Of a DNA stretch of 49,973 nt, positions 1-49,973 are shown piece by piece. A model generated the notes under the pieces. It saw only the letters and a program-made list of their open reading frames with translations, made no database searches and had not been told where the DNA came from. Within the stretch, counting starts at the first letter, position 1; every line of letters starts with the position of its first letter. Source of the stretch: Candidatus Enterousia sp. (GTDB taxonomy: Bacteria; Pseudomonadota; Alphaproteobacteria; Rs-D84); assembly GCA_045539815.1 (NCBI GenBank), contig JAZQGC010000033.1, positions 1-49,973 on the forward strand. The letters run 5' to 3'. The position numbers were made by a program, and so were the translations under genes.

Positions 1-338
1 AATTATTTACAAACACATACATATATAAATTAAGAACTGTATTTATCGTTTTTAGAAATTTTCTTCCTTGTCATTCTGGTGCTTGACACCAGAACCCAGG
101 TTATAATGCTTATTTATGCGGAATGCACGACCTGGATCCTGGGGTCGGGCCACAGGATGACAAAAGTTTTTAATTTTCAAGAAAACGGGGATTTTTTGCA
201 TAAATGCGGAATTTATTACCTGGGTCCTGTGGTCAAGCCACAGGATGACAAGGAAGTAGGGATTTAAACGAATAAAAACAGTTCTTAATTTTTATTTATG
301 GAATAACCTGGGTCCTGTGGTCAAGCCACAGGATGACA
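1..338. repeat. Cluster of ~88-bp repeat units, each with a 32-nt hairpin core (three direct copies, one inverted)
   Basis: Cores are at 131-162 (cctggatcctggggtcgggccacaggatgaca), and at 219-250 and 307-338 (both cctgggtcctgtggtcaagccacaggatgaca). An inverted copy lies at 69-100 (tgtcattctggtgcttgacaccagaacccagg). The flanks also align: atgacaaggaag...acagttcttaattt (245-291) matches the reverse complement of 28-74. A ttatgcggaat-like motif precedes each direct core. The cluster touches the left window edge and may continue. Confidence 0.85.
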
Positions 339-388
339 GATAAGAGAAATACGGTTTCAAGCGAACGAAGTTTGTTATAAATAAGCAC

Positions 389-415
389 AAAAAAAACACC
401 CGCTGTTCGCGGGTG
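389..415 (-). terminator. Intrinsic terminator downstream of infB
   Basis: Stem cacccgc (397-403) / gcgggtg (409-415). It is followed on the minus strand by a run of 8 T (A-run 389-396), 19 nt after the infB stop. Confidence 0.8.
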
Positions 416-433
416 TTTGGGTGTAGTAACACG

Positions 434-2839
434 CTATATCTGGGCACGAACTTCTTCTACTTCGTAACATTCAACACGGTCGCCCTCTTTCAAGTCATTA
501 TACTTGTCAAATGACATACCGAATTCAACACCACCAGATACCTCTTTCACTTCGTTCTTTTCACGACGCAACTGGCCAATCTTGCCATCATAGATAACAA
601 CATTGTTGCGCAACAAACGAACAAAAGCATCCTTTTTAACCGTGCCTTCGGTCATGCGACAGCCCGCAACGCGTACGCCCTTGCCAACCGTAAACAGCGC
701 AATGACGTCCGCATAACCGATAAATGTTTCACGCTTTTCAGGCGCCAATTTACCAGATAATATTTCCTTGATTTCGTCCGTAATACGATAAACAACACTG
801 TGATATCTGATGTCAACACCGTTGCCACGCGCCATATCACGAACCGCAGCATCCGCACGAACATTAAACGCAACAATAACCGCGCCAGACGCCGTTGCCA
901 AACGGATGTCGCCTTCGGTAATCTGACCAACACCAGATGACAAGATTTCAACACCAACCTTGTCCGTGTTAATGTCTTTGACCATGTCTGTTATCGCTTC
1001 GACAGAACCCTGAACGTCTGCACGCAAGATAATTGGCAATATTAATTTCTTGTTGTCATCACGTTTTGCAAACAATTCTTCCAGTGAAGAACGTTTTACA
1101 GCATTTGCCTTGTCTTTCGCCTTTTGGATACGATAGGCCGCAACTTCACGCGTTTGAGCCTCGTTTTCCATAACACGCAATTCATCGCCCGCACCAGGAA
1201 CCGTATTCAATCCCAATACAACCGCAGGCTGACCCGGACGAACAGATTTTACACGTTCACCATTAGAATTAATCAAACCACGAACACGACCAAATGTTTC
1301 ACCAACAACAAATACATCGCCTATTTTCAATGTACCTTGGCGCATCAATATCGTGGCAACCGCCCCCAAACCTTTTTCTTGTTTTGCTTCGACAACATAG
1401 GCAACCGCAGGCATTTGTGCATCAGCCTTTAATTCCATCATTTCTGCCTGTAATAAAATAGCCTCTTCCAGTTTGTCCAGACCAATTTTCTTGGTTGCAG
1501 AAATTTCAACACATTGAACATCACCACCCATTTCTTCAATCTGGACTTCCTGTTGCAACAAGTCTGTTTTTACACGCATCGCATTTGCTTCGGGCAGGTC
1601 AATCTTGTTAATCGCAACAATAAATGGAACATGGGCCGCACGAATGTGGTTTATTGCCTCTATGGTCTGGGGCATAATAGAATCATTTGCCGCAACAACC
1701 AATACAACAATGTCTGCCATCTGGGCACCACGCGCACGCATCGCAGTAAATGTTTCGTGCCCCGGTGTGTCCAAAAATGTTATCATCGCACCAGATTTTG
1801 TTTTTACTTCGTACGAAGATACATGCTGGGTAATACCACCCGCTTCGCCCGCCGCAACATTGGCATTACGAAACGCGTCCAACAAAGATGTTTTGCCATG
1901 GTCAACGTGCCCCACAACAGTTACAACAGGCGCACGTGGCGTCATGTGTTCTGGATTTGGCGCGCGTTCCAAAATATCCGCATATGGTTTTACAACAACG
2001 CGTTTGACAGTGGCGCCAAATTCACCAGCAACCAATTCAGCAGTATCTGCATCAATTGATTGGTTTACCGATGCCATCATGCCCATTTCCATCAACTTTT
2101 TAACGACATTTCCAACCTTTTCTGCCATGGCTGCGGCCAAATCTTTTACCGTTATGGTGTCACCCAAATTAACAACACGTTCAACCTTTTGCGGGGCATT
2201 AAATACGGCGCGCGCCTTGTCCCGGAAACGTTTTAACGATGCTTCGCTGCGACGACGGTTTGCACCACGCAATCCAATTTCTTCGTCATCATCTTCGCCG
2301 CCCATAACAATATCGTTCAAATGAATCTTGCCAGACTTTTTGAAATCTTTTTTGTGATTAGAAAACTTAGATGGGCGTGAATCTTCATCGTCACTGTTAC
2401 GATTTTTACGTCCAGCGCCAGCAACCGCATTATCAGTAAAGACCTTGGGCTGTTGCGCCGGTTTTACATTGCGTACAGCAGTTTCTTCGACAACATCAAC
2501 ATCAGAAGACGCAGCATTTTCACGGGCCGCCAACTGAGATTTCACCTGTTCATATTCACGTGTTTCACGTTCGATTTCAGCCGCACGGGCAGCACGGGCA
2601 GCCTCTTCTGCGGCTTCGCGCTGTTTACGTTCTTCTTCGCGCGCCTTGGCCGCAGCCAGAACAGCACGCAATTTTTCATCCGCCGCATTTTTCGGCGTTG
2701 ATGCTGATGCAGGCTCGTCCCGTAATTCTTTGTTGCCCGGTGCAATGACACGGCGACGACGCTCTACAAATACGGCATCGCCTTTTTTGCTGCGAACAGC
2801 ATCAGTCGTTACAGATTTTCCAAGTGTTAATGTTGCCAT
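434..2839 (-). CDS. infB: Translation initiation factor IF-2
   Basis: 804-aa ORF 434-2848. GTPase motifs GHVDHGKTSLLD, DTPGHETF and NKID, with a Lys/Glu/Ala-rich N-terminus. The ORF track opens at a GTG; the ATG at 2839 (MATLTLGK) has a GGAG about 9 nt upstream and is the likelier start. Lies directly downstream of nusA. Confidence 0.95.
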   Translation of the reverse strand: MATLTLGKSVTTDAVRSKKGDAVFVERRRRVIAPGNKELRDEPASASTPKNAADEKLRAVLAAAKAREEERKQREAAEEAARAARAAEIERETREYEQVKSQLAARENAASSDVDVVEETAVRNVKPAQQPKVFTDNAVAGAGRKNRNSDDEDSRPSKFSNHKKDFKKSGKIHLNDIVMGGEDDDEEIGLRGANRRRSEASLKRFRDKARAVFNAPQKVERVVNLGDTITVKDLAAAMAEKVGNVVKKLMEMGMMASVNQSIDADTAELVAGEFGATVKRVVVKPYADILERAPNPEHMTPRAPVVTVVGHVDHGKTSLLDAFRNANVAAGEAGGITQHVSSYEVKTKSGAMITFLDTPGHETFTAMRARGAQMADIVVLVVAANDSIMPQTIEAINHIRAAHVPFIVAINKIDLPEANAMRVKTDLLQQEVQIEEMGGDVQCVEISATKKIGLDKLEEAILLQAEMMELKADAQMPAVAYVVEAKQEKGLGAVATILMRQGTLKIGDVFVVGETFGRVRGLINSNGERVKSVRPGQPAVVLGLNTVPGAGDELRVMENEAQTREVAAYRIQKAKDKANAVKRSSLEELFAKRDDNKKLILPIILRADVQGSVEAITDMVKDINTDKVGVEILSSGVGQITEGDIRLATASGAVIVAFNVRADAAVRDMARGNGVDIRYHSVVYRITDEIKEILSGKLAPEKRETFIGYADVIALFTVGKGVRVAGCRMTEGTVKKDAFVRLLRNNVVIYDGKIGQLRREKNEVKEVSGGVEFGMSFDKYNDLKEGDRVECYEVEEVRAQI

Positions 2840-2860
2840 ATAAACCACTCCGTCGTTTTT

Positions 2861-4399
2861 TTATTCTTCTTCTTGTTTTATATCAAATGCAATTTCACGC
2901 GCCTTCATAATGACACGACCCGCCAAACGCGCAGACATTGTATCTTCGCCCAAAATTTCAACCAATTCATCTGTGGATAAATCAGCCAAATCTTCCAAAG
3001 ACTTTATGCCAGCTGCACCCAATTGCATGATAATTGGACGCTTGATAAAATCAAAATTCAACAAATCGTCAGACATTCCCAATTTACGGCCGTTTTCAAT
3101 GTAATCGCGTTCGATTTTTTCCAAATAATCCTTGGCACGTTTTTGCAATTCTGCCGCCAATTCTGGGTTAAAGCCTTCGATAGATTCCAATTCATTAATG
3201 TCAACAAATGCGATTTCTTCAATTGTACGGAAACCTTCGGTAATCAACAACTGAGCAATCATTTCATCAACATCCAAACCACTGATAAACAATTCTGTTT
3301 TTTCTTTGAATTCTTTGGCGCGTTTTTCTTGTTCTTCGGCCTCGTTCATGACGTCAATGTTCCAACCAGTTAACTGAGACGCCAAACGAACATTTTGACC
3401 GCGACGACCAATCGCCAAAGATTGCTGATCTTCGTTCACAACAACCGCCGCACTGCGTGTATCTTCATCAACGATGATTTTTGCGACCTTGGCAGGCTGC
3501 ATCGCGTTTACAATAAAGACCGCAGGATCTTCGGAATACAAAATAACATCAATCTTTTCGCCATGACATTCGTTGATAACTGGTTGAATACGTGTCCCCT
3601 TGATACCAACAGTCATACCAACAGCATCAATCGATGGATCCGCCGTTTCAACAGCAATCTTGGCATGAGAACCAGGTGCGCGCGCAACAGATTTAATTTT
3701 AATAATACCTTCGTAAATTTCAGGAACTTCTTGAACGAACAATTTTTCCATGAACATTGGATGAGTACGAGTCAAGAAAATCTGAGGCCCCGTATTAGAA
3801 CGCGCAACATCCATAATTAATGCACGAACACGATCACCAACAGTCAATCTTTCACCTGGGATTAATTCCGTGCCCTTGATATAACCTTCGGCCTTGCCAT
3901 TAATATCAACAAATACATTGCCAAATTCAATACGTTTAACAACGCCGCTGACAATATCGCCAATATTATCTTTGAATTCTTCGAATTGACGCCCTTTTTC
4001 AGCATCGCGAACACGCGCAGTCATCATTTGTTTCGCAGTTTGAAATGCCATGCGACCAAATTCAGGTTCTGGCAAGGCATCTTCGACAACATCACCAACA
4101 GACGGATTAGATGCATACTTTTTTGCCTGGGCCACAGTTAACATTGTGTTCGGATCATATTCTTCGCCAACAGATTCAGGCGACGCAATAACATCAAATA
4201 AACGCTTTACATGAATCGCACCATTTTTACGATCAATATTCGCAACGATATTGAATTCTTCGCCATATTTATGTTTTGCAATTTTTGCAATCGCAGCTTC
4301 TAGTGAAGAAATAACAATATCGCGTTCAATTTGTTTTTCCTGGGCCAATGAGTCAATCGCCAATAACAAATCCTGACGTGGCATAGAAACAAAAGACAT
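2861..4399 (-). CDS. nusA: Transcription termination/antitermination factor NusA
   Basis: 512 aa. The N-terminus MSFVSMPRQDLLLAIDSLAQEKQI is typical. S1/KH region (GDIVSGVVKRIEFGNVFVDI, AIGRRGQNVRLASQLTGW) plus C-terminal HhH acidic repeats. nusA-infB synteny. Confidence 0.95.
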   Translation of the reverse strand: MSFVSMPRQDLLLAIDSLAQEKQIERDIVISSLEAAIAKIAKHKYGEEFNIVANIDRKNGAIHVKRLFDVIASPESVGEEYDPNTMLTVAQAKKYASNPSVGDVVEDALPEPEFGRMAFQTAKQMMTARVRDAEKGRQFEEFKDNIGDIVSGVVKRIEFGNVFVDINGKAEGYIKGTELIPGERLTVGDRVRALIMDVARSNTGPQIFLTRTHPMFMEKLFVQEVPEIYEGIIKIKSVARAPGSHAKIAVETADPSIDAVGMTVGIKGTRIQPVINECHGEKIDVILYSEDPAVFIVNAMQPAKVAKIIVDEDTRSAAVVVNEDQQSLAIGRRGQNVRLASQLTGWNIDVMNEAEEQEKRAKEFKEKTELFISGLDVDEMIAQLLITEGFRTIEEIAFVDINELESIEGFNPELAAELQKRAKDYLEKIERDYIENGRKLGMSDDLLNFDFIKRPIIMQLGAAGIKSLEDLADLSTDELVEILGEDTMSARLAGRVIMKAREIAFDIKQEEE

Positions 4400-4583
4400 C
4401 TATATACTCCTTTTACGTTAGTTGTATGTCTTATTGAAAGAGCGGGGTTTTTCAACCCCGCCCTTAAAGAATTATTTAAGAACGTAACTTATTATAAACA
4501 ACGATTCGTTAAAATACAAGTAAAAAAACAACATCAACAAAAATGTGGCACATGACTTTTTTTTGATTTATAATCTGCCTGCT

Positions 4584-5627
4584 ATGATGAAAATATTAAG
4601 AAATTTGCTGATGCCGGCAGCAAACAAAACAACAGCCGGCGCATTGGCGGTCAAATTTGGCCTGGAAATACGCGGCGATGCAAATACCGTTGTACGCGGT
4701 GTCGCACCAATCGCAGACGCACGCCCGGGACAATTGGCCTTTTATTCAACAGAACAAAACAGTAATGCGTTTAAAATACTGCCGCTGGAAGTATTAAAAA
4801 ACACACGCGCAACAGTCATTTTGGTACAACCTGAAATGGCACAGTACGCACCACAGGGCGCAACACTGTTAATAACAAACAGTCCACGCGGCAATATTGT
4901 AAAAATACTGGGCGAAATATATCGCGAAAAACCAAGATACGGTATCAGCAAGCATGCATATATTGAACGCGGTGTGTTCTTTCGCAAAAAACGCACAAAC
5001 TATGTTGGACAATTCGTAACAATTGAACACGGCGCGTCAATTGAACCAGGGGTAAAAATATATCCTGGGGCATTTATTGGACGCAATGTGGTTATCGGTC
5101 GCGACACCATTATTCACAGCGGTGCACATATTGAAAATGCAACAATCGGTGCAAACAGTGTTATTAATGCCGGCGCAGTTATCGGTAAAGATGGATTTGG
5201 ATACACACGCCAAAATGGAAAAAATATATTCATCCCACATGTTGGACGCGTAATAATTGGCGAACGCGTGTCTGTTGGCGCAAACACTTGCATTGATCGC
5301 GGCGCAATGACAGACACAACAATTGGGGACGGAACAAAAATCGACAACCTGTGTCAGATTGCACACGGCGTAATTATCGGTCAAGAGTGTTTCTTGGCCA
5401 GCGGTGTTGGACTGGCAGGTGGTGTTATTGTTGGCGACCGCGCATTACTGGGCGGACATGTTGGAATTGCAAACGGTGTAAAAATTGGAAACGATGCATC
5501 CGTTGGTGCGAACAGTGGTGTATTCCGCAATATCCCTGATGGCGAATCACATATGGGATACCCAGCCGGCCCAGGAACAGAATTTATGCGCCACTATGCA
5601 TGGCTGCGCAAAAATGTAAAAAAATAA
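4584..5627 (+). CDS. lpxD: UDP-3-O-acylglucosamine N-acyltransferase
   Basis: ORF 4545-5627. Left-handed beta-helix hexapeptide repeats ([43 protein letters not shown]), followed by fabZ. The track start is a GTG; the ATG at 4584 or 4611 is more plausible. Start is uncertain. Confidence 0.88.
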
Positions 5628-5647
5628 GGGAAAAAGGGAAACAAAAT

Positions 5648-6088
5648 ATGATTGATGCAAAAGAAATAGAAAAAATAATACCACATCGTGGTGATATGCG
5701 ACTGATTGACGAAATTCGCGAATACAATGACACCAGCGCGGTCGGCATAAAATATGTACGCGACGATGAATTTTGGTGCACAGGACACTTTCCGGGCAAT
5801 CCAATTATGCCGGGCGTTTTACAGGTCGAAGCATTGGCACAAACCGCATGCTTTGTTGCGTTTAAAAATCTGAGCGACGAAGAACGCAAGGACATGCTGG
5901 GATATTTTACAACAATGGAAAAAATCAAATTCTCGCACATGGTACGCCCCGGGGACAAATTGGAATTACATGTAGAATTATTAATGACCAAAATGAAACT
6001 GTATAAATTCCACGGTATTGCATTGGTTGGCGGCAAAAAGGTGGCAGAATCCACATTTACAGCCGTACTGCAAAAAGTCAATGCGTAA
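5648..6088 (+). CDS. fabZ: 3-hydroxyacyl-ACP dehydratase FabZ
   Basis: ORF 5600-6088. Hallmark HFPGNPIMPGVLQVEALAQ. The ATG at 5648 (MIDAKEIEKIIPHRGDM) is preceded by a purine-rich SD (agggaaaaagggaaa). lpxD-fabZ synteny. Confidence 0.93.
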   Translation: MIDAKEIEKIIPHRGDMRLIDEIREYNDTSAVGIKYVRDDEFWCTGHFPGNPIMPGVLQVEALAQTACFVAFKNLSDEERKDMLGYFTTMEKIKFSHMVRPGDKLELHVELLMTKMKLYKFHGIALVGGKKVAESTFTAVLQKVNA

Positions 6089-6104
6089 CAAAAAAACAAC
6101 GACA

Positions 6105-6134
6105 AGAAACGCCAAAAAGGCGTTTCTTTTTTTT
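6105..6134 (+). terminator. Intrinsic terminator after fabZ
   Basis: agaaacgcc (6105-6113) / ggcgtttct (6119-6127), followed by a T-run to 6134. Confidence 0.8.
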
Positions 6135-6140
6135 AAGATA

Positions 6141-6174
6141 AAAAAACAAACCGCCAACAATTGCTTGTTGGCGG
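6141..6174 (-). terminator. Intrinsic terminator after the 113-aa minus-strand ORF
   Basis: ccgccaacaa (6151-6160) / ttgttggcgg (6165-6174). The minus-strand T-run corresponds to the A-rich 6141-6150. Confidence 0.75.
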
Positions 6175-6249
6175 CAGCTCCCTTCCTTCCGGTTATCCGG
6201 AAACCATGCGTCATGAACCGTGCGCGCAAATAAAACAACAAATTTTGTT

Positions 6250-6591
6250 TTATGCGGCCTTGGCAACGGTTTCTGATGACAAAACTGAAGAATTCGCAGC
6301 ATCCATTAACTTTTTAGCTTCGGCAAATACCATTGCTTTTACACGCATTGCCAAATCTGATGTTTCCATACTTTCTGCGGCGACATCAAAATTATCTGTA
6401 CGAATTTGCAACGAAACATACGCACCAACCAACGAAGCGCGTGACAAATCTTCGATAGATCTGGGGGCATTATTACAACCAATTTTTAATTCATCTGCCA
6501 ATGATACAATCTGACGTTCAGAATTAACCCAAACAGTTGTTGTCAGGACTTGATTCAAGGCAATCATTATTTCTTTGATATTCTTTTGCAT
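6250..6591 (-). CDS. Hypothetical protein, 113 aa, no family recognised
   Basis: Strong SD (aaaggagg) 8-9 nt upstream of the ATG at 6591, and its own terminator. Predicted soluble and helical. I cannot assign a family by eye. Confidence 0.6.
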   Translation of the reverse strand: MQKNIKEIMIALNQVLTTTVWVNSERQIVSLADELKIGCNNAPRSIEDLSRASLVGAYVSLQIRTDNFDVAAESMETSDLAMRVKAMVFAEAKKLMDAANSSVLSSETVAKAA

Positions 6592-6855
6592 GGCGCGCTT
6601 CCCCTCCTTTCGGGCGTTTTGTTGAAAAATATTCGTTTTTTATTGTACATACCAAAGTATTTACAAATCAAACAAATATTTTAGTGTTTCGTTTCGTTTT
6701 TTACCGAAAAAAACCCAGATTTCTGCGATTTATATCGGTTTTTATTTCTTTTTCCCTTGTCTATACAAATATCTTAGAACAAAAACGAATCGCAGGTCAA
6801 GCACAAAATATATTTATTTAAAAATAATTTTATTTTTTATAACTTTTTATTAAAA

Positions 6856-6920
6856 AACCACAATATACCACAGAACAACCATAAATTGTCATTGACAACC
6901 ATAAAAACCCATGCTACATT
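6856..6920 (+). promoter_or_regulatory. mraZ promoter (TTGACA-17-TACATT) overlapped by five phased ACCAY direct repeats (putative MraZ operator)
   Basis: -35 ttgaca 6892-6897, 17-nt spacer, -10 tacatt 6915-6920. Repeats: aaccac 6856-6861, taccac 6866-6871, aaccat 6877-6882, aaccat 6897-6902, acccat 6907-6912. On the bottom strand these read (G/A)TGG(T/G)T. Spacing is 10, 11, 20 and 9-10 bp. Confidence 0.55.
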
Positions 6921-6978
6921 TCGTACGAAGCAGGAAACAGGGGACCACGGAAAAAGCCCAAAAGAAGAAGATCATAAA

Positions 6979-7428
6979 ATGTCATTGTTTCTCTCATCTT
7001 ATGAAAATCGTTTGGATACCAAGGGGCGCATTTCTGTGCCCGCCCCATTCCGCGCTTCGGTTGTAAATGAAAATTTTTCCGGGGTTGTATTATATCGCTC
7101 TTTTACAAATAACTGTATCGAAGGCCTGTCAATGTCCCGCATGGAAAAAATGGCAGCCGCCGCTGATAAAATGGGCGTTTTTGACAGCGAACTGGACGAT
7201 TTGTCCGCAATGCTGTTCGCAGACGCGCGCCAGTTGGCATTTGATGTTACCGGACGCATAATAATCCCCGCAGATTTATTAAAACACGCAGGCATCACAG
7301 ACCGCGCAATATTTGTCGGACGCGGCAACAGCTTTCAAATCTGGAATCCAGATGCATTTCGTGCCGCCCAGGAAAAATCATTACAGAATCTGCGTAACGC
7401 ACGGCCGAATCTGAAAATCGGCGAATAA
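6979..7428 (+). CDS. mraZ: Transcriptional regulator MraZ
   Basis: ORF 6886-7428. The conserved MraZ N-terminus MSLFLSSYENRLDTKGRISVPAPFR begins at the ATG at 6979. A second SpoVT/AbrB-like half is present (DVTGRIIIPADLLKHAGI). The upstream TTG extension overlaps the promoter. Confidence 0.9.
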   Translation: MSLFLSSYENRLDTKGRISVPAPFRASVVNENFSGVVLYRSFTNNCIEGLSMSRMEKMAAAADKMGVFDSELDDLSAMLFADARQLAFDVTGRIIIPADLLKHAGITDRAIFVGRGNSFQIWNPDAFRAAQEKSLQNLRNARPNLKIGE

Positions 7429-7454
7429 AATTCAACAGTTCCTTTCTTCGTATA

Positions 7455-7480
7455 AAAAATTCCCCAATTGGGGAATTTTT
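7455..7480. terminator. Bidirectional terminator between convergent mraZ and adk
   Basis: aaaaattcccc (7455-7465) aatt ggggaattttt (7470-7480). A/T runs on both sides. It overlaps the adk stop codon. Confidence 0.75.
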
Positions 7481-8036
7481 ATTTTTGTAACACAGACATT
7501 ATATCCGCAAAATTATCATCAATCGTGCCACGCGCATCAATCTGGGCAAACCGCACCCCAGGCGCGTTTCGCAACCAATCTATTGCAGGAATTGTTGTAT
7601 TAAAAAAATTATCCAAACGACGACGAATTATTTCCGGCGACGCGTCATCCTTGCGGTTAGCACCTTCGCGGATACGCTTGTTTATGCGCTGAATCAAAAC
7701 ATCTGTTGGCACCGACAGATATAACGCATACACATCAAACATTTCTGTATAATTATCAACCAACCATTGCGCCTGGGATACTTTGCGCGGAAAGCCATCT
7801 ATGATAACATCTTTATCAACAGGTATTTCTGCACGGATTACATCAAACAATATTTCATCAGGCACTAAATTTCCCGCAGAAATTATCTTCGCAACATCAG
7901 AATCTGCCGGCATAGAACGCAAAATCGCCCCGGCTTCAATGTACTTATATGGCTGTTGCGCCATCAGCATACGGGAAATAGTCCCCTTGCCTACGCCCTG
8001 GCCACCCATCATTAAAATCATCTGTTTTTTTTTCAT
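7479..8036 (-). CDS. adk: Adenylate kinase (short form, no zinc lid)
   Basis: ORF 7479-8039. P-loop GGQGVGKGT, DGFPR motif, R..DD...I.RRL segment. The track start is a GTG; an ATG follows immediately at 8036. Confidence 0.85.
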   Translation of the reverse strand: MKKKQMILMMGGQGVGKGTISRMLMAQQPYKYIEAGAILRSMPADSDVAKIISAGNLVPDEILFDVIRAEIPVDKDVIIDGFPRKVSQAQWLVDNYTEMFDVYALYLSVPTDVLIQRINKRIREGANRKDDASPEIIRRRLDNFFNTTIPAIDWLRNAPGVRFAQIDARGTIDDNFADIMSVLQK

Positions 8037-8062
8037 CACACCTGTATTCTATCATAAAAAAC

Positions 8063-8089
8063 AAAACTGGGCAAATTTTGCCCAGTTTT
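8063..8089 (-). terminator. Hairpin terminator after rpsA
   Basis: aaaactgggca / tgcccagtttt palindrome, 22 nt downstream of the rpsA stop, with flanking A/T runs. Confidence 0.65.
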
Positions 8090-8110
8090 ATTTCTGAAAA
8101 ACACACAAAA

Positions 8111-9826
8111 TTATTTTTTGCTGTTTTCAATTGCAGCGCCCAAGATGTCGCCCAAAACAGAACCACTGTCTGCTTCGTTTGCGAATTCTTTAACAGCCTG
8201 CTTTTCCAATGTAACCTGTAATGCACGGATAGACAATTTAACAGTGTTATCTTCAACAGAAACAACAGACGCTTCGACTGAATCACCAATGTTAAATTTA
8301 GATGTATCCTGTTCAGATTTTTCACGCGACAGGTCTGTACGACGGATAACACCGCGCGCATCACCTGGCAACGCCAAAATCAATTCATCAGGTGTAATTT
8401 CGGAAACTGTACCGCATACAACCGCGCCTTTCTTGATAGATACAGCGTTGTTTTCTGCGCTTTCGGTCAATTGCTTGATCCCCAATGTAACGCGTTCTTT
8501 TTCTGGATTGATATCCAAAATCTTTGCTGTTACTTCTTGGCCACGAACGAATTTTTTCAATTCTTCTTCGTCCAATTTGTTCCATGACAAATCAGAGATA
8601 TGAACCATACCATCTAATTCAGATGTCAAGGCAACAAACAAACCGAATTCAGTTGTGTTTTTAATTGGGCCTGTGATTACATCGCCAACATTGTGTGTTT
8701 CTGCAAATTGCTTCCATGGGTTTGGTTGCAACTGTTTGTAACCCAATGAAATACGACGTTTATCTTGGTCAATACCCAAAACAACAACATTTACATCCTG
8801 ACCGTTTTGCAATACTTTGCTTGGGTGGATGTTTTTGTTTGTCCAGGACAGTTCAGACATATGAACCAGACCTTCGATATTATTGCCCAAATCAATAAAT
8901 GCACCATAATCTGTTAATGAAGAAACCTTGCCAGATACTGTGTCGCCAACATTAAATGCACGTGACGCTGTATCCCATGGATCTTCTTCCAGTTGTTTTG
9001 CACCCAAAGAAATACGATGAGATTCTGGATCAAACTGAATAACCTTGACCTTGATCTTTTCGCCAACATGGACCAATTCACGTGGATGATTTACACGTTT
9101 CCAAGACAAGTCTGTTACGTGCAACAAACCATCAATACCGCCCAAGTCAACAAACACACCGTAATCTGTGATGTTTTTAACTGTACCTTCGATAACGGCA
9201 CCCAATTCGATATTTTTCATTGCTTCGCGTTGTGCTGCTGCGATTGTATCAGACTGAATCGCGCGGCGAGATACGATTGCGTTTGTGCGCAATGCATCCA
9301 TTTTCAATACGCGGAATTTATCTTTCAAGCCAATCAATGATTTTGCATCGCGGATTGGTTTATGATCAACCTGAGATGATGGCATAAACGCAAATACACC
9401 GTTAATATCAACAGTGAAACCACCACGAACAACATCGATAATTGTACCTTCTGGATCAATGCCTTCGGCAACTGTTTTTTCCAATTCTTTCCATGCTTTT
9501 TCTGCACGCGCCTTGGAATAAGACAGAACCGCAGTACCTTCGCGGGATTCATAACGTTCAACAAAAACGTCAATAATATCACCAACAGATGGTACAGATG
9601 CACCGAATTCTTTTAATGGAACGCGACCTTCGGATTTCAGGCCAACATCAACCATTGCAAAATCACCACGGATATCTTTGACTGTACCCTTGGTTGCATA
9701 GCCCTGTAATGTTTCTTGGGAACCGTAATTTGCGTCAAACATCTGGACAAAATCTTCGCCAGATAATGGATTAAATAAATCTTTGGATAAATCTTTCATC
9801 AGAAAATATTCATCAAAGTTTGCCAC
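8111..9826 (-). CDS. rpsA: 30S ribosomal protein S1
   Basis: 571 aa with six S1-domain repeats (e.g. GTVKDIRGDFAMVDVGLKSEGRVPLKEF, GTVKNITDYGVFVDLGGIDGLLHVTDLSW). Start is ambiguous: GTG at 9826 or ATG at 9799. Confidence 0.93.
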   Translation of the reverse strand: MANFDEYFLMKDLSKDLFNPLSGEDFVQMFDANYGSQETLQGYATKGTVKDIRGDFAMVDVGLKSEGRVPLKEFGASVPSVGDIIDVFVERYESREGTAVLSYSKARAEKAWKELEKTVAEGIDPEGTIIDVVRGGFTVDINGVFAFMPSSQVDHKPIRDAKSLIGLKDKFRVLKMDALRTNAIVSRRAIQSDTIAAAQREAMKNIELGAVIEGTVKNITDYGVFVDLGGIDGLLHVTDLSWKRVNHPRELVHVGEKIKVKVIQFDPESHRISLGAKQLEEDPWDTASRAFNVGDTVSGKVSSLTDYGAFIDLGNNIEGLVHMSELSWTNKNIHPSKVLQNGQDVNVVVLGIDQDKRRISLGYKQLQPNPWKQFAETHNVGDVITGPIKNTTEFGLFVALTSELDGMVHISDLSWNKLDEEELKKFVRGQEVTAKILDINPEKERVTLGIKQLTESAENNAVSIKKGAVVCGTVSEITPDELILALPGDARGVIRRTDLSREKSEQDTSKFNIGDSVEASVVSVEDNTVKLSIRALQVTLEKQAVKEFANEADSGSVLGDILGAAIENSKK

Positions 9827-9914
9827 CCTTCACCAAGCTTTCGGGTGGCACGGCCACCTAAAATCTCTCTGGGGGTCTTGTGGGGTTAATCGGACTGACT
9901 TTGCGCCCACCCGC
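9823..9914 (-). promoter_or_regulatory. GC-rich structured rpsA 5' leader with competing helices
   Basis: In the RNA sense there are one CCACCC segment (9853-9858) and three GGGTGG-type segments (9908-9913, 9844-9849, and 9823-9828 covering the GTG start) that could pair with it. Detail is in the findings. Confidence 0.4.
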
Positions 9915-9955
9915 AAAATCAACAGAATTATACAGTAAAAATATACATTTGCAAT

Positions 9956-9981
9956 AAAAAAATCCCCGTACAAACGGGGAT
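9956..9981 (-). terminator. Intrinsic terminator after plsX
   Basis: atccccgt (9962-9969) acaa acggggat (9974-9981). The minus-strand T-run corresponds to the A-run 9954-9962. Confidence 0.75.
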
Positions 9982-9986
9982 TATAC

Positions 9987-11051
9987 TTATTCTGTTTCTT
10001 GCAATTTTGCACGGATGACAGATAATGCACGGGCACGCTCTTCGATTAAACCGTTAAGATTCGCCTTGGTCAAATCAACAGCATATCGTATCGAATTCGC
10101 AAACGCCAACGCATCGCTGTTACCATGGGTTTTAAACGCAAATCCGCGCAACCCCAAAAATGTCGCACCCGCATATGAACGCGGATCAATCTTGTGTTTC
10201 AGACGCTTGAAAACATGCACCAAGAAAAACGCACCAATAATCGCCAATGCGGACTTCTTGAAATTTTCAACAATAACACGTTTTATTAATTTTGCCGTAC
10301 CTTCGACCGTTTTTAATACGATATTACCCGTAAAGCCGTCCGTAACAACAACCTGGACGCGACCGGCGCTGATATCGTTTGCTTCGACAAAACCGATATA
10401 TTCGTATGGCAAACTATCCTTGTTTTCTGTCAGAATTTTGTTTAAATGCACCAATGTTTCATTGCCCTTGGTTTCTTCGGAACCAATATTCAAAACCCCC
10501 AATTTTGGTTTTGGCATTTTACCAACAACTTCGGCATAAACACTGCCCAAGACGGCAAAATCAAACAAGATATTTTCATCACAATGAACATTTGCACCCA
10601 AATCCAAAACAACAACACGACTGTCCCCAGCACCAGATGGCAACATTGTTGTAATCGCAGGACGCGCAATCCCATCAATCGTTTTTAATGCCAATTTCGA
10701 CAAAGACATTAACATACCGGTATTTCCCGCACTGATAACAGCCGCAGATTTCCCCTCGCGTACGTCTTTGATCGCCATGTACATGGATGTATCCTGGGAA
10801 TGACGCAATACATCCATAACCTTGTCCGTACCCTTGATAACATTTGGCGCATTGATTATTTCGCAATTACGCGCAACGCGTGGATACTTGGACAACAGTT
10901 TACGCAAATTCTTGTCATCACCGAACAAGCGAAAGAAAACATCGCCTTCGCCATTTTGATATAAAAACTGATTTATACCACCCAATACCGCAACAGGCCC
11001 CTTGTCGCCGCCCATTGCATCAATAGAAATGATTTTTTTATCTTCTGACAT
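9987..11051 (-). CDS. plsX: Phosphate acyltransferase PlsX
   Basis: ORF 9987-11087. The likely start is the ATG at 11051 (MSEDKKIISIDAMGGDKGP). Motifs: VLDLGAN, GFTGNIVLK. rpmF-plsX synteny. Confidence 0.92.
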   Translation of the reverse strand: MSEDKKIISIDAMGGDKGPVAVLGGINQFLYQNGEGDVFFRLFGDDKNLRKLLSKYPRVARNCEIINAPNVIKGTDKVMDVLRHSQDTSMYMAIKDVREGKSAAVISAGNTGMLMSLSKLALKTIDGIARPAITTMLPSGAGDSRVVVLDLGANVHCDENILFDFAVLGSVYAEVVGKMPKPKLGVLNIGSEETKGNETLVHLNKILTENKDSLPYEYIGFVEANDISAGRVQVVVTDGFTGNIVLKTVEGTAKLIKRVIVENFKKSALAIIGAFFLVHVFKRLKHKIDPRSYAGATFLGLRGFAFKTHGNSDALAFANSIRYAVDLTKANLNGLIEERARALSVIRAKLQETE

Positions 11052-11123
11052 TGTAAAACGAAAAAAGCAGAAACAGGCACATGACATGCGCCCTGCTTCT
11101 GCATTATTTTGTATTTAATATAA

Positions 11124-11273
11124 TTATTTTGCACCGCATGCAGGACAAACATGATGTGGACGCTTCTTTTCGCCACATGTTTTGCATACACCGCATGGCA
11201 TTACAGACAATGCGTCATGTGAACGGCGTTGTGCGGAACGTGCTTTACTTGTTTTACTTTTTGGCGTTGCCAT
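11124..11273 (-). CDS. rpmF: 50S ribosomal protein L32
   Basis: Not in the ORF track (49 aa). My translation is MATPKSKTSKARSAQRRSHDALSVMPCGVCKTCGEKKRPHHVCPACGAK. It has the typical L32 N-terminus and a CxxC...CxxC zinc ribbon, and lies immediately upstream of plsX. Confidence 0.9.
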   Translation of the reverse strand: MATPKSKTSKARSAQRRSHDALSVMPCGVCKTCGEKKRPHHVCPACGAK

Positions 11274-11339
11274 TTTTCTATCCTTTTGATTTATAACTGT
11301 TCTATTTTATTCAATTCTTTACGATTTGCAAGTAAAAGT

Positions 11340-11738
11340 TTAATCGGATATAACCTGGGCACAAAACATACCATGATTATGCATCAGACCAATCACGGCA
11401 CTGTGATCATCCAGCCCCATATAAAACCGATATCCCTGTTGTTCCAATGATTTTATTGTAGCCAACTTGAAATCAGCAGTGGTGCCACAATAATCCTGGG
11501 GTTTACAATATATGCGCTTGTTAATATTTGGCAGCAGGTTGTTAATATGATTTTCAACCTTGGTTTGTCCCATTGCCCAACGACCCGTGATAAAAACAAT
11601 CGTAAAATCACGACCCAATGTTTCCAATATACGTATCATATTTTCATTAGGTTCACCAAATCTGTCATAATTAGGCAGCGCAAACTTATGACAAACAACA
11701 CCGTCTATATCACAAAAAATCGCAGGTATTTCTTGCAT
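11340..11738 (-). CDS. Small HAD-superfamily phosphatase-like protein (132 aa)
   Basis: Motif I CDIDGV, motif II ITGR, and a C-terminal GLDDH acidic motif. The size and layout recall the polynucleotide-kinase-type 3'-phosphatase or 5'-nucleotidase mini-HADs. The exact family is not resolved. Confidence 0.6.
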   Translation of the reverse strand: MQEIPAIFCDIDGVVCHKFALPNYDRFGEPNENMIRILETLGRDFTIVFITGRWAMGQTKVENHINNLLPNINKRIYCKPQDYCGTTADFKLATIKSLEQQGYRFYMGLDDHSAVIGLMHNHGMFCAQVISD

Positions 11739-11816
11739 ATTATCCCCCAGTTACCGACGCCCAGTCTGGCTGAGAATCAACCAAAACTGGGCGACTGTGT
11801 ATATTATTGGATGATA

Positions 11817-14800
11817 TTAGATATCCAACAACTGTTGTTGCGCATTACCTTCGCGTGCCAATTTTTCTGCCTTTTCTTCTTCTTTGGCAATTTCACGCAC
11901 ACGACGCACATATGCACCTGTTCCAATTGGAATCAAACGACCAACAATCAAGTTTTCGTTGATACCAACCAATTTGTCTGTTGAACCACTGATTGCAGCG
12001 TCAACCAATACCTTGGTTGTCTGTTGGAACGATGCGTTTGATATAAATGAACGCGATGTCAATGACGCACGGGTCAAACCAACCAATACCTGAGAGGCTT
12101 CGGCCAATCTGCCACCATCACGCGCAACACGCGCATTTTCTTCTTCGAAATCAACACGATCAACAACCGCGCCCATCAAGAATCCTGTATCACCCGGATT
12201 CGTGATTTCAACACGACGTGTCATTTCACGTATCAGAATTTCAATATGCTTGTCATTGATAACCACACCCTGCAAGCGGTAAACTTGCTGAATCTGTTCA
12301 ACCATAAATGTTGCCAGCGCCTTTTGCCCCAAGATACGCAAAATATCTTGTGGTACAGGATCACCATCAACCAACTTATCAGCCTTGCGTACGATATCAC
12401 CGCTGCGGACCAACAGGTTTGTACCCTTTGGAACAGCGTATTCAACCGGTGCAGAACCATCTGTTGGTTCAATACGGATGATAATCTTGGACTTTGCGTC
12501 TTCCAATTCAATCGTACCGTCAATTTCTGCCAATAATGCAGGATTTGTTGGACGACGAACTTCCAGCAATTCATTAACACGTGGCAAACCACCTGTAATG
12601 TCGCCTGTACGTTTTGTCTGAACAGGGATACGCGCCAAAACATCACCAGCAACAACTTTGTCGCCGTTGGCAACGTTCAATATCGAATATATTGGCAACA
12701 GATATTCTGCAATTCTTTTGCCACCCAACGATATAACATTACCAGATTCATCAACCAATGTTACAGCCGGTTTCAATGCCTTTTTAGTATTTGTCTTCCA
12801 GTTAATAACCTTGCGCGATACGATACCTGTCATGGAATCAACTTCTTCTTGGTATGATACGTTTTCAATCAGGTCATTAAAGTTTACAATACCGTCCTTT
12901 TCCGCGATGATTGTATTTGAATATGGATCCCATTCTGCAACCTTGGCACCCTTTTCAACCTGGTCGCCATCATTAACAATCAACATTGATGCATATGGTA
13001 AACCACAGCTGAACAATTCTTTACCTTCGTCATCAACAATGGCCATCTTGCCATTACGCGACAAGACAACAATACGGCCAGCACTGTTTGTAATTGTATT
13101 TATACCAGACAATTTAACAGTACCCGCAACAGGAACTTCGATAAAGTGACTTTCTGTACCACCGGCGGCAACACCACCAATGTGGAAAGTACGCAATGTT
13201 AACTGTGTTCCAGGTTCACCAATCGACTGGCCCGCGACAACACCAACAGCTTCGCCAACGTGTACCAATGAATTTCTGGACAAGTCCATACCATAACATT
13301 TTGCACACAGACCATCACTGCAACATGTCAGCACACTGCGAACATCAACAGATGGCAAACCAGATTCATTGATTTTCTTGGCCAATGATTTGGTGATTAA
13401 TTCGCCCGCAGGAACAATAACTTCCTTGGTTATCGGATGGATAACATCATGGGCCGCAGTACGTCCCAAAACAACATCACCCAGCGCAACAGACAATGTT
13501 GATCCCTGGTATACAGGTTTCGCAGTAATAAAGTCTGTTGTACCACAATCATGTTCTGTAACAACGGTATTCTGGGCCAATTCAACCAAACGACGTGTCA
13601 GGTAACCAGCGTCAGCTGTTTTCAACGCAGTATCCGACATACCCTTACGCGCACCGTGGGTGGATGTAAAGTATTCAGACATGGTCAGACCTTCTTTAAA
13701 GTTCGAAATAATTGGAACTTCGATAATAGAACCGTCTGGTTTCTGCATCATACCACGCATACCCGCCAACTGTTGAATCTGACGCTTGGAACCACGGGCA
13801 CCAGATAATGCCATCATATATACTGAATTCCATTCGTCACCAGTTGACTTGCCCAGCGCAGCATATGCCATATCACCCAGTTTGTCTGTTGTTTTCTGCC
13901 ACAAGTCAATCAACTTGTTATAACGTTCACCACCAGATAACAAACCGTTTTGATATTGTTCTTCAATTTCTGCAGCAGCCTTTTCAGAATCCGCAATTAA
14001 CGCCTTCTTTTCTTCTGGAATAACGATATCTTCGAAACCAATAGAAATACCACTGCGTGCCGCCTGTTCAAAACCAACGTTTTTCAATGCGTCCGCCAAT
14101 AAAATCATTGCCTTGTCACCACAACGTTCATAAGTTGTTGCCAACAATGCCTTGATTTCTTTTACAGGCATAACCTTGTTTACCAAATCAAATGGCATAT
14201 TTTCAGAATCTGGTAACAATTCACCCAAAATCATACGACCAGCAGTTGTTTTGTATGTTTTTCCCTTGATACGCGCAACAATTGGTGTATGCATCGTGAT
14301 AGACTTGTTTTCCAATGCCATCTGAACTTCGTCCATGTTCGCAAAACGTGGCGACTTTTCAGTGTGTTCACCATTAATCAACGATATATAGTACACACCC
14401 AAAACAATGTCCTGGGATGGAACAATCATTGGTTCACCGTTTGCAGGCGACAATACGTTATTAGATGATAACATCAGTGTACGCGCTTCTAATTGTGCCT
14501 CTAATGAAATTGGAACGTGAACAGACATCTGGTCACCGTCAAAGTCAGCGTTAAACCCAGCACATACCAATGGATGCAGACGGATTGCCTTGCCTTCTAT
14601 CAAAACAGGTTCAAATGCCAACAATGACAATCTGTGCAATGATGGCGCACGGTTCAACAATACAGGATGTTCATGGATAACACTTTCCAAAATTTCCCAT
14701 ACAATATCTTCGCCATTTTCAACCATCTTGCGGGCTGTTTTAATCGTATTTGCATAATCGCCAGCCATCAAACGCGCATAAACAAATGGACGGAACAATT

Positions 14801-15926
14801 CCAATGCCATTGTCTTGGGCAGACCAACCTGATGCAATTTTAATGTTGGACCAGACACAATAACAGAACGACCAGAATAGTCAACACGTTTACCCAACAT
14901 GTTCATACGGAAACGACCAGATTTACCGCGCAAAGAATCAGATAATGATTTCAATGGACGACGATTCTGGGATACCATTGGACGCGCCTTGTGCCCGTTA
15001 TCAAACAATGAATCAACCGCTTCTTGTAACATACGTTTTTCATTGCGGATAATAATATCTGGCGCATGCATATCCATAAAACGTTTTAAACGGTTGTTAC
15101 GAATAATTACACGACGATACAAATCATTTAAGTCAGACGCCGCAACATGTCCCGCATCCAATGTAACCAATGGACGCATATCAGGTGGAATAACCGGAAT
15201 AATATCAGGCATCATCCATGCAGGATCTGTTTTTGAATCCAAAAATGCTTCGACCAATTTTAATTGCTTAATCAGGCCCTTGCGTTTTGCTTCGGATTTT
15301 GTATCCGCCAATTCTGCACGCAGACGTGTACGTTCATCGCCCATATCCAAATTGGATATAATAGAACGAACACCTTCGGCACCAATACCAACATGGAACG
15401 CATCTGCGCCAAATTCTTCGACCGCAGCCTGGTATTCATCTTCGCTGATAACATCATATTGTTTCAAGTTAGTTAAACCTGGTTCAATAACAATATATGC
15501 ATCATAAGAAATAACCTGTTCCAATTTCTTTTGTGGCAGATTATTTAACAATGTTGCGATTTTACCTTCGCGCAGGAACCATGTGTGCGCAACAGGCATC
15601 GCCAATTTGATATGCCCCATACGTTCGCGACGAACAGATGATGGACCAACTTCTACGCCACAACGTTCACAAACAATACCACGGAATTTGATTCTTTTAT
15701 ACTTACCGCAGGCACATTCGTAATCTTTGACTGGTCCAAAAATCTGCTGACAGAACAGACCTTCGGCTTCTGGTTTCATGGAATGATAGTTAATGGTTTC
15801 TGGTTTTTTAACCTCGCCATGGGACCAAGATAAAATTTCTTCTGGGGATGCTATTGTAATACGCAACGCATCAAATTGTTCCTTGGTTTCTATCTGTCCA
15901 AATATCTTTTGCAACATTTTGCTCAT
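11817..15926 (-). CDS. rpoC: DNA-directed RNA polymerase subunit beta'
   Basis: 1369 aa. Zinc motif CACGKYKRIKFRGIVCERCGVEV and catalytic NADFDGD. SD aaaggag upstream. rpoB-rpoC synteny. Confidence 0.98.
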   Translation of the reverse strand: MSKMLQKIFGQIETKEQFDALRITIASPEEILSWSHGEVKKPETINYHSMKPEAEGLFCQQIFGPVKDYECACGKYKRIKFRGIVCERCGVEVGPSSVRRERMGHIKLAMPVAHTWFLREGKIATLLNNLPQKKLEQVISYDAYIVIEPGLTNLKQYDVISEDEYQAAVEEFGADAFHVGIGAEGVRSIISNLDMGDERTRLRAELADTKSEAKRKGLIKQLKLVEAFLDSKTDPAWMMPDIIPVIPPDMRPLVTLDAGHVAASDLNDLYRRVIIRNNRLKRFMDMHAPDIIIRNEKRMLQEAVDSLFDNGHKARPMVSQNRRPLKSLSDSLRGKSGRFRMNMLGKRVDYSGRSVIVSGPTLKLHQVGLPKTMALELFRPFVYARLMAGDYANTIKTARKMVENGEDIVWEILESVIHEHPVLLNRAPSLHRLSLLAFEPVLIEGKAIRLHPLVCAGFNADFDGDQMSVHVPISLEAQLEARTLMLSSNNVLSPANGEPMIVPSQDIVLGVYYISLINGEHTEKSPRFANMDEVQMALENKSITMHTPIVARIKGKTYKTTAGRMILGELLPDSENMPFDLVNKVMPVKEIKALLATTYERCGDKAMILLADALKNVGFEQAARSGISIGFEDIVIPEEKKALIADSEKAAAEIEEQYQNGLLSGGERYNKLIDLWQKTTDKLGDMAYAALGKSTGDEWNSVYMMALSGARGSKRQIQQLAGMRGMMQKPDGSIIEVPIISNFKEGLTMSEYFTSTHGARKGMSDTALKTADAGYLTRRLVELAQNTVVTEHDCGTTDFITAKPVYQGSTLSVALGDVVLGRTAAHDVIHPITKEVIVPAGELITKSLAKKINESGLPSVDVRSVLTCCSDGLCAKCYGMDLSRNSLVHVGEAVGVVAGQSIGEPGTQLTLRTFHIGGVAAGGTESHFIEVPVAGTVKLSGINTITNSAGRIVVLSRNGKMAIVDDEGKELFSCGLPYASMLIVNDGDQVEKGAKVAEWDPYSNTIIAEKDGIVNFNDLIENVSYQEEVDSMTGIVSRKVINWKTNTKKALKPAVTLVDESGNVISLGGKRIAEYLLPIYSILNVANGDKVVAGDVLARIPVQTKRTGDITGGLPRVNELLEVRRPTNPALLAEIDGTIELEDAKSKIIIRIEPTDGSAPVEYAVPKGTNLLVRSGDIVRKADKLVDGDPVPQDILRILGQKALATFMVEQIQQVYRLQGVVINDKHIEILIREMTRRVEITNPGDTGFLMGAVVDRVDFEEENARVARDGGRLAEASQVLVGLTRASLTSRSFISNASFQQTTKVLVDAAISGSTDKLVGINENLIVGRLIPIGTGAYVRRVREIAKEEEKAEKLAREGNAQQQLLDI

Positions 15927-15960
15927 TATATTTCGCTCCTTTCAGTCGCTTAAAGAGTTG

Positions 15961-16023
15961 TTAGTGGTTAGTTCTTAGTGTTCAGGTTCCGAACCCAAAA
16001 ATGGGTTCGGAACTAACCACTAA
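15961..16023 (-). other. 63-nt nested hairpin in the rpoB-rpoC spacer, overlapping the rpoB stop codon
   Basis: Inner perfect 12-bp stem gttccgaaccca (15986-15997) / tgggttcggaac (16002-16013) with a 4-nt loop. Outer 10-bp stem ttagtggtta (15961-15970) / taaccactaa (16014-16023). No T-run. Confidence 0.7.
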
Positions 16024-19000
16024 TCTATTTTCTTGGGTGTCATTGCCAGACCCAAACCGCGCAATTCACGAACCAATACATTAAATGCTTCTGGTGTGCC
16101 TGTTTGGATATCGTTATTGCCCGAAACAATAGATTCATACATCTTGTTTCGGCCCGCGATATCGTCAGACTTTACCGTCAACATTTCACGCAGCAAGTGT
16201 GCGGCACCGTGTGCTTCCAATGCCCATACTTCCATTTCACCCAAACGCTGACCACCCATGTGGGCCTTACCCGACAGAGGTTGTTGAGTTACCAAGGAAT
16301 AGCTGCCTGTGGAACGCGCGTGAATCTTCTCATCAACAAAGTGATGCAACTTTAACATGTACATAACACCAACAGTTACTGGACGGGCAAACTTTTCGCC
16401 GGTCATACCGTCATATAATGTAAACTGACCTGTTTCTGGCAAACCAGCCAATTTTAACATGTTACGGATATCTTCTGATGACGCACCGTTAAATGTCGGT
16501 GTTGCCATTGGAACCCCGTCACGCAATAATGCGGCCTGGGCACGGACATCTGTATCCGTCATTTTTTCCAGTTTTTCAGCCGTCGCTGGCCCATAGATTT
16601 TGCCCATAATATTGCGCAAATCATCTGTAACCGCACGTTTGGCCTTTACTTCGTCCAAAACTGCACCAATCTGGGCACCCAATGTGCGGGCAGCCATACC
16701 AAGGTGAGTTTCCAAAATCTGACCAATGTTCATACGCGATGGCACACCCAATGGATTCAAAACAATGTCAACCGGTGTACCGTCTGCCAGGTATGGCATA
16801 TCTTCCACAGGAACAACCTTGGATACGATACCCTTGTTTCCGTGACGACCGGCCATCTTGTCACCCGGTTGCAATTTCATTTTGTGCGCGATATAAACCT
16901 TGACTTCTTTCAAAACGCCTGCACTTAAAGAATTGCTTTCTGTTGCCTTGGATACTTCGGCATCAGCTTTTTCATTCAACTGTTTCAACTTGATAACATG
17001 TTGTTCACGCAATTCGTCAATCTTGGCCTGGGCTTCTTTGTTTTTAACAACCAGCTTTTTGACATCAGATGCCTTGATACCATCAAATACTTCTGATGTT
17101 AATTTTTTACCAATAAATGGTTTTACGCTGCCTGTGCCAGCTTCGATAACCAGACCTTCGGCGATTTGGAATATCTGATCTGCAAAACCTTTTTCAATAA
17201 TCGCAACTTCTTCATCACGATCCTTGTTAATTTTTTCAATCTTTTGCAGTTCAATCATCTGGGTACGTTCGTCTTTCTTGACGCCATGACGTGTCAATAC
17301 GCTGACGCCGATAACGGTACCTTCTTCGTTTGGTCCAACGCGCAAAGATGTATCTTTTACATTTAATGCCTTTTCACCAAAGATGTTACGCAATAACGCC
17401 TCTTCTGGGGTTAACAAGGTTTCTGATTTAGGTGTTACACGACCAACCAAAATATCGCCTTGTTTTACACGGGCACCAACATAAATAATACCAGATTCGT
17501 CCAGATTCTTTAACGCTTCTTCACCAACATTTGGAATATCGCGTGTCAAAGATTCTGGGCCCAATTGAGTATCACGAACCTTGAATTCCTTTTCAACGAT
17601 TTTTACAGATGTAAATACGTCATCACGTGAAATACGTTCGGAAATAACAATCGAGTCTTCATAGTTATATCCGCGCCATGGCATAAACGCAACCAGTACA
17701 TTGCGACCCAATGCCAATTCACCGTAATTCATCGAAGAACCGTCTGCAATAATATCACCAGCAGATATACGATCGCCAACCTTGACCAATGGTTTTTGGT
17801 GTATCAATGTTTCACTGTTGGAGCGTTCAAATTTTTCCAAATTATAAATATCAACGCCAGTTACAACATTGCGGCTGTTCATACATTTAACCACGATACG
17901 ATTTGCGTCAACAGATTCAACAATACCACTGTGTTTTGCAACCTTACCCGTACGAGAATCACGCGCAACTTCGCGTTCAATACCCGTTCCGACCAATGGT
18001 GCCTGAACACGCAATAATGGAACGCCCTGACGTTGCATGTTTGAACCCATCAATGCACGGTTCGCGTCGTCATTTTCAACAAATGGAATCAAACCAGTTG
18101 CAATTGATACCACCTGACGTGGTTCAACGTCAATCAAGTCAACTTCGTCTTTGGCAACCATTGTAAATTCGCCATCAACACGCGCCGTTACCATTTCTTC
18201 GGCCAATGTATAATCTGCTGAAATCGGGGTATTTCCCTGGGCAATCTTATGACCCAATTCTTCGTCCGCTGTCAGATATATCATCTTGTCTGTAACACGA
18301 CCGTTTTCAACAACATAGTATGGCGTTTCAATAAACCCGTATGGATTTACACGCGCATATGTTGCCAAGTGGTTAATCAGACCAATATTTGCACCTTCGG
18401 GTGTGTGAATTGGACACAGACGGCCATAGTGTGTTGGATGAACGTCACGAACATCAATACCGGCACGTTCACGATTCAAGCCCCCTGGACCCAATGCAGA
18501 AATCAAACGCTTGTGTTCCAATTCAGACAATGGATTATATGCATCCATAAACTGGGACAATTGCGATGTACCCAAGAATTCTGATACCAATGACATCAAT
18601 GGCTTTACATTAATAACTTCCTGGGGTTGCATATTTGCAATATTTGGACTGGACAACGCTTCGCGTACCAGACGTTCAATACGAACCATACCTGTGCGGA
18701 AGTTTTGTTCCAACAATTCACCAACCGTGCGAACACGACGATTTGACAGGTTGTCAATATCATCAACAGTATCTTTACGATCGATAATGTTTGTTAATGT
18801 TTTCAATACCGCCAAGAAGTCAGACTTTGTTAACAAACGTTCATCTTCTGGTTTTTTACCAGATTCAATTTTCAAACGCTTGTTCATCTTGAAACGACCA
18901 ACCGCGGACAAATCGTAATACGCAGGTTCAAAACCCTGGCGCAGGAACAGATTTATTGCCGCTTCTAATGTTGGGCGTTCACCTGGACGGATAATGTTAT

Positions 19001-20156
19001 AAATTTCAATTAATGCTTCTTCGCGATTTGTTGTTTTATCTGCCAACAATGTGTTACGCATGTGCGCACTGATTGTTGTGTTATCAATGGAAATCAAGCT
19101 GATTTCTTTGATATTCATTTTGTCCAAATCGTTCAGGATTTCTTCGGTTATTTCTGTACCTGCTGGCAAGACAACTTCATCGCCAGACATAATTGGATCG
19201 AATAAATATTCACCAATCAAAGATTCAGGCAACATACCAAAATTCTTGGATGTATCCAACAGCTTTTTAATACGTTTTGCATTTAAACGATCGCCTTTGG
19301 ATGCAATAACCTTTTTGTCTTTTGGATTAATCAAATCATAATTCAGACGATATTTATCCAGACCTTCGAATGATGATGTTTCACCAACCCATAATTTGCC
19401 GTCAAAAGACAATGGAATACGTTTATAAAACGCACCCAAAATTTCAGTATCAGACATACCGCGAATCGAAGGCTTGCGTGGGTCTGCAATCCATGCTTTT
19501 TCATCTTCGGCCGATGGCAAACAGCGCAACAATACGGTTGCTGGAACCTTGCGACGACGGTCGATGCGAACATAAATTACGCCCTTGGATTCTTCGAAAT
19601 CAATCCAAGAACCATGTTCTGGAATAATACGCGCGGTATATGTGATTGGATTGCCTGCAACCTTGGCTTCTTTGGTTGTGGCAAAAACAACACCTTGGGC
19701 ACGATGCATTTGTGAAACGATAACACGTTCAACGCCAGATGCGATAAAGCTGCCGCGTTCTGTCATCAACGGCACTTCGCCCATGAATATTTCTTGTTCT
19801 TTGATGTCGCGCAAAGTTTTTTTGCCATCTTCGGCGACGTCCCATAATATTAATCTCAGCTTCAATCTCAACTTGCTGGAGTATGTCATGTTACGCAACA
19901 TGCATTCTTTTACATTGTATACAGGTTTATCCAATGTATATTCCACAAATTCCAAGTCGGCAACGCCGGCATAATCTTTGATTGGGAACATGGAAGAGAA
20001 TACATTTTGCAATCCCATATTTTTGCGGGATTGCGGTTCAACATCTGCCTGCAAGAAATCTTTATAGGAATTATATTGGATTTCAACTAAATCAGGAAGC
20101 GGAGTTTGCAAAATACCTGTACCAAAAAATTTTCTAGGTCTTTGGATAACTGCCAT
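16020..20156 (-). CDS. rpoB: DNA-directed RNA polymerase subunit beta
   Basis: 1378 aa. Conserved blocks GRFKMNKRL, SQLSQFMD, GRHGNKGIVSK, and a C-terminal EMEVWALEAHGAA. Confidence 0.98.
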   Translation of the reverse strand: MAVIQRPRKFFGTGILQTPLPDLVEIQYNSYKDFLQADVEPQSRKNMGLQNVFSSMFPIKDYAGVADLEFVEYTLDKPVYNVKECMLRNMTYSSKLRLKLRLILWDVAEDGKKTLRDIKEQEIFMGEVPLMTERGSFIASGVERVIVSQMHRAQGVVFATTKEAKVAGNPITYTARIIPEHGSWIDFEESKGVIYVRIDRRRKVPATVLLRCLPSAEDEKAWIADPRKPSIRGMSDTEILGAFYKRIPLSFDGKLWVGETSSFEGLDKYRLNYDLINPKDKKVIASKGDRLNAKRIKKLLDTSKNFGMLPESLIGEYLFDPIMSGDEVVLPAGTEITEEILNDLDKMNIKEISLISIDNTTISAHMRNTLLADKTTNREEALIEIYNIIRPGERPTLEAAINLFLRQGFEPAYYDLSAVGRFKMNKRLKIESGKKPEDERLLTKSDFLAVLKTLTNIIDRKDTVDDIDNLSNRRVRTVGELLEQNFRTGMVRIERLVREALSSPNIANMQPQEVINVKPLMSLVSEFLGTSQLSQFMDAYNPLSELEHKRLISALGPGGLNRERAGIDVRDVHPTHYGRLCPIHTPEGANIGLINHLATYARVNPYGFIETPYYVVENGRVTDKMIYLTADEELGHKIAQGNTPISADYTLAEEMVTARVDGEFTMVAKDEVDLIDVEPRQVVSIATGLIPFVENDDANRALMGSNMQRQGVPLLRVQAPLVGTGIEREVARDSRTGKVAKHSGIVESVDANRIVVKCMNSRNVVTGVDIYNLEKFERSNSETLIHQKPLVKVGDRISAGDIIADGSSMNYGELALGRNVLVAFMPWRGYNYEDSIVISERISRDDVFTSVKIVEKEFKVRDTQLGPESLTRDIPNVGEEALKNLDESGIIYVGARVKQGDILVGRVTPKSETLLTPEEALLRNIFGEKALNVKDTSLRVGPNEEGTVIGVSVLTRHGVKKDERTQMIELQKIEKINKDRDEEVAIIEKGFADQIFQIAEGLVIEAGTGSVKPFIGKKLTSEVFDGIKASDVKKLVVKNKEAQAKIDELREQHVIKLKQLNEKADAEVSKATESNSLSAGVLKEVKVYIAHKMKLQPGDKMAGRHGNKGIVSKVVPVEDMPYLADGTPVDIVLNPLGVPSRMNIGQILETHLGMAARTLGAQIGAVLDEVKAKRAVTDDLRNIMGKIYGPATAEKLEKMTDTDVRAQAALLRDGVPMATPTFNGASSEDIRNMLKLAGLPETGQFTLYDGMTGEKFARPVTVGVMYMLKLHHFVDEKIHARSTGSYSLVTQQPLSGKAHMGGQRLGEMEVWALEAHGAAHLLREMLTVKSDDIAGRNKMYESIVSGNNDIQTGTPEAFNVLVRELRGLGLAMTPKKID

Positions 20157-20410
20157 CGGTTTTAATCCTTTTTTTTATGCGTTTTGCAAACAAGGCGGTA
20201 CAAAAAGAAGATTTACAAACAAATTGTTAATTTAAATAAAATATTTTTAATAACGATTTGTTCAACAATCCCCTTTTTGTACCGCTTTTATTTATTATTG
20301 TGTATTTTACGCCTTTGTGCCCGCCTAGGATTTTATCCCACGCGGGCGGCGTTTTGTCATATTTTCATATGACGTATTTTTTGCTGGGACAAATGTCCCA
20401 AACAGATGAA

Positions 20411-20776
20411 TTATTTCAATTCAACTTTTGCACCAGCTGCTTCCAATGTAGCTTTCATTTTTTCAGCTTCATCTTTTGCAACTGCTTCTTTGACAGCCTT
20501 TGGTGCAGATTCAACCAAAGCTTTTGCTTCGCTCAAACCTAAACCTGTGATGTCTTTAACAGCCTTGATAACTGCCAATTTGTTTGCGCCAGCTTCTGCC
20601 AAGACAACATCAAATTCTGTCTTTTCTTCTGCAGCAGCTGCAGCAGGACCAGCAGCAACTGCAACAGCAGCAGCAGCGCTTACGCCCCATGTTTCTTCCA
20701 ATGCTTTGGACAGTTCAACTGCTTCCAAAACAGTCAATTTTGACAATTCTTCAACTAATTTTTGAATGTCTGCCAT
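20411..20776 (-). CDS. rplL: 50S ribosomal protein L7/L12
   Basis: 121 aa. [36 protein letters not shown], an Ala-rich hinge, and C-terminal [12 protein letters not shown]. Confidence 0.97.
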
Positions 20777-20826
20777 TTTTTCTACTCCTAATTTATTAGT
20801 TAGGTCAGAATATTGCTATTCTGATT

Positions 20827-21306
20827 TTATTGTTCTTTTTTTCCATACTCTGCTGAAACACGTGCCAAGCGCGATGCAGGTTCGACCAAAATACGCGCAA
20901 TTGTAGAACGAATTTCCAACAGGGAAGGAAGCTTGGATAATTGCAATACGCCGTTCGCATCCAGAACGTCTGCGTCCATTTTACCGCCCAAGATTGTAAA
21001 ATTTGGGTGAGATTCCGCAAATTTTGCCAATACTTTGGTAACAGCCAAACCATCTGTTGCAACCGCAACAGCTGTTGGACGACGCATCATTTCAGACACA
21101 GGTTCAAATTCAGTGTCTTTTAATGCCAACTTCATCAAACGGTTTTTGACAACCTTGAATACAGAAACCATTGGACGCAATTCATTGCGCAATGTTTCAA
21201 ATTCTTTTACTGTCAAACCATTGTTTTCAATAACGAAAACACCGTTTGCGTCTTTCAGGGACGACTGTAACGCTGAAATCAAATCTGATTTTTCTTCGCG
21301 TTTCAT
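20827..21306 (-). CDS. rplJ: 50S ribosomal protein L10
   Basis: 159 aa. Its position between rplA and rplL, and an L10-like N-terminus (MKREEKSDLISALQSSLKDANGVFVIENNGLTV). Confidence 0.93.
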   Translation of the reverse strand: MKREEKSDLISALQSSLKDANGVFVIENNGLTVKEFETLRNELRPMVSVFKVVKNRLMKLALKDTEFEPVSEMMRRPTAVAVATDGLAVTKVLAKFAESHPNFTILGGKMDADVLDANGVLQLSKLPSLLEIRSTIARILVEPASRLARVSAEYGKKEQ

Positions 21307-21340
21307 CTGTTTATTCCTTCAAGCTTCTGTTTTGTTTAAC

Positions 21341-21413
21341 TTTCCATCCAAGGTCGCCCTTGGGTGGGGCTTCGTTCCTGCCCCAAAGAATTTTTCTTTG
21401 TCTATGATGGAAA
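21341..21413 (-). promoter_or_regulatory. Structured rplJ 5' leader (candidate L10-leader autoregulatory element)
   Basis: RNA sense: closing helix tttccatc / gatggaaa (21406-21413 with 21341-21348). It encloses three hairpins: caaagaa/ttctttg, ggggc/gcccc, and ccaagg-GCGA-ccttgg (a GNRA loop). The position matches known L10 leaders. No covariance model was run. Confidence 0.4.
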
Positions 21414-21496
21414 TTAAGCAGTTTATTTTTACCACACCATCAGTCTTGGACAGAAATCTGTTTATGCGACCAGAATTTACACCTGGTCGCATTTAA

Positions 21497-22171
21497 TTAT
21501 TTTGCATCAACACGCAAACCTGGGCCCTGGGTTGTCGCAACAGAGATACCCAAAATATATTGACCCTTGGTAGATGCAGGTTTAACCTTTTTCAACTGAT
21601 CAATCAACGCATTTGCATTTTCAACCAATTTCGCTGTTTCAAAAGACATTTTACCAATACCAGCGTGGATAATACCCTTCTTTTCTGCACGGTATTCAAT
21701 CTGGCCAGCCTTGGCAGTTGCAACAGCTTCGGCAACGTTGTTTGTTACAGTACCCAATTTTGGATTCGGCATCAAACCCTTGGGTCCCAAAACACGTGCG
21801 ATTTTTGACATTTTTGGCATCATGTCAGGTGTTGCAATCACACGATCAAAATTGATATTGCCCGCAGCCACAGAATCAATCAATTCTTCACCACCAACAA
21901 CATCCGCGCCAGCTTTCTTGGCTTCGTCTGCCGCATTTGCAGTAAATACCGCAACGCGTACTGTTTTGCCCGTACCGTTTGGCAAAGACAACATACCACG
22001 AATATTTTGATCAGCCTTGGTTACATCAATACCCAAACGTATCGCGATTTCTAATGTTTCATCAAATTTCTTGGATGCATATTCACGCAAAGCATCAATC
22101 GCTTCGGCCAAAGAATACACTTTATCTGTATCCAAATTTTTCCAAGTTTGTTGTTTCTTTGTTAATTTCAT
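21497..22171 (-). CDS. rplA: 50S ribosomal protein L1
   Basis: 224 aa. DETLEIAIRLGID, LPNGTGKTVRVAVF, VLGPKGLMPNPK. Confidence 0.97.
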   Translation of the reverse strand: MKLTKKQQTWKNLDTDKVYSLAEAIDALREYASKKFDETLEIAIRLGIDVTKADQNIRGMLSLPNGTGKTVRVAVFTANAADEAKKAGADVVGGEELIDSVAAGNINFDRVIATPDMMPKMSKIARVLGPKGLMPNPKLGTVTNNVAEAVATAKAGQIEYRAEKKGIIHAGIGKMSFETAKLVENANALIDQLKKVKPASTKGQYILGISVATTQGPGLRVDAK

Positions 22172-22175
22172 GATA

Positions 22176-22607
22176 TTATTCCCCCAGCTTTACGCCCATA
22201 GAACGGCATTGACCAGCAACAATATTCATCGCAGATTCAATGGTAGAGCAATTTAAATCCGGCATTTTCGCTTCGGCGATTTCTTTGATTTGCGCCTGGG
22301 AAATTGTGCCAACAAAATCACGACCTGGTTTATGAGAACCAATCTTTAATTTTAATGCTTTTTTGATATAATATGACACAGGTGGCAATTTCATAATAAA
22401 TTCAAAACTGCGATCTGTATAAACAGTGATAATACATGGAATTGGCATTCCAGGTTCTTTGTCAGCCGTTTTGTCATTAAACTGTTTGCAGAATTCTGCA
22501 ATATTTACACCAGCGGCACCCAACGCCGGACCAATTGGTGGCGCAGGATTAGCCTGCTTTGCAGGGACGACCAATTTGACCAATCCCTTAACTTCTTTCT
22601 TTGCCAT
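22176..22607 (-). CDS. rplK: 50S ribosomal protein L11
   Basis: 143 aa. [30 protein letters not shown]. Confidence 0.97.
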
Positions 22608-22721
22608 TTTTCACTCCGTTTTTTTCGTTTGTGTCGTGGTACGATATGGCGTATCTACCACGGTTTGCTGTGATTTTACATGATATTTTTCAGAAAACCA
22701 CAAAAATCTTTTGTTACTGCG

Positions 22722-23255
22722 TTATACGCGTTCAACCTGATTAAATTCCAATTCCATACTGGTTTCACGACCAAACACCAGAACAGTCACTGTCATTTTT
22801 TGTTTTACATTATCAACTTCGGATGCGACACCATTAAAGCCCGCAAATGGACCATCGATAACATGCACTTCCTGACCGACTTCGTATTCAATATCATCTG
22901 TTGCGACCGCACCTTCTTCGACCTGTTTCAACAGACGACGCGCTTCTTCTTCGCTGACAGCAATTGGTTTATTCTTTGCACCCAAGAACATAACAACCTG
23001 GGGAACCTGTCTGACCAAGGTAAATGTTTCATTATTTAAAACCATCTGAACAACAATATAGCCAGGAAAGAATTTCTTTTCACTTTTTACACGTTTGCCA
23101 GCTTTAACTTCTGTAACTTCGCGTGTTGGGACCAAAATTTCACCAAACAAAGCATTTAAACGACGTTTATCAATCTGTTCACGCAAACCACGCGCAACCT
23201 TATCTTCGCACCCAGTATGAACATTAACAACAAACCACTGCATTTTTTCTTCCAT
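22722..23255 (-). CDS. nusG: Transcription termination/antitermination factor NusG
   Basis: ORF 22722-23261, with a GTG as the track start. The ATG at 23255 has the SD aaggaag 5 nt upstream. NGN (WFVVNVHTGCEDKV) and KOW (GQEVHVIDGPFAGFNG) regions. Confidence 0.93.
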   Translation of the reverse strand: MEEKMQWFVVNVHTGCEDKVARGLREQIDKRRLNALFGEILVPTREVTEVKAGKRVKSEKKFFPGYIVVQMVLNNETFTLVRQVPQVVMFLGAKNKPIAVSEEEARRLLKQVEEGAVATDDIEYEVGQEVHVIDGPFAGFNGVASEVDNVKQKMTVTVLVFGRETSMELEFNQVERV

Positions 23256-23276
23256 TTGCACTTCCTTTGCCTGTTA

Positions 23277-23456
23277 TTAGAAAATCCAACCAACAATCGC
23301 GTTTAATACACTGTCCACAACAAAAAAGAACAATGTCGCCAGACCAGAAAACACCAATATCATTATCGTTGCACGCAAACAGCTGTCGCGTGATGGCCAC
23401 ACAATTTTAAACCATTCGCTGCGAACCGACTTAAAAAAATCAAGCATTTTCTTCAT
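23277..23456 (-). CDS. secE: Preprotein translocase subunit SecE (59 aa)
   Basis: Not in the ORF track. My translation is MKKMLDFFKSVRSEWFKIVWPSRDSCLRATIMILVFSGLATLFFFVVDSVLNAIVGWIF. It has the typical SecE motif (E..KV.WPsr.e) and one TM. Its position is canonical, between tRNA-Trp and nusG. Confidence 0.88.
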   Translation of the reverse strand: MKKMLDFFKSVRSEWFKIVWPSRDSCLRATIMILVFSGLATLFFFVVDSVLNAIVGWIF

Positions 23457-23487
23457 AAATACGCCTATAACTAAATACAGTTATTAC

Positions 23488-23561
23488 TGGCAGGGGCAGA
23501 AGGAATCGAACCCTCATCCGCGGTTTTGGAGACCGATATTCTACCGTTGAACTATGCCCCT
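23488..23561 (-). tRNA. trnW: tRNA-Trp (anticodon CCA), CCA end encoded
   Basis: Reverse complement: aggggcatagttcaacggtagaatatcggtctccaaaaccgcggatgagggttcgattccttctgcccctgcca. 7-bp acceptor AGGGGCA/TGCCCCT, anticodon loop cuCCAaa, T-loop GGTTCGATTCC. Confidence 0.95.
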
Positions 23562-23759
23562 GTAAACACACTTTGACCACGCTTGACACTTTGCATACCA
23601 ATGCGACAGTCTGCGCAAGGATAGCACACAAATATAAAAAATCAAGCGGAAATATTATAATACTTTCAACAAATACACGCAAGAACTTTTTTAAAACGAA
23701 ACAAGAAAATACACCGACCCAAAAGCGCATATTTTTCTGTACTTTTTTTGTTTTTTCCC

Positions 23760-23789
23760 TTGCATAGCACACTGTTTTTTGTCTACAAT
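23760..23789 (+). promoter_or_regulatory. Sigma70-like promoter of the virB8/9/10-like operon
   Basis: ttgcat (23760-23765), 18-nt spacer, tacaat (23784-23789). It sits 27 nt upstream of the GTG start, which has the strong SD gggggag (23803-23809). Confidence 0.55.
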
Positions 23790-23815
23790 ACCACTGAATC
23801 CAGGGGGAGAATTTC

Positions 23816-24541
23816 GTGCAAAACCGCGTAGAACCGCCAGTTTTAATATCCAGGCTGATGACGTTCGTATTGGCGACCGCCATTGTTGTCGTCTGCGCAT
23901 TGGGGGTGACGCTGTCAAAAATGTTTCCACTTAACCGACCACAGATATTCTTTTTATCATCACCTGTTCGTGACGGTCAAGATATAAAACTGGTTGAAAT
24001 GCCACCCAAGGATGAAAACCTGGATACATATAAAAAGGCGTTCGTGTTTGAATACATAAAAAACAGAAATGAAATTGTCGCAGACGCAAATGCAATGCAT
24101 AAAAAATGGGACAGCCGTGGTCCTGTGCGCACAATGTCAACAGATGAAGTATATGCCGGTTTTATAAACACAAAAATATTTAATGATATTATGACCAGTA
24201 TACCCAAGATTGACGCACAATGCGCAGTGTTCTTTGACGGCGCACCAATGCTGTTATCATCAGACACACCAGAAACAGAATCTTATCAAATAAAATTTAG
24301 GTATATATGTAAAGATTATACTGGACCTGAGACACAAAAAGATTATACAATAAAGATAAAGTTATCTGAAACAGATGACAGAAAGATAAAATGGGTCGAC
24401 CGTATTGAAAACCCGCTGGGACTGAAAGTGGTAGAATATACCATCGTGTCCGGCGATGGTGACCCGCTGGATACAGAGTTTGTTCCATATACACAAATTA
24501 CTGATCCATACACAATTGAACAAACGGAAGGTTTGATATGA
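23816..24541 (+). CDS. virB8: VirB8-like type IV secretion system protein
   Basis: 241 aa. Short cytoplasmic N-terminus and one TM (LMTFVLATAIVVVCALGVTL). The post-TM PLNRPQIFFL resembles VirB8 LPLK..PYLV. KKAFVFEYIKNRNEI corresponds to the helix-1 region. The near-C-terminal ENPLGLKVVEYTI matches the VirB8 NPLGF.VTSY signature. GTG start with a strong SD. Confidence 0.8.
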   Translation: MQNRVEPPVLISRLMTFVLATAIVVVCALGVTLSKMFPLNRPQIFFLSSPVRDGQDIKLVEMPPKDENLDTYKKAFVFEYIKNRNEIVADANAMHKKWDSRGPVRTMSTDEVYAGFINTKIFNDIMTSIPKIDAQCAVFFDGAPMLLSSDTPETESYQIKFRYICKDYTGPETQKDYTIKIKLSETDDRKIKWVDRIENPLGLKVVEYTIVSGDGDPLDTEFVPYTQITDPYTIEQTEGLI

Positions 24542-26070
24542 CACTGAGAAATGCTTTTAAATTGAATATATCTGTATTATGTCTGGCTGCGTTATTATGC
24601 GCGCCATCATATGTATTCGCCGATGAATACGGTATCCAAGAAGCATGGGATAATCCGACCGCAAACATGGCCAGCGGCAGTACAAAGCCCGGATACGCAC
24701 AATTGTCCTGGGCCCCTGGTTCTGTTTTGCCAATAAAACTGCGTAACGGCATGGTAACAATGGTAACATTGCCAAACGGCGAACAAATTGCAGATGCTGT
24801 TATTGGAAATACCGGTCTGTTCACAATCGATGCAACCCAGGGTGACAGAACAATGTTCATTTCGCCAGAGGCAGCAAACCAAGGTTCTGATACAAACATG
24901 ATTGTAACCGGCAAGTCTGGCAATAAATACATATTCTATTTACGCAGCGAACCCGCAAACGCCAGTGAAATTACCTATTCCCAGGTCGATATTGTTCTGG
25001 ACGACGGTGGCGCGTTAACATCAAACGGAACACCCGCAGTGGTCAGCGGTGGAGCAAAATCAATCTTTCAAAAATCTGCCAAACAATCCAGCGTTGTTGG
25101 TGTTGATGGCGAAGATTACGGTTGGATAAAATCAATGAAAATTGACCCTTCTGAATTCAGATTTGATTTGGATATATTCGTCCCAAATCCAGACGATTAT
25201 GTTATCGCACCAGAACGCGTATGGCGCGACAGAATATTTACATATATTGACTTTGGCGACAAGGTTATTTCAATGACACAAAGACCTGTTGTATCATTGT
25301 TGGTCGAAGGCGGTGAATCCCCAGTCGGATTCAGAACAGATGGCGAAGACGGCAGATTATTAATCGTAGAAGCAGTCGGTGACATGGTGTTACGCAGCGG
25401 TCAAAGAATCGTATGTATCAAAAAACGCGAAAAACCGTTCTTGATTACCGACACTGCATCTGTTATGGCATTGGCTGAGGCAAATGTGGCACAGAGCATG
25501 TTGTCCGGACAATCACTGAACAATATTGCATACACAGACAGTATGGCCGCAATGAGCATGGGAACAAACTATACAGGAACACCTGTGTTTGTTGGTAACA
25601 CAGCAACAGTTAATCCAAACACTGGCGCGGGTTATTATATGCCAGCCGGATTTGTTGCGCCACAAACATTGCCCGCCACAGGCAGTGTTGTAAATATGCT
25701 GCCGACACAACGCAATACAGCCGGCGCGTATTTGCCACAAACAAATATACCGCTGATTCCAAGTAATCAATCAGGCGTTGCAATTGAATTAAAATCCGAC
25801 ACTTCGGTCAAGGCACTGGAAGACTATTGGACAAACATGCTGGCAAAATTCAGCGGCGAAGACGGACAAGGCCTGTTGACACCGTATAAAGACATGGTTT
25901 TCTTTGCGGTCGATGAACAAGGCGTCGGTGATTTGGGGGCAGATTCTGTCGCGGCGCGTCTGTACCGCCTGCGCGTGGGACCATTTGCAGATATCGATAC
26001 GGCACAAACACTGTGTGATAAAATGCTGAAATTCAGTGGTACCAGTTGCAATGTCGTACGCATGCAATAA
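24538..26070 (+). CDS. virB9: VirB9/TrbG/CagX-like T4SS outer-membrane core protein with C-terminal SPOR domain
   Basis: 510 aa. Signal peptide (cleavage near VFA/DE). N-domain: PGSVLPIKLRNGMVTMVTLPNGEQIADAVIGNTGLFTIDA...DTNMIVTGKSGNKYIFYLRS. C-domain: APERVWRDRIFTYIDFGD...PVVSLLVEGGESPVGFRTDGEDGRLLIVEAVGDMVLRSGQRIVCI. Then a low-complexity linker and a SPOR-like end (AIELKSDTS...LYRLRVGPFADIDTAQTLCDKM). The ATGA overlap with virB8 suggests translational coupling. Confidence 0.8.
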   Translation: MTLRNAFKLNISVLCLAALLCAPSYVFADEYGIQEAWDNPTANMASGSTKPGYAQLSWAPGSVLPIKLRNGMVTMVTLPNGEQIADAVIGNTGLFTIDATQGDRTMFISPEAANQGSDTNMIVTGKSGNKYIFYLRSEPANASEITYSQVDIVLDDGGALTSNGTPAVVSGGAKSIFQKSAKQSSVVGVDGEDYGWIKSMKIDPSEFRFDLDIFVPNPDDYVIAPERVWRDRIFTYIDFGDKVISMTQRPVVSLLVEGGESPVGFRTDGEDGRLLIVEAVGDMVLRSGQRIVCIKKREKPFLITDTASVMALAEANVAQSMLSGQSLNNIAYTDSMAAMSMGTNYTGTPVFVGNTATVNPNTGAGYYMPAGFVAPQTLPATGSVVNMLPTQRNTAGAYLPQTNIPLIPSNQSGVAIELKSDTSVKALEDYWTNMLAKFSGEDGQGLLTPYKDMVFFAVDEQGVGDLGADSVAARLYRLRVGPFADIDTAQTLCDKMLKFSGTSCNVVRMQ

Positions 26071-26097
26071 TTAACAGCAACACCCCAAGGGCATAAT

Positions 26098-28482
26098 ATG
26101 AGTAAATTAAGCCAACAGATTTCTGAACTGAAAAACAATACGCCAAAACATATTCAATGGTTATTGATGGGGGCGGCATTTATTGTCGTGCTGATTTTGA
26201 TGACGATTTTATTGTCAGGCAATAATGAAGATTCTGCGGAATTGATTGATATGAAATCAGACACAACAAAATTACTTATTAAACCAGATGCAATAAACTG
26301 GGCCGACAGTGTCGTTGGACAAAAGAAAAACGAAACAATAACAATTGCTGCCAGCGCGCCCGTCAATGTTATTGCGGTCGAACGCGATAAAGATGTCACG
26401 GGACTGGAAGTAAAAAATACATGTACTGGTATGGGTGAAATCAACAAGACATTAACATGTAAAATAACCGTATCTTTTGTCCCAACCGTCGCAATCCCCG
26501 TAGAAACAACATTAATTTCTGTTACATGGCACGACGCAGACAAGACAGAAGAAATGAAACATTCTGATAAAATTGCACTGACGCTGGGGGCAACCCTGCC
26601 AAAACAAGAAGAAAAAAAATCAGAACCTGTTATAAAACCGGTCGAAAAGCCAGTTGAAAAGCCAGTTGAAAAACCCGCAGAAAAACCGGCTGTTGCAGAA
26701 ACTGTTCCAGAAGAAATAACTGTAAAAAAAGAAATCGTCCAAGAAGTGGAAACAATCGCACCCAGCATCGACTTTGAAGAACCAATAGAAGAAGATACTT
26801 ATACGCGACCACCTGAGGCATGTTCTGATTTCGCATTTGCGGGATATGATAAAAATGGCGTTCAAATCGGTTGGATAAAACCCCAGGCGGGCGCATATAA
26901 GTTCCACCCGTTCGCAGATAAAAACTGCAACAATCCAACCGGGATATATAACCCCGACACAGGAATTATAACAGACATAAAAAACAGCGGCAAAAAAATC
27001 GGCACCGATGCAGAACATATACAAATTGATATTATTTCAAATGGTGCATTGCCAGAATTATCAAACATGCCTGCAATAAAAACCGTAAACCGCGCCAGAC
27101 AGCTGGATTCAAGCGAATTGAAAAATGCACGAGGCATGGGGAAAGCAGGTGCTGATGGACAAAGTATTGTAAAACCCGCACCACCATCAGATGTACTGTT
27201 CGAATCATCAGGAACGGACACTGTTACAAACAGCGCCCCATATGACAGAACATTTATTTTACGTCAGTACAAGCCAATTCCTGCGACAATTGTGTCCGAT
27301 GTACGCGCCGATATGAAAACCCTGGAATTAGGTATACCAGTGCGCGCAACAGTGGACAGAAATGTCTATTCAGATAATGGACGCACCGTTGTTATACCAA
27401 CAGGAACACTGTTGTTGGGGTATGTTACCGGTGAAGTCCCAGGACCATACAAGGCAATCGGTCGCATGAATATACAATGGTATCAATTCATATTGCCAAA
27501 TGGTGTGGAATTTAATTTCCCTGCGGGGGGCAAAGATCCTTATTCAGGCGATTCACAAGGACGCATCGGTGTCCCAGGACGCGGCAGTACCGATTATATG
27601 GAACAATTCTTTATGCCTATGCTGACCGCAATGGTTCCTGCGGCTGTGAACCTGATTGCGCCAATCAGTGATGCATTTGTTAATCAGATTGATTTAGACA
27701 ATAATACGGTTGTACAAAGCGGTACAATGCGTTCTTCGGAATTGGCAAAAAATGAAATTATAACCGCATGGAACAGCGTTGCACAAAAACTGATGGTCGA
27801 TATGATGAACAACACTGTACCACCGTTTACTATTCCTGCGGGAACACGTATCACGGTTTATTCGCCGGTCGATTTGCAGGTTACATGTGGTGATAAAGGA
27901 TCTTCTGATAAAAAATGCGCGGTGGCAGCATATGATACAGGAAAACGGCGCAATATAACAGAAGCCGATATGGATTTAATACCCGCAGACGATGATTCTT
28001 GGATTGGACAGGCACGTTCGTTCGAAGCAGGTAAATTCTGTACAATGGACAACGACGGAATATATAGAGTAAAAGAAATCTGTGCAACAGAAAGCTGTGA
28101 TGGATATTCGTACAGTACATTAAAATTGTGGTGTGAATCAATGAACTATAAATCCAAAACAGAAATAAAACAAGAAGCCTATCACGAGAGCGAAAAGAAA
28201 AAGTATCAGGATACATATGGAACAAATGATTCCAAAACAACTGAACAACAGGCCGCATACGATGAAATGGTCGGTATAACATATGATGAAAATGGATATG
28301 TAGAAAACCCATTTCAAACAAATTCTGCAACAACAGAAAGTGCCGGCGGTTTAACATGCGAAGATGGTACACCACCAGATGCAAACGGATGTTGCACCGG
28401 TGAAATATACACCGATATGGGCGACCAAGGATTTAATTGTTGTCCATCATCTGGGGGCGATTGTTTCCCACCCCTGATATAA
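26098..28482 (+). CDS. virB10: VirB10/TrbI-like T4SS protein with extra N-terminal beta-sandwich module and Cys-rich C-terminal extension
   Basis: 794 aa. TM (WLLMGAAFIVVLILMTILL) and a Pro-rich (KPVE)n linker. TrbI core about 27244-27885: IPATIVSDVRADMKTLELGIPVRATVDRNVYSDNGRTVVIPTGTLLLGYV...IGRMNIQWYQFILPNGVEF...FTIPAGTRITVYSPVDL. Confidence 0.8.
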   Translation: MSKLSQQISELKNNTPKHIQWLLMGAAFIVVLILMTILLSGNNEDSAELIDMKSDTTKLLIKPDAINWADSVVGQKKNETITIAASAPVNVIAVERDKDVTGLEVKNTCTGMGEINKTLTCKITVSFVPTVAIPVETTLISVTWHDADKTEEMKHSDKIALTLGATLPKQEEKKSEPVIKPVEKPVEKPVEKPAEKPAVAETVPEEITVKKEIVQEVETIAPSIDFEEPIEEDTYTRPPEACSDFAFAGYDKNGVQIGWIKPQAGAYKFHPFADKNCNNPTGIYNPDTGIITDIKNSGKKIGTDAEHIQIDIISNGALPELSNMPAIKTVNRARQLDSSELKNARGMGKAGADGQSIVKPAPPSDVLFESSGTDTVTNSAPYDRTFILRQYKPIPATIVSDVRADMKTLELGIPVRATVDRNVYSDNGRTVVIPTGTLLLGYVTGEVPGPYKAIGRMNIQWYQFILPNGVEFNFPAGGKDPYSGDSQGRIGVPGRGSTDYMEQFFMPMLTAMVPAAVNLIAPISDAFVNQIDLDNNTVVQSGTMRSSELAKNEIITAWNSVAQKLMVDMMNNTVPPFTIPAGTRITVYSPVDLQVTCGDKGSSDKKCAVAAYDTGKRRNITEADMDLIPADDDSWIGQARSFEAGKFCTMDNDGIYRVKEICATESCDGYSYSTLKLWCESMNYKSKTEIKQEAYHESEKKKYQDTYGTNDSKTTEQQAAYDEMVGITYDENGYVENPFQTNSATTESAGGLTCEDGTPPDANGCCTGEIYTDMGDQGFNCCPSSGGDCFPPLI
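26635..26688 (+). repeat. In-frame 12-nt tandem repeat encoding (KPVE)3-KPAE-KP in the VirB10-like protein
   Basis: aaaccggtcgaa aagccagttgaa aagccagttgaa aaacccgcagaa aaaccg. This is the proline-rich linker typical of VirB10 proteins. Confidence 0.85.
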
Positions 28483-28487
28483 AAAAC

Positions 28488-28513
28488 AAAACCCACCAAT
28501 TGGTGGGTTTATT
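28488..28513 (+). terminator. First terminator after virB10-like gene
   Basis: aaacccacca / tggtgggttt palindrome (28489-28510), 7 nt after the stop. The T tract is weak (tttatt). Confidence 0.6.
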
Positions 28514-28576
28514 ACTTGAAAAAATAACAACAAGGATTATATAAAAAACAACCAAGAAAAACTGTCTGATATTTTT

Positions 28577-28602
28577 GTGCGCAATATTTGCGCACTTTTT
28601 TT
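28577..28602 (+). terminator. Second, strong intrinsic terminator
   Basis: gtgcgcaa (28577-28584) tat ttgcgcac (28588-28595), followed by 7 T (28596-28602). Confidence 0.75.
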
Positions 28603-28633
28603 ATTAGATAGTTGATATATACAACAAAAAAGC

Positions 28634-28687
28634 GATTCGTAAAACAAAACATAAATCACGAATCCGAATCAGTTTTCTGATTCGTAA
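28634..28687. promoter_or_regulatory. Nested GATTCG/CGAATC repeats upstream of the 113-aa orphan ORF (candidate operator)
   Basis: gattcgtaa at 28634-28642 and at 28679-28687. cacgaatc at 28657-28664. Hairpin cgaatcag-tttt-ctgattcg at 28665-28684. Confidence 0.35.
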
Positions 28688-28773
28688 TTCAACCATCGGT
28701 TGTAATGTTTTGAAGGAATCTTTTCTTAGTTTATATATCTTTAACGAACAAAAAACCAAAGGAGAAAGAAAAA

Positions 28774-29115
28774 ATGACAGCAGTATCACAAATCATATCA
28801 GCAGAAAAATTTCAATCCGCAGAACAAATATGGTTTTGGTTTCTGTATTCTAAATCTGTACGAAATGAATTTTCCAGATTTCACAACAATCAAACACGCA
28901 GACCGTGTGAAGTGCTGGACGTGGAAACAATGATAACAAAATTGTATCTGGCCGGAAAACTGAGTGACGAACAATTAAATGTCATGAAAAAATTTGGCGA
29001 CCGCAGACGCGCACCAAATCAATATATATGGGCGGAAAATCGCGCGGCAGACCTGTGGCGGCGCGCAATGGATACTGTGTATGTCGCCGCAAAAAAAAGC
29101 GGGTGGATTGACTGA
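28774..29115 (+). CDS. Hypothetical protein, 113 aa, Trp/Arg-rich, no family recognised
   Basis: Excellent SD (aaaggagaaag) 7 nt upstream of the ATG. No signal peptide or TM. A possible HTH-like stretch is KLSDEQLNVMKKFG. Family not recognised. Confidence 0.6.
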   Translation: MTAVSQIISAEKFQSAEQIWFWFLYSKSVRNEFSRFHNNQTRRPCEVLDVETMITKLYLAGKLSDEQLNVMKKFGDRRRAPNQYIWAENRAADLWRRAMDTVYVAAKKSGWID

Positions 29116-29174
29116 ATAAAAAACATACTGTATCGGGGGAACATGTCCCCCATATAAAAAAACAGGAACAGATT

Positions 29175-29519
29175 ATGATAATAATAGCATTCGCACCAAA
29201 AACATCAAAAAAAATACCTCAAATTATTTGCACCAGATTTAAACATGTTGCACCAATTATTTTAAATAATAAAAAAATGAGCTTATTACAATTTGCAGGT
29301 AAACATAATATACAACATATAAACCTGAAAATGAGAGATATCAAAATACTGAAAAAACACGGATGGAAATTTATATTTACCAGCAATAATATACCACAAA
29401 ATTTTATCCCTGACCGGGCGTGGTCTTGTGTCGATTTGACAAAACGCGCATTGAATATAAAAAATATATTTATACAAACACCAAATGCACTGTATAAATA
29501 CCTGATACAAAACAAATAA
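29175..29519 (+). CDS. Hypothetical protein, 114 aa, very AT-rich gene; weak resemblance to permuted papain-fold (YiiX/NlpC-P60-like) His...Cys proteins
   Basis: SD-like acaggaaca upstream. FKHVAPII and WSCVDLTKRAL resemble the H and C motifs of that fold. The resemblance is weak and was judged by eye only. Visibly lower GC than its neighbours. Confidence 0.45.
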   Translation: MIIIAFAPKTSKKIPQIICTRFKHVAPIILNNKKMSLLQFAGKHNIQHINLKMRDIKILKKHGWKFIFTSNNIPQNFIPDRAWSCVDLTKRALNIKNIFIQTPNALYKYLIQNK

Positions 29520-29520
29520 A

Positions 29521-29546
29521 AAATCCCCAAATGGGGACTTTTTATT
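29521..29546. terminator. Bidirectional hairpin between the 114-aa ORF and yidC
   Basis: aaatcccc aaat ggggactttttat. It overlaps the yidC stop (29542-29544). Confidence 0.55.
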
Positions 29547-31107
29547 TGTTGTTGCGTTTTATCATTTCCATCTGGATAATTCCAAATATATTAGAAACAG
29601 TCCAATACAAAACCAATCCAGCAGGCATCCATGCAAACATTATCGTAAATAATATTGGCATCCAACGCATCATTTGCTGGGTACGCGCAATCGCATCGTT
29701 TGCGTTTGACGATGACTTTGATTGCGATGTCTGCAAACGCTGTTGCAACCACATCGTTATACCCATCATTATCGGCAGAATAAAGTACGGATCCATCGCC
29801 GATAAATCAGATATCCACAAGAAATGTGCACTGCGCATTTGAACCGATACCAATAATGCCTTGTACAATGCAAAGAATATTGGAATCTGAATCAACATTG
29901 GCAAGCAACCAGACATTGGTGAAGTCTTGTGCGTTTGATATAATTTCATCATCTCCATTTGCAGACGCATTTTGTCATTAGCATACAATTTCTGGATACG
30001 TTGCATTTCTGGTTGCATCTTTTGCATCGCAGCCATTGATACATATGACTTGCGCGTTAATGGCCACATCAATAAACGCAATAAAATTGTCATTATGATT
30101 ATCGCAACACCATAATTCATTACCAAAGAATTAATAGCATTCAACAACCATAACATTGGACGCGCCAAGAACCAGAACCAACCATAATCAATCGTTTCCG
30201 CAATACCTGATATGTGTTGCTGGGCCGCGTTTAATACAGACTGATCACGTGGACCAACAAACAATCGGGTTACGATTGTTTCTGTTTGATGCGACGGAAC
30301 AACAACCGCAGATACCGCCGTATCAGAAATATATGTATCACCAGTCTTTTTAATGCGAATTGTTTGGTCCGGGCGTTCAACAGACGCAACCGTTTCCCAA
30401 TACTGGTCCGCAAAGCCAGCAAAACCGTATGTTGTTGAATAAGCATATGATTGCTTGTCCAATTTATTCCATGGAATATTTTCCAGGTCAGAATTTACAT
30501 ATGATATTGCGCCCGTTTCAACACCAGAACTGGATGCCATGTCGTTGTCGCGAACAATGCGAACATATGGCGCCAATGTAATATCACGCCCCGATTTATT
30601 ATTGATGGTTTCTGTAATCGTAATTATATAATCTGATACAGATATGTTACGCGTAAATTCAACCCCGGAATCGTTGCGCCAAACATATGCCCCGCCCTGA
30701 TTCTGCCATACAGTTGTCGCCACAGGAACCGCAGTACCGTTTGATAACAAACCAATTTCAACATAATTATTATCTGCGCCAAATAATGTAACCTGTTGGG
30801 ATGAATCACCAGAGACAGTATAATCAGACAACTGAACATCGGAAATTCTTAAACCTTGGACAGATGCAGTTATTTTATCTGACGACACAGACCCTACCGG
30901 AACAGACGAGATGTCCACACTGGGAATATTTTCAACAATATCTGTTGTTGTTTGTTTTGGCGACATTATCGCACCAATTGCCCACCATGCCGCAAGAAAT
31001 AAAATACACCACCATAAAAAACCAGAAAAACCAGATTGCTTGGCCGTGGCGTTCCTGTTGGCGTTCCACTGATTAAACCCAGAATTGTTATCCAAATACT
31101 TTACCAT
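29542..31107 (-). CDS. yidC: Membrane protein insertase YidC
   Basis: 521 aa. N-terminal TM, a large periplasmic domain, and a conserved C-terminal core (MQKMQPEMQRIQKLYANDKMRLQMEMMKLYQTHKTSPMSGCLPMLIQIPIFFALYKAL). Confidence 0.95.
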   Translation of the reverse strand: MVKYLDNNSGFNQWNANRNATAKQSGFSGFLWWCILFLAAWWAIGAIMSPKQTTTDIVENIPSVDISSVPVGSVSSDKITASVQGLRISDVQLSDYTVSGDSSQQVTLFGADNNYVEIGLLSNGTAVPVATTVWQNQGGAYVWRNDSGVEFTRNISVSDYIITITETINNKSGRDITLAPYVRIVRDNDMASSSGVETGAISYVNSDLENIPWNKLDKQSYAYSTTYGFAGFADQYWETVASVERPDQTIRIKKTGDTYISDTAVSAVVVPSHQTETIVTRLFVGPRDQSVLNAAQQHISGIAETIDYGWFWFLARPMLWLLNAINSLVMNYGVAIIIMTILLRLLMWPLTRKSYVSMAAMQKMQPEMQRIQKLYANDKMRLQMEMMKLYQTHKTSPMSGCLPMLIQIPIFFALYKALLVSVQMRSAHFLWISDLSAMDPYFILPIMMGITMWLQQRLQTSQSKSSSNANDAIARTQQMMRWMPILFTIMFAWMPAGLVLYWTVSNIFGIIQMEMIKRNNK

Positions 31108-31109
31108 AA

Positions 31110-31646
31110 TTATTTTTCACCCTTGGTTGATTGTAAACACTTTTGACGCGCGATATAGACCGATAATAAATACAAGCCAACACCAACAACAATGCAAATG
31201 TCTGCGATATTAAACGCAGGCCAACGCAATGCGCCAATATGAAAATCCAGAAAATCTATTACCGCACCAAAACGAATACGATCAATCAAATTCCCCAACG
31301 CGCCACCAACAATTAATGCCAGGGGTAAACGCTCGTACCCGTGGGAACGCGCAAATAAATAATACATAATTGCCACAATAACAGCACCCGTAACGATAAT
31401 CATAATCAATGGTGCCGCTTCGCCCAATGTGCGGAACAATGAAAATGATGCGCCCGGATTCCAGGTAAAGACAATATTAAACCAATCAAAAACATGCGCC
31501 ATTAAATACGGCACAGGAACAACAGACCATGCGTCACCATACAATGGAAGGCCACCTGTAATTAAATATAACAAAATCCCCTTGGATATTTGATCCAAAA
31601 ATATCACACCGATAATAATCGATATAACAGATAAAAATTTTTTCAT
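31110..31646 (-). CDS. lspA: Lipoprotein signal peptidase (signal peptidase II)
   Basis: ORF 31110-31706. The likely start is the ATG at 31646 (MKKFLSVISIIIGVIFLDQISK), with the SD aaaggaagg. Motifs: NPGASFS, FNIADICIVVG. Confidence 0.9.
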   Translation of the reverse strand: MKKFLSVISIIIGVIFLDQISKGILLYLITGGLPLYGDAWSVVPVPYLMAHVFDWFNIVFTWNPGASFSLFRTLGEAAPLIMIIVTGAVIVAIMYYLFARSHGYERLPLALIVGGALGNLIDRIRFGAVIDFLDFHIGALRWPAFNIADICIVVGVGLYLLSVYIARQKCLQSTKGEK

Positions 31647-31704
31647 GTATCCTTCCTTTGAAAATTTATACGCATGAAATATAACAACATACTGCAACAA
31701 ATGC

Positions 31705-31733
31705 AAATAAAATGTCCCTGATAATTCAGGGAC
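31705..31733 (-). terminator. Intrinsic terminator after the CPA2 antiporter gene
   Basis: gtccctga (31714-31721) taat tcagggac (31726-31733). Minus-strand T-rich tract at 31705-31713. Confidence 0.7.
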
Positions 31734-31739
31734 TTTGTA

Positions 31740-33449
31740 TCAATCTTGCTTGTCCGATATAACGCTGGACAAGGCAGAATAATCATCGGCACGCATATCA
31801 CACAACAAGTCTTCGATACGACGGTCCGATATACCCATATGGGACAATATGCTGTACCCCAAAAAGAACGAAGATTCAATCGTTTCAGGCATTGCAACAT
31901 CAACGCCATCTGACAACAAAATCTTGGAATCGGCCAAATTACGCGCACGCGCAAACACTTTGACACGCGGGGCAACAGACTTAATCGTCAATATTGCACG
32001 ATGCGCAGTTGTGGCATTATCCAACGCAACAACAACCCCAGATATACTGCGTGGCTTTAAACCAAATTCCTGCAATACATCCGCGTTTGTCGCATCACCA
32101 TAAACAACATTAAATCCACGTTCGCGCCCCATCATTACAGCACTGACATCCAAATCAATCGCAATGTATGGAATAGATTGAGAATCTAGCATCTGACACA
32201 CAATTTGACCAACACGACCAAAACCACAAACAATCACAGATGGTTTTGGAACAGTAACACCAGCATCACGCACCGGGAAAAAGCGCGCCGGCAAAATCTT
32301 GCCAGTACGCTGTAAATAATCATACAGACACAATAACAGTGGCGTTGCCATAATAGATAACACAATTATTGCGGTTAATATTTCTTTGTGTGTGTATGGA
32401 ATCGCTTCTATACCACTGGAACGCATTGTTTGCAACATCAACAAGGCAAATTCACCGCCCTGGGCCAATAACAACGCAATCATTGTCGCATCTGGGGTGC
32501 GAACACCACGAACACGCGCAACCATGAAAATCGCACAGAATTTTATCGCAACCAAACCAACAAATCCCAATATTACAATATACCAGTTACTTAACAACAT
32601 TGGGATATTCAACCCCATACCCAACGATATAAAGAACAACGCCAGAAATAATATGGAATATGGTGCAACCTCGGACGCAATCTGATGACGATATACTGTT
32701 TCTGACATTAACATACCCGCCAAAAACGCGCCCAATCCAGACGGCAAACCCAACAAATCTAAGACAACTGCCCAGATAACAATATTCAACATAACTGCCA
32801 ATAAAAATACTTCTTTGGATTTCAATTTCGCAACATGACGCAATAATGGCGTCATAATAAAACGACCAATCAAAACAACAGATATTATCAAGGCAATCGA
32901 TATCACAATAACATCAATCGCAGCAACCCCCAGATTAAAAGTACGCCCCGCAAAAACAGGCAACATTGCCAACAATGGAATCGATAATAAATCTTGGAAT
33001 AACAATATTGAAAATGTCTGGCGCCCCATATCTGTATTCAATTGATGACGGTCTGTTAATAACTGTAAATCAGCAGATGTACTGGACATCGCCAACATCA
33101 ACGAAACCATTATGCACCCCATCATGGACCACTGGGTCAATCCAAACAACATTGGGAACAACATTACCGCAACCATTAAAACCTGGGCCGCACCAAAACC
33201 AAATATCGTGCGACGCAAATTCCATAAACGCTTTATATTTAATTCCAGACCAATATTAAACCACAAAAACAAAATGCCGATATCACCCAGAAATGACCAT
33301 GTTTCCGTTAACTGGAATAAATTAAAAACATGTTGACCAGATAATATCCCCGCCAATAAAAACGCAACCAGCGCACCAATCTTGAATCTGCGCAACAAAT
33401 AAACCAATGCGAATAACGCCGCAAAAAATATTAATATGGAAATTGACAT
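31740..33449 (-). CDS. CPA2-family monovalent cation/H+ antiporter with C-terminal TrkA-N (KTN) domain (KefB/KefC-like)
   Basis: 569 aa. About 12 TM segments, then a Rossmann motif VIVCGFGRVGQIVCQML...IAIDLD. Confidence 0.88.
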   Translation of the reverse strand: MSISILIFFAALFALVYLLRRFKIGALVAFLLAGILSGQHVFNLFQLTETWSFLGDIGILFLWFNIGLELNIKRLWNLRRTIFGFGAAQVLMVAVMLFPMLFGLTQWSMMGCIMVSLMLAMSSTSADLQLLTDRHQLNTDMGRQTFSILLFQDLLSIPLLAMLPVFAGRTFNLGVAAIDVIVISIALIISVVLIGRFIMTPLLRHVAKLKSKEVFLLAVMLNIVIWAVVLDLLGLPSGLGAFLAGMLMSETVYRHQIASEVAPYSILFLALFFISLGMGLNIPMLLSNWYIVILGFVGLVAIKFCAIFMVARVRGVRTPDATMIALLLAQGGEFALLMLQTMRSSGIEAIPYTHKEILTAIIVLSIMATPLLLCLYDYLQRTGKILPARFFPVRDAGVTVPKPSVIVCGFGRVGQIVCQMLDSQSIPYIAIDLDVSAVMMGRERGFNVVYGDATNADVLQEFGLKPRSISGVVVALDNATTAHRAILTIKSVAPRVKVFARARNLADSKILLSDGVDVAMPETIESSFFLGYSILSHMGISDRRIEDLLCDMRADDYSALSSVISDKQD

Positions 33450-33494
33450 CTGCCCCTCCCCCTTGCCGTGTCAAAATACATCGTTATGTTTTTA

Positions 33495-34319
33495 TTATAT
33501 CAAATTGCGCGCCAATAACGCAAATGTTTCAGGCGATAAATTTTCAGCACGTTCCGTACCCGTCAAACCATACGACGCCCAATCAACCCCAGGCATTATC
33601 GAACGTATCATTTTACGACGCTGGCCAAATAATTTTGCCGTAACTTGTTCCAATTTATTCAAATCTGTTATACGGGAAATTTTTTCTGCATTTGGTATTA
33701 TTTGAACAACAGCACTTTGCACCTTGGGACGCGGAACAAACGCGGTGTTTGGAACATCAAATAAAATTCGTGCGTCTGCAATCAATGAAGTCAACACCGC
33801 TAAACGACCATAATGTTCGTCACCAACACGGGCGGTTATGCGTAATGCAACCTCGCGCTGGAACATCAATGTCAAAGACGCAATCGGTTCACCGCGCACA
33901 ATTCGTTGCAACCAACCAATTAACAATTCTGTACCAACATTATACGGTAAATTTGCACATATCGCATAACGCGAAAATCCAAATTCTGCAAAATTAACCC
34001 GCAACGCGTCGTCATACACAACAGATAAACGACCGTCAGATGCAGCAATTATTTCAGATAAAATCGGGGCTGTTGTACAATCTTTTTCAATTGCGACGAC
34101 ACGTTTTGCACCCGCCAACAATATCGCACGCGTTAATCCGCCAGGACCGGGTCCAACCTCTATGACCGGGATGGATTCAATATCTGGAACACTGCGCGCA
34201 ATACGACCCGTTAAATTTAAATCAAATAAAAAATTCTGACCAAATTGCTTTTTAGGTTCCAAACCACAATCGCGCATCATTGCAGATACAGGTGGCAAAT
34301 TTAAAATCTTGTCCGTCAT
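33495..34319 (-). CDS. rsmA: 16S rRNA (adenine1518/1519-N6)-dimethyltransferase
   Basis: 274 aa. KKQFGQNFLFD, SAM motif VIEVGPGPGGLT, NLPYNVG. 4-nt overlap with the recR stop. Confidence 0.93.
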   Translation of the reverse strand: MTDKILNLPPVSAMMRDCGLEPKKQFGQNFLFDLNLTGRIARSVPDIESIPVIEVGPGPGGLTRAILLAGAKRVVAIEKDCTTAPILSEIIAASDGRLSVVYDDALRVNFAEFGFSRYAICANLPYNVGTELLIGWLQRIVRGEPIASLTLMFQREVALRITARVGDEHYGRLAVLTSLIADARILFDVPNTAFVPRPKVQSAVVQIIPNAEKISRITDLNKLEQVTAKLFGQRRKMIRSIMPGVDWASYGLTGTERAENLSPETFALLARNLI

Positions 34320-34915
34320 AACGCCTTGCGCCCCCCGAACGCCAATGTCAATGTACCATCATCAATATAATCCAAATCGCCACCCAACGGAACACCCGAC
34401 GCCAATTCAGAAAATGTAATTGGATGTTCATCACCAACAAATGACATAATATAGTGCTGGGTGGTTTTTCCTTCGACCGTGTTTGGTAATGCAAATATTA
34501 TTTCACAAATACCTTCGTCTGAAATACGCTGTGATAAATTAGAGATATTTAAATCTTGGGGCAAAATACCAGATGCGCCAGACAACAAACCACCAATTAT
34601 ATGATAACGACCATGAAATACAGATGATTTTTCCAAAACCCAAACATCAGACAAATCACGAACAATGCACAGCTGGCCGTTGGCGCGTGATGCATCACGA
34701 CAAAATTCACACGCCCCACCACCAACATCTGTCAAAACACCACATGTTGGACACGGGGCAATATTTTCAACCGCATCAATTATCGCAGACGCCAATGCCG
34801 CACCACGTCCCGTTTTATCCTGTAATAAAGACAGGGCAATACGCTGGCCACCACGCGAACCAACGCGTGGCAATTTTGCAAATAACTTTATCAACTTTTC
34901 TATTTTTGGATTCAT
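34316..34915 (-). CDS. recR: Recombination protein RecR
   Basis: 199 aa. HhH (LPRVGSRGGQRIALSLL), zinc finger CPTCGVLTD...CEFC, Toprim (LCIVRDLSDVWVLEKS..FHGRYHIIGG). Confidence 0.93.
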   Translation of the reverse strand: MNPKIEKLIKLFAKLPRVGSRGGQRIALSLLQDKTGRGAALASAIIDAVENIAPCPTCGVLTDVGGGACEFCRDASRANGQLCIVRDLSDVWVLEKSSVFHGRYHIIGGLLSGASGILPQDLNISNLSQRISDEGICEIIFALPNTVEGKTTQHYIMSFVGDEHPITFSELASGVPLGGDLDYIDDGTLTLAFGGRKAL

Positions 34916-34927
34916 GGTAACAACATA

Positions 34928-36103
34928 CTAATGAAAAACATAACTGTCAATACTGTTTGCGGTCGCAGATGTTTTTATTTTCTGGGCACCTGTTTCCGAT
35001 AAACCATATGCACGAACACGATATAATCCCGTTCCCGTCGGTTCAATAATCGCATCAACACCCAATTTATTTTTTACATTTTTTACCTGGGTCTGGGCCG
35101 CCTGCTTGGACGAAAAAGCCCCGAACTGAACACCTGTCCCCGCCCCGGCTGATGACGACGATGAAACAACACCCGAAGTGGCAGAATACTTTGGCGCAGC
35201 CGCAGCAGTCGCCGTATTATACGCAGATGAAAAAGTTGTTGGCTGACTGTTCGTATTTGCAACAGTGGGCACAGGCTGGGTTGATACATTTACAGACACC
35301 GGCGCCGCACCATCCCCAACAATTGCAAAACCACGCGTTAACATTTGTGCCGCAATATTTGCACGAACATCTTTATTTTCTGCACCCAAAACAACCGACA
35401 TTAAATGATTATTGCCACGACGCGCCGTCGCAACCAATGAATACTTAGACTTTTTCGTATACCCCGTCTTCATACCGTCACAGCCAGCAAAAGAAGTCAA
35501 CAAACGATTACCATTTGTATAGGTCTTGCCATTATATACCCATGACTTAATACCAAAATAATGCCAATATTCAGGAAAGTGTTTATAAACCGCCATTGAC
35601 AATAACGCAATATCACGCGCAGTCGACATATGATCATCATTAGGCAAACCAGAAGAATTTTCAAAATTAGTGTTCGTCAGTCCAATTTCACGCGCAACAC
35701 GCGTCATTAAATCTGCAAAAGATTCTTCCTGGCCGCCTTTGAGATTTTCGGCCAAAACACGCGCAACATCGTTTGCGCTGTAAACCGCAACAGCCTTTAT
35801 CGCATCTTCGACCTTGATTTTATCGCCGGCCGCCAACCCCAGTTTTACAGGCTGGGCATTTGCAGCAGATTTTGATACAATCAGATAATCATCCAAACTT
35901 AAACGATTATGCGCCAAGGCATCAAATGTTAAATACAACGTCATTATCTTGGTCAAACTGGCCGGATAATTTAACTGATTTGCATTTTCTTGGTACAGTA
36001 CATGACCGGTATTCATATCCGCAACCAACGCCGCACGATACTGGGCCGCATATGCGCCACCAGACAACAATACAAATATTATAAAGGATATCATTCTTCT
36101 CAT
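34928..36103 (-). CDS. D-alanyl-D-alanine carboxypeptidase (PBP5/6-type, S11) with C-terminal SPOR domain
   Basis: 391 aa. Signal peptide, SxxK (ASLTKIM), SxN (SGLPND), KTG (KTGYT). A Ser/Ala/Thr-rich linker precedes the SPOR-like end (GVQFGAFSSKQAAQTQ...LYRVRAYGLSETGAQKI). Confidence 0.88.
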   Translation of the reverse strand: MRRMISFIIFVLLSGGAYAAQYRAALVADMNTGHVLYQENANQLNYPASLTKIMTLYLTFDALAHNRLSLDDYLIVSKSAANAQPVKLGLAAGDKIKVEDAIKAVAVYSANDVARVLAENLKGGQEESFADLMTRVAREIGLTNTNFENSSGLPNDDHMSTARDIALLSMAVYKHFPEYWHYFGIKSWVYNGKTYTNGNRLLTSFAGCDGMKTGYTKKSKYSLVATARRGNNHLMSVVLGAENKDVRANIAAQMLTRGFAIVGDGAAPVSVNVSTQPVPTVANTNSQPTTFSSAYNTATAAAAPKYSATSGVVSSSSSAGAGTGVQFGAFSSKQAAQTQVKNVKNKLGVDAIIEPTGTGLYRVRAYGLSETGAQKIKTSATANSIDSYVFH

Positions 36104-36145
36104 ACACGGTATGTTAGTAAAAAAACATATATCTGGTCAATCATT

Positions 36146-36174
36146 AAAAAAATCCCCAAACGGGGATTTTTTTT
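36146..36174 (-). terminator. Hairpin terminator at the pyk 3' end
   Basis: aaaaaaatcccc aaac ggggatttttttt. It overlaps the pyk stop (36173-36175) and has A/T runs on both sides. Confidence 0.7.
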
Positions 36175-37543
36175 AATCCAATGTTCGCAAACTAATTTTA
36201 TCTTCGTCCACGATAACCAATTTTCCGGTATTTATATTAAAACGACGGGCGGCATTAAAGCCTTCGCGTAATCCGAACAACTGGGGGTCATAAATTGGGA
36301 ACACGCCACGCAGTAAACACAACTGATTTGCAACAACCGCTTCGTTACACACAGCAATTACTGGGATGTCTGGTTTACGACAAGAAATTTCTGTCGCAGC
36401 AATTGTATCACGCGCAAAAACAACAATCGCAGACGCCTTGTTCAAATATGCCATTGATGCAACCGAACGCGACCAATCATTTTCTGGCACATTTTCAACA
36501 CGCGACCAATCATACGGATTGGCAATCGTGTCACCGTCCGCATTAGACAAAATGTTATACATCGTTTCAATCACATTTACAGGATTCATACCAATTGTTG
36601 TTTCTTCGGATGTCATTGTCGAATCCGCACGCAAATATGCCGCATTGGCAACGTCTGTAATTTCTGCACGGGTTGGGAATTCGCTGTTAACCATAGATCC
36701 CAACATTTGCGTTGCAACAATTACAGGACGATTCATTTTTCTGCATTCGCGAATAATATGACGCGAAATTGCGGGCACTTCGGCATAAGGAACCTCTACC
36801 GCCAAATCACCACGCGCAATCATTATACCGTCCGCAACCGATGCAATATCTGTAATACGCGCAACCGCATTTGGACGTTCGATTTTTGCAATTATTTTAA
36901 TTGGATGCGATGTGCGTTCTGTTATAAAATCACGCACTTCGGCAATATCTTCTGGTTTTTGAACAAACGATATCGCAACATAGTCTGGTTTTTTTGTAAT
37001 TGCGTATTCTAAATCAGCCCTGTCTTTTGGCGTCAGAACAGATGTTGCAATTTCTGTATCTGGTAAATTAAAGCCACGTCTGGACCAAATTTCTGTTCCA
37101 CGAATAACAATTGCATCTACGCGTTCTGGGGATGCAAAATCAACGCGCATTTCAATCTTGCCATCGTTTAACAAAATTCTGTCCCCAACACGCAAAGACG
37201 CCAACACATCTGCATCCGGCAATTGGACACGCGTATCATCGCCAGGTGCAGAATCTGTGTCAAATGTAAACTTTTGACCAATTGTCAAAGGATATTTTTC
37301 TTCGGTGGCAAAATTACCAATGCGATGTTTTGGCCCCTGCAAGTCAACCATAACCGCAACTGGTGTTCCCAATTCTTGGGATATTTCACGAATCATATCA
37401 ATTTTACGCCCCTGAACATCACCGGTATCATGACTAAAATTCAAACGACACATATTAACACCCGCAGATATCATGCGCGTCAGGGTTTCTTTATCTTCAC
37501 ATTTTGGACCAATAGATGCAGTAATTTTTGTAAATTTATTCAT
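36173..37543 (-). CDS. pyk: Pyruvate kinase
   Basis: 456 aa. KITASIGP, RLNFSHD, MIARGDLAVEVP. Confidence 0.95.
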   Translation of the reverse strand: MNKFTKITASIGPKCEDKETLTRMISAGVNMCRLNFSHDTGDVQGRKIDMIREISQELGTPVAVMVDLQGPKHRIGNFATEEKYPLTIGQKFTFDTDSAPGDDTRVQLPDADVLASLRVGDRILLNDGKIEMRVDFASPERVDAIVIRGTEIWSRRGFNLPDTEIATSVLTPKDRADLEYAITKKPDYVAISFVQKPEDIAEVRDFITERTSHPIKIIAKIERPNAVARITDIASVADGIMIARGDLAVEVPYAEVPAISRHIIRECRKMNRPVIVATQMLGSMVNSEFPTRAEITDVANAAYLRADSTMTSEETTIGMNPVNVIETMYNILSNADGDTIANPYDWSRVENVPENDWSRSVASMAYLNKASAIVVFARDTIAATEISCRKPDIPVIAVCNEAVVANQLCLLRGVFPIYDPQLFGLREGFNAARRFNINTGKLVIVDEDKISLRTLD

Positions 37544-37632
37544 AAGCTTTTTCCTGAGTATTTTTGTTTTTCTTGATTTTTACGAATTATCATATATCAT
37601 AATCTTGGCAAATAAACAAGGGGAAAACAGAA

Positions 37633-37881
37633 ATGAAACAAGCAAATCACGGTGCAATCGATAACGAACAACTGGTCAGCATCATCGAACGCATTGAAAA
37701 ACTGAACGAAGATACCGCCGCAATCGCAGCAGATATCAAAGAAATTTACAGCGAAGCAAAATCTGCTGGATTTGACCCAAAATACATACGCCAGATGATA
37801 CGTCTGCGTAAACTGGACCCAGATGAACTGGACGAAGCAGATGAACTGACACAAATGTACAGAAATGCCCTGGGGTTGTAA
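37633..37881 (+). CDS. gapR: GapR-like nucleoid-associated protein (DUF2312/UPF0335)
   Basis: 82 aa. LVSIIERIEKLNEDTAAIAADIKEIYSEAKSAGFDPKYIRQMIRLRKLD...MYRNALGL parallels Caulobacter GapR almost motif for motif. Confidence 0.85.
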   Translation: MKQANHGAIDNEQLVSIIERIEKLNEDTAAIAADIKEIYSEAKSAGFDPKYIRQMIRLRKLDPDELDEADELTQMYRNALGL

Positions 37882-38195
37882 TGAAAGGCTTTACACGAAC
37901 AATCGAAGATTTTAACTGTGCCCATTGCGGCACAGTTGTTCGTGGTAACGGATATACCAATCATTGTCCAAACTGTCTGTGGTCAAAACATGTGGACAAT
38001 AATCCTGGCGACAGAAACGCCACTTGCGGTGGCATGATGAAGCCAATATCCGCAGAAACAGATGGCGACAAATTTGTCATAACGCACAAATGTGAAATTT
38101 GCGGAAAAATAAAAAGACAAAAAACATCTGATAATGATAATATTGATGCGATTATCGAATTAAGCGCAGATAAATCTTTTATTTTTGGCAAATAA
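37881..38195 (+). CDS. RNHCP-domain zinc-ribbon protein
   Basis: 104 aa. FNCAHCG...YTNHCPNCLWSKHVD..PGDR..TCGGMMKP, plus a second CxxC (CEICG). Its start overlaps the gapR stop (taATG). Confidence 0.8.
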   Translation: MKGFTRTIEDFNCAHCGTVVRGNGYTNHCPNCLWSKHVDNNPGDRNATCGGMMKPISAETDGDKFVITHKCEICGKIKRQKTSDNDNIDAIIELSADKSFIFGK

Positions 38196-38234
38196 ATATT
38201 GCAGCACATATATATTAAATCCTATACTGGTCAC

Positions 38235-40181
38235 ATGCGCGAGTGGCTGGAAAATCAATATCAAAATAAATTCTTGTACACGCCGTTTTTACTGGCCGGC
38301 GGGGCGGCATTGTATTTTACAGCAAATCAAGAACCCGATTTAATTACAACCGTTTTGCTGACCGCCACAATGTTTGCAATCTTGTTAATACCAAAGGCAA
38401 CAAAACTGTTGCGCGCACCGTTTATTTTAATGTTTGGATTTTGCTATGCATTAATATTCACACATATAATCAACACACCTATTTTAAAACACGATATACA
38501 CAATCTGAATATAAACGGCGTGGTTACAAACATTGATTACACACCCGATAAAAACAGAATACTGTTGTCGGTGGATGCAAATGAACTGGGGGCCGGGAAC
38601 AAACAAACGGCCATCAGACTGTCTGTGATTGACGACATTACAATGCCAAATATTGGTGACACAATCAATGTAACCGGAAAATTGTTTAAACCAGACGCAC
38701 CCGTTGCGCCAGAAGCTTTTGATTTTTCACGCTGGTTATATTTTAACAAAATTTGCGCAACAGGATATGCCACCAACATACAAATCACAGACAGTTCGGT
38801 ATTGTCTGGGATAAAAAATTTACGCGATAAAATACATCGTAAATCAAATTCTTTTTTAACAGACACATTGGTCTTGGGTTATAAACAGACCCTGCCCGAA
38901 CAACACGCACAAAATTGGACCACAACGGGCGTCGGACACATATGGTCAATCAGCGGTTTTCATATGACATTGGTTGGCGGATGGTTATTCTTGTTATTTT
39001 ATACAATATTTCGCGCGATACCATATATCACACGCAGAATCCCGGCAAAAATCCCCGCCATATGTTGTGCGTGGGGTGGATTACTGTTTTATTTAATTCT
39101 GTCCGGAACAGATATCGCAACAATGCGCGCATTTATAATGACCAGTTTAATATTTGCCGCGTTCATAATTGGGCGAAACGCAATTTCAACACGCAATGTC
39201 GCATTGGCTTTTTGTATATTGTTTTTTATTAATCCGCATTATATTATGCAGGCCGGATTTCAATTATCTTTTGCCGCAGTTTTTGGATTGGTATGGTTGT
39301 ACAACGACATAAAGCCCAAAATGCCACATAACAAAATATTAAAAATAATATACGCAACTGTTTTAACAACACTGGTTGCAACAATTTTTACCGCACCATT
39401 TGTTGCAATACACTTTGGTCAAATTCCAACATACGGATTGATTGGCAATTTAATATTCTTGCCGATATTTTCGTTGATAATTATGCCGTTGATTTTAATC
39501 GGAACAATAACAACAATGTTTAATTACGAACAACCCGTGTTGATTGCAAACAATATTTATAACTGGGCGTATAATATCGCAACACAAATTGCAGACTGGC
39601 CATATGCGACACTGCAAACACCGCACATACCAAACAGTGCAATCGCATTGTTCATATGCGCATTTATTTGTTTAATCTTGGTAAAAAACATCAAGATAAA
39701 AACAAATTACATTTTATTTCTGTTATTTATTATTTTGGGAACAATAAATATATACACATATAAAAAGCCTGTATTCTATACAACATATGATCACGAATTG
39801 GTGGCCTTTAAAAACAGGGACGGTCTGTTAGAATTTAATAAATCACGTGCATCAAATCACTATTTTGCTTTTGATACATGGAAACAAATAAATGGCGAAA
39901 ACACAAAAACTAAAAACACCAGGCGCAAACATAACAAAGGTGTCTATGATTACAATACAGAAAATTTTAATATGGTTTATATACAAAAATTTGTGCCACT
40001 GATGAAAAATCTGAAACAGGCATGTGAAAATAACGATATAAAATACATTGTTTCTTATTTCGATATAACATCAGAAAAATGTAAAAATAAAATATTGCGT
40101 GGTGCGCTGACAATATCGCCAGATGGCACAGTTAATTATTTGCCACACAATCGTCGTTGGATGCATAATCCGCACGAATAA
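38235..40181 (+). CDS. comEC: ComEC/Rec2-family DNA internalisation channel protein (no metallo-beta-lactamase domain)
   Basis: ORF 38199-40181, with a TTG as the track start and a likely ATG at 38235. N-terminal OB/DUF4131-like region and the competence-domain motif GVGHIWSISGFHMTLVGG. Many TMs. The C-terminal ~130 aa lack HxHxDH. Confidence 0.85.
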   Translation: MREWLENQYQNKFLYTPFLLAGGAALYFTANQEPDLITTVLLTATMFAILLIPKATKLLRAPFILMFGFCYALIFTHIINTPILKHDIHNLNINGVVTNIDYTPDKNRILLSVDANELGAGNKQTAIRLSVIDDITMPNIGDTINVTGKLFKPDAPVAPEAFDFSRWLYFNKICATGYATNIQITDSSVLSGIKNLRDKIHRKSNSFLTDTLVLGYKQTLPEQHAQNWTTTGVGHIWSISGFHMTLVGGWLFLLFYTIFRAIPYITRRIPAKIPAICCAWGGLLFYLILSGTDIATMRAFIMTSLIFAAFIIGRNAISTRNVALAFCILFFINPHYIMQAGFQLSFAAVFGLVWLYNDIKPKMPHNKILKIIYATVLTTLVATIFTAPFVAIHFGQIPTYGLIGNLIFLPIFSLIIMPLILIGTITTMFNYEQPVLIANNIYNWAYNIATQIADWPYATLQTPHIPNSAIALFICAFICLILVKNIKIKTNYILFLLFIILGTINIYTYKKPVFYTTYDHELVAFKNRDGLLEFNKSRASNHYFAFDTWKQINGENTKTKNTRRKHNKGVYDYNTENFNMVYIQKFVPLMKNLKQACENNDIKYIVSYFDITSEKCKNKILRGALTISPDGTVNYLPHNRRWMHNPHE

Positions 40182-40893
40182 AATACAACCCAGACGCAGG
40201 CGCTGTTGGACCGGCCGCACTGCGATTCTTGGCATCCAGAACTTGTTTCATATCGTATGGTTTTCCATGTCCGACCGCTATCAATGTGCCAACAATATTA
40301 CGAACCATGTGATGCAAAAAAGAACGCGCAGAAAATTCAAAAATTATTTCATCACCTTGTTTGATTATATTAATTTTATCCAATGTCTTGATGGGTGATT
40401 TAGCCTGGCATTCTGATGCACGAAAACTGGTAAAATCATGACAGCCAATTAACGCCTGGGCCGCGACACGCATTGCGTCAACATCCAGTGGACGACGAAC
40501 CCAGCAAACACGATTATTTTGTAATACAGGCGCAGTCGCACGATTTAAAACAACATATTTATAATGACGCGCAACACAATCAAAACGCGCATGAAAATCA
40601 TCGTCAACAACCATACAATCCAATACACACACAGGCTGACCCTTGAGATAAAAGTTTAATGCGCGCATAACTGTATTCGCAGAAAAATCACCATCTATAT
40701 CAATATGCGCAGTCATACATACCGCATGAACACCCGCATCTGTTCGTCCCGCACCAACAACATCGCCACGCACGCCACAGAATTTTTCCATCGCGTCTTT
40801 GACCAATGATTGCACAGATGGTCCCTGGCGATTTTCCTGCCAGCCAATTAAATTCGTACCATCGTATTCAAGATTAATTTTATAACGCGTCAT
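40132..40893 (-). CDS. truA: tRNA pseudouridine(38-40) synthase TruA
   Basis: 253 aa. YDGTNLIGWQ, GAGRTDAGVHA. def-fmt-truA synteny. The 3' end overlaps the comEC 3' end by 50 nt. Confidence 0.93.
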   Translation of the reverse strand: MTRYKINLEYDGTNLIGWQENRQGPSVQSLVKDAMEKFCGVRGDVVGAGRTDAGVHAVCMTAHIDIDGDFSANTVMRALNFYLKGQPVCVLDCMVVDDDFHARFDCVARHYKYVVLNRATAPVLQNNRVCWVRRPLDVDAMRVAAQALIGCHDFTSFRASECQAKSPIKTLDKINIIKQGDEIIFEFSARSFLHHMVRNIVGTLIAVGHGKPYDMKQVLDAKNRSAAGPTAPASGLYFIRADYASNDDCVANN

Positions 40894-40908
40894 TTTTTAT
40901 CCGATGTA

Positions 40909-41715
40909 TTATTCCCCAAACTTAATTTCCGCACCACGCAGACCATTTACAAAACTTTTCCAATCCATCGGTTTTTTCCCCGCAGGCTGCAACTGTAATA
41001 TTTTCAGATTATCGCCATCCAAATGGGTTGATAAAATCTTTACATCCATGCCATTGATTTTTGTACGCCCCGCCCCCAATGCACGAATTTGATTATGAAC
41101 CGCAATATTGCCACGCGACCAATCAATTATTTCATCCGCCCCGGTCCATTTGCGCGTAAAAGACGGTTCGCCAACCTGGGGAACGGCGGGATAGGCAGAT
41201 GGATTTTGTAAATACTTAATCAACATTTCAGAACCAATCTGTGAAACAACTGATTCAATCGTATCATTTGTGTCATCGGGGCCAATATCAAATTCACGAC
41301 ACATATAAATTTCACCAGCGTCTAATTCAGGCGTTACACGCATTAAACATACCGCAGATTTCGTATCACCATTATAAATCGCAGTACGTATTGGTGACGG
41401 ACCACGATATTTTGGTAATGTACTGGGGTGAATATTAACGCATGGGGCAGACGACAAAACATTGTCACGCAGAATAACACCATAAGATATAACAACAATC
41501 ATATCTGGCGAATAATTGTATTCTTGTATATTTGTATGCACACGCAAACCGTTATCCTGGGCCCAGACATGCACAGGCGATGGCGTCATAACCTGTTTAC
41601 GTCCAACAGGCTTTGGCGCACGGGTAAACACAGCCATTATTTCATGCCCGGCAGATTTTATCGCATCAAAAATTGGAACAACAAATGCGTTTGTCCCCAT
41701 TAAAACCAGTTTCAT
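40909..41715 (-). CDS. fmt: Methionyl-tRNA formyltransferase (compact, 268 aa)
   Basis: MGTNAFVVPIF, HPSTLPKYRGPSPI. Lies downstream of def. Confidence 0.9.
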   Translation of the reverse strand: MKLVLMGTNAFVVPIFDAIKSAGHEIMAVFTRAPKPVGRKQVMTPSPVHVWAQDNGLRVHTNIQEYNYSPDMIVVISYGVILRDNVLSSAPCVNIHPSTLPKYRGPSPIRTAIYNGDTKSAVCLMRVTPELDAGEIYMCREFDIGPDDTNDTIESVVSQIGSEMLIKYLQNPSAYPAVPQVGEPSFTRKWTGADEIIDWSRGNIAVHNQIRALGAGRTKINGMDVKILSTHLDGDNLKILQLQPAGKKPMDWKSFVNGLRGAEIKFGE

Positions 41716-41716
41716 T

Positions 41717-42217
41717 TTATTTACGCTTTTTTACCTTTCTCATCACCATTTCACGACGCAATGGTGATAAATGATCAATAAACAATTTGCCATCCAGATG
41801 GTCTGTTTCATGCTGAACAATTCGCGCCGGCGTGCCAGACATCTGGGCAGTGTTTTCCCTGCCTGTTTCATCGGTCCAAGAAACAACCACTGATTGTGGA
41901 CGTGTAACCTTGGCAAATACGGGCAGACCGTCATTCCCAAGCACAGACAAACAGCCTTCGTCCATTGTGCACACATCCGAACTGTATGACACAATACGCG
42001 GATTAATCATACGATAGACCGTTTCCGAATCAGGATCCATCATCACCAGAAAACGCGACAGAATACCAACCTGGGGCGCGGCCAAGCCAACACCATTTTG
42101 TTCGCGCATCATTTCCACCATTTCATCCATGGCAGATAATAATTCTGGCGATATATTATCAACAGGCGCACAATTTGTGCGCAAAACCAAATCACCACAA
42201 AGTTTCATTTGCAACAT
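41717..42217 (-). CDS. def: Peptide deformylase
   Basis: 166 aa. GVGLAAPQVG, EGCLS, HETDHL. Confidence 0.95.
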   Translation of the reverse strand: MLQMKLCGDLVLRTNCAPVDNISPELLSAMDEMVEMMREQNGVGLAAPQVGILSRFLVMMDPDSETVYRMINPRIVSYSSDVCTMDEGCLSVLGNDGLPVFAKVTRPQSVVVSWTDETGRENTAQMSGTPARIVQHETDHLDGKLFIDHLSPLRREMVMRKVKKRK

Positions 42218-42259
42218 TTATAAAACCTCTTATAATTAATCATAGCAAAGGATTAGGAA

Positions 42260-43138
42260 ATGACAACTTATATTTTTTTATTACTGGGAATTATAATCTT
42301 ATTATTGGTCGTATTGATAATGCGTAAACCCGTGGTGGATATATCTGCACTGCGCGAAGATAACGCCAGACTGCGTGAAAGGTTGGCGGAAAGGTTGGGC
42401 GCACTTAGTCAGAACGCAATAGAACTTAAAAACATCAGTGGCGATATCGCAAACTTTAAAAACATACTTATGGGCAACAAACAAGCGCGCGGTACATTTG
42501 GTGAAAGACAACTGGAAGACCTGGTCCGCGATATTATGCCACCAGAAACATACGAATTTCAACATGTGATGAGCACCGGTGTCCGACCAGACTGTATAAT
42601 CAGGTTGCCATACCCGCCAGGCGACATGATTATTGACAGCAAGTTTCCATTGGAAAGCTATAACCGTATGTTAGAAAACGAAAATGATGGTATGATACAA
42701 AAACAATTCGAACTGGATGTGCGAAAACATATTGATGCGATTGGTGAAAAATATATCATACCAGGGCAAACAGCAGAATCTGCGATGATGTTTATTGCAT
42801 CTGAATCTATATTTGAAACACTGCACAGAAAGTTTCCAAACACGATTGAATACGCAGCACGAAAAAAAGTTTTTATTGTTTCACCTGCAACATTGTGGGC
42901 GACACTGAATACGATTCGCGCCGTGCTGTCTGATATAAAAATCAAACGCGTTGCAGCGCAAATCAAAAAAGAACTGGATATGTTGCTGACAGACCTGAAC
43001 AGATTATCTGGTCGTGCAGACAATGTTGCCCGACACTTTGCACAGGCACAAACAGACATTGAACAATTACAAATATCGGTGTCAAAAATTGCACCACGCG
43101 CAGAAAAATTACGTGATATGGATTTTGGCGAAGAATAA
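42260..43138 (+). CDS. rmuC: DNA recombination protein RmuC (short form)
   Basis: 292 aa. N-terminal TM and coiled coil, then the RmuC core (RGTFGERQLEDLVRDIMP...RPDCIIRLP...IIDSKFPLESY). Confidence 0.85.
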   Translation: MTTYIFLLLGIIILLLVVLIMRKPVVDISALREDNARLRERLAERLGALSQNAIELKNISGDIANFKNILMGNKQARGTFGERQLEDLVRDIMPPETYEFQHVMSTGVRPDCIIRLPYPPGDMIIDSKFPLESYNRMLENENDGMIQKQFELDVRKHIDAIGEKYIIPGQTAESAMMFIASESIFETLHRKFPNTIEYAARKKVFIVSPATLWATLNTIRAVLSDIKIKRVAAQIKKELDMLLTDLNRLSGRADNVARHFAQAQTDIEQLQISVSKIAPRAEKLRDMDFGEE

Positions 43139-43163
43139 AAAAACCGCATTATGCGGTTTTTTT
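43137..43163. terminator. Bidirectional terminator between rmuC and the 93-aa ORF
   Basis: aaaaaaaccgca tta tgcggttttttt. It begins at the rmuC stop and overlaps the 3' end of the minus-strand ORF. Confidence 0.75.
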
Positions 43164-43430
43164 ATTTCTTTTTTTTGGTTGCGTATTTTGATTTGCTTTA
43201 TCGCCCAGAATTTGTACCTGCATTTGCAAAATTAAATTTTCCTTTTCTTTTATCTGGGACAACAAACGCGCATTTTCTTCTTTGATTTGCTGTAATGCCT
43301 GACGACTGATTGCCTGTTGACTTAACATCTTGCGATTTCTTTTACGATTTAAATAAAACGCAAACACCGCGCCCAACACGGCACCAATCGTCGCGCTAAG
43401 CACATCAAAAAGTGTTTCTAGGATAACCAT
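43149..43430 (-). CDS. Small membrane-anchored coiled-coil protein (93 aa), function unknown
   Basis: N-terminal TM (ATIGAVLGAVFAFYL), then a heptad-like QALQQIKEENARLLSQIKEKENLILQMQ and a basic tail. The architecture resembles FtsB/DivIC but this is unverified. Confidence 0.5.
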   Translation of the reverse strand: MVILETLFDVLSATIGAVLGAVFAFYLNRKRNRKMLSQQAISRQALQQIKEENARLLSQIKEKENLILQMQVQILGDKANQNTQPKKRNKKTA

Positions 43431-43470
43431 AGAAACACTGTAACATTTTTATTAAATAAAATCATTGGGC

Positions 43471-44067
43471 TTATTTTCTTAACCCCGTCTTGGAATCAAT
43501 CCAAACTTGTTCTTGGGCGATTTCCATCATCGGCATATCAGATATATGATCTGAATACGCACGAACAACATTTGGTATTATTTTATTTTCTGTTGCCCAT
43601 TGGTCCATAATACGAACCTTGTTCGCGCCCCAACACAAAAATTCATAACGCCATGGTTTTTTCGGATCAGTACGCGAACAAAATACCGCGTCAAATTTCA
43701 TATCACGAACCAGGGCTGGCAACAAATAATCCGGGCTGGCAGAAACCATTATAACCTTGCGTCCGGCATCACGTTCACTTTGCACGCGTTCCTTGGCCCA
43801 ACCAAAACGTTCGCGACGATGCTGCTTGATAAAATCAGCAGAATATTTTCGCACCAAACCAACCGTCATAAAACGACGCATATTTTCACGCCACCATACA
43901 CCACCTGGATTTATCTTCTTGGCAATAAAGGCAACACCCATCCATGGCAAAAACAGCCACGGATAAATACTGCGGCGCATGCAATATTTTGCAAATTCTA
44001 TGTTCGTGTCACCACACGACAAGGTCCCATCAAAATCAAATAGTACAACATCTGTCTTTTTTAACAT
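43471..44067 (-). CDS. HAD-IB family hydrolase
   Basis: 198 aa. Motif I LFDFDGTL, VSASPD, and a C-terminal YSDHISDMPM. Confidence 0.8.
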   Translation of the reverse strand: MLKKTDVVLFDFDGTLSCGDTNIEFAKYCMRRSIYPWLFLPWMGVAFIAKKINPGGVWWRENMRRFMTVGLVRKYSADFIKQHRRERFGWAKERVQSERDAGRKVIMVSASPDYLLPALVRDMKFDAVFCSRTDPKKPWRYEFLCWGANKVRIMDQWATENKIIPNVVRAYSDHISDMPMMEIAQEQVWIDSKTGLRK

Positions 44068-44122
44068 TTCTTATATTTCCTTGGTTATTCGCGCGCATTA
44101 TAACAATGTTTTTTTTACTTCG

Positions 44123-44155
44123 CAATAATATAAAACCCCGTTGTTTCACGGGGTT
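44123..44155 (-). terminator. Intrinsic terminator after the RND pump gene
   Basis: aaccccg (44134-44140) / cggggtt (44149-44155). The minus-strand T-rich tract corresponds to 44123-44133. Confidence 0.65.
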
Positions 44156-44162
44156 ATATTTT

Positions 44163-47100
44163 TTAATTACGACGCTTGTGCCATGTGCGTGCACGCTCAA
44201 TCAACAAGAACAGCGCAGGCGTTAATGTAAATGTAAATATTAAACTGGCCAACATACCACCAATCATTACCGCACCCATCGCAACCTTCATGCCGTCAAT
44301 AGACCATAACTGTGGAACCATACCGGCAATAACAGCAATTGATGTCATCAGAACCATATTCTTTTTATCCATCAATTCTGTCCACAATGCTTCATAGGCG
44401 CGTTCACCATTACTGATACGAACAATCGTTGGTTCCAACACCAAAATATTATTATTTACGACCAATCCAACCAACATAACAAATGCCAACATTGCGCCAA
44501 CATTTAATGTTGCACCAGATAAAAACATCATCAAAAATACACCAATAAAACTGGTTAATATCGATGTTGCAATTGTAAATGGATGCGCCAAAGAATTTAA
44601 TATCGCAGCCAACAACATAAATGTCAAAATAGTCGCCAATAAAAACGCATGACCAATTTCACTGGCAGATTCTGCCTGGGTATCCGACATACCGCCAAAC
44701 TGATAGAAATATCCAGATTCCCAATCAAACTGGTTCAGTGCGGATTCTATTTTTGCCTGGACAGGTCCCATTGTAGATTTTCCGATATTGATATCCAGTT
44801 CTGTGTATCTGTTTTTGTCTTCGCGGCGAATATCAGGCGTAGCACGTGCCATCTGAACATCACCCAATTCAGACAAAGAAACCAATCCTTTTTGTGAATT
44901 AATGTAAACATTATCAAACAAAGAAGATGTTTTGAACGGCTTTGCAAATTCCAATATTATCGGATATTCTTCGCCATTTTCTTTGTACTTGTAATCATCA
45001 TTACCGAACAAAGCTGTGCGTAATGTCGTCCCTGCATACGCATTTTGAACACCCCAGAAATTCATCTGTTCTTGGTTTGGAATAAACTGGGTTTCCAATG
45101 CAGGTAACTGTTGTGCACGAACAGCGGACTGAACATCTGATATTTTATTAATTGCGTCAATTGCTGCGTCCGCATAGGCTTCGCGCTTTTCATCGTCTGG
45201 TCCAAAAATATTCAGAACCAAATCAGATGTAATACCAGACGAATTTGATTCACCTGCACGAATCTGAATTTCAACATCCGCAATATCAGATATCACTGGC
45301 AAAATTTTCTGAGCCAACATTTTATCTGAAATATTTCTGTCAGAAACATCCACCAATTCAACAGTAACTGTTATGTTTTGCAGACCACGTTCACCAATCT
45401 TTACAGTCGTTGTCAAAACTTCTGGGAACTGTTTTAAGCCCTGTTCAATTTGTTTTGCAATTGATTCAGACTTTTCAAATGTCGCCCCCATTGGCGCACG
45501 CGCAGTAATTGTTATTTCATTAACGTCTGTTGTTGGCGCAAATTCATTACCAACAAATCGCATCAAAGACACAGACCCAAAGAATAAAATCGCAACCAAA
45601 CCAATAACACGCCACGGATGAGCCGACTGAACATCGTACCAACGACGCAACCAGCTGTCTGATTTAGACTGTTTTTTTATCTGGGCTGATTGTGAAGCCG
45701 CTTTTTTATTCTTGTCTGTTAAACGCAAAAACTTTGCAATCATCATTGGTGTCAATGTAAATGAAAACATCAATGATAACAGGGTTAAGTATACAACGGT
45801 CATACCAAACTGGACCATAAATTGTCCAACGATACCACCCATAAACGCCAACGGCAAGAACACAACAACATTTGTTCCAACACCCGCCAATACAGATACT
45901 GCAACCTTTTTAGTTCCATCAATTGCGGCATCTTCTGGGTTTTTACCAGCGCGCATTTCTTGCAGTGCAGACTCAATCAAAATAATCGCATTCGAAACCA
46001 ATGTACCCAACGCAGATGAATACGCCAATAAAGTCATCGCATTAATTGTAAACGCGTTATTGTCCATAAAGAAAAATCCTGCAATCAATGACGCAGGAAT
46101 AACAACACCTGCAATAATCGTTGAACGCCAATTACGTGTAAATGCCAACAATACCAAAACGGTAAAAACAACACCCAATATAATACCATTGATTGTACTG
46201 TCTGTTTCATCCGCGACCGCAACCGAAGAATCCGATGCAATTAACATGGACGCGTTCGGAAATCTGGATTGTAAATCAGCCTGAAATTCTGGTAATTTTT
46301 CACGCAACGAATTTGATATGTTTATTGCATTACCATCCGAAGATTTTACAACCGATGCAATAACAACACTTTCACCATTGTATCGCGCCCCCGTTTCAAC
46401 ATCACGCGCAGCATCGGTAATTGTTGCAATATCAGACAATGAAAAAACATCACCTTCAACAGTTGTTAATTGCAGATTTGCAATCTCGTCAACAGATGCA
46501 AATTCACCAATAAAACGAACATTAGATGAATCGTGACTGGTTTCAATTTTTCCACCAGGAACATTTAAATTATGCGCACCCAATGCAGACACAACATCCA
46601 TCACAGTTACGCCGCTGACCGCCATTAAGTCTGGATTCATTTGAATACGCACGGCACGTTCCAAACCACCAAAAACAGACACACTGGCAACACCAGGAAT
46701 AGATGTAATTTTTGTAGATAAAATATCATCAACATATTCTTCCATGTCACGGGCATCGCCACCACGCAAAACAATATCCACAACAGATTCTTGCAATGGA
46801 TTTAACTTTTCAACAACCGGCTGTTCCATATCTGTTGGAAATTCAGAAATCAAAGAATCTAATTTTGTTTTTACTTCGGTCGCCTTGTCATTAACATCAA
46901 CACCCAGGTTAAATTCAGCCATAACAAAACCACTGTTTTCGTATGCCTGGGCTGTTATCTTTTTTAATTCAGATACTTCTGATATTGCGTCTTCTGCGCG
47001 TTTAATAATTTGCGATTCTATTTCTTCGGAATTCGCACCAGGATAAACAAATGTTGCCGTAACCATTGGAAAATCAACCGCAGGTGTGCGTTCAATATTC

Positions 47101-47189
47101 ATATTAGGAAACGAAACAAACCCCAATACAACCCATAACAAAACAAACATTAATGTCGTTACCGGACGACGAACAAAAAACTTTAACAT
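44163..47189 (-). CDS. RND-family efflux transporter, inner-membrane permease (AcrB/AcrD/AcrF-like)
   Basis: 1008 aa. N-terminus FFVRRPVTTLMFVLLWVVLG, two large periplasmic loops, 12-TM layout. Last gene of the marR-tolC-adaptor-RND operon. Confidence 0.93.
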   Translation of the reverse strand: MLKFFVRRPVTTLMFVLLWVVLGFVSFPNMNIERTPAVDFPMVTATFVYPGANSEEIESQIIKRAEDAISEVSELKKITAQAYENSGFVMAEFNLGVDVNDKATEVKTKLDSLISEFPTDMEQPVVEKLNPLQESVVDIVLRGGDARDMEEYVDDILSTKITSIPGVASVSVFGGLERAVRIQMNPDLMAVSGVTVMDVVSALGAHNLNVPGGKIETSHDSSNVRFIGEFASVDEIANLQLTTVEGDVFSLSDIATITDAARDVETGARYNGESVVIASVVKSSDGNAINISNSLREKLPEFQADLQSRFPNASMLIASDSSVAVADETDSTINGIILGVVFTVLVLLAFTRNWRSTIIAGVVIPASLIAGFFFMDNNAFTINAMTLLAYSSALGTLVSNAIILIESALQEMRAGKNPEDAAIDGTKKVAVSVLAGVGTNVVVFLPLAFMGGIVGQFMVQFGMTVVYLTLLSLMFSFTLTPMMIAKFLRLTDKNKKAASQSAQIKKQSKSDSWLRRWYDVQSAHPWRVIGLVAILFFGSVSLMRFVGNEFAPTTDVNEITITARAPMGATFEKSESIAKQIEQGLKQFPEVLTTTVKIGERGLQNITVTVELVDVSDRNISDKMLAQKILPVISDIADVEIQIRAGESNSSGITSDLVLNIFGPDDEKREAYADAAIDAINKISDVQSAVRAQQLPALETQFIPNQEQMNFWGVQNAYAGTTLRTALFGNDDYKYKENGEEYPIILEFAKPFKTSSLFDNVYINSQKGLVSLSELGDVQMARATPDIRREDKNRYTELDINIGKSTMGPVQAKIESALNQFDWESGYFYQFGGMSDTQAESASEIGHAFLLATILTFMLLAAILNSLAHPFTIATSILTSFIGVFLMMFLSGATLNVGAMLAFVMLVGLVVNNNILVLEPTIVRISNGERAYEALWTELMDKKNMVLMTSIAVIAGMVPQLWSIDGMKVAMGAVMIGGMLASLIFTFTLTPALFLLIERARTWHKRRN

Positions 47190-47211
47190 GATATCACTTC
47201 CTTGGCTTTTC

Positions 47212-47811
47212 TTATTTTACAACTTTTACTTTATCCCCAGATTTTACCTTGGATAATATAACAATATCGCCATCGTTTAACCCCGATGTGATATATGCAT
47301 TTTTCGAATCTTGGCGTACAACATTAACATCACGCGCAACAGCATGACCATCCTGGGCAACAAAGACAACACCATCAGACACCGCATACAATGGGACAAA
47401 ATATCCATCGGCAGTAAATTCTGCATAATGCAAACCATCCGATACACCCGCGGTACGAACCACAAATAAACCTGTGTTTATATCAATGTTTTTTGACACA
47501 TATGTTATCTTGCCCGTCCCAATTTTTTGACCAGCACTTAATTTAGCCGCACGATTTCCCGTTACATATGCACGATTGTTTTTTACATGCAACGGTTCAT
47601 ACAAAACACCAGCCGTATTTGACACAACAACAGATTCAATTGGCATGCCTTGGTCTGCGGCAACACGCGACGCGTTGAACACATAACGCGCATTTTCTGA
47701 TGCAACCGCAGCAAATCTGAACGCGCCCCAGCCAACAAACAAGCTGACCAATACAATATAACATGTATGTTTGAATTTTTTCGTCTTGATAGTTTTTTGT
47801 ATTTTTTCCAT
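47212..47811 (-). CDS. Minimal RND periplasmic adaptor (MFP) of ~199 aa, apparently lacking the alpha-helical hairpin
   Basis: ORF 47212-47820, with a GTG as the track start. The ATG at 47811 has the SD ggtgag and sits 1 nt after the tolC stop. TM anchor. The C-terminal VFVAQDGHAVARDVNVVRQDSKNAYITSGLNDGDIVILS...GDKVKV is typical of MFP beta-barrel and membrane-proximal regions. Confidence 0.7.
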   Translation of the reverse strand: MEKIQKTIKTKKFKHTCYIVLVSLFVGWGAFRFAAVASENARYVFNASRVAADQGMPIESVVVSNTAGVLYEPLHVKNNRAYVTGNRAAKLSAGQKIGTGKITYVSKNIDINTGLFVVRTAGVSDGLHYAEFTADGYFVPLYAVSDGVVFVAQDGHAVARDVNVVRQDSKNAYITSGLNDGDIVILSKVKSGDKVKVVK

Positions 47812-47812
47812 T

Positions 47813-49138
47813 TTACTCACCCAATTTTTTTACAGATTCCGCAGACATTAAAATTTTGTATTTTGTATTCAATAACGCAACATCCAACTGATACAACCCT
47901 GCGGCAACATCCGCCAATTCAACCGCAGATGTTTGCCCCGCACCAAAACGATTCTGGGACAAAGTGTATGTTTTTGCCGCCAAATCACGTGCCTTGATTA
48001 ACGTAGATAAATTTCCACGCAAGTGATTATATTGTTTAATCGCATTATCATATTGTTCTGTTGTTAATTTTTTAGATTTTTCCAGTTCTTCATTTGCAGC
48101 CGCCGCATTCATTGCTTCGATGGTTGCATTTGCACGATTTATCCCGCCACTGAATATCGGAACCTGCAACGCCAATCCCCAGTATGCAGATTGACTGCCC
48201 GACTTGTCAAACAAATGCCCAACATCACCAGACAGCGCTGAATAGCTGTACGATGCCGTTGCCGCCAATGTTGGATATGCACCCGCACGCTGGGAACGCG
48301 CCAAATTTTCATACATATTAACCTGTTCACCCAACAATTCCCATTGTGGCGTGGTCTTTAATTCGCCGGCATTTAAGTCTGCGAATTTTTTCGGAAAATT
48401 ATCAGTCAAAACTATCGTTTCGTCCAGATTAATCCCCGCCATAATTTTTAACATACGATACGCTGTATCACGATTAAATTTCGCATCAGAAACATTTATT
48501 TCTTTGGTCGCAATATCTGATTCTATTTTTAACAGATTGCTGCGATTGGCACGACCAGCAGATGTTAACTTTTGCTTTGCGTCGCGCGCATTTTTTAAAT
48601 CAGTTTCCGATAATTTTACAATTTCATCTGTCATTTTTGCAGTCCAATACAAATCAGCTGCGGCATATTTTACTTCGCGCAAAACCATTTCTTTGGATGC
48701 CTGGGACATTTTTATTGCAGACTTAACAGATTTAACCGCATTACCAATTTTCCCAAATGTATAAATCGGTTGTGTCAAAGATACGCCTGCTTGAAAAATA
48801 TTGTCTGGGATTTCAAAAGACACTGCCTGGTCTTTTAAACTGTCTGAAATCAAACCGCCCAATTCTGGTGGCAGATTTATCAGCTGGGATTCAGATGGAT
48901 TTTCAACATTTACCATATTCATGTATGATGCCGTACCTTCCAGTTTAAACCATCTGCTGGCATTTGCCGCATCCAGTTGCGCCTGGGCCTGTTTCAGATT
49001 TGCATCAGCCTTTTTATAATCATTTGATTCAGATACAATCATATCAACCGCGTCTTTTAACGACAAATCCAACGCAAAAGATGACGCAGAAAACAGCGTA
49101 ACACCACCGCATAAAAAAACAGACAATATTTTTTTCAT
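47813..49138 (-). CDS. TolC-family outer-membrane efflux protein
   Basis: 441 aa. Signal peptide. Two-fold repeated coiled-coil/beta pattern (LKDAVDMIVSESNDYKKADANLKQAQAQLDAA...). Operon context. Confidence 0.88.
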   Translation of the reverse strand: MKKILSVFLCGGVTLFSASSFALDLSLKDAVDMIVSESNDYKKADANLKQAQAQLDAANASRWFKLEGTASYMNMVNVENPSESQLINLPPELGGLISDSLKDQAVSFEIPDNIFQAGVSLTQPIYTFGKIGNAVKSVKSAIKMSQASKEMVLREVKYAAADLYWTAKMTDEIVKLSETDLKNARDAKQKLTSAGRANRSNLLKIESDIATKEINVSDAKFNRDTAYRMLKIMAGINLDETIVLTDNFPKKFADLNAGELKTTPQWELLGEQVNMYENLARSQRAGAYPTLAATASYSYSALSGDVGHLFDKSGSQSAYWGLALQVPIFSGGINRANATIEAMNAAAANEELEKSKKLTTEQYDNAIKQYNHLRGNLSTLIKARDLAAKTYTLSQNRFGAGQTSAVELADVAAGLYQLDVALLNTKYKILMSAESVKKLGE

Positions 49139-49139
49139 T

Positions 49140-49586
49140 TTAATTTCCTTGGTCTAGATTACTTAAAATATTATGTAATGTATCCAACGCAGCCACCAAA
49201 CGGCGTTCGTCCGCATCAGACAATCCGGCAAATATTTTTTCAATACCGCTGCGAAACAAATCCATTGCACGCACCGCCAAGTCCGCCCCCGACGCAGATA
49301 CAGAATACCATGTATTGCGACGATCCGATTCGTCAATTGTTCGCACAACAAAACCATCGCGTTCCAACTTTCTGAATGCTGCGCACAGGTTTGGTGCAGA
49401 CATATGTTCACGACGGGCAATATCTTTTAACTTGGCCGGCCCACCGTTATGCAAACGAACCAATATTGCCGTCAATTGACGCGGATAACCGGTCGTCTCG
49501 ACCCGTTCCAGACGTAACTTGTCCGCCATTTTGTCCAGCGTCCAAATATTTTTCTCGAATAAAGAAACAAATTCCTTGCGCGACAT
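49140..49586 (-). CDS. MarR-family transcriptional regulator
   Basis: 148 aa. Winged-helix segment LTAILVRLHNGGPAKLKDIARREHMSAPNLCAAFRKLERDGFVVRTIDESDRRNTWYSVSASG. First gene of the efflux operon. Confidence 0.88.
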   Translation of the reverse strand: MSRKEFVSLFEKNIWTLDKMADKLRLERVETTGYPRQLTAILVRLHNGGPAKLKDIARREHMSAPNLCAAFRKLERDGFVVRTIDESDRRNTWYSVSASGADLAVRAMDLFRSGIEKIFAGLSDADERRLVAALDTLHNILSNLDQGN

Positions 49587-49710
49587 GATTGCCCCCTGTA
49601 TAATCGGATAGGATTACAAAACATTAAATCTGTTAAAGATTATAATAATTAATATTTTTTTGCAAGTGTTTTTATTCAAAAAAAATATATTGCGTTTATA
49701 AAAAATGTTA

Positions 49711-49738
49711 TTGCAATTGTTTTCTATTTAATTATAAT
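49711..49738 (+). promoter_or_regulatory. Sigma70-like promoter for tRNA-Gln
   Basis: ttgcaa, 16-nt spacer, tataat. The -10 ends 12 nt before the mature tRNA 5' end. Confidence 0.55.
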
Positions 49739-49750
49739 CAATTTCGCAAT

Positions 49751-49824
49751 TGGGGTGTCGTCTAATGGTAGGACAAGAGATTTTGGTTCTCTTTATCATG
49801 GTTCGAATCCGTGCGCCCCAACCA
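49751..49824 (+). tRNA. trnQ: tRNA-Gln (anticodon UUG), CCA end encoded
   Basis: tggggtgtcgtctaatggtaggacaagagattttggttctctttatcatggttcgaatccgtgcgccccaacca. U1-A72 acceptor pair typical of bacterial tRNA-Gln, anticodon loop uuUUGgu, T-loop GGTTCGAATCC. Confidence 0.93.
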
Positions 49825-49835
49825 AAAATAAAACA

Positions 49836-49860
49836 ATGCCCACAGGGGGCATTTTTTATT
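49836..49860 (+). terminator. Intrinsic terminator after tRNA-Gln
   Basis: atgccc (49836-49841) acagg gggcat (49847-49852), followed by tttttatttt. Confidence 0.7.
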
Positions 49861-49890
49861 TTGGTATACGTCACGGTTTGTGCAAACTGT

Positions 49891-49973
49891 TTAATTTCGT
49901 TCGCACTGCAAAACATTATCAATGTTTTGTACGCGTTTCAGTAAATCTTTGATTTCCAAAAACGCTAGTGGGG
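49891..49973 (-). CDS. Possible 3' end of a minus-strand gene running in from beyond the right edge (last ~27 codons)
   Basis: Open frame from the window edge reading ...PLAFLEIKDLLKRVQNIDNVLQCERN, then a stop (tta at 49891-49893). Too short to identify. Confidence 0.25.
   Translation of the reverse strand, partial: PLAFLEIKDLLKRVQNIDNVLQCERN

What the first reader, a model, noticed from the sequence alone, without database searches (positions are those of the whole stretch)
23816..28482. Stand-alone virB8-virB9-virB10-like operon with no other T4SS component in 50 kb
Three genes form one tight unit. They share a promoter (TTGCAT-18-TACAAT). The first has a strong SD with a GTG start. virB8 and virB9 overlap by ATGA, a 27-nt gap precedes virB10, and two terminators follow. 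Their products carry the VirB8 (NPLG.KVVEY), VirB9 (both beta-sandwich domains) and VirB10/TrbI signatures. Together these are the inner-membrane bridge plus the outer-membrane core ring of a type IV secretion system. Nothing else from a T4SS is present within 23 kb upstream or 21 kb downstream. Missing are VirB1 to VirB7, VirB11, VirD4, a relaxase and a pilin. Both flanks are core housekeeping genes: tRNA-Trp/secE/nusG on one side and yidC/lspA on the other. Three explanations seem possible. (a) It is one fragment of a scattered Rickettsiales-type (rvh-like) T4SS; the canonical rvh locus continues virB10-virB11-virD4, which is not the case here. (b) It is a ComB8-9-10-like DNA-uptake module working with the comEC at 38.2 kb, as in Helicobacter. 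(c) It is an ATPase-less, repurposed envelope-spanning scaffold. The atypical domain additions on B9 and B10 (separate findings) make (c) worth testing.
Basis: partly seen in the sequence, partly recalled or inferred. Interest (0 to 1): 0.8.

Follow-up and report, generated by a model that had tools for sequence, protein, structure and literature searches.

The report
Lone VirB8-VirB9-VirB10 operon in Enterousia
A tiny-genome gut bacterium (Candidatus Enterousia) keeps, at a fixed spot among housekeeping genes, only the three envelope-spanning core genes of a type IV secretion system, and I could not establish whether the motor genes lie elsewhere in the genome or the core now works without them.

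Summary
Three co-oriented genes (23816-28482) encode VirB8, VirB9 and VirB10 homologues, all above Pfam gathering scores. No other T4SS gene lies in the 50 kb window.

The window comes from Candidatus Enterousia (order Rs-D84, gut Alphaproteobacteria, genomes under 1 Mb). The operon sits at the same place (nusG-secE-tRNA-Trp | B8-B9-B10 | two small ORFs | yidC-lspA) in all 86 related loci examined. It is under strong purifying selection (dN/dS 0.04-0.16).

The same lone trio, with the same unusual architecture, occurs in four other divergent uncultured alphaproteobacterial lineages, each time between different housekeeping genes. The architecture is VirB9 with a C-terminal SPOR domain and VirB10 with an N-terminal ASH/PapD-like Ig domain. 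On a rough tree these trios form one clade. Its sister group is a set of complete T4SS loci, with giant genes, in gut alphaproteobacterial MAGs.

The trio is therefore an old, stable, T4SS-derived module. I could not test whether VirB4, VirB6, VirB11 or VirD4 exist elsewhere in these genomes. That one test separates a scattered T4SS (about 0.5) from an ATPase-less repurposed scaffold (about 0.3).

The parts
23760..23789 (+). Sigma-70-type promoter, TTGCAT (-35), 18-nt spacer, TACAAT (-10)
   Evidence: Sequence read. The CTTGCA and CTACAAT blocks are invariant in 7 Enterousia species while the surrounding spacer varies. The generic scan did not flag it because the -35 matches only 3 of 6 positions.
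23802..23809 (+). Shine-Dalgarno AGGGGGAG, 6 nt before the GTG start
   Evidence: conserved across species.
23816..24541 (+). VirB8 homologue (B8, 241 aa): short conserved cytoplasmic tail, one transmembrane segment (about aa 14-36), periplasmic NTF2-like domain ending in NPLG
   Evidence: PF04335 at 40.4 bits, above the gathering score. A profile of 34 family members hits TrwG/VirB8 structures weakly (E = 0.022), aligned through the NPLG motif. One hydrophobic segment. dN/dS 0.085.
24538..26070 (+). VirB9 homologue (B9, 510 aa): signal peptide, VirB9 N-terminal domain (nt 24694-24999), VirB9 C-terminal domain (nt 25099-25437), low-complexity linker, C-terminal SPOR domain (nt 25774-26067)
   Evidence: PF03524 at 78.4 bits and PF05036 at 22.6 bits. 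SPOR is hit in 39 of 40 family members. In the AF2 model the N-terminal domain has pLDDT 80-91 and the SPOR domain 75-85. Foldseek matches the TrwF/VirB9 N-terminal domain (TM 0.77, E = 9e-10), and also Xanthomonas VirB9, DotH and CagX; it matches the RlpA SPOR domain at TM 0.72-0.73. dN/dS 0.036. Residues 188-330 are almost invariant across the genus.
26098..28482 (+). VirB10 homologue (B10, 794 aa): conserved cytoplasmic tail, transmembrane segment (aa 20-40), ASH/PapD-like Ig domain (nt 26272-26595), Pro/Glu-rich linker, small beta domain (nt 26818-27027), TrbI beta-barrel with two long antenna-like helices (nt 27244-27876), Cys-rich tail (nt 27886-28479)
   Evidence: PF03743 at 63.9 bits. 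NCBIfam VirB10 59 bits and ComB10 49 bits, both far below their cut-offs. PDB sequence hits to CagY, ComB10 and TrwE. In the AF2 model the Ig domain has pLDDT about 87 and the helices span residues 499-528 and 546-569. Foldseek matches CEP192 ASH, HYDIN PapD-like, MSP, TrwE and ComB10. There are 16 Cys, all outside the cytoplasm. The tail motif C..PD.NGCC.GEIYTDMG..GFNCCP..GGDCFPP is invariant.
28489..28510 (.). Perfect 9-bp hairpin immediately after the B10 stop; bidirectional terminator candidate
   Evidence: The T-run is stronger on the - strand.
28577..28595 (+). Intrinsic terminator (GTGCGCAATATTTGCGCAC followed by TTTTTTT)
28774..29115 (+). s113: conserved small soluble protein of unknown function, directly downstream. 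Whether it belongs to the module is uncertain.
   Evidence: Present in 81 of 86 Enterousia loci at 60-86% identity. dN/dS 0.07. No Pfam or PDB match. It follows two terminators, so it is probably a separate transcript.
29175..29519 (+). s114: second conserved small ORF of unknown function. Whether it belongs to the module is uncertain.
   Evidence: Present in 80 of 86 loci at 35-73% identity. dN/dS 0.24. No Pfam hit.

Best explanation
**What the operon encodes**
It encodes the periplasm-spanning core of a P-type (VirB/Trb-like) type IV secretion machine.
- B10 is anchored in the inner membrane by one helix. It reaches the outer membrane with its C-terminal TrbI barrel and two-helix antenna.
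- B9 is exported. Together with B10 it forms the inner (N-terminal domain) and outer (C-terminal domain) rings of the outer-membrane core complex. Its SPOR domain additionally ties the complex to peptidoglycan glycan strands.
- B8 is a bitopic inner-membrane protein that links the ring to the inner-membrane complex.

**How it is maintained**
The three genes are one transcription unit with a conserved sigma-70-type promoter. They are inherited vertically as a fixed chromosomal module in Candidatus Enterousia and in a wider clade of uncultured Alphaproteobacteria.

**Most likely reading**
This is the 'core-complex module' of a T4SS whose genes were scattered in an ancestor, as in Rickettsiales. 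The energising and inner-membrane parts (VirB4, VirB3, VirB6, perhaps VirB2, VirB11, VirD4) would then be encoded elsewhere. The machine would serve contact-dependent exchange with partner cells, or DNA or protein traffic, in an organism that cannot make its own building blocks.

**Shown versus inferred**
- Shown: homology, domain architecture, operon structure, clade-wide conservation, purifying selection, descent from complete T4SSs.
- Inferred: ring assembly, peptidoglycan tethering, existence of distant partner genes, biological role.
For: **Homology and topology**
- All three proteins score above Pfam gathering thresholds.
- The predicted B9 structure matches the VirB9 N-terminal domain of R388, Xanthomonas VirB9, DotH, CagX, and the RlpA SPOR domain.
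- The B10 barrel region matches CagY, ComB10 and TrwE.
- Membrane topologies fit those of VirB8, VirB9 and VirB10.

**Conservation**
- The locus has the same position and order in 86 loci.
- dN/dS is 0.04-0.16 for the three genes.
- Promoter, SD and start codon are conserved.

**Relatives inside complete T4SSs**
- The closest relatives of B9 outside the trio clade lie in complete T4SS loci. The gut MAG type carries VirB4...VirB8-VirB8-VirB9(SPOR)-giant protein-giant VirB10-VirB11. Its B9 is 35-48% identical to the window's B9.
- More distant relatives are sphingomonad ICE or plasmid systems carrying virB2 through virB11, VirD4 and a MOBQ relaxase.
- B10 looks like a condensation of the two giant genes of the gut MAG type.

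**Hints of partners**
- The cytoplasmic N-terminal tails of B8 (M1, P7, P8, S12, R13 invariant) and of B10 (P16, Q20, W21 invariant) are conserved. This suggests a cytoplasmic or inner-membrane partner.
- In this T4SS family VirB4 escapes routine annotation: 20.8 bits against a gathering score of 21 on PF03135, and 'hypothetical protein' in PGAP. The silence of published Enterousia genome descriptions therefore says little.
- Scattered T4SS genes are an established precedent in Rickettsiales (general knowledge).
- Enterousia lacks biosynthesis and standard importers and is proposed to depend on partners (PMC12306168).
Against: - No other T4SS gene lies within 23 kb upstream or 21 kb downstream in the window. 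None lies within 10 kb in any of 86 Enterousia loci, nor in four other trio-bearing lineages (L096, L097, L098, L100) that have different genomic contexts.
- The VirB10-VirB11 adjacency, kept in both sister groups, is broken in every trio locus.
- Enterousia has no VirB7-like lipoprotein near the trio.
- Contig lengths of the complete gut-MAG T4SS loci never coincide with those of trio-bearing contigs, so nothing indicates both in one genome. This is weak evidence.
- The published Rs-D84 genome analysis mentions no secretion system. This is also weak.
- The presence of VirB4 anywhere in an Enterousia genome was not tested.
Confidence: 0.5

Rival explanations
1. ATPase-less, repurposed envelope scaffold. 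The clade lost every other T4SS gene and kept only the self-assembling VirB9/VirB10 ring plus VirB8. The complex would be a passive or otherwise-energised structure spanning inner membrane, peptidoglycan and outer membrane. It would be tethered to peptidoglycan by SPOR and decorated with new domains (ASH/PapD-like Ig, Cys-rich tail). Possible roles are an outer-membrane channel, an envelope tether, or an adhesion or contact device towards partner cells.
For: - A lone trio occurs in five divergent lineages that form one clade. The state is therefore ancient and stable.
- The neighbours are envelope-biogenesis genes: yidC-lspA here and surA-lptD in L096.
- Lineage-specific periplasmic or secreted accessory genes appear instead of T4SS genes. 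A signal-peptide protein of 116-122 aa follows B10 in L096, L098 and L100, and Cys-rich secreted proteins lie upstream in L100.
- Extra domains are present, and the C-terminal domain of B9 is extremely conserved.
- Outer-membrane core complexes assemble without ATPases in heterologous expression (general knowledge from pKM101 and R388 work).
- No T4SS is mentioned in the Rs-D84 genome paper.
Against: - No precedent is known for a conserved VirB8-9-10 set without VirB4.
- VirB8 and the conserved cytoplasmic tails of B8 and B10 make more sense with an inner-membrane complex.
- SPOR is also present on VirB9 in complete T4SSs, so the extra domain is not a marker of repurposing.
- Absence elsewhere in the genome was not tested, and VirB4 of this family is easily missed by annotation.
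Confidence: 0.3
2. ComB-like DNA-uptake machine. The trio is the outer part of a T4SS-derived importer that brings double-stranded DNA into the periplasm. It hands the DNA to ComEC, as in Helicobacter, supplying nucleotides or genes to an organism that cannot synthesise nucleotides. This is a functional sub-case of the scattered-T4SS reading, because ComB also needs ComB4, ComB3, ComB2 and ComB6.
For: - comEC (38199-40181) and recR lie within 10 kb.
- dprA is the immediate convergent neighbour of the trio unit in L098.
- B10 hits NCBIfam ComB10 and the ComB10 structure.
- Rs-D84 lacks nucleotide biosynthesis, and no type IV pili were reported for it.
- JGI annotation calls several relatives 'ComB9 competence protein'. 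That is automatic naming only.
Against: - ComB10 scores 49 bits against a cut-off of 300, below the generic VirB10 score.
- No ComB6 or ComB7 is in the operon.
- The closest complete relatives are conjugation or effector-type systems with VirB11, VirD4 and a relaxase, not Campylobacterota ComB.
- The proximity of comEC, recR and dprA varies between lineages and is compatible with chance.
Confidence: 0.12
3. Decaying remnant of an integrated conjugative element, with the genes on their way to loss.
For: Incomplete T4SS loci are commonly remnants. More distant relatives sit on ICEs and plasmids.
Against: - Intact ORFs sit at the same chromosomal position in 86 loci.
- Of 264 matching stretches in species-representative genomes, the 80 examined are full length.
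- dN/dS is 0.04-0.16.
- Promoter, SD and start codon are conserved.
- The base composition matches the flanks.
- No integrase, relaxase or repeat boundary is present.
Confidence: 0.02

Closest known systems
Outer-membrane core complex plus VirB8 of minimal P-type T4SSs (Agrobacterium VirB7/9/10, pKM101 TraN/O/F, R388 TrwH/F/E with TrwG)
   Same: - Homologous VirB8, VirB9 (both domains) and VirB10 (transmembrane segment, Pro-rich linker, TrbI barrel with two antenna-like helices).
- Same gene order, B8-B9-B10.
- The predicted B9 N-terminal domain superposes on the TrwF N-terminal domain (TM 0.77).
   Different: - No VirB7 lipoprotein, and no VirB1-6, VirB11 or VirD4 at the locus.
- B9 carries a C-terminal SPOR domain after a long linker.
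- B10 carries an ASH/PapD-like Ig domain, an extra small beta domain and a Cys-rich tail.
- It is chromosomal, vertically inherited and sits between housekeeping genes.
- Sequence similarity to solved proteins is remote (E = 1e-3 to 1e-6).
Rickettsiales vir homologue (rvh) T4SS
   Same: - An alphaproteobacterial, reduced-genome, host- or partner-dependent setting.
- T4SS genes split into separate chromosomal islands that are conserved across a whole clade.
   Different: - The canonical rvh island is virB8-virB9-virB10-virB11-virD4. Here the unit stops after virB10 in every locus.
- The organism belongs to order Rs-D84, not Rickettsiales.
- The SPOR and ASH architecture is, to my knowledge, not described for Rvh proteins.
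- The other islands were not demonstrated here.
Helicobacter ComB DNA-uptake T4SS (ComB2-4, ComB6-10) working with ComEC
   Same: - A T4SS derivative lacking VirB11, VirD4 and VirB5.
- ComB8-9-10 are contiguous.
- It cooperates with ComEC, and comEC is present in the window.
   Different: - ComB6 and ComB7 precede ComB8 in one operon, and ComB4 is essential.
- The ComB10 model scores only 49 of the 300 bits required.
- The nearest complete relatives of this trio are not ComB systems.
Helicobacter Cag T4SS core (CagX/CagY) and other 'expanded' T4SSs
   Same: - VirB9 and VirB10 homologues are enlarged by extra domains.
- The CagY C-terminus is the best PDB sequence hit of B10.
- CagX matches the B9 model.
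   Different: - Cag is a complete system of about 27 genes on a pathogenicity island.
- The added domains are unrelated to those found here.
Complete 'giant' T4SS loci of uncultured gut Alphaproteobacteria found here (L090-L092), and sphingomonad ICE or plasmid T4SSs (L087, L088, L099)
   Same: - The closest sequence relatives of B9 (35-48% and 31-40% identity respectively).
- VirB9 with a SPOR-like C-terminus (L091, P0131).
- The N-terminal transmembrane segment and ASH region of B10 resembles the giant protein encoded between VirB9 and VirB10. Its barrel resembles the giant VirB10.
   Different: - These loci are complete: VirB4, a VirB7-like lipoprotein, two VirB8 copies and VirB11, with VirD4 and a relaxase in the plasmid.
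- The trio clade has none of these adjacent.

Membership tests
Type IV secretion system (P-type / VirB-like) | VirB9 homologue with N- and C-terminal beta-sandwich domains | tested here: met
   PF03524 at 78.4 bits spanning residues 55-296, found in 40 of 40 family members. Foldseek matches the TrwF N-terminal domain at TM 0.77 and full VirB9 of Xanthomonas. The C-terminal domain was modelled with low confidence as a monomer.
Type IV secretion system (P-type / VirB-like) | VirB10 homologue: N-terminal transmembrane anchor, Pro-rich region, C-terminal TrbI barrel | tested here: met
   PF03743 at 63.9 bits. Transmembrane segment at residues 20-40 and a hydrophobic helix at 505-523. PVEKP repeats. 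Hits to CagY, ComB10 and TrwE.
Type IV secretion system (P-type / VirB-like) | VirB8 homologue (bitopic, NTF2-like, NPLG motif) | tested here: met
   PF04335 at 40.4 bits. The family profile hits TrwG and VirB8 structures only weakly, E = 0.022.
Type IV secretion system (P-type / VirB-like) | VirB4-family ATPase encoded in the genome (the universal T4SS signature) | not testable with these tools
   Absent from the 50 kb window and from 10 kb on each side in 89 trio loci, including with family-specific queries.
Type IV secretion system (P-type / VirB-like) | VirB7-type small outer-membrane lipoprotein partnering VirB9 | tested here: not met
   No small lipoprotein ORF lies near the trio in the window. 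The VirB7-like 62-aa lipoprotein of the related complete loci has a homologue only in L097 among trio loci.
Type IV secretion system (P-type / VirB-like) | Inner-membrane channel and pilus genes (VirB2, VirB3, VirB6), VirB11, VirD4 | not testable with these tools
   Absent locally. Genome-wide status is unknown.
Rickettsiales rvh T4SS | Contiguous virB8-virB9-virB10-virB11-virD4 island | tested here: not met
   B10 is followed by terminators and unrelated small ORFs, then yidC. No VirB11 or VirD4 is found in any locus.
Rickettsiales rvh T4SS | Host lineage is Rickettsiales | tested here: not met
   The relatives are Candidatus Enterousia, GTDB order Rs-D84. Some MAGs are merely labelled 'Rickettsiales bacterium' in NCBI.
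ComB DNA-uptake system | ComB10/ComB9/ComB8 equivalogs, with ComB6-7 in the operon and ComB2-4 elsewhere | tested here: not met
   NF038092 ComB10 scores 49.3 bits against a cut-off of 300. No ComB6/7-like ORFs lie upstream. ComB2-4 could not be tested.
ComB DNA-uptake system | ComEC present as the inner-membrane DNA channel | tested here: met
   PF03772 Competence at 195.7 bits plus DUF4131, at 38199-40181.
SPOR-domain peptidoglycan-binding proteins | C-terminal beta-alpha-beta-beta-alpha-beta SPOR fold | tested here: met
   PF05036 at 22.6 bits (gathering score 21), found in 39 of 40 members with a best E-value of 1.3e-6. In the AF2 model residues 413-509 form the beta-alpha-beta/beta-alpha-beta fold at pLDDT 75-85. 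Foldseek matches RlpA SPOR at TM 0.72-0.73 and also DedD. Glycan binding itself was not tested.

The most novel reading that the evidence does not exclude
A deep clade of uncultured Alphaproteobacteria, including the gut genus Enterousia with genomes under 1 Mb, has discarded every motor, channel and pilus gene of a T4SS. It has kept only VirB8, VirB9-SPOR and ASH-VirB10. Together these form an autonomous, peptidoglycan-anchored complex spanning the whole envelope, with a new function such as an outer-membrane conduit, an envelope tether or a partner-contact device. This would be the first ATPase-independent descendant of a type IV secretion system.
Probability: 0.3. Interest if true: 0.85.

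Novelty: new variant of a known kind. Interest (0 to 1): 0.6.

Why it matters
**If the trio works alone**
It would be the first example of a T4SS core complex exapted into an ATPase-independent envelope machine.

**If it is one island of a scattered T4SS**
- It would show that T4SS scattering, so far a hallmark of Rickettsiales, arose independently in another reduced-genome alphaproteobacterial lineage that is abundant in animal and human guts.
- It would give these uncultured, metabolically dependent bacteria a concrete candidate apparatus for interacting with partner cells.

**In either case**
- The VirB9-SPOR and ASH-VirB10 architectures appear undescribed. No open paper in the searched library pairs VirB9 with 'SPOR domain'.
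- The SPOR domain offers a simple answer to how a core complex lacking VirB7 might be fixed in the cell wall.

**How testable it is**
One profile search of a complete genome that already exists (OZ007020.1) would decide between the two readings.

Tried and rejected
**Routes to other T4SS genes in an Enterousia genome**
1. An exact look-up of the window's B9 found no contig.
2. Relatives on contigs of up to 959 kb could be read only 10 kb to each side.
3. I clustered all ORFs of 86 loci that lack a window homologue. The larger ones proved to be ligA, an ABC transporter, nrdD, RNase J, CTP synthase and SurA. None was a T4SS gene.
4. The literature on Enterousia and Rs-D84 says nothing about T4SS. 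The supplements and the 2023 paper are not held.
5. I tried to tie the complete gut-MAG T4SS loci (L090 type) to Enterousia genomes through organism names, WGS prefixes and contig lengths. There was no match, and the names say only 'Alphaproteobacteria bacterium'.
6. The 811-aa ORF upstream of the L100 trio was suspected to be a divergent VirB4. It has no Walker A motif and is a Cys-rich secreted repeat protein.

**Other dead ends**
7. The small ORFs s113 and s114 were tested as pilin, VirB3 or VirB7 candidates. They have no transmembrane segment or signal peptide and no Pfam or PDB match.
8. The B9 Cys15 was considered as a lipidation site. The preceding residues do not form a canonical lipobox.
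9. AF2 models of full-length B10 and B9 are poor overall (pLDDT 50 and 57). Only individual domains were used.
10. Rfam found only the two tRNAs.

**A search I chose not to run**
I judged that a VirB4 query would fill its 120-row output with the query's own family, so I ran no further search on it. That search went instead on the high-GC trio relative, which revealed the breadth of the trio clade.

Full report
**1. The observation**

- B8: 23816-24541 (241 aa, GTG start)
- B9: 24538-26070 (510 aa)
- B10: 26098-28482 (794 aa)

B8 and B9 overlap by ATGA, and 27 nt separate B9 from B10. Pfam assigns VirB8 (40.4 bits), CagX/VirB9 (78.4 bits) and TrbI/VirB10 (63.9 bits), all above the gathering scores. 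B9 also has a C-terminal SPOR hit of 22.6 bits against a gathering score of 21. NCBIfam sees VirB9, VirB10 and ComB10 only far below its equivalog cut-offs, so these are remote members of the families.

The SD AGGGGGAG and TTGCAT-18-TACAAT are present. A generic promoter scan finds no more sites than chance and misses this one. An alignment of the upstream region from seven Enterousia species shows why the site is still credible: the -35 core, the -10 hexamer, the SD and the GTG start are invariant while the rest of the spacer drifts. That is good evidence for a real promoter. A hairpin follows the stop codon and a clean terminator lies 95 nt downstream.

Nearly every ORF of at least 150 aa in the window was assigned to a housekeeping, envelope or efflux family, and the gaps hold nothing T4SS-like. 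The exceptions are three: rpoB (assigned through its annotated homologue in related loci), rpoC (assigned by size and position only), and an uncharacterised 202-aa ORF.

**2. Whose genome it is**

Full-length relatives of B10 (52-84% identity, about 790 aa) are abundant in gut and rumen metagenomes. A scan of one genome per species returned 264 matching stretches. The best 80 are all full length and mostly named Candidatus Enterousia or 'Alphaproteobacteria bacterium'. They come from ruminants, chicken and humans, and include a closed 958,618-bp chromosome, OZ007020.1.

Enterousia belongs to GTDB order Rs-D84. Its genomes are under 1 Mb. It lacks the TCA cycle, respiration, amino-acid, nucleotide and fatty-acid synthesis, and standard importers, and it is thought to depend on partner organisms (PMC12306168). 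That paper does not mention any secretion system.

**3. Conservation**

- All 86 Enterousia-type loci have the order nusG-secE-(tRNA-Trp) | B8-B9-B10-s113-s114 | yidC-lspA.
- Genes that differ between loci are ordinary: ligA, an ABC exporter, nrdD, RNase J, CTP synthase and SurA.
- Against the closest relative, dN/dS is 0.085 for B8, 0.036 for B9 and 0.163 for B10.
- B9 residues 188-330, covering the VirB9 C-terminal domain and the following helix, are almost invariant across the genus. Over the same species B8 and B10 drop to 45-60% identity.

A decaying remnant is excluded.

**4. Anatomy**

*B8* has a conserved 13-residue cytoplasmic tail, one transmembrane helix and a periplasmic domain ending in NPLG.

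*B9* has four parts:
- a signal peptide;
- a confidently modelled N-terminal domain that superposes on the TrwF/VirB9 N-terminal domain (TM 0.77) and also matches Xanthomonas VirB9, DotH and CagX;
- a C-terminal domain that AF2 cannot place in a monomer;
- a low-complexity linker followed by a beta-alpha-beta/beta-alpha-beta domain matching the RlpA and DedD SPOR domains. SPOR is detected in 39 of 40 family members.

*B10* has, in order:
- a conserved cytoplasmic tail and a transmembrane helix;
- an ASH/PapD-like Ig domain (pLDDT about 87, with Foldseek matches to CEP192 ASH, HYDIN and MSP);
- a PVEKP-rich linker and a small beta domain;
- the TrbI barrel, with two long helices where the antenna lies in solved complexes;
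- a 200-residue tail with invariant Cys pairs.

The window also encodes lpxD, fabZ, a TolC-like protein and yidC-lspA, so the organism is diderm.

**5. Relatives and origin**

A search of 1.84 billion representative proteins with B9 found 289 representatives at E < 1e-10. That is far more than one genus can account for. Three kinds of genomic context emerged.

(i) *Sphingomonad ICEs and megaplasmids.* These carry a complete virB2-3-4-5-6-8-9-10-11 set, plus VirD4 and a MOBQ relaxase on the Sphingosinicella plasmid. Their VirB4 scores 20.8 bits on PF03135, and PGAP calls it 'hypothetical protein'.

(ii) *Gut alphaproteobacterial MAGs (L090-L092).* These carry VirB4, several large unknown proteins, VirB8, a 62-aa VirB7-like lipoprotein, a second VirB8, VirB9 with a SPOR-like end, a protein of 1276-1832 aa, a VirB10 of 1405-1790 aa, and VirB11. 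Their B9 is the closest complete-system relative of the window's B9, at 35-48% identity. The window's B10 resembles the N-terminus of the giant middle protein (transmembrane segment plus ASH) fused to the C-terminal barrel of the giant VirB10.

(iii) *Lone trios again*, in four further lineages, each between different housekeeping genes:

| Locus | GC | Upstream | Trio unit | Downstream |
|---|---|---|---|---|
| L096 | 58-60% | N-ATPase genes | B8-B9-B10, then two small exported proteins | surA-lptD |
| L097 | not measured | rpsA, L25 | VirB7-like, two membrane proteins, B8-B9-B10 | lepA, tyrS, dnaX |
| L098 | not measured | a class-I tRNA synthetase, restriction-modification genes | B8-B9-B10, then a small exported protein | dprA, plsY, argS |
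| L100 | not measured | two Cys-rich secreted proteins | B8-B9-B10 (B10 854 aa, 35% identical to the window's over its full length), then a small exported protein | unrelated genes |

A neighbour-joining tree of the VirB9 core puts all lone trios in one clade, sister to the L090-type complete systems. The tree is rough and has no support values. The lone-trio state therefore looks like a single ancient event derived from a complete T4SS.

**6. What I could not do**

The decisive question is whether a genome with the trio also encodes VirB4, VirB3, VirB6 and possibly VirB11, VirD4 or VirB2. I could not answer it.

The indirect tests were all negative or uninformative (section 'tried and rejected'): variable flanks, family-specific tblastn, organism names and contig-length coincidences, and the 811-aa ORF in L100.

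**7. Weighing the readings**

*For a scattered T4SS (about 0.5)*
- Descent from complete systems.
- Retention of VirB8 and of conserved cytoplasmic tails on B8 and B10, which in solved machines contact the inner-membrane complex.
- The Rickettsiales precedent.
- The demonstrated ease with which this family's VirB4 escapes annotation.

*For an ATPase-less scaffold (about 0.3)*
- Five independent contexts with never a second T4SS gene nearby.
- Loss of the otherwise conserved VirB10-VirB11 adjacency.
- Loss of VirB7 in most lineages.
- Recruitment of lineage-specific periplasmic or secreted partners.
- Placement among envelope-biogenesis genes.

It rests only on the proximity of comEC and recR here and of dprA in L098.

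*A remnant* is excluded.

**8. Comparison with known systems, and novelty**

Functionally and by homology this is the outer-membrane core complex plus VirB8 of a P-type T4SS. Membership of 'a T4SS' cannot be claimed, because the defining VirB4 was not found and could not be searched for.
- It is not rvh: the gene order and the order-level taxonomy are wrong.
- It is not ComB: the scores are far below cut-off and there is no ComB6/7.

New relative to the literature I could search:
- the VirB9-SPOR fusion (no paper pairs the two terms);
- the ASH-VirB10 architecture with a Cys-rich tail;
- a VirB8-9-10 module stably separated from all other T4SS genes across a deep clade that includes very abundant gut bacteria.

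I rate it a new variant of a known kind, with interest 0.6. It would rise to about 0.85 if complete genomes prove to lack VirB4.

Noticed in passing
window 28774-29115 and 29175-29519: Two small soluble ORFs (s113, s114) directly after the trio are conserved in 80-81 of 86 Enterousia loci. s113 is 60-86% identical with dN/dS 0.07. Neither has a Pfam or PDB match, a signal peptide or a transmembrane segment. Other trio lineages instead have an unrelated signal-peptide protein of 116-122 aa after B10.
   Followed up: partly
window 25099-25527 (B9 residues 188-330): The VirB9 C-terminal domain and the helix after it are almost invariant across the whole genus, whereas B8 and B10 fall to 45-60% identity. 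The reason for such extreme constraint is unexplained.
   Followed up: partly
window 24580-24582 (B9 Cys15): A cysteine inside the B9 signal peptide is invariant in 40 sequences. The residues before it (L, F, C, I or V at position -1) do not form a canonical lipobox. Whether B9 is lipidated, which could compensate for the missing VirB7, is open.
   Followed up: no
window 27886-28479 (B10 residues 597-794); L100 5886-9100: The B10 tail carries invariant Cys, including two CC pairs (NGCC...GFNCCP...GGDCFPP). In L100, the closest non-Enterousia trio, two secreted proteins (811 and 261 aa) full of similar CC[G/N/D] motifs are encoded just upstream of B8. The resemblance is at motif level only, with no significant BLAST similarity.
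   Followed up: partly
L090, L091, L092 (gut alphaproteobacterial MAG contigs): An apparently undescribed expanded T4SS. It has two VirB8 copies, a 62-aa lipoprotein (motif ELKLSPCAC), VirB9 with a SPOR-like end, an extra protein of 1276-1832 aa and a VirB10 of 1405-1790 aa, flanked by VirB4 and VirB11. The host taxon is unresolved.
   Followed up: partly
L087 3786-6269; L099 5994-8414: The VirB4 of the sphingomonad relatives scores 20.8 bits on PF03135 (gathering score 21) and is annotated 'hypothetical protein' by PGAP. Annotation-based surveys would call these complete T4SSs ATPase-less.
   Followed up: yes
window about 23645-23665: An invariant block AGCGGAAATATTATAAT lies in the otherwise variable spacer between tRNA-Trp and B8. 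It is probably the promoter of the divergent tRNA-Trp/secE/nusG unit on the minus strand.
   Followed up: no
window 38199-40181 and 34928-36103: comEC (TTG start, 660 aa) has the DUF4131 and Competence domains but no C-terminal metallo-beta-lactamase domain. The DacC-like D-Ala-D-Ala carboxypeptidase nearby also ends in a SPOR domain.
   Followed up: no
window 47212-47820: A 202-aa ORF between the AcrB-like pump and the TolC-like gene has no Pfam match. It sits where a membrane-fusion (AcrA-like) protein would be expected but is much shorter.
   Followed up: no
L098 8629-9741: In this 'Rickettsiales bacterium' MAG, dprA (a natural-transformation gene) is the immediate convergent neighbour of the trio unit. 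Together with comEC and recR near the Enterousia trio, this is a weak hint towards DNA uptake.
   Followed up: no
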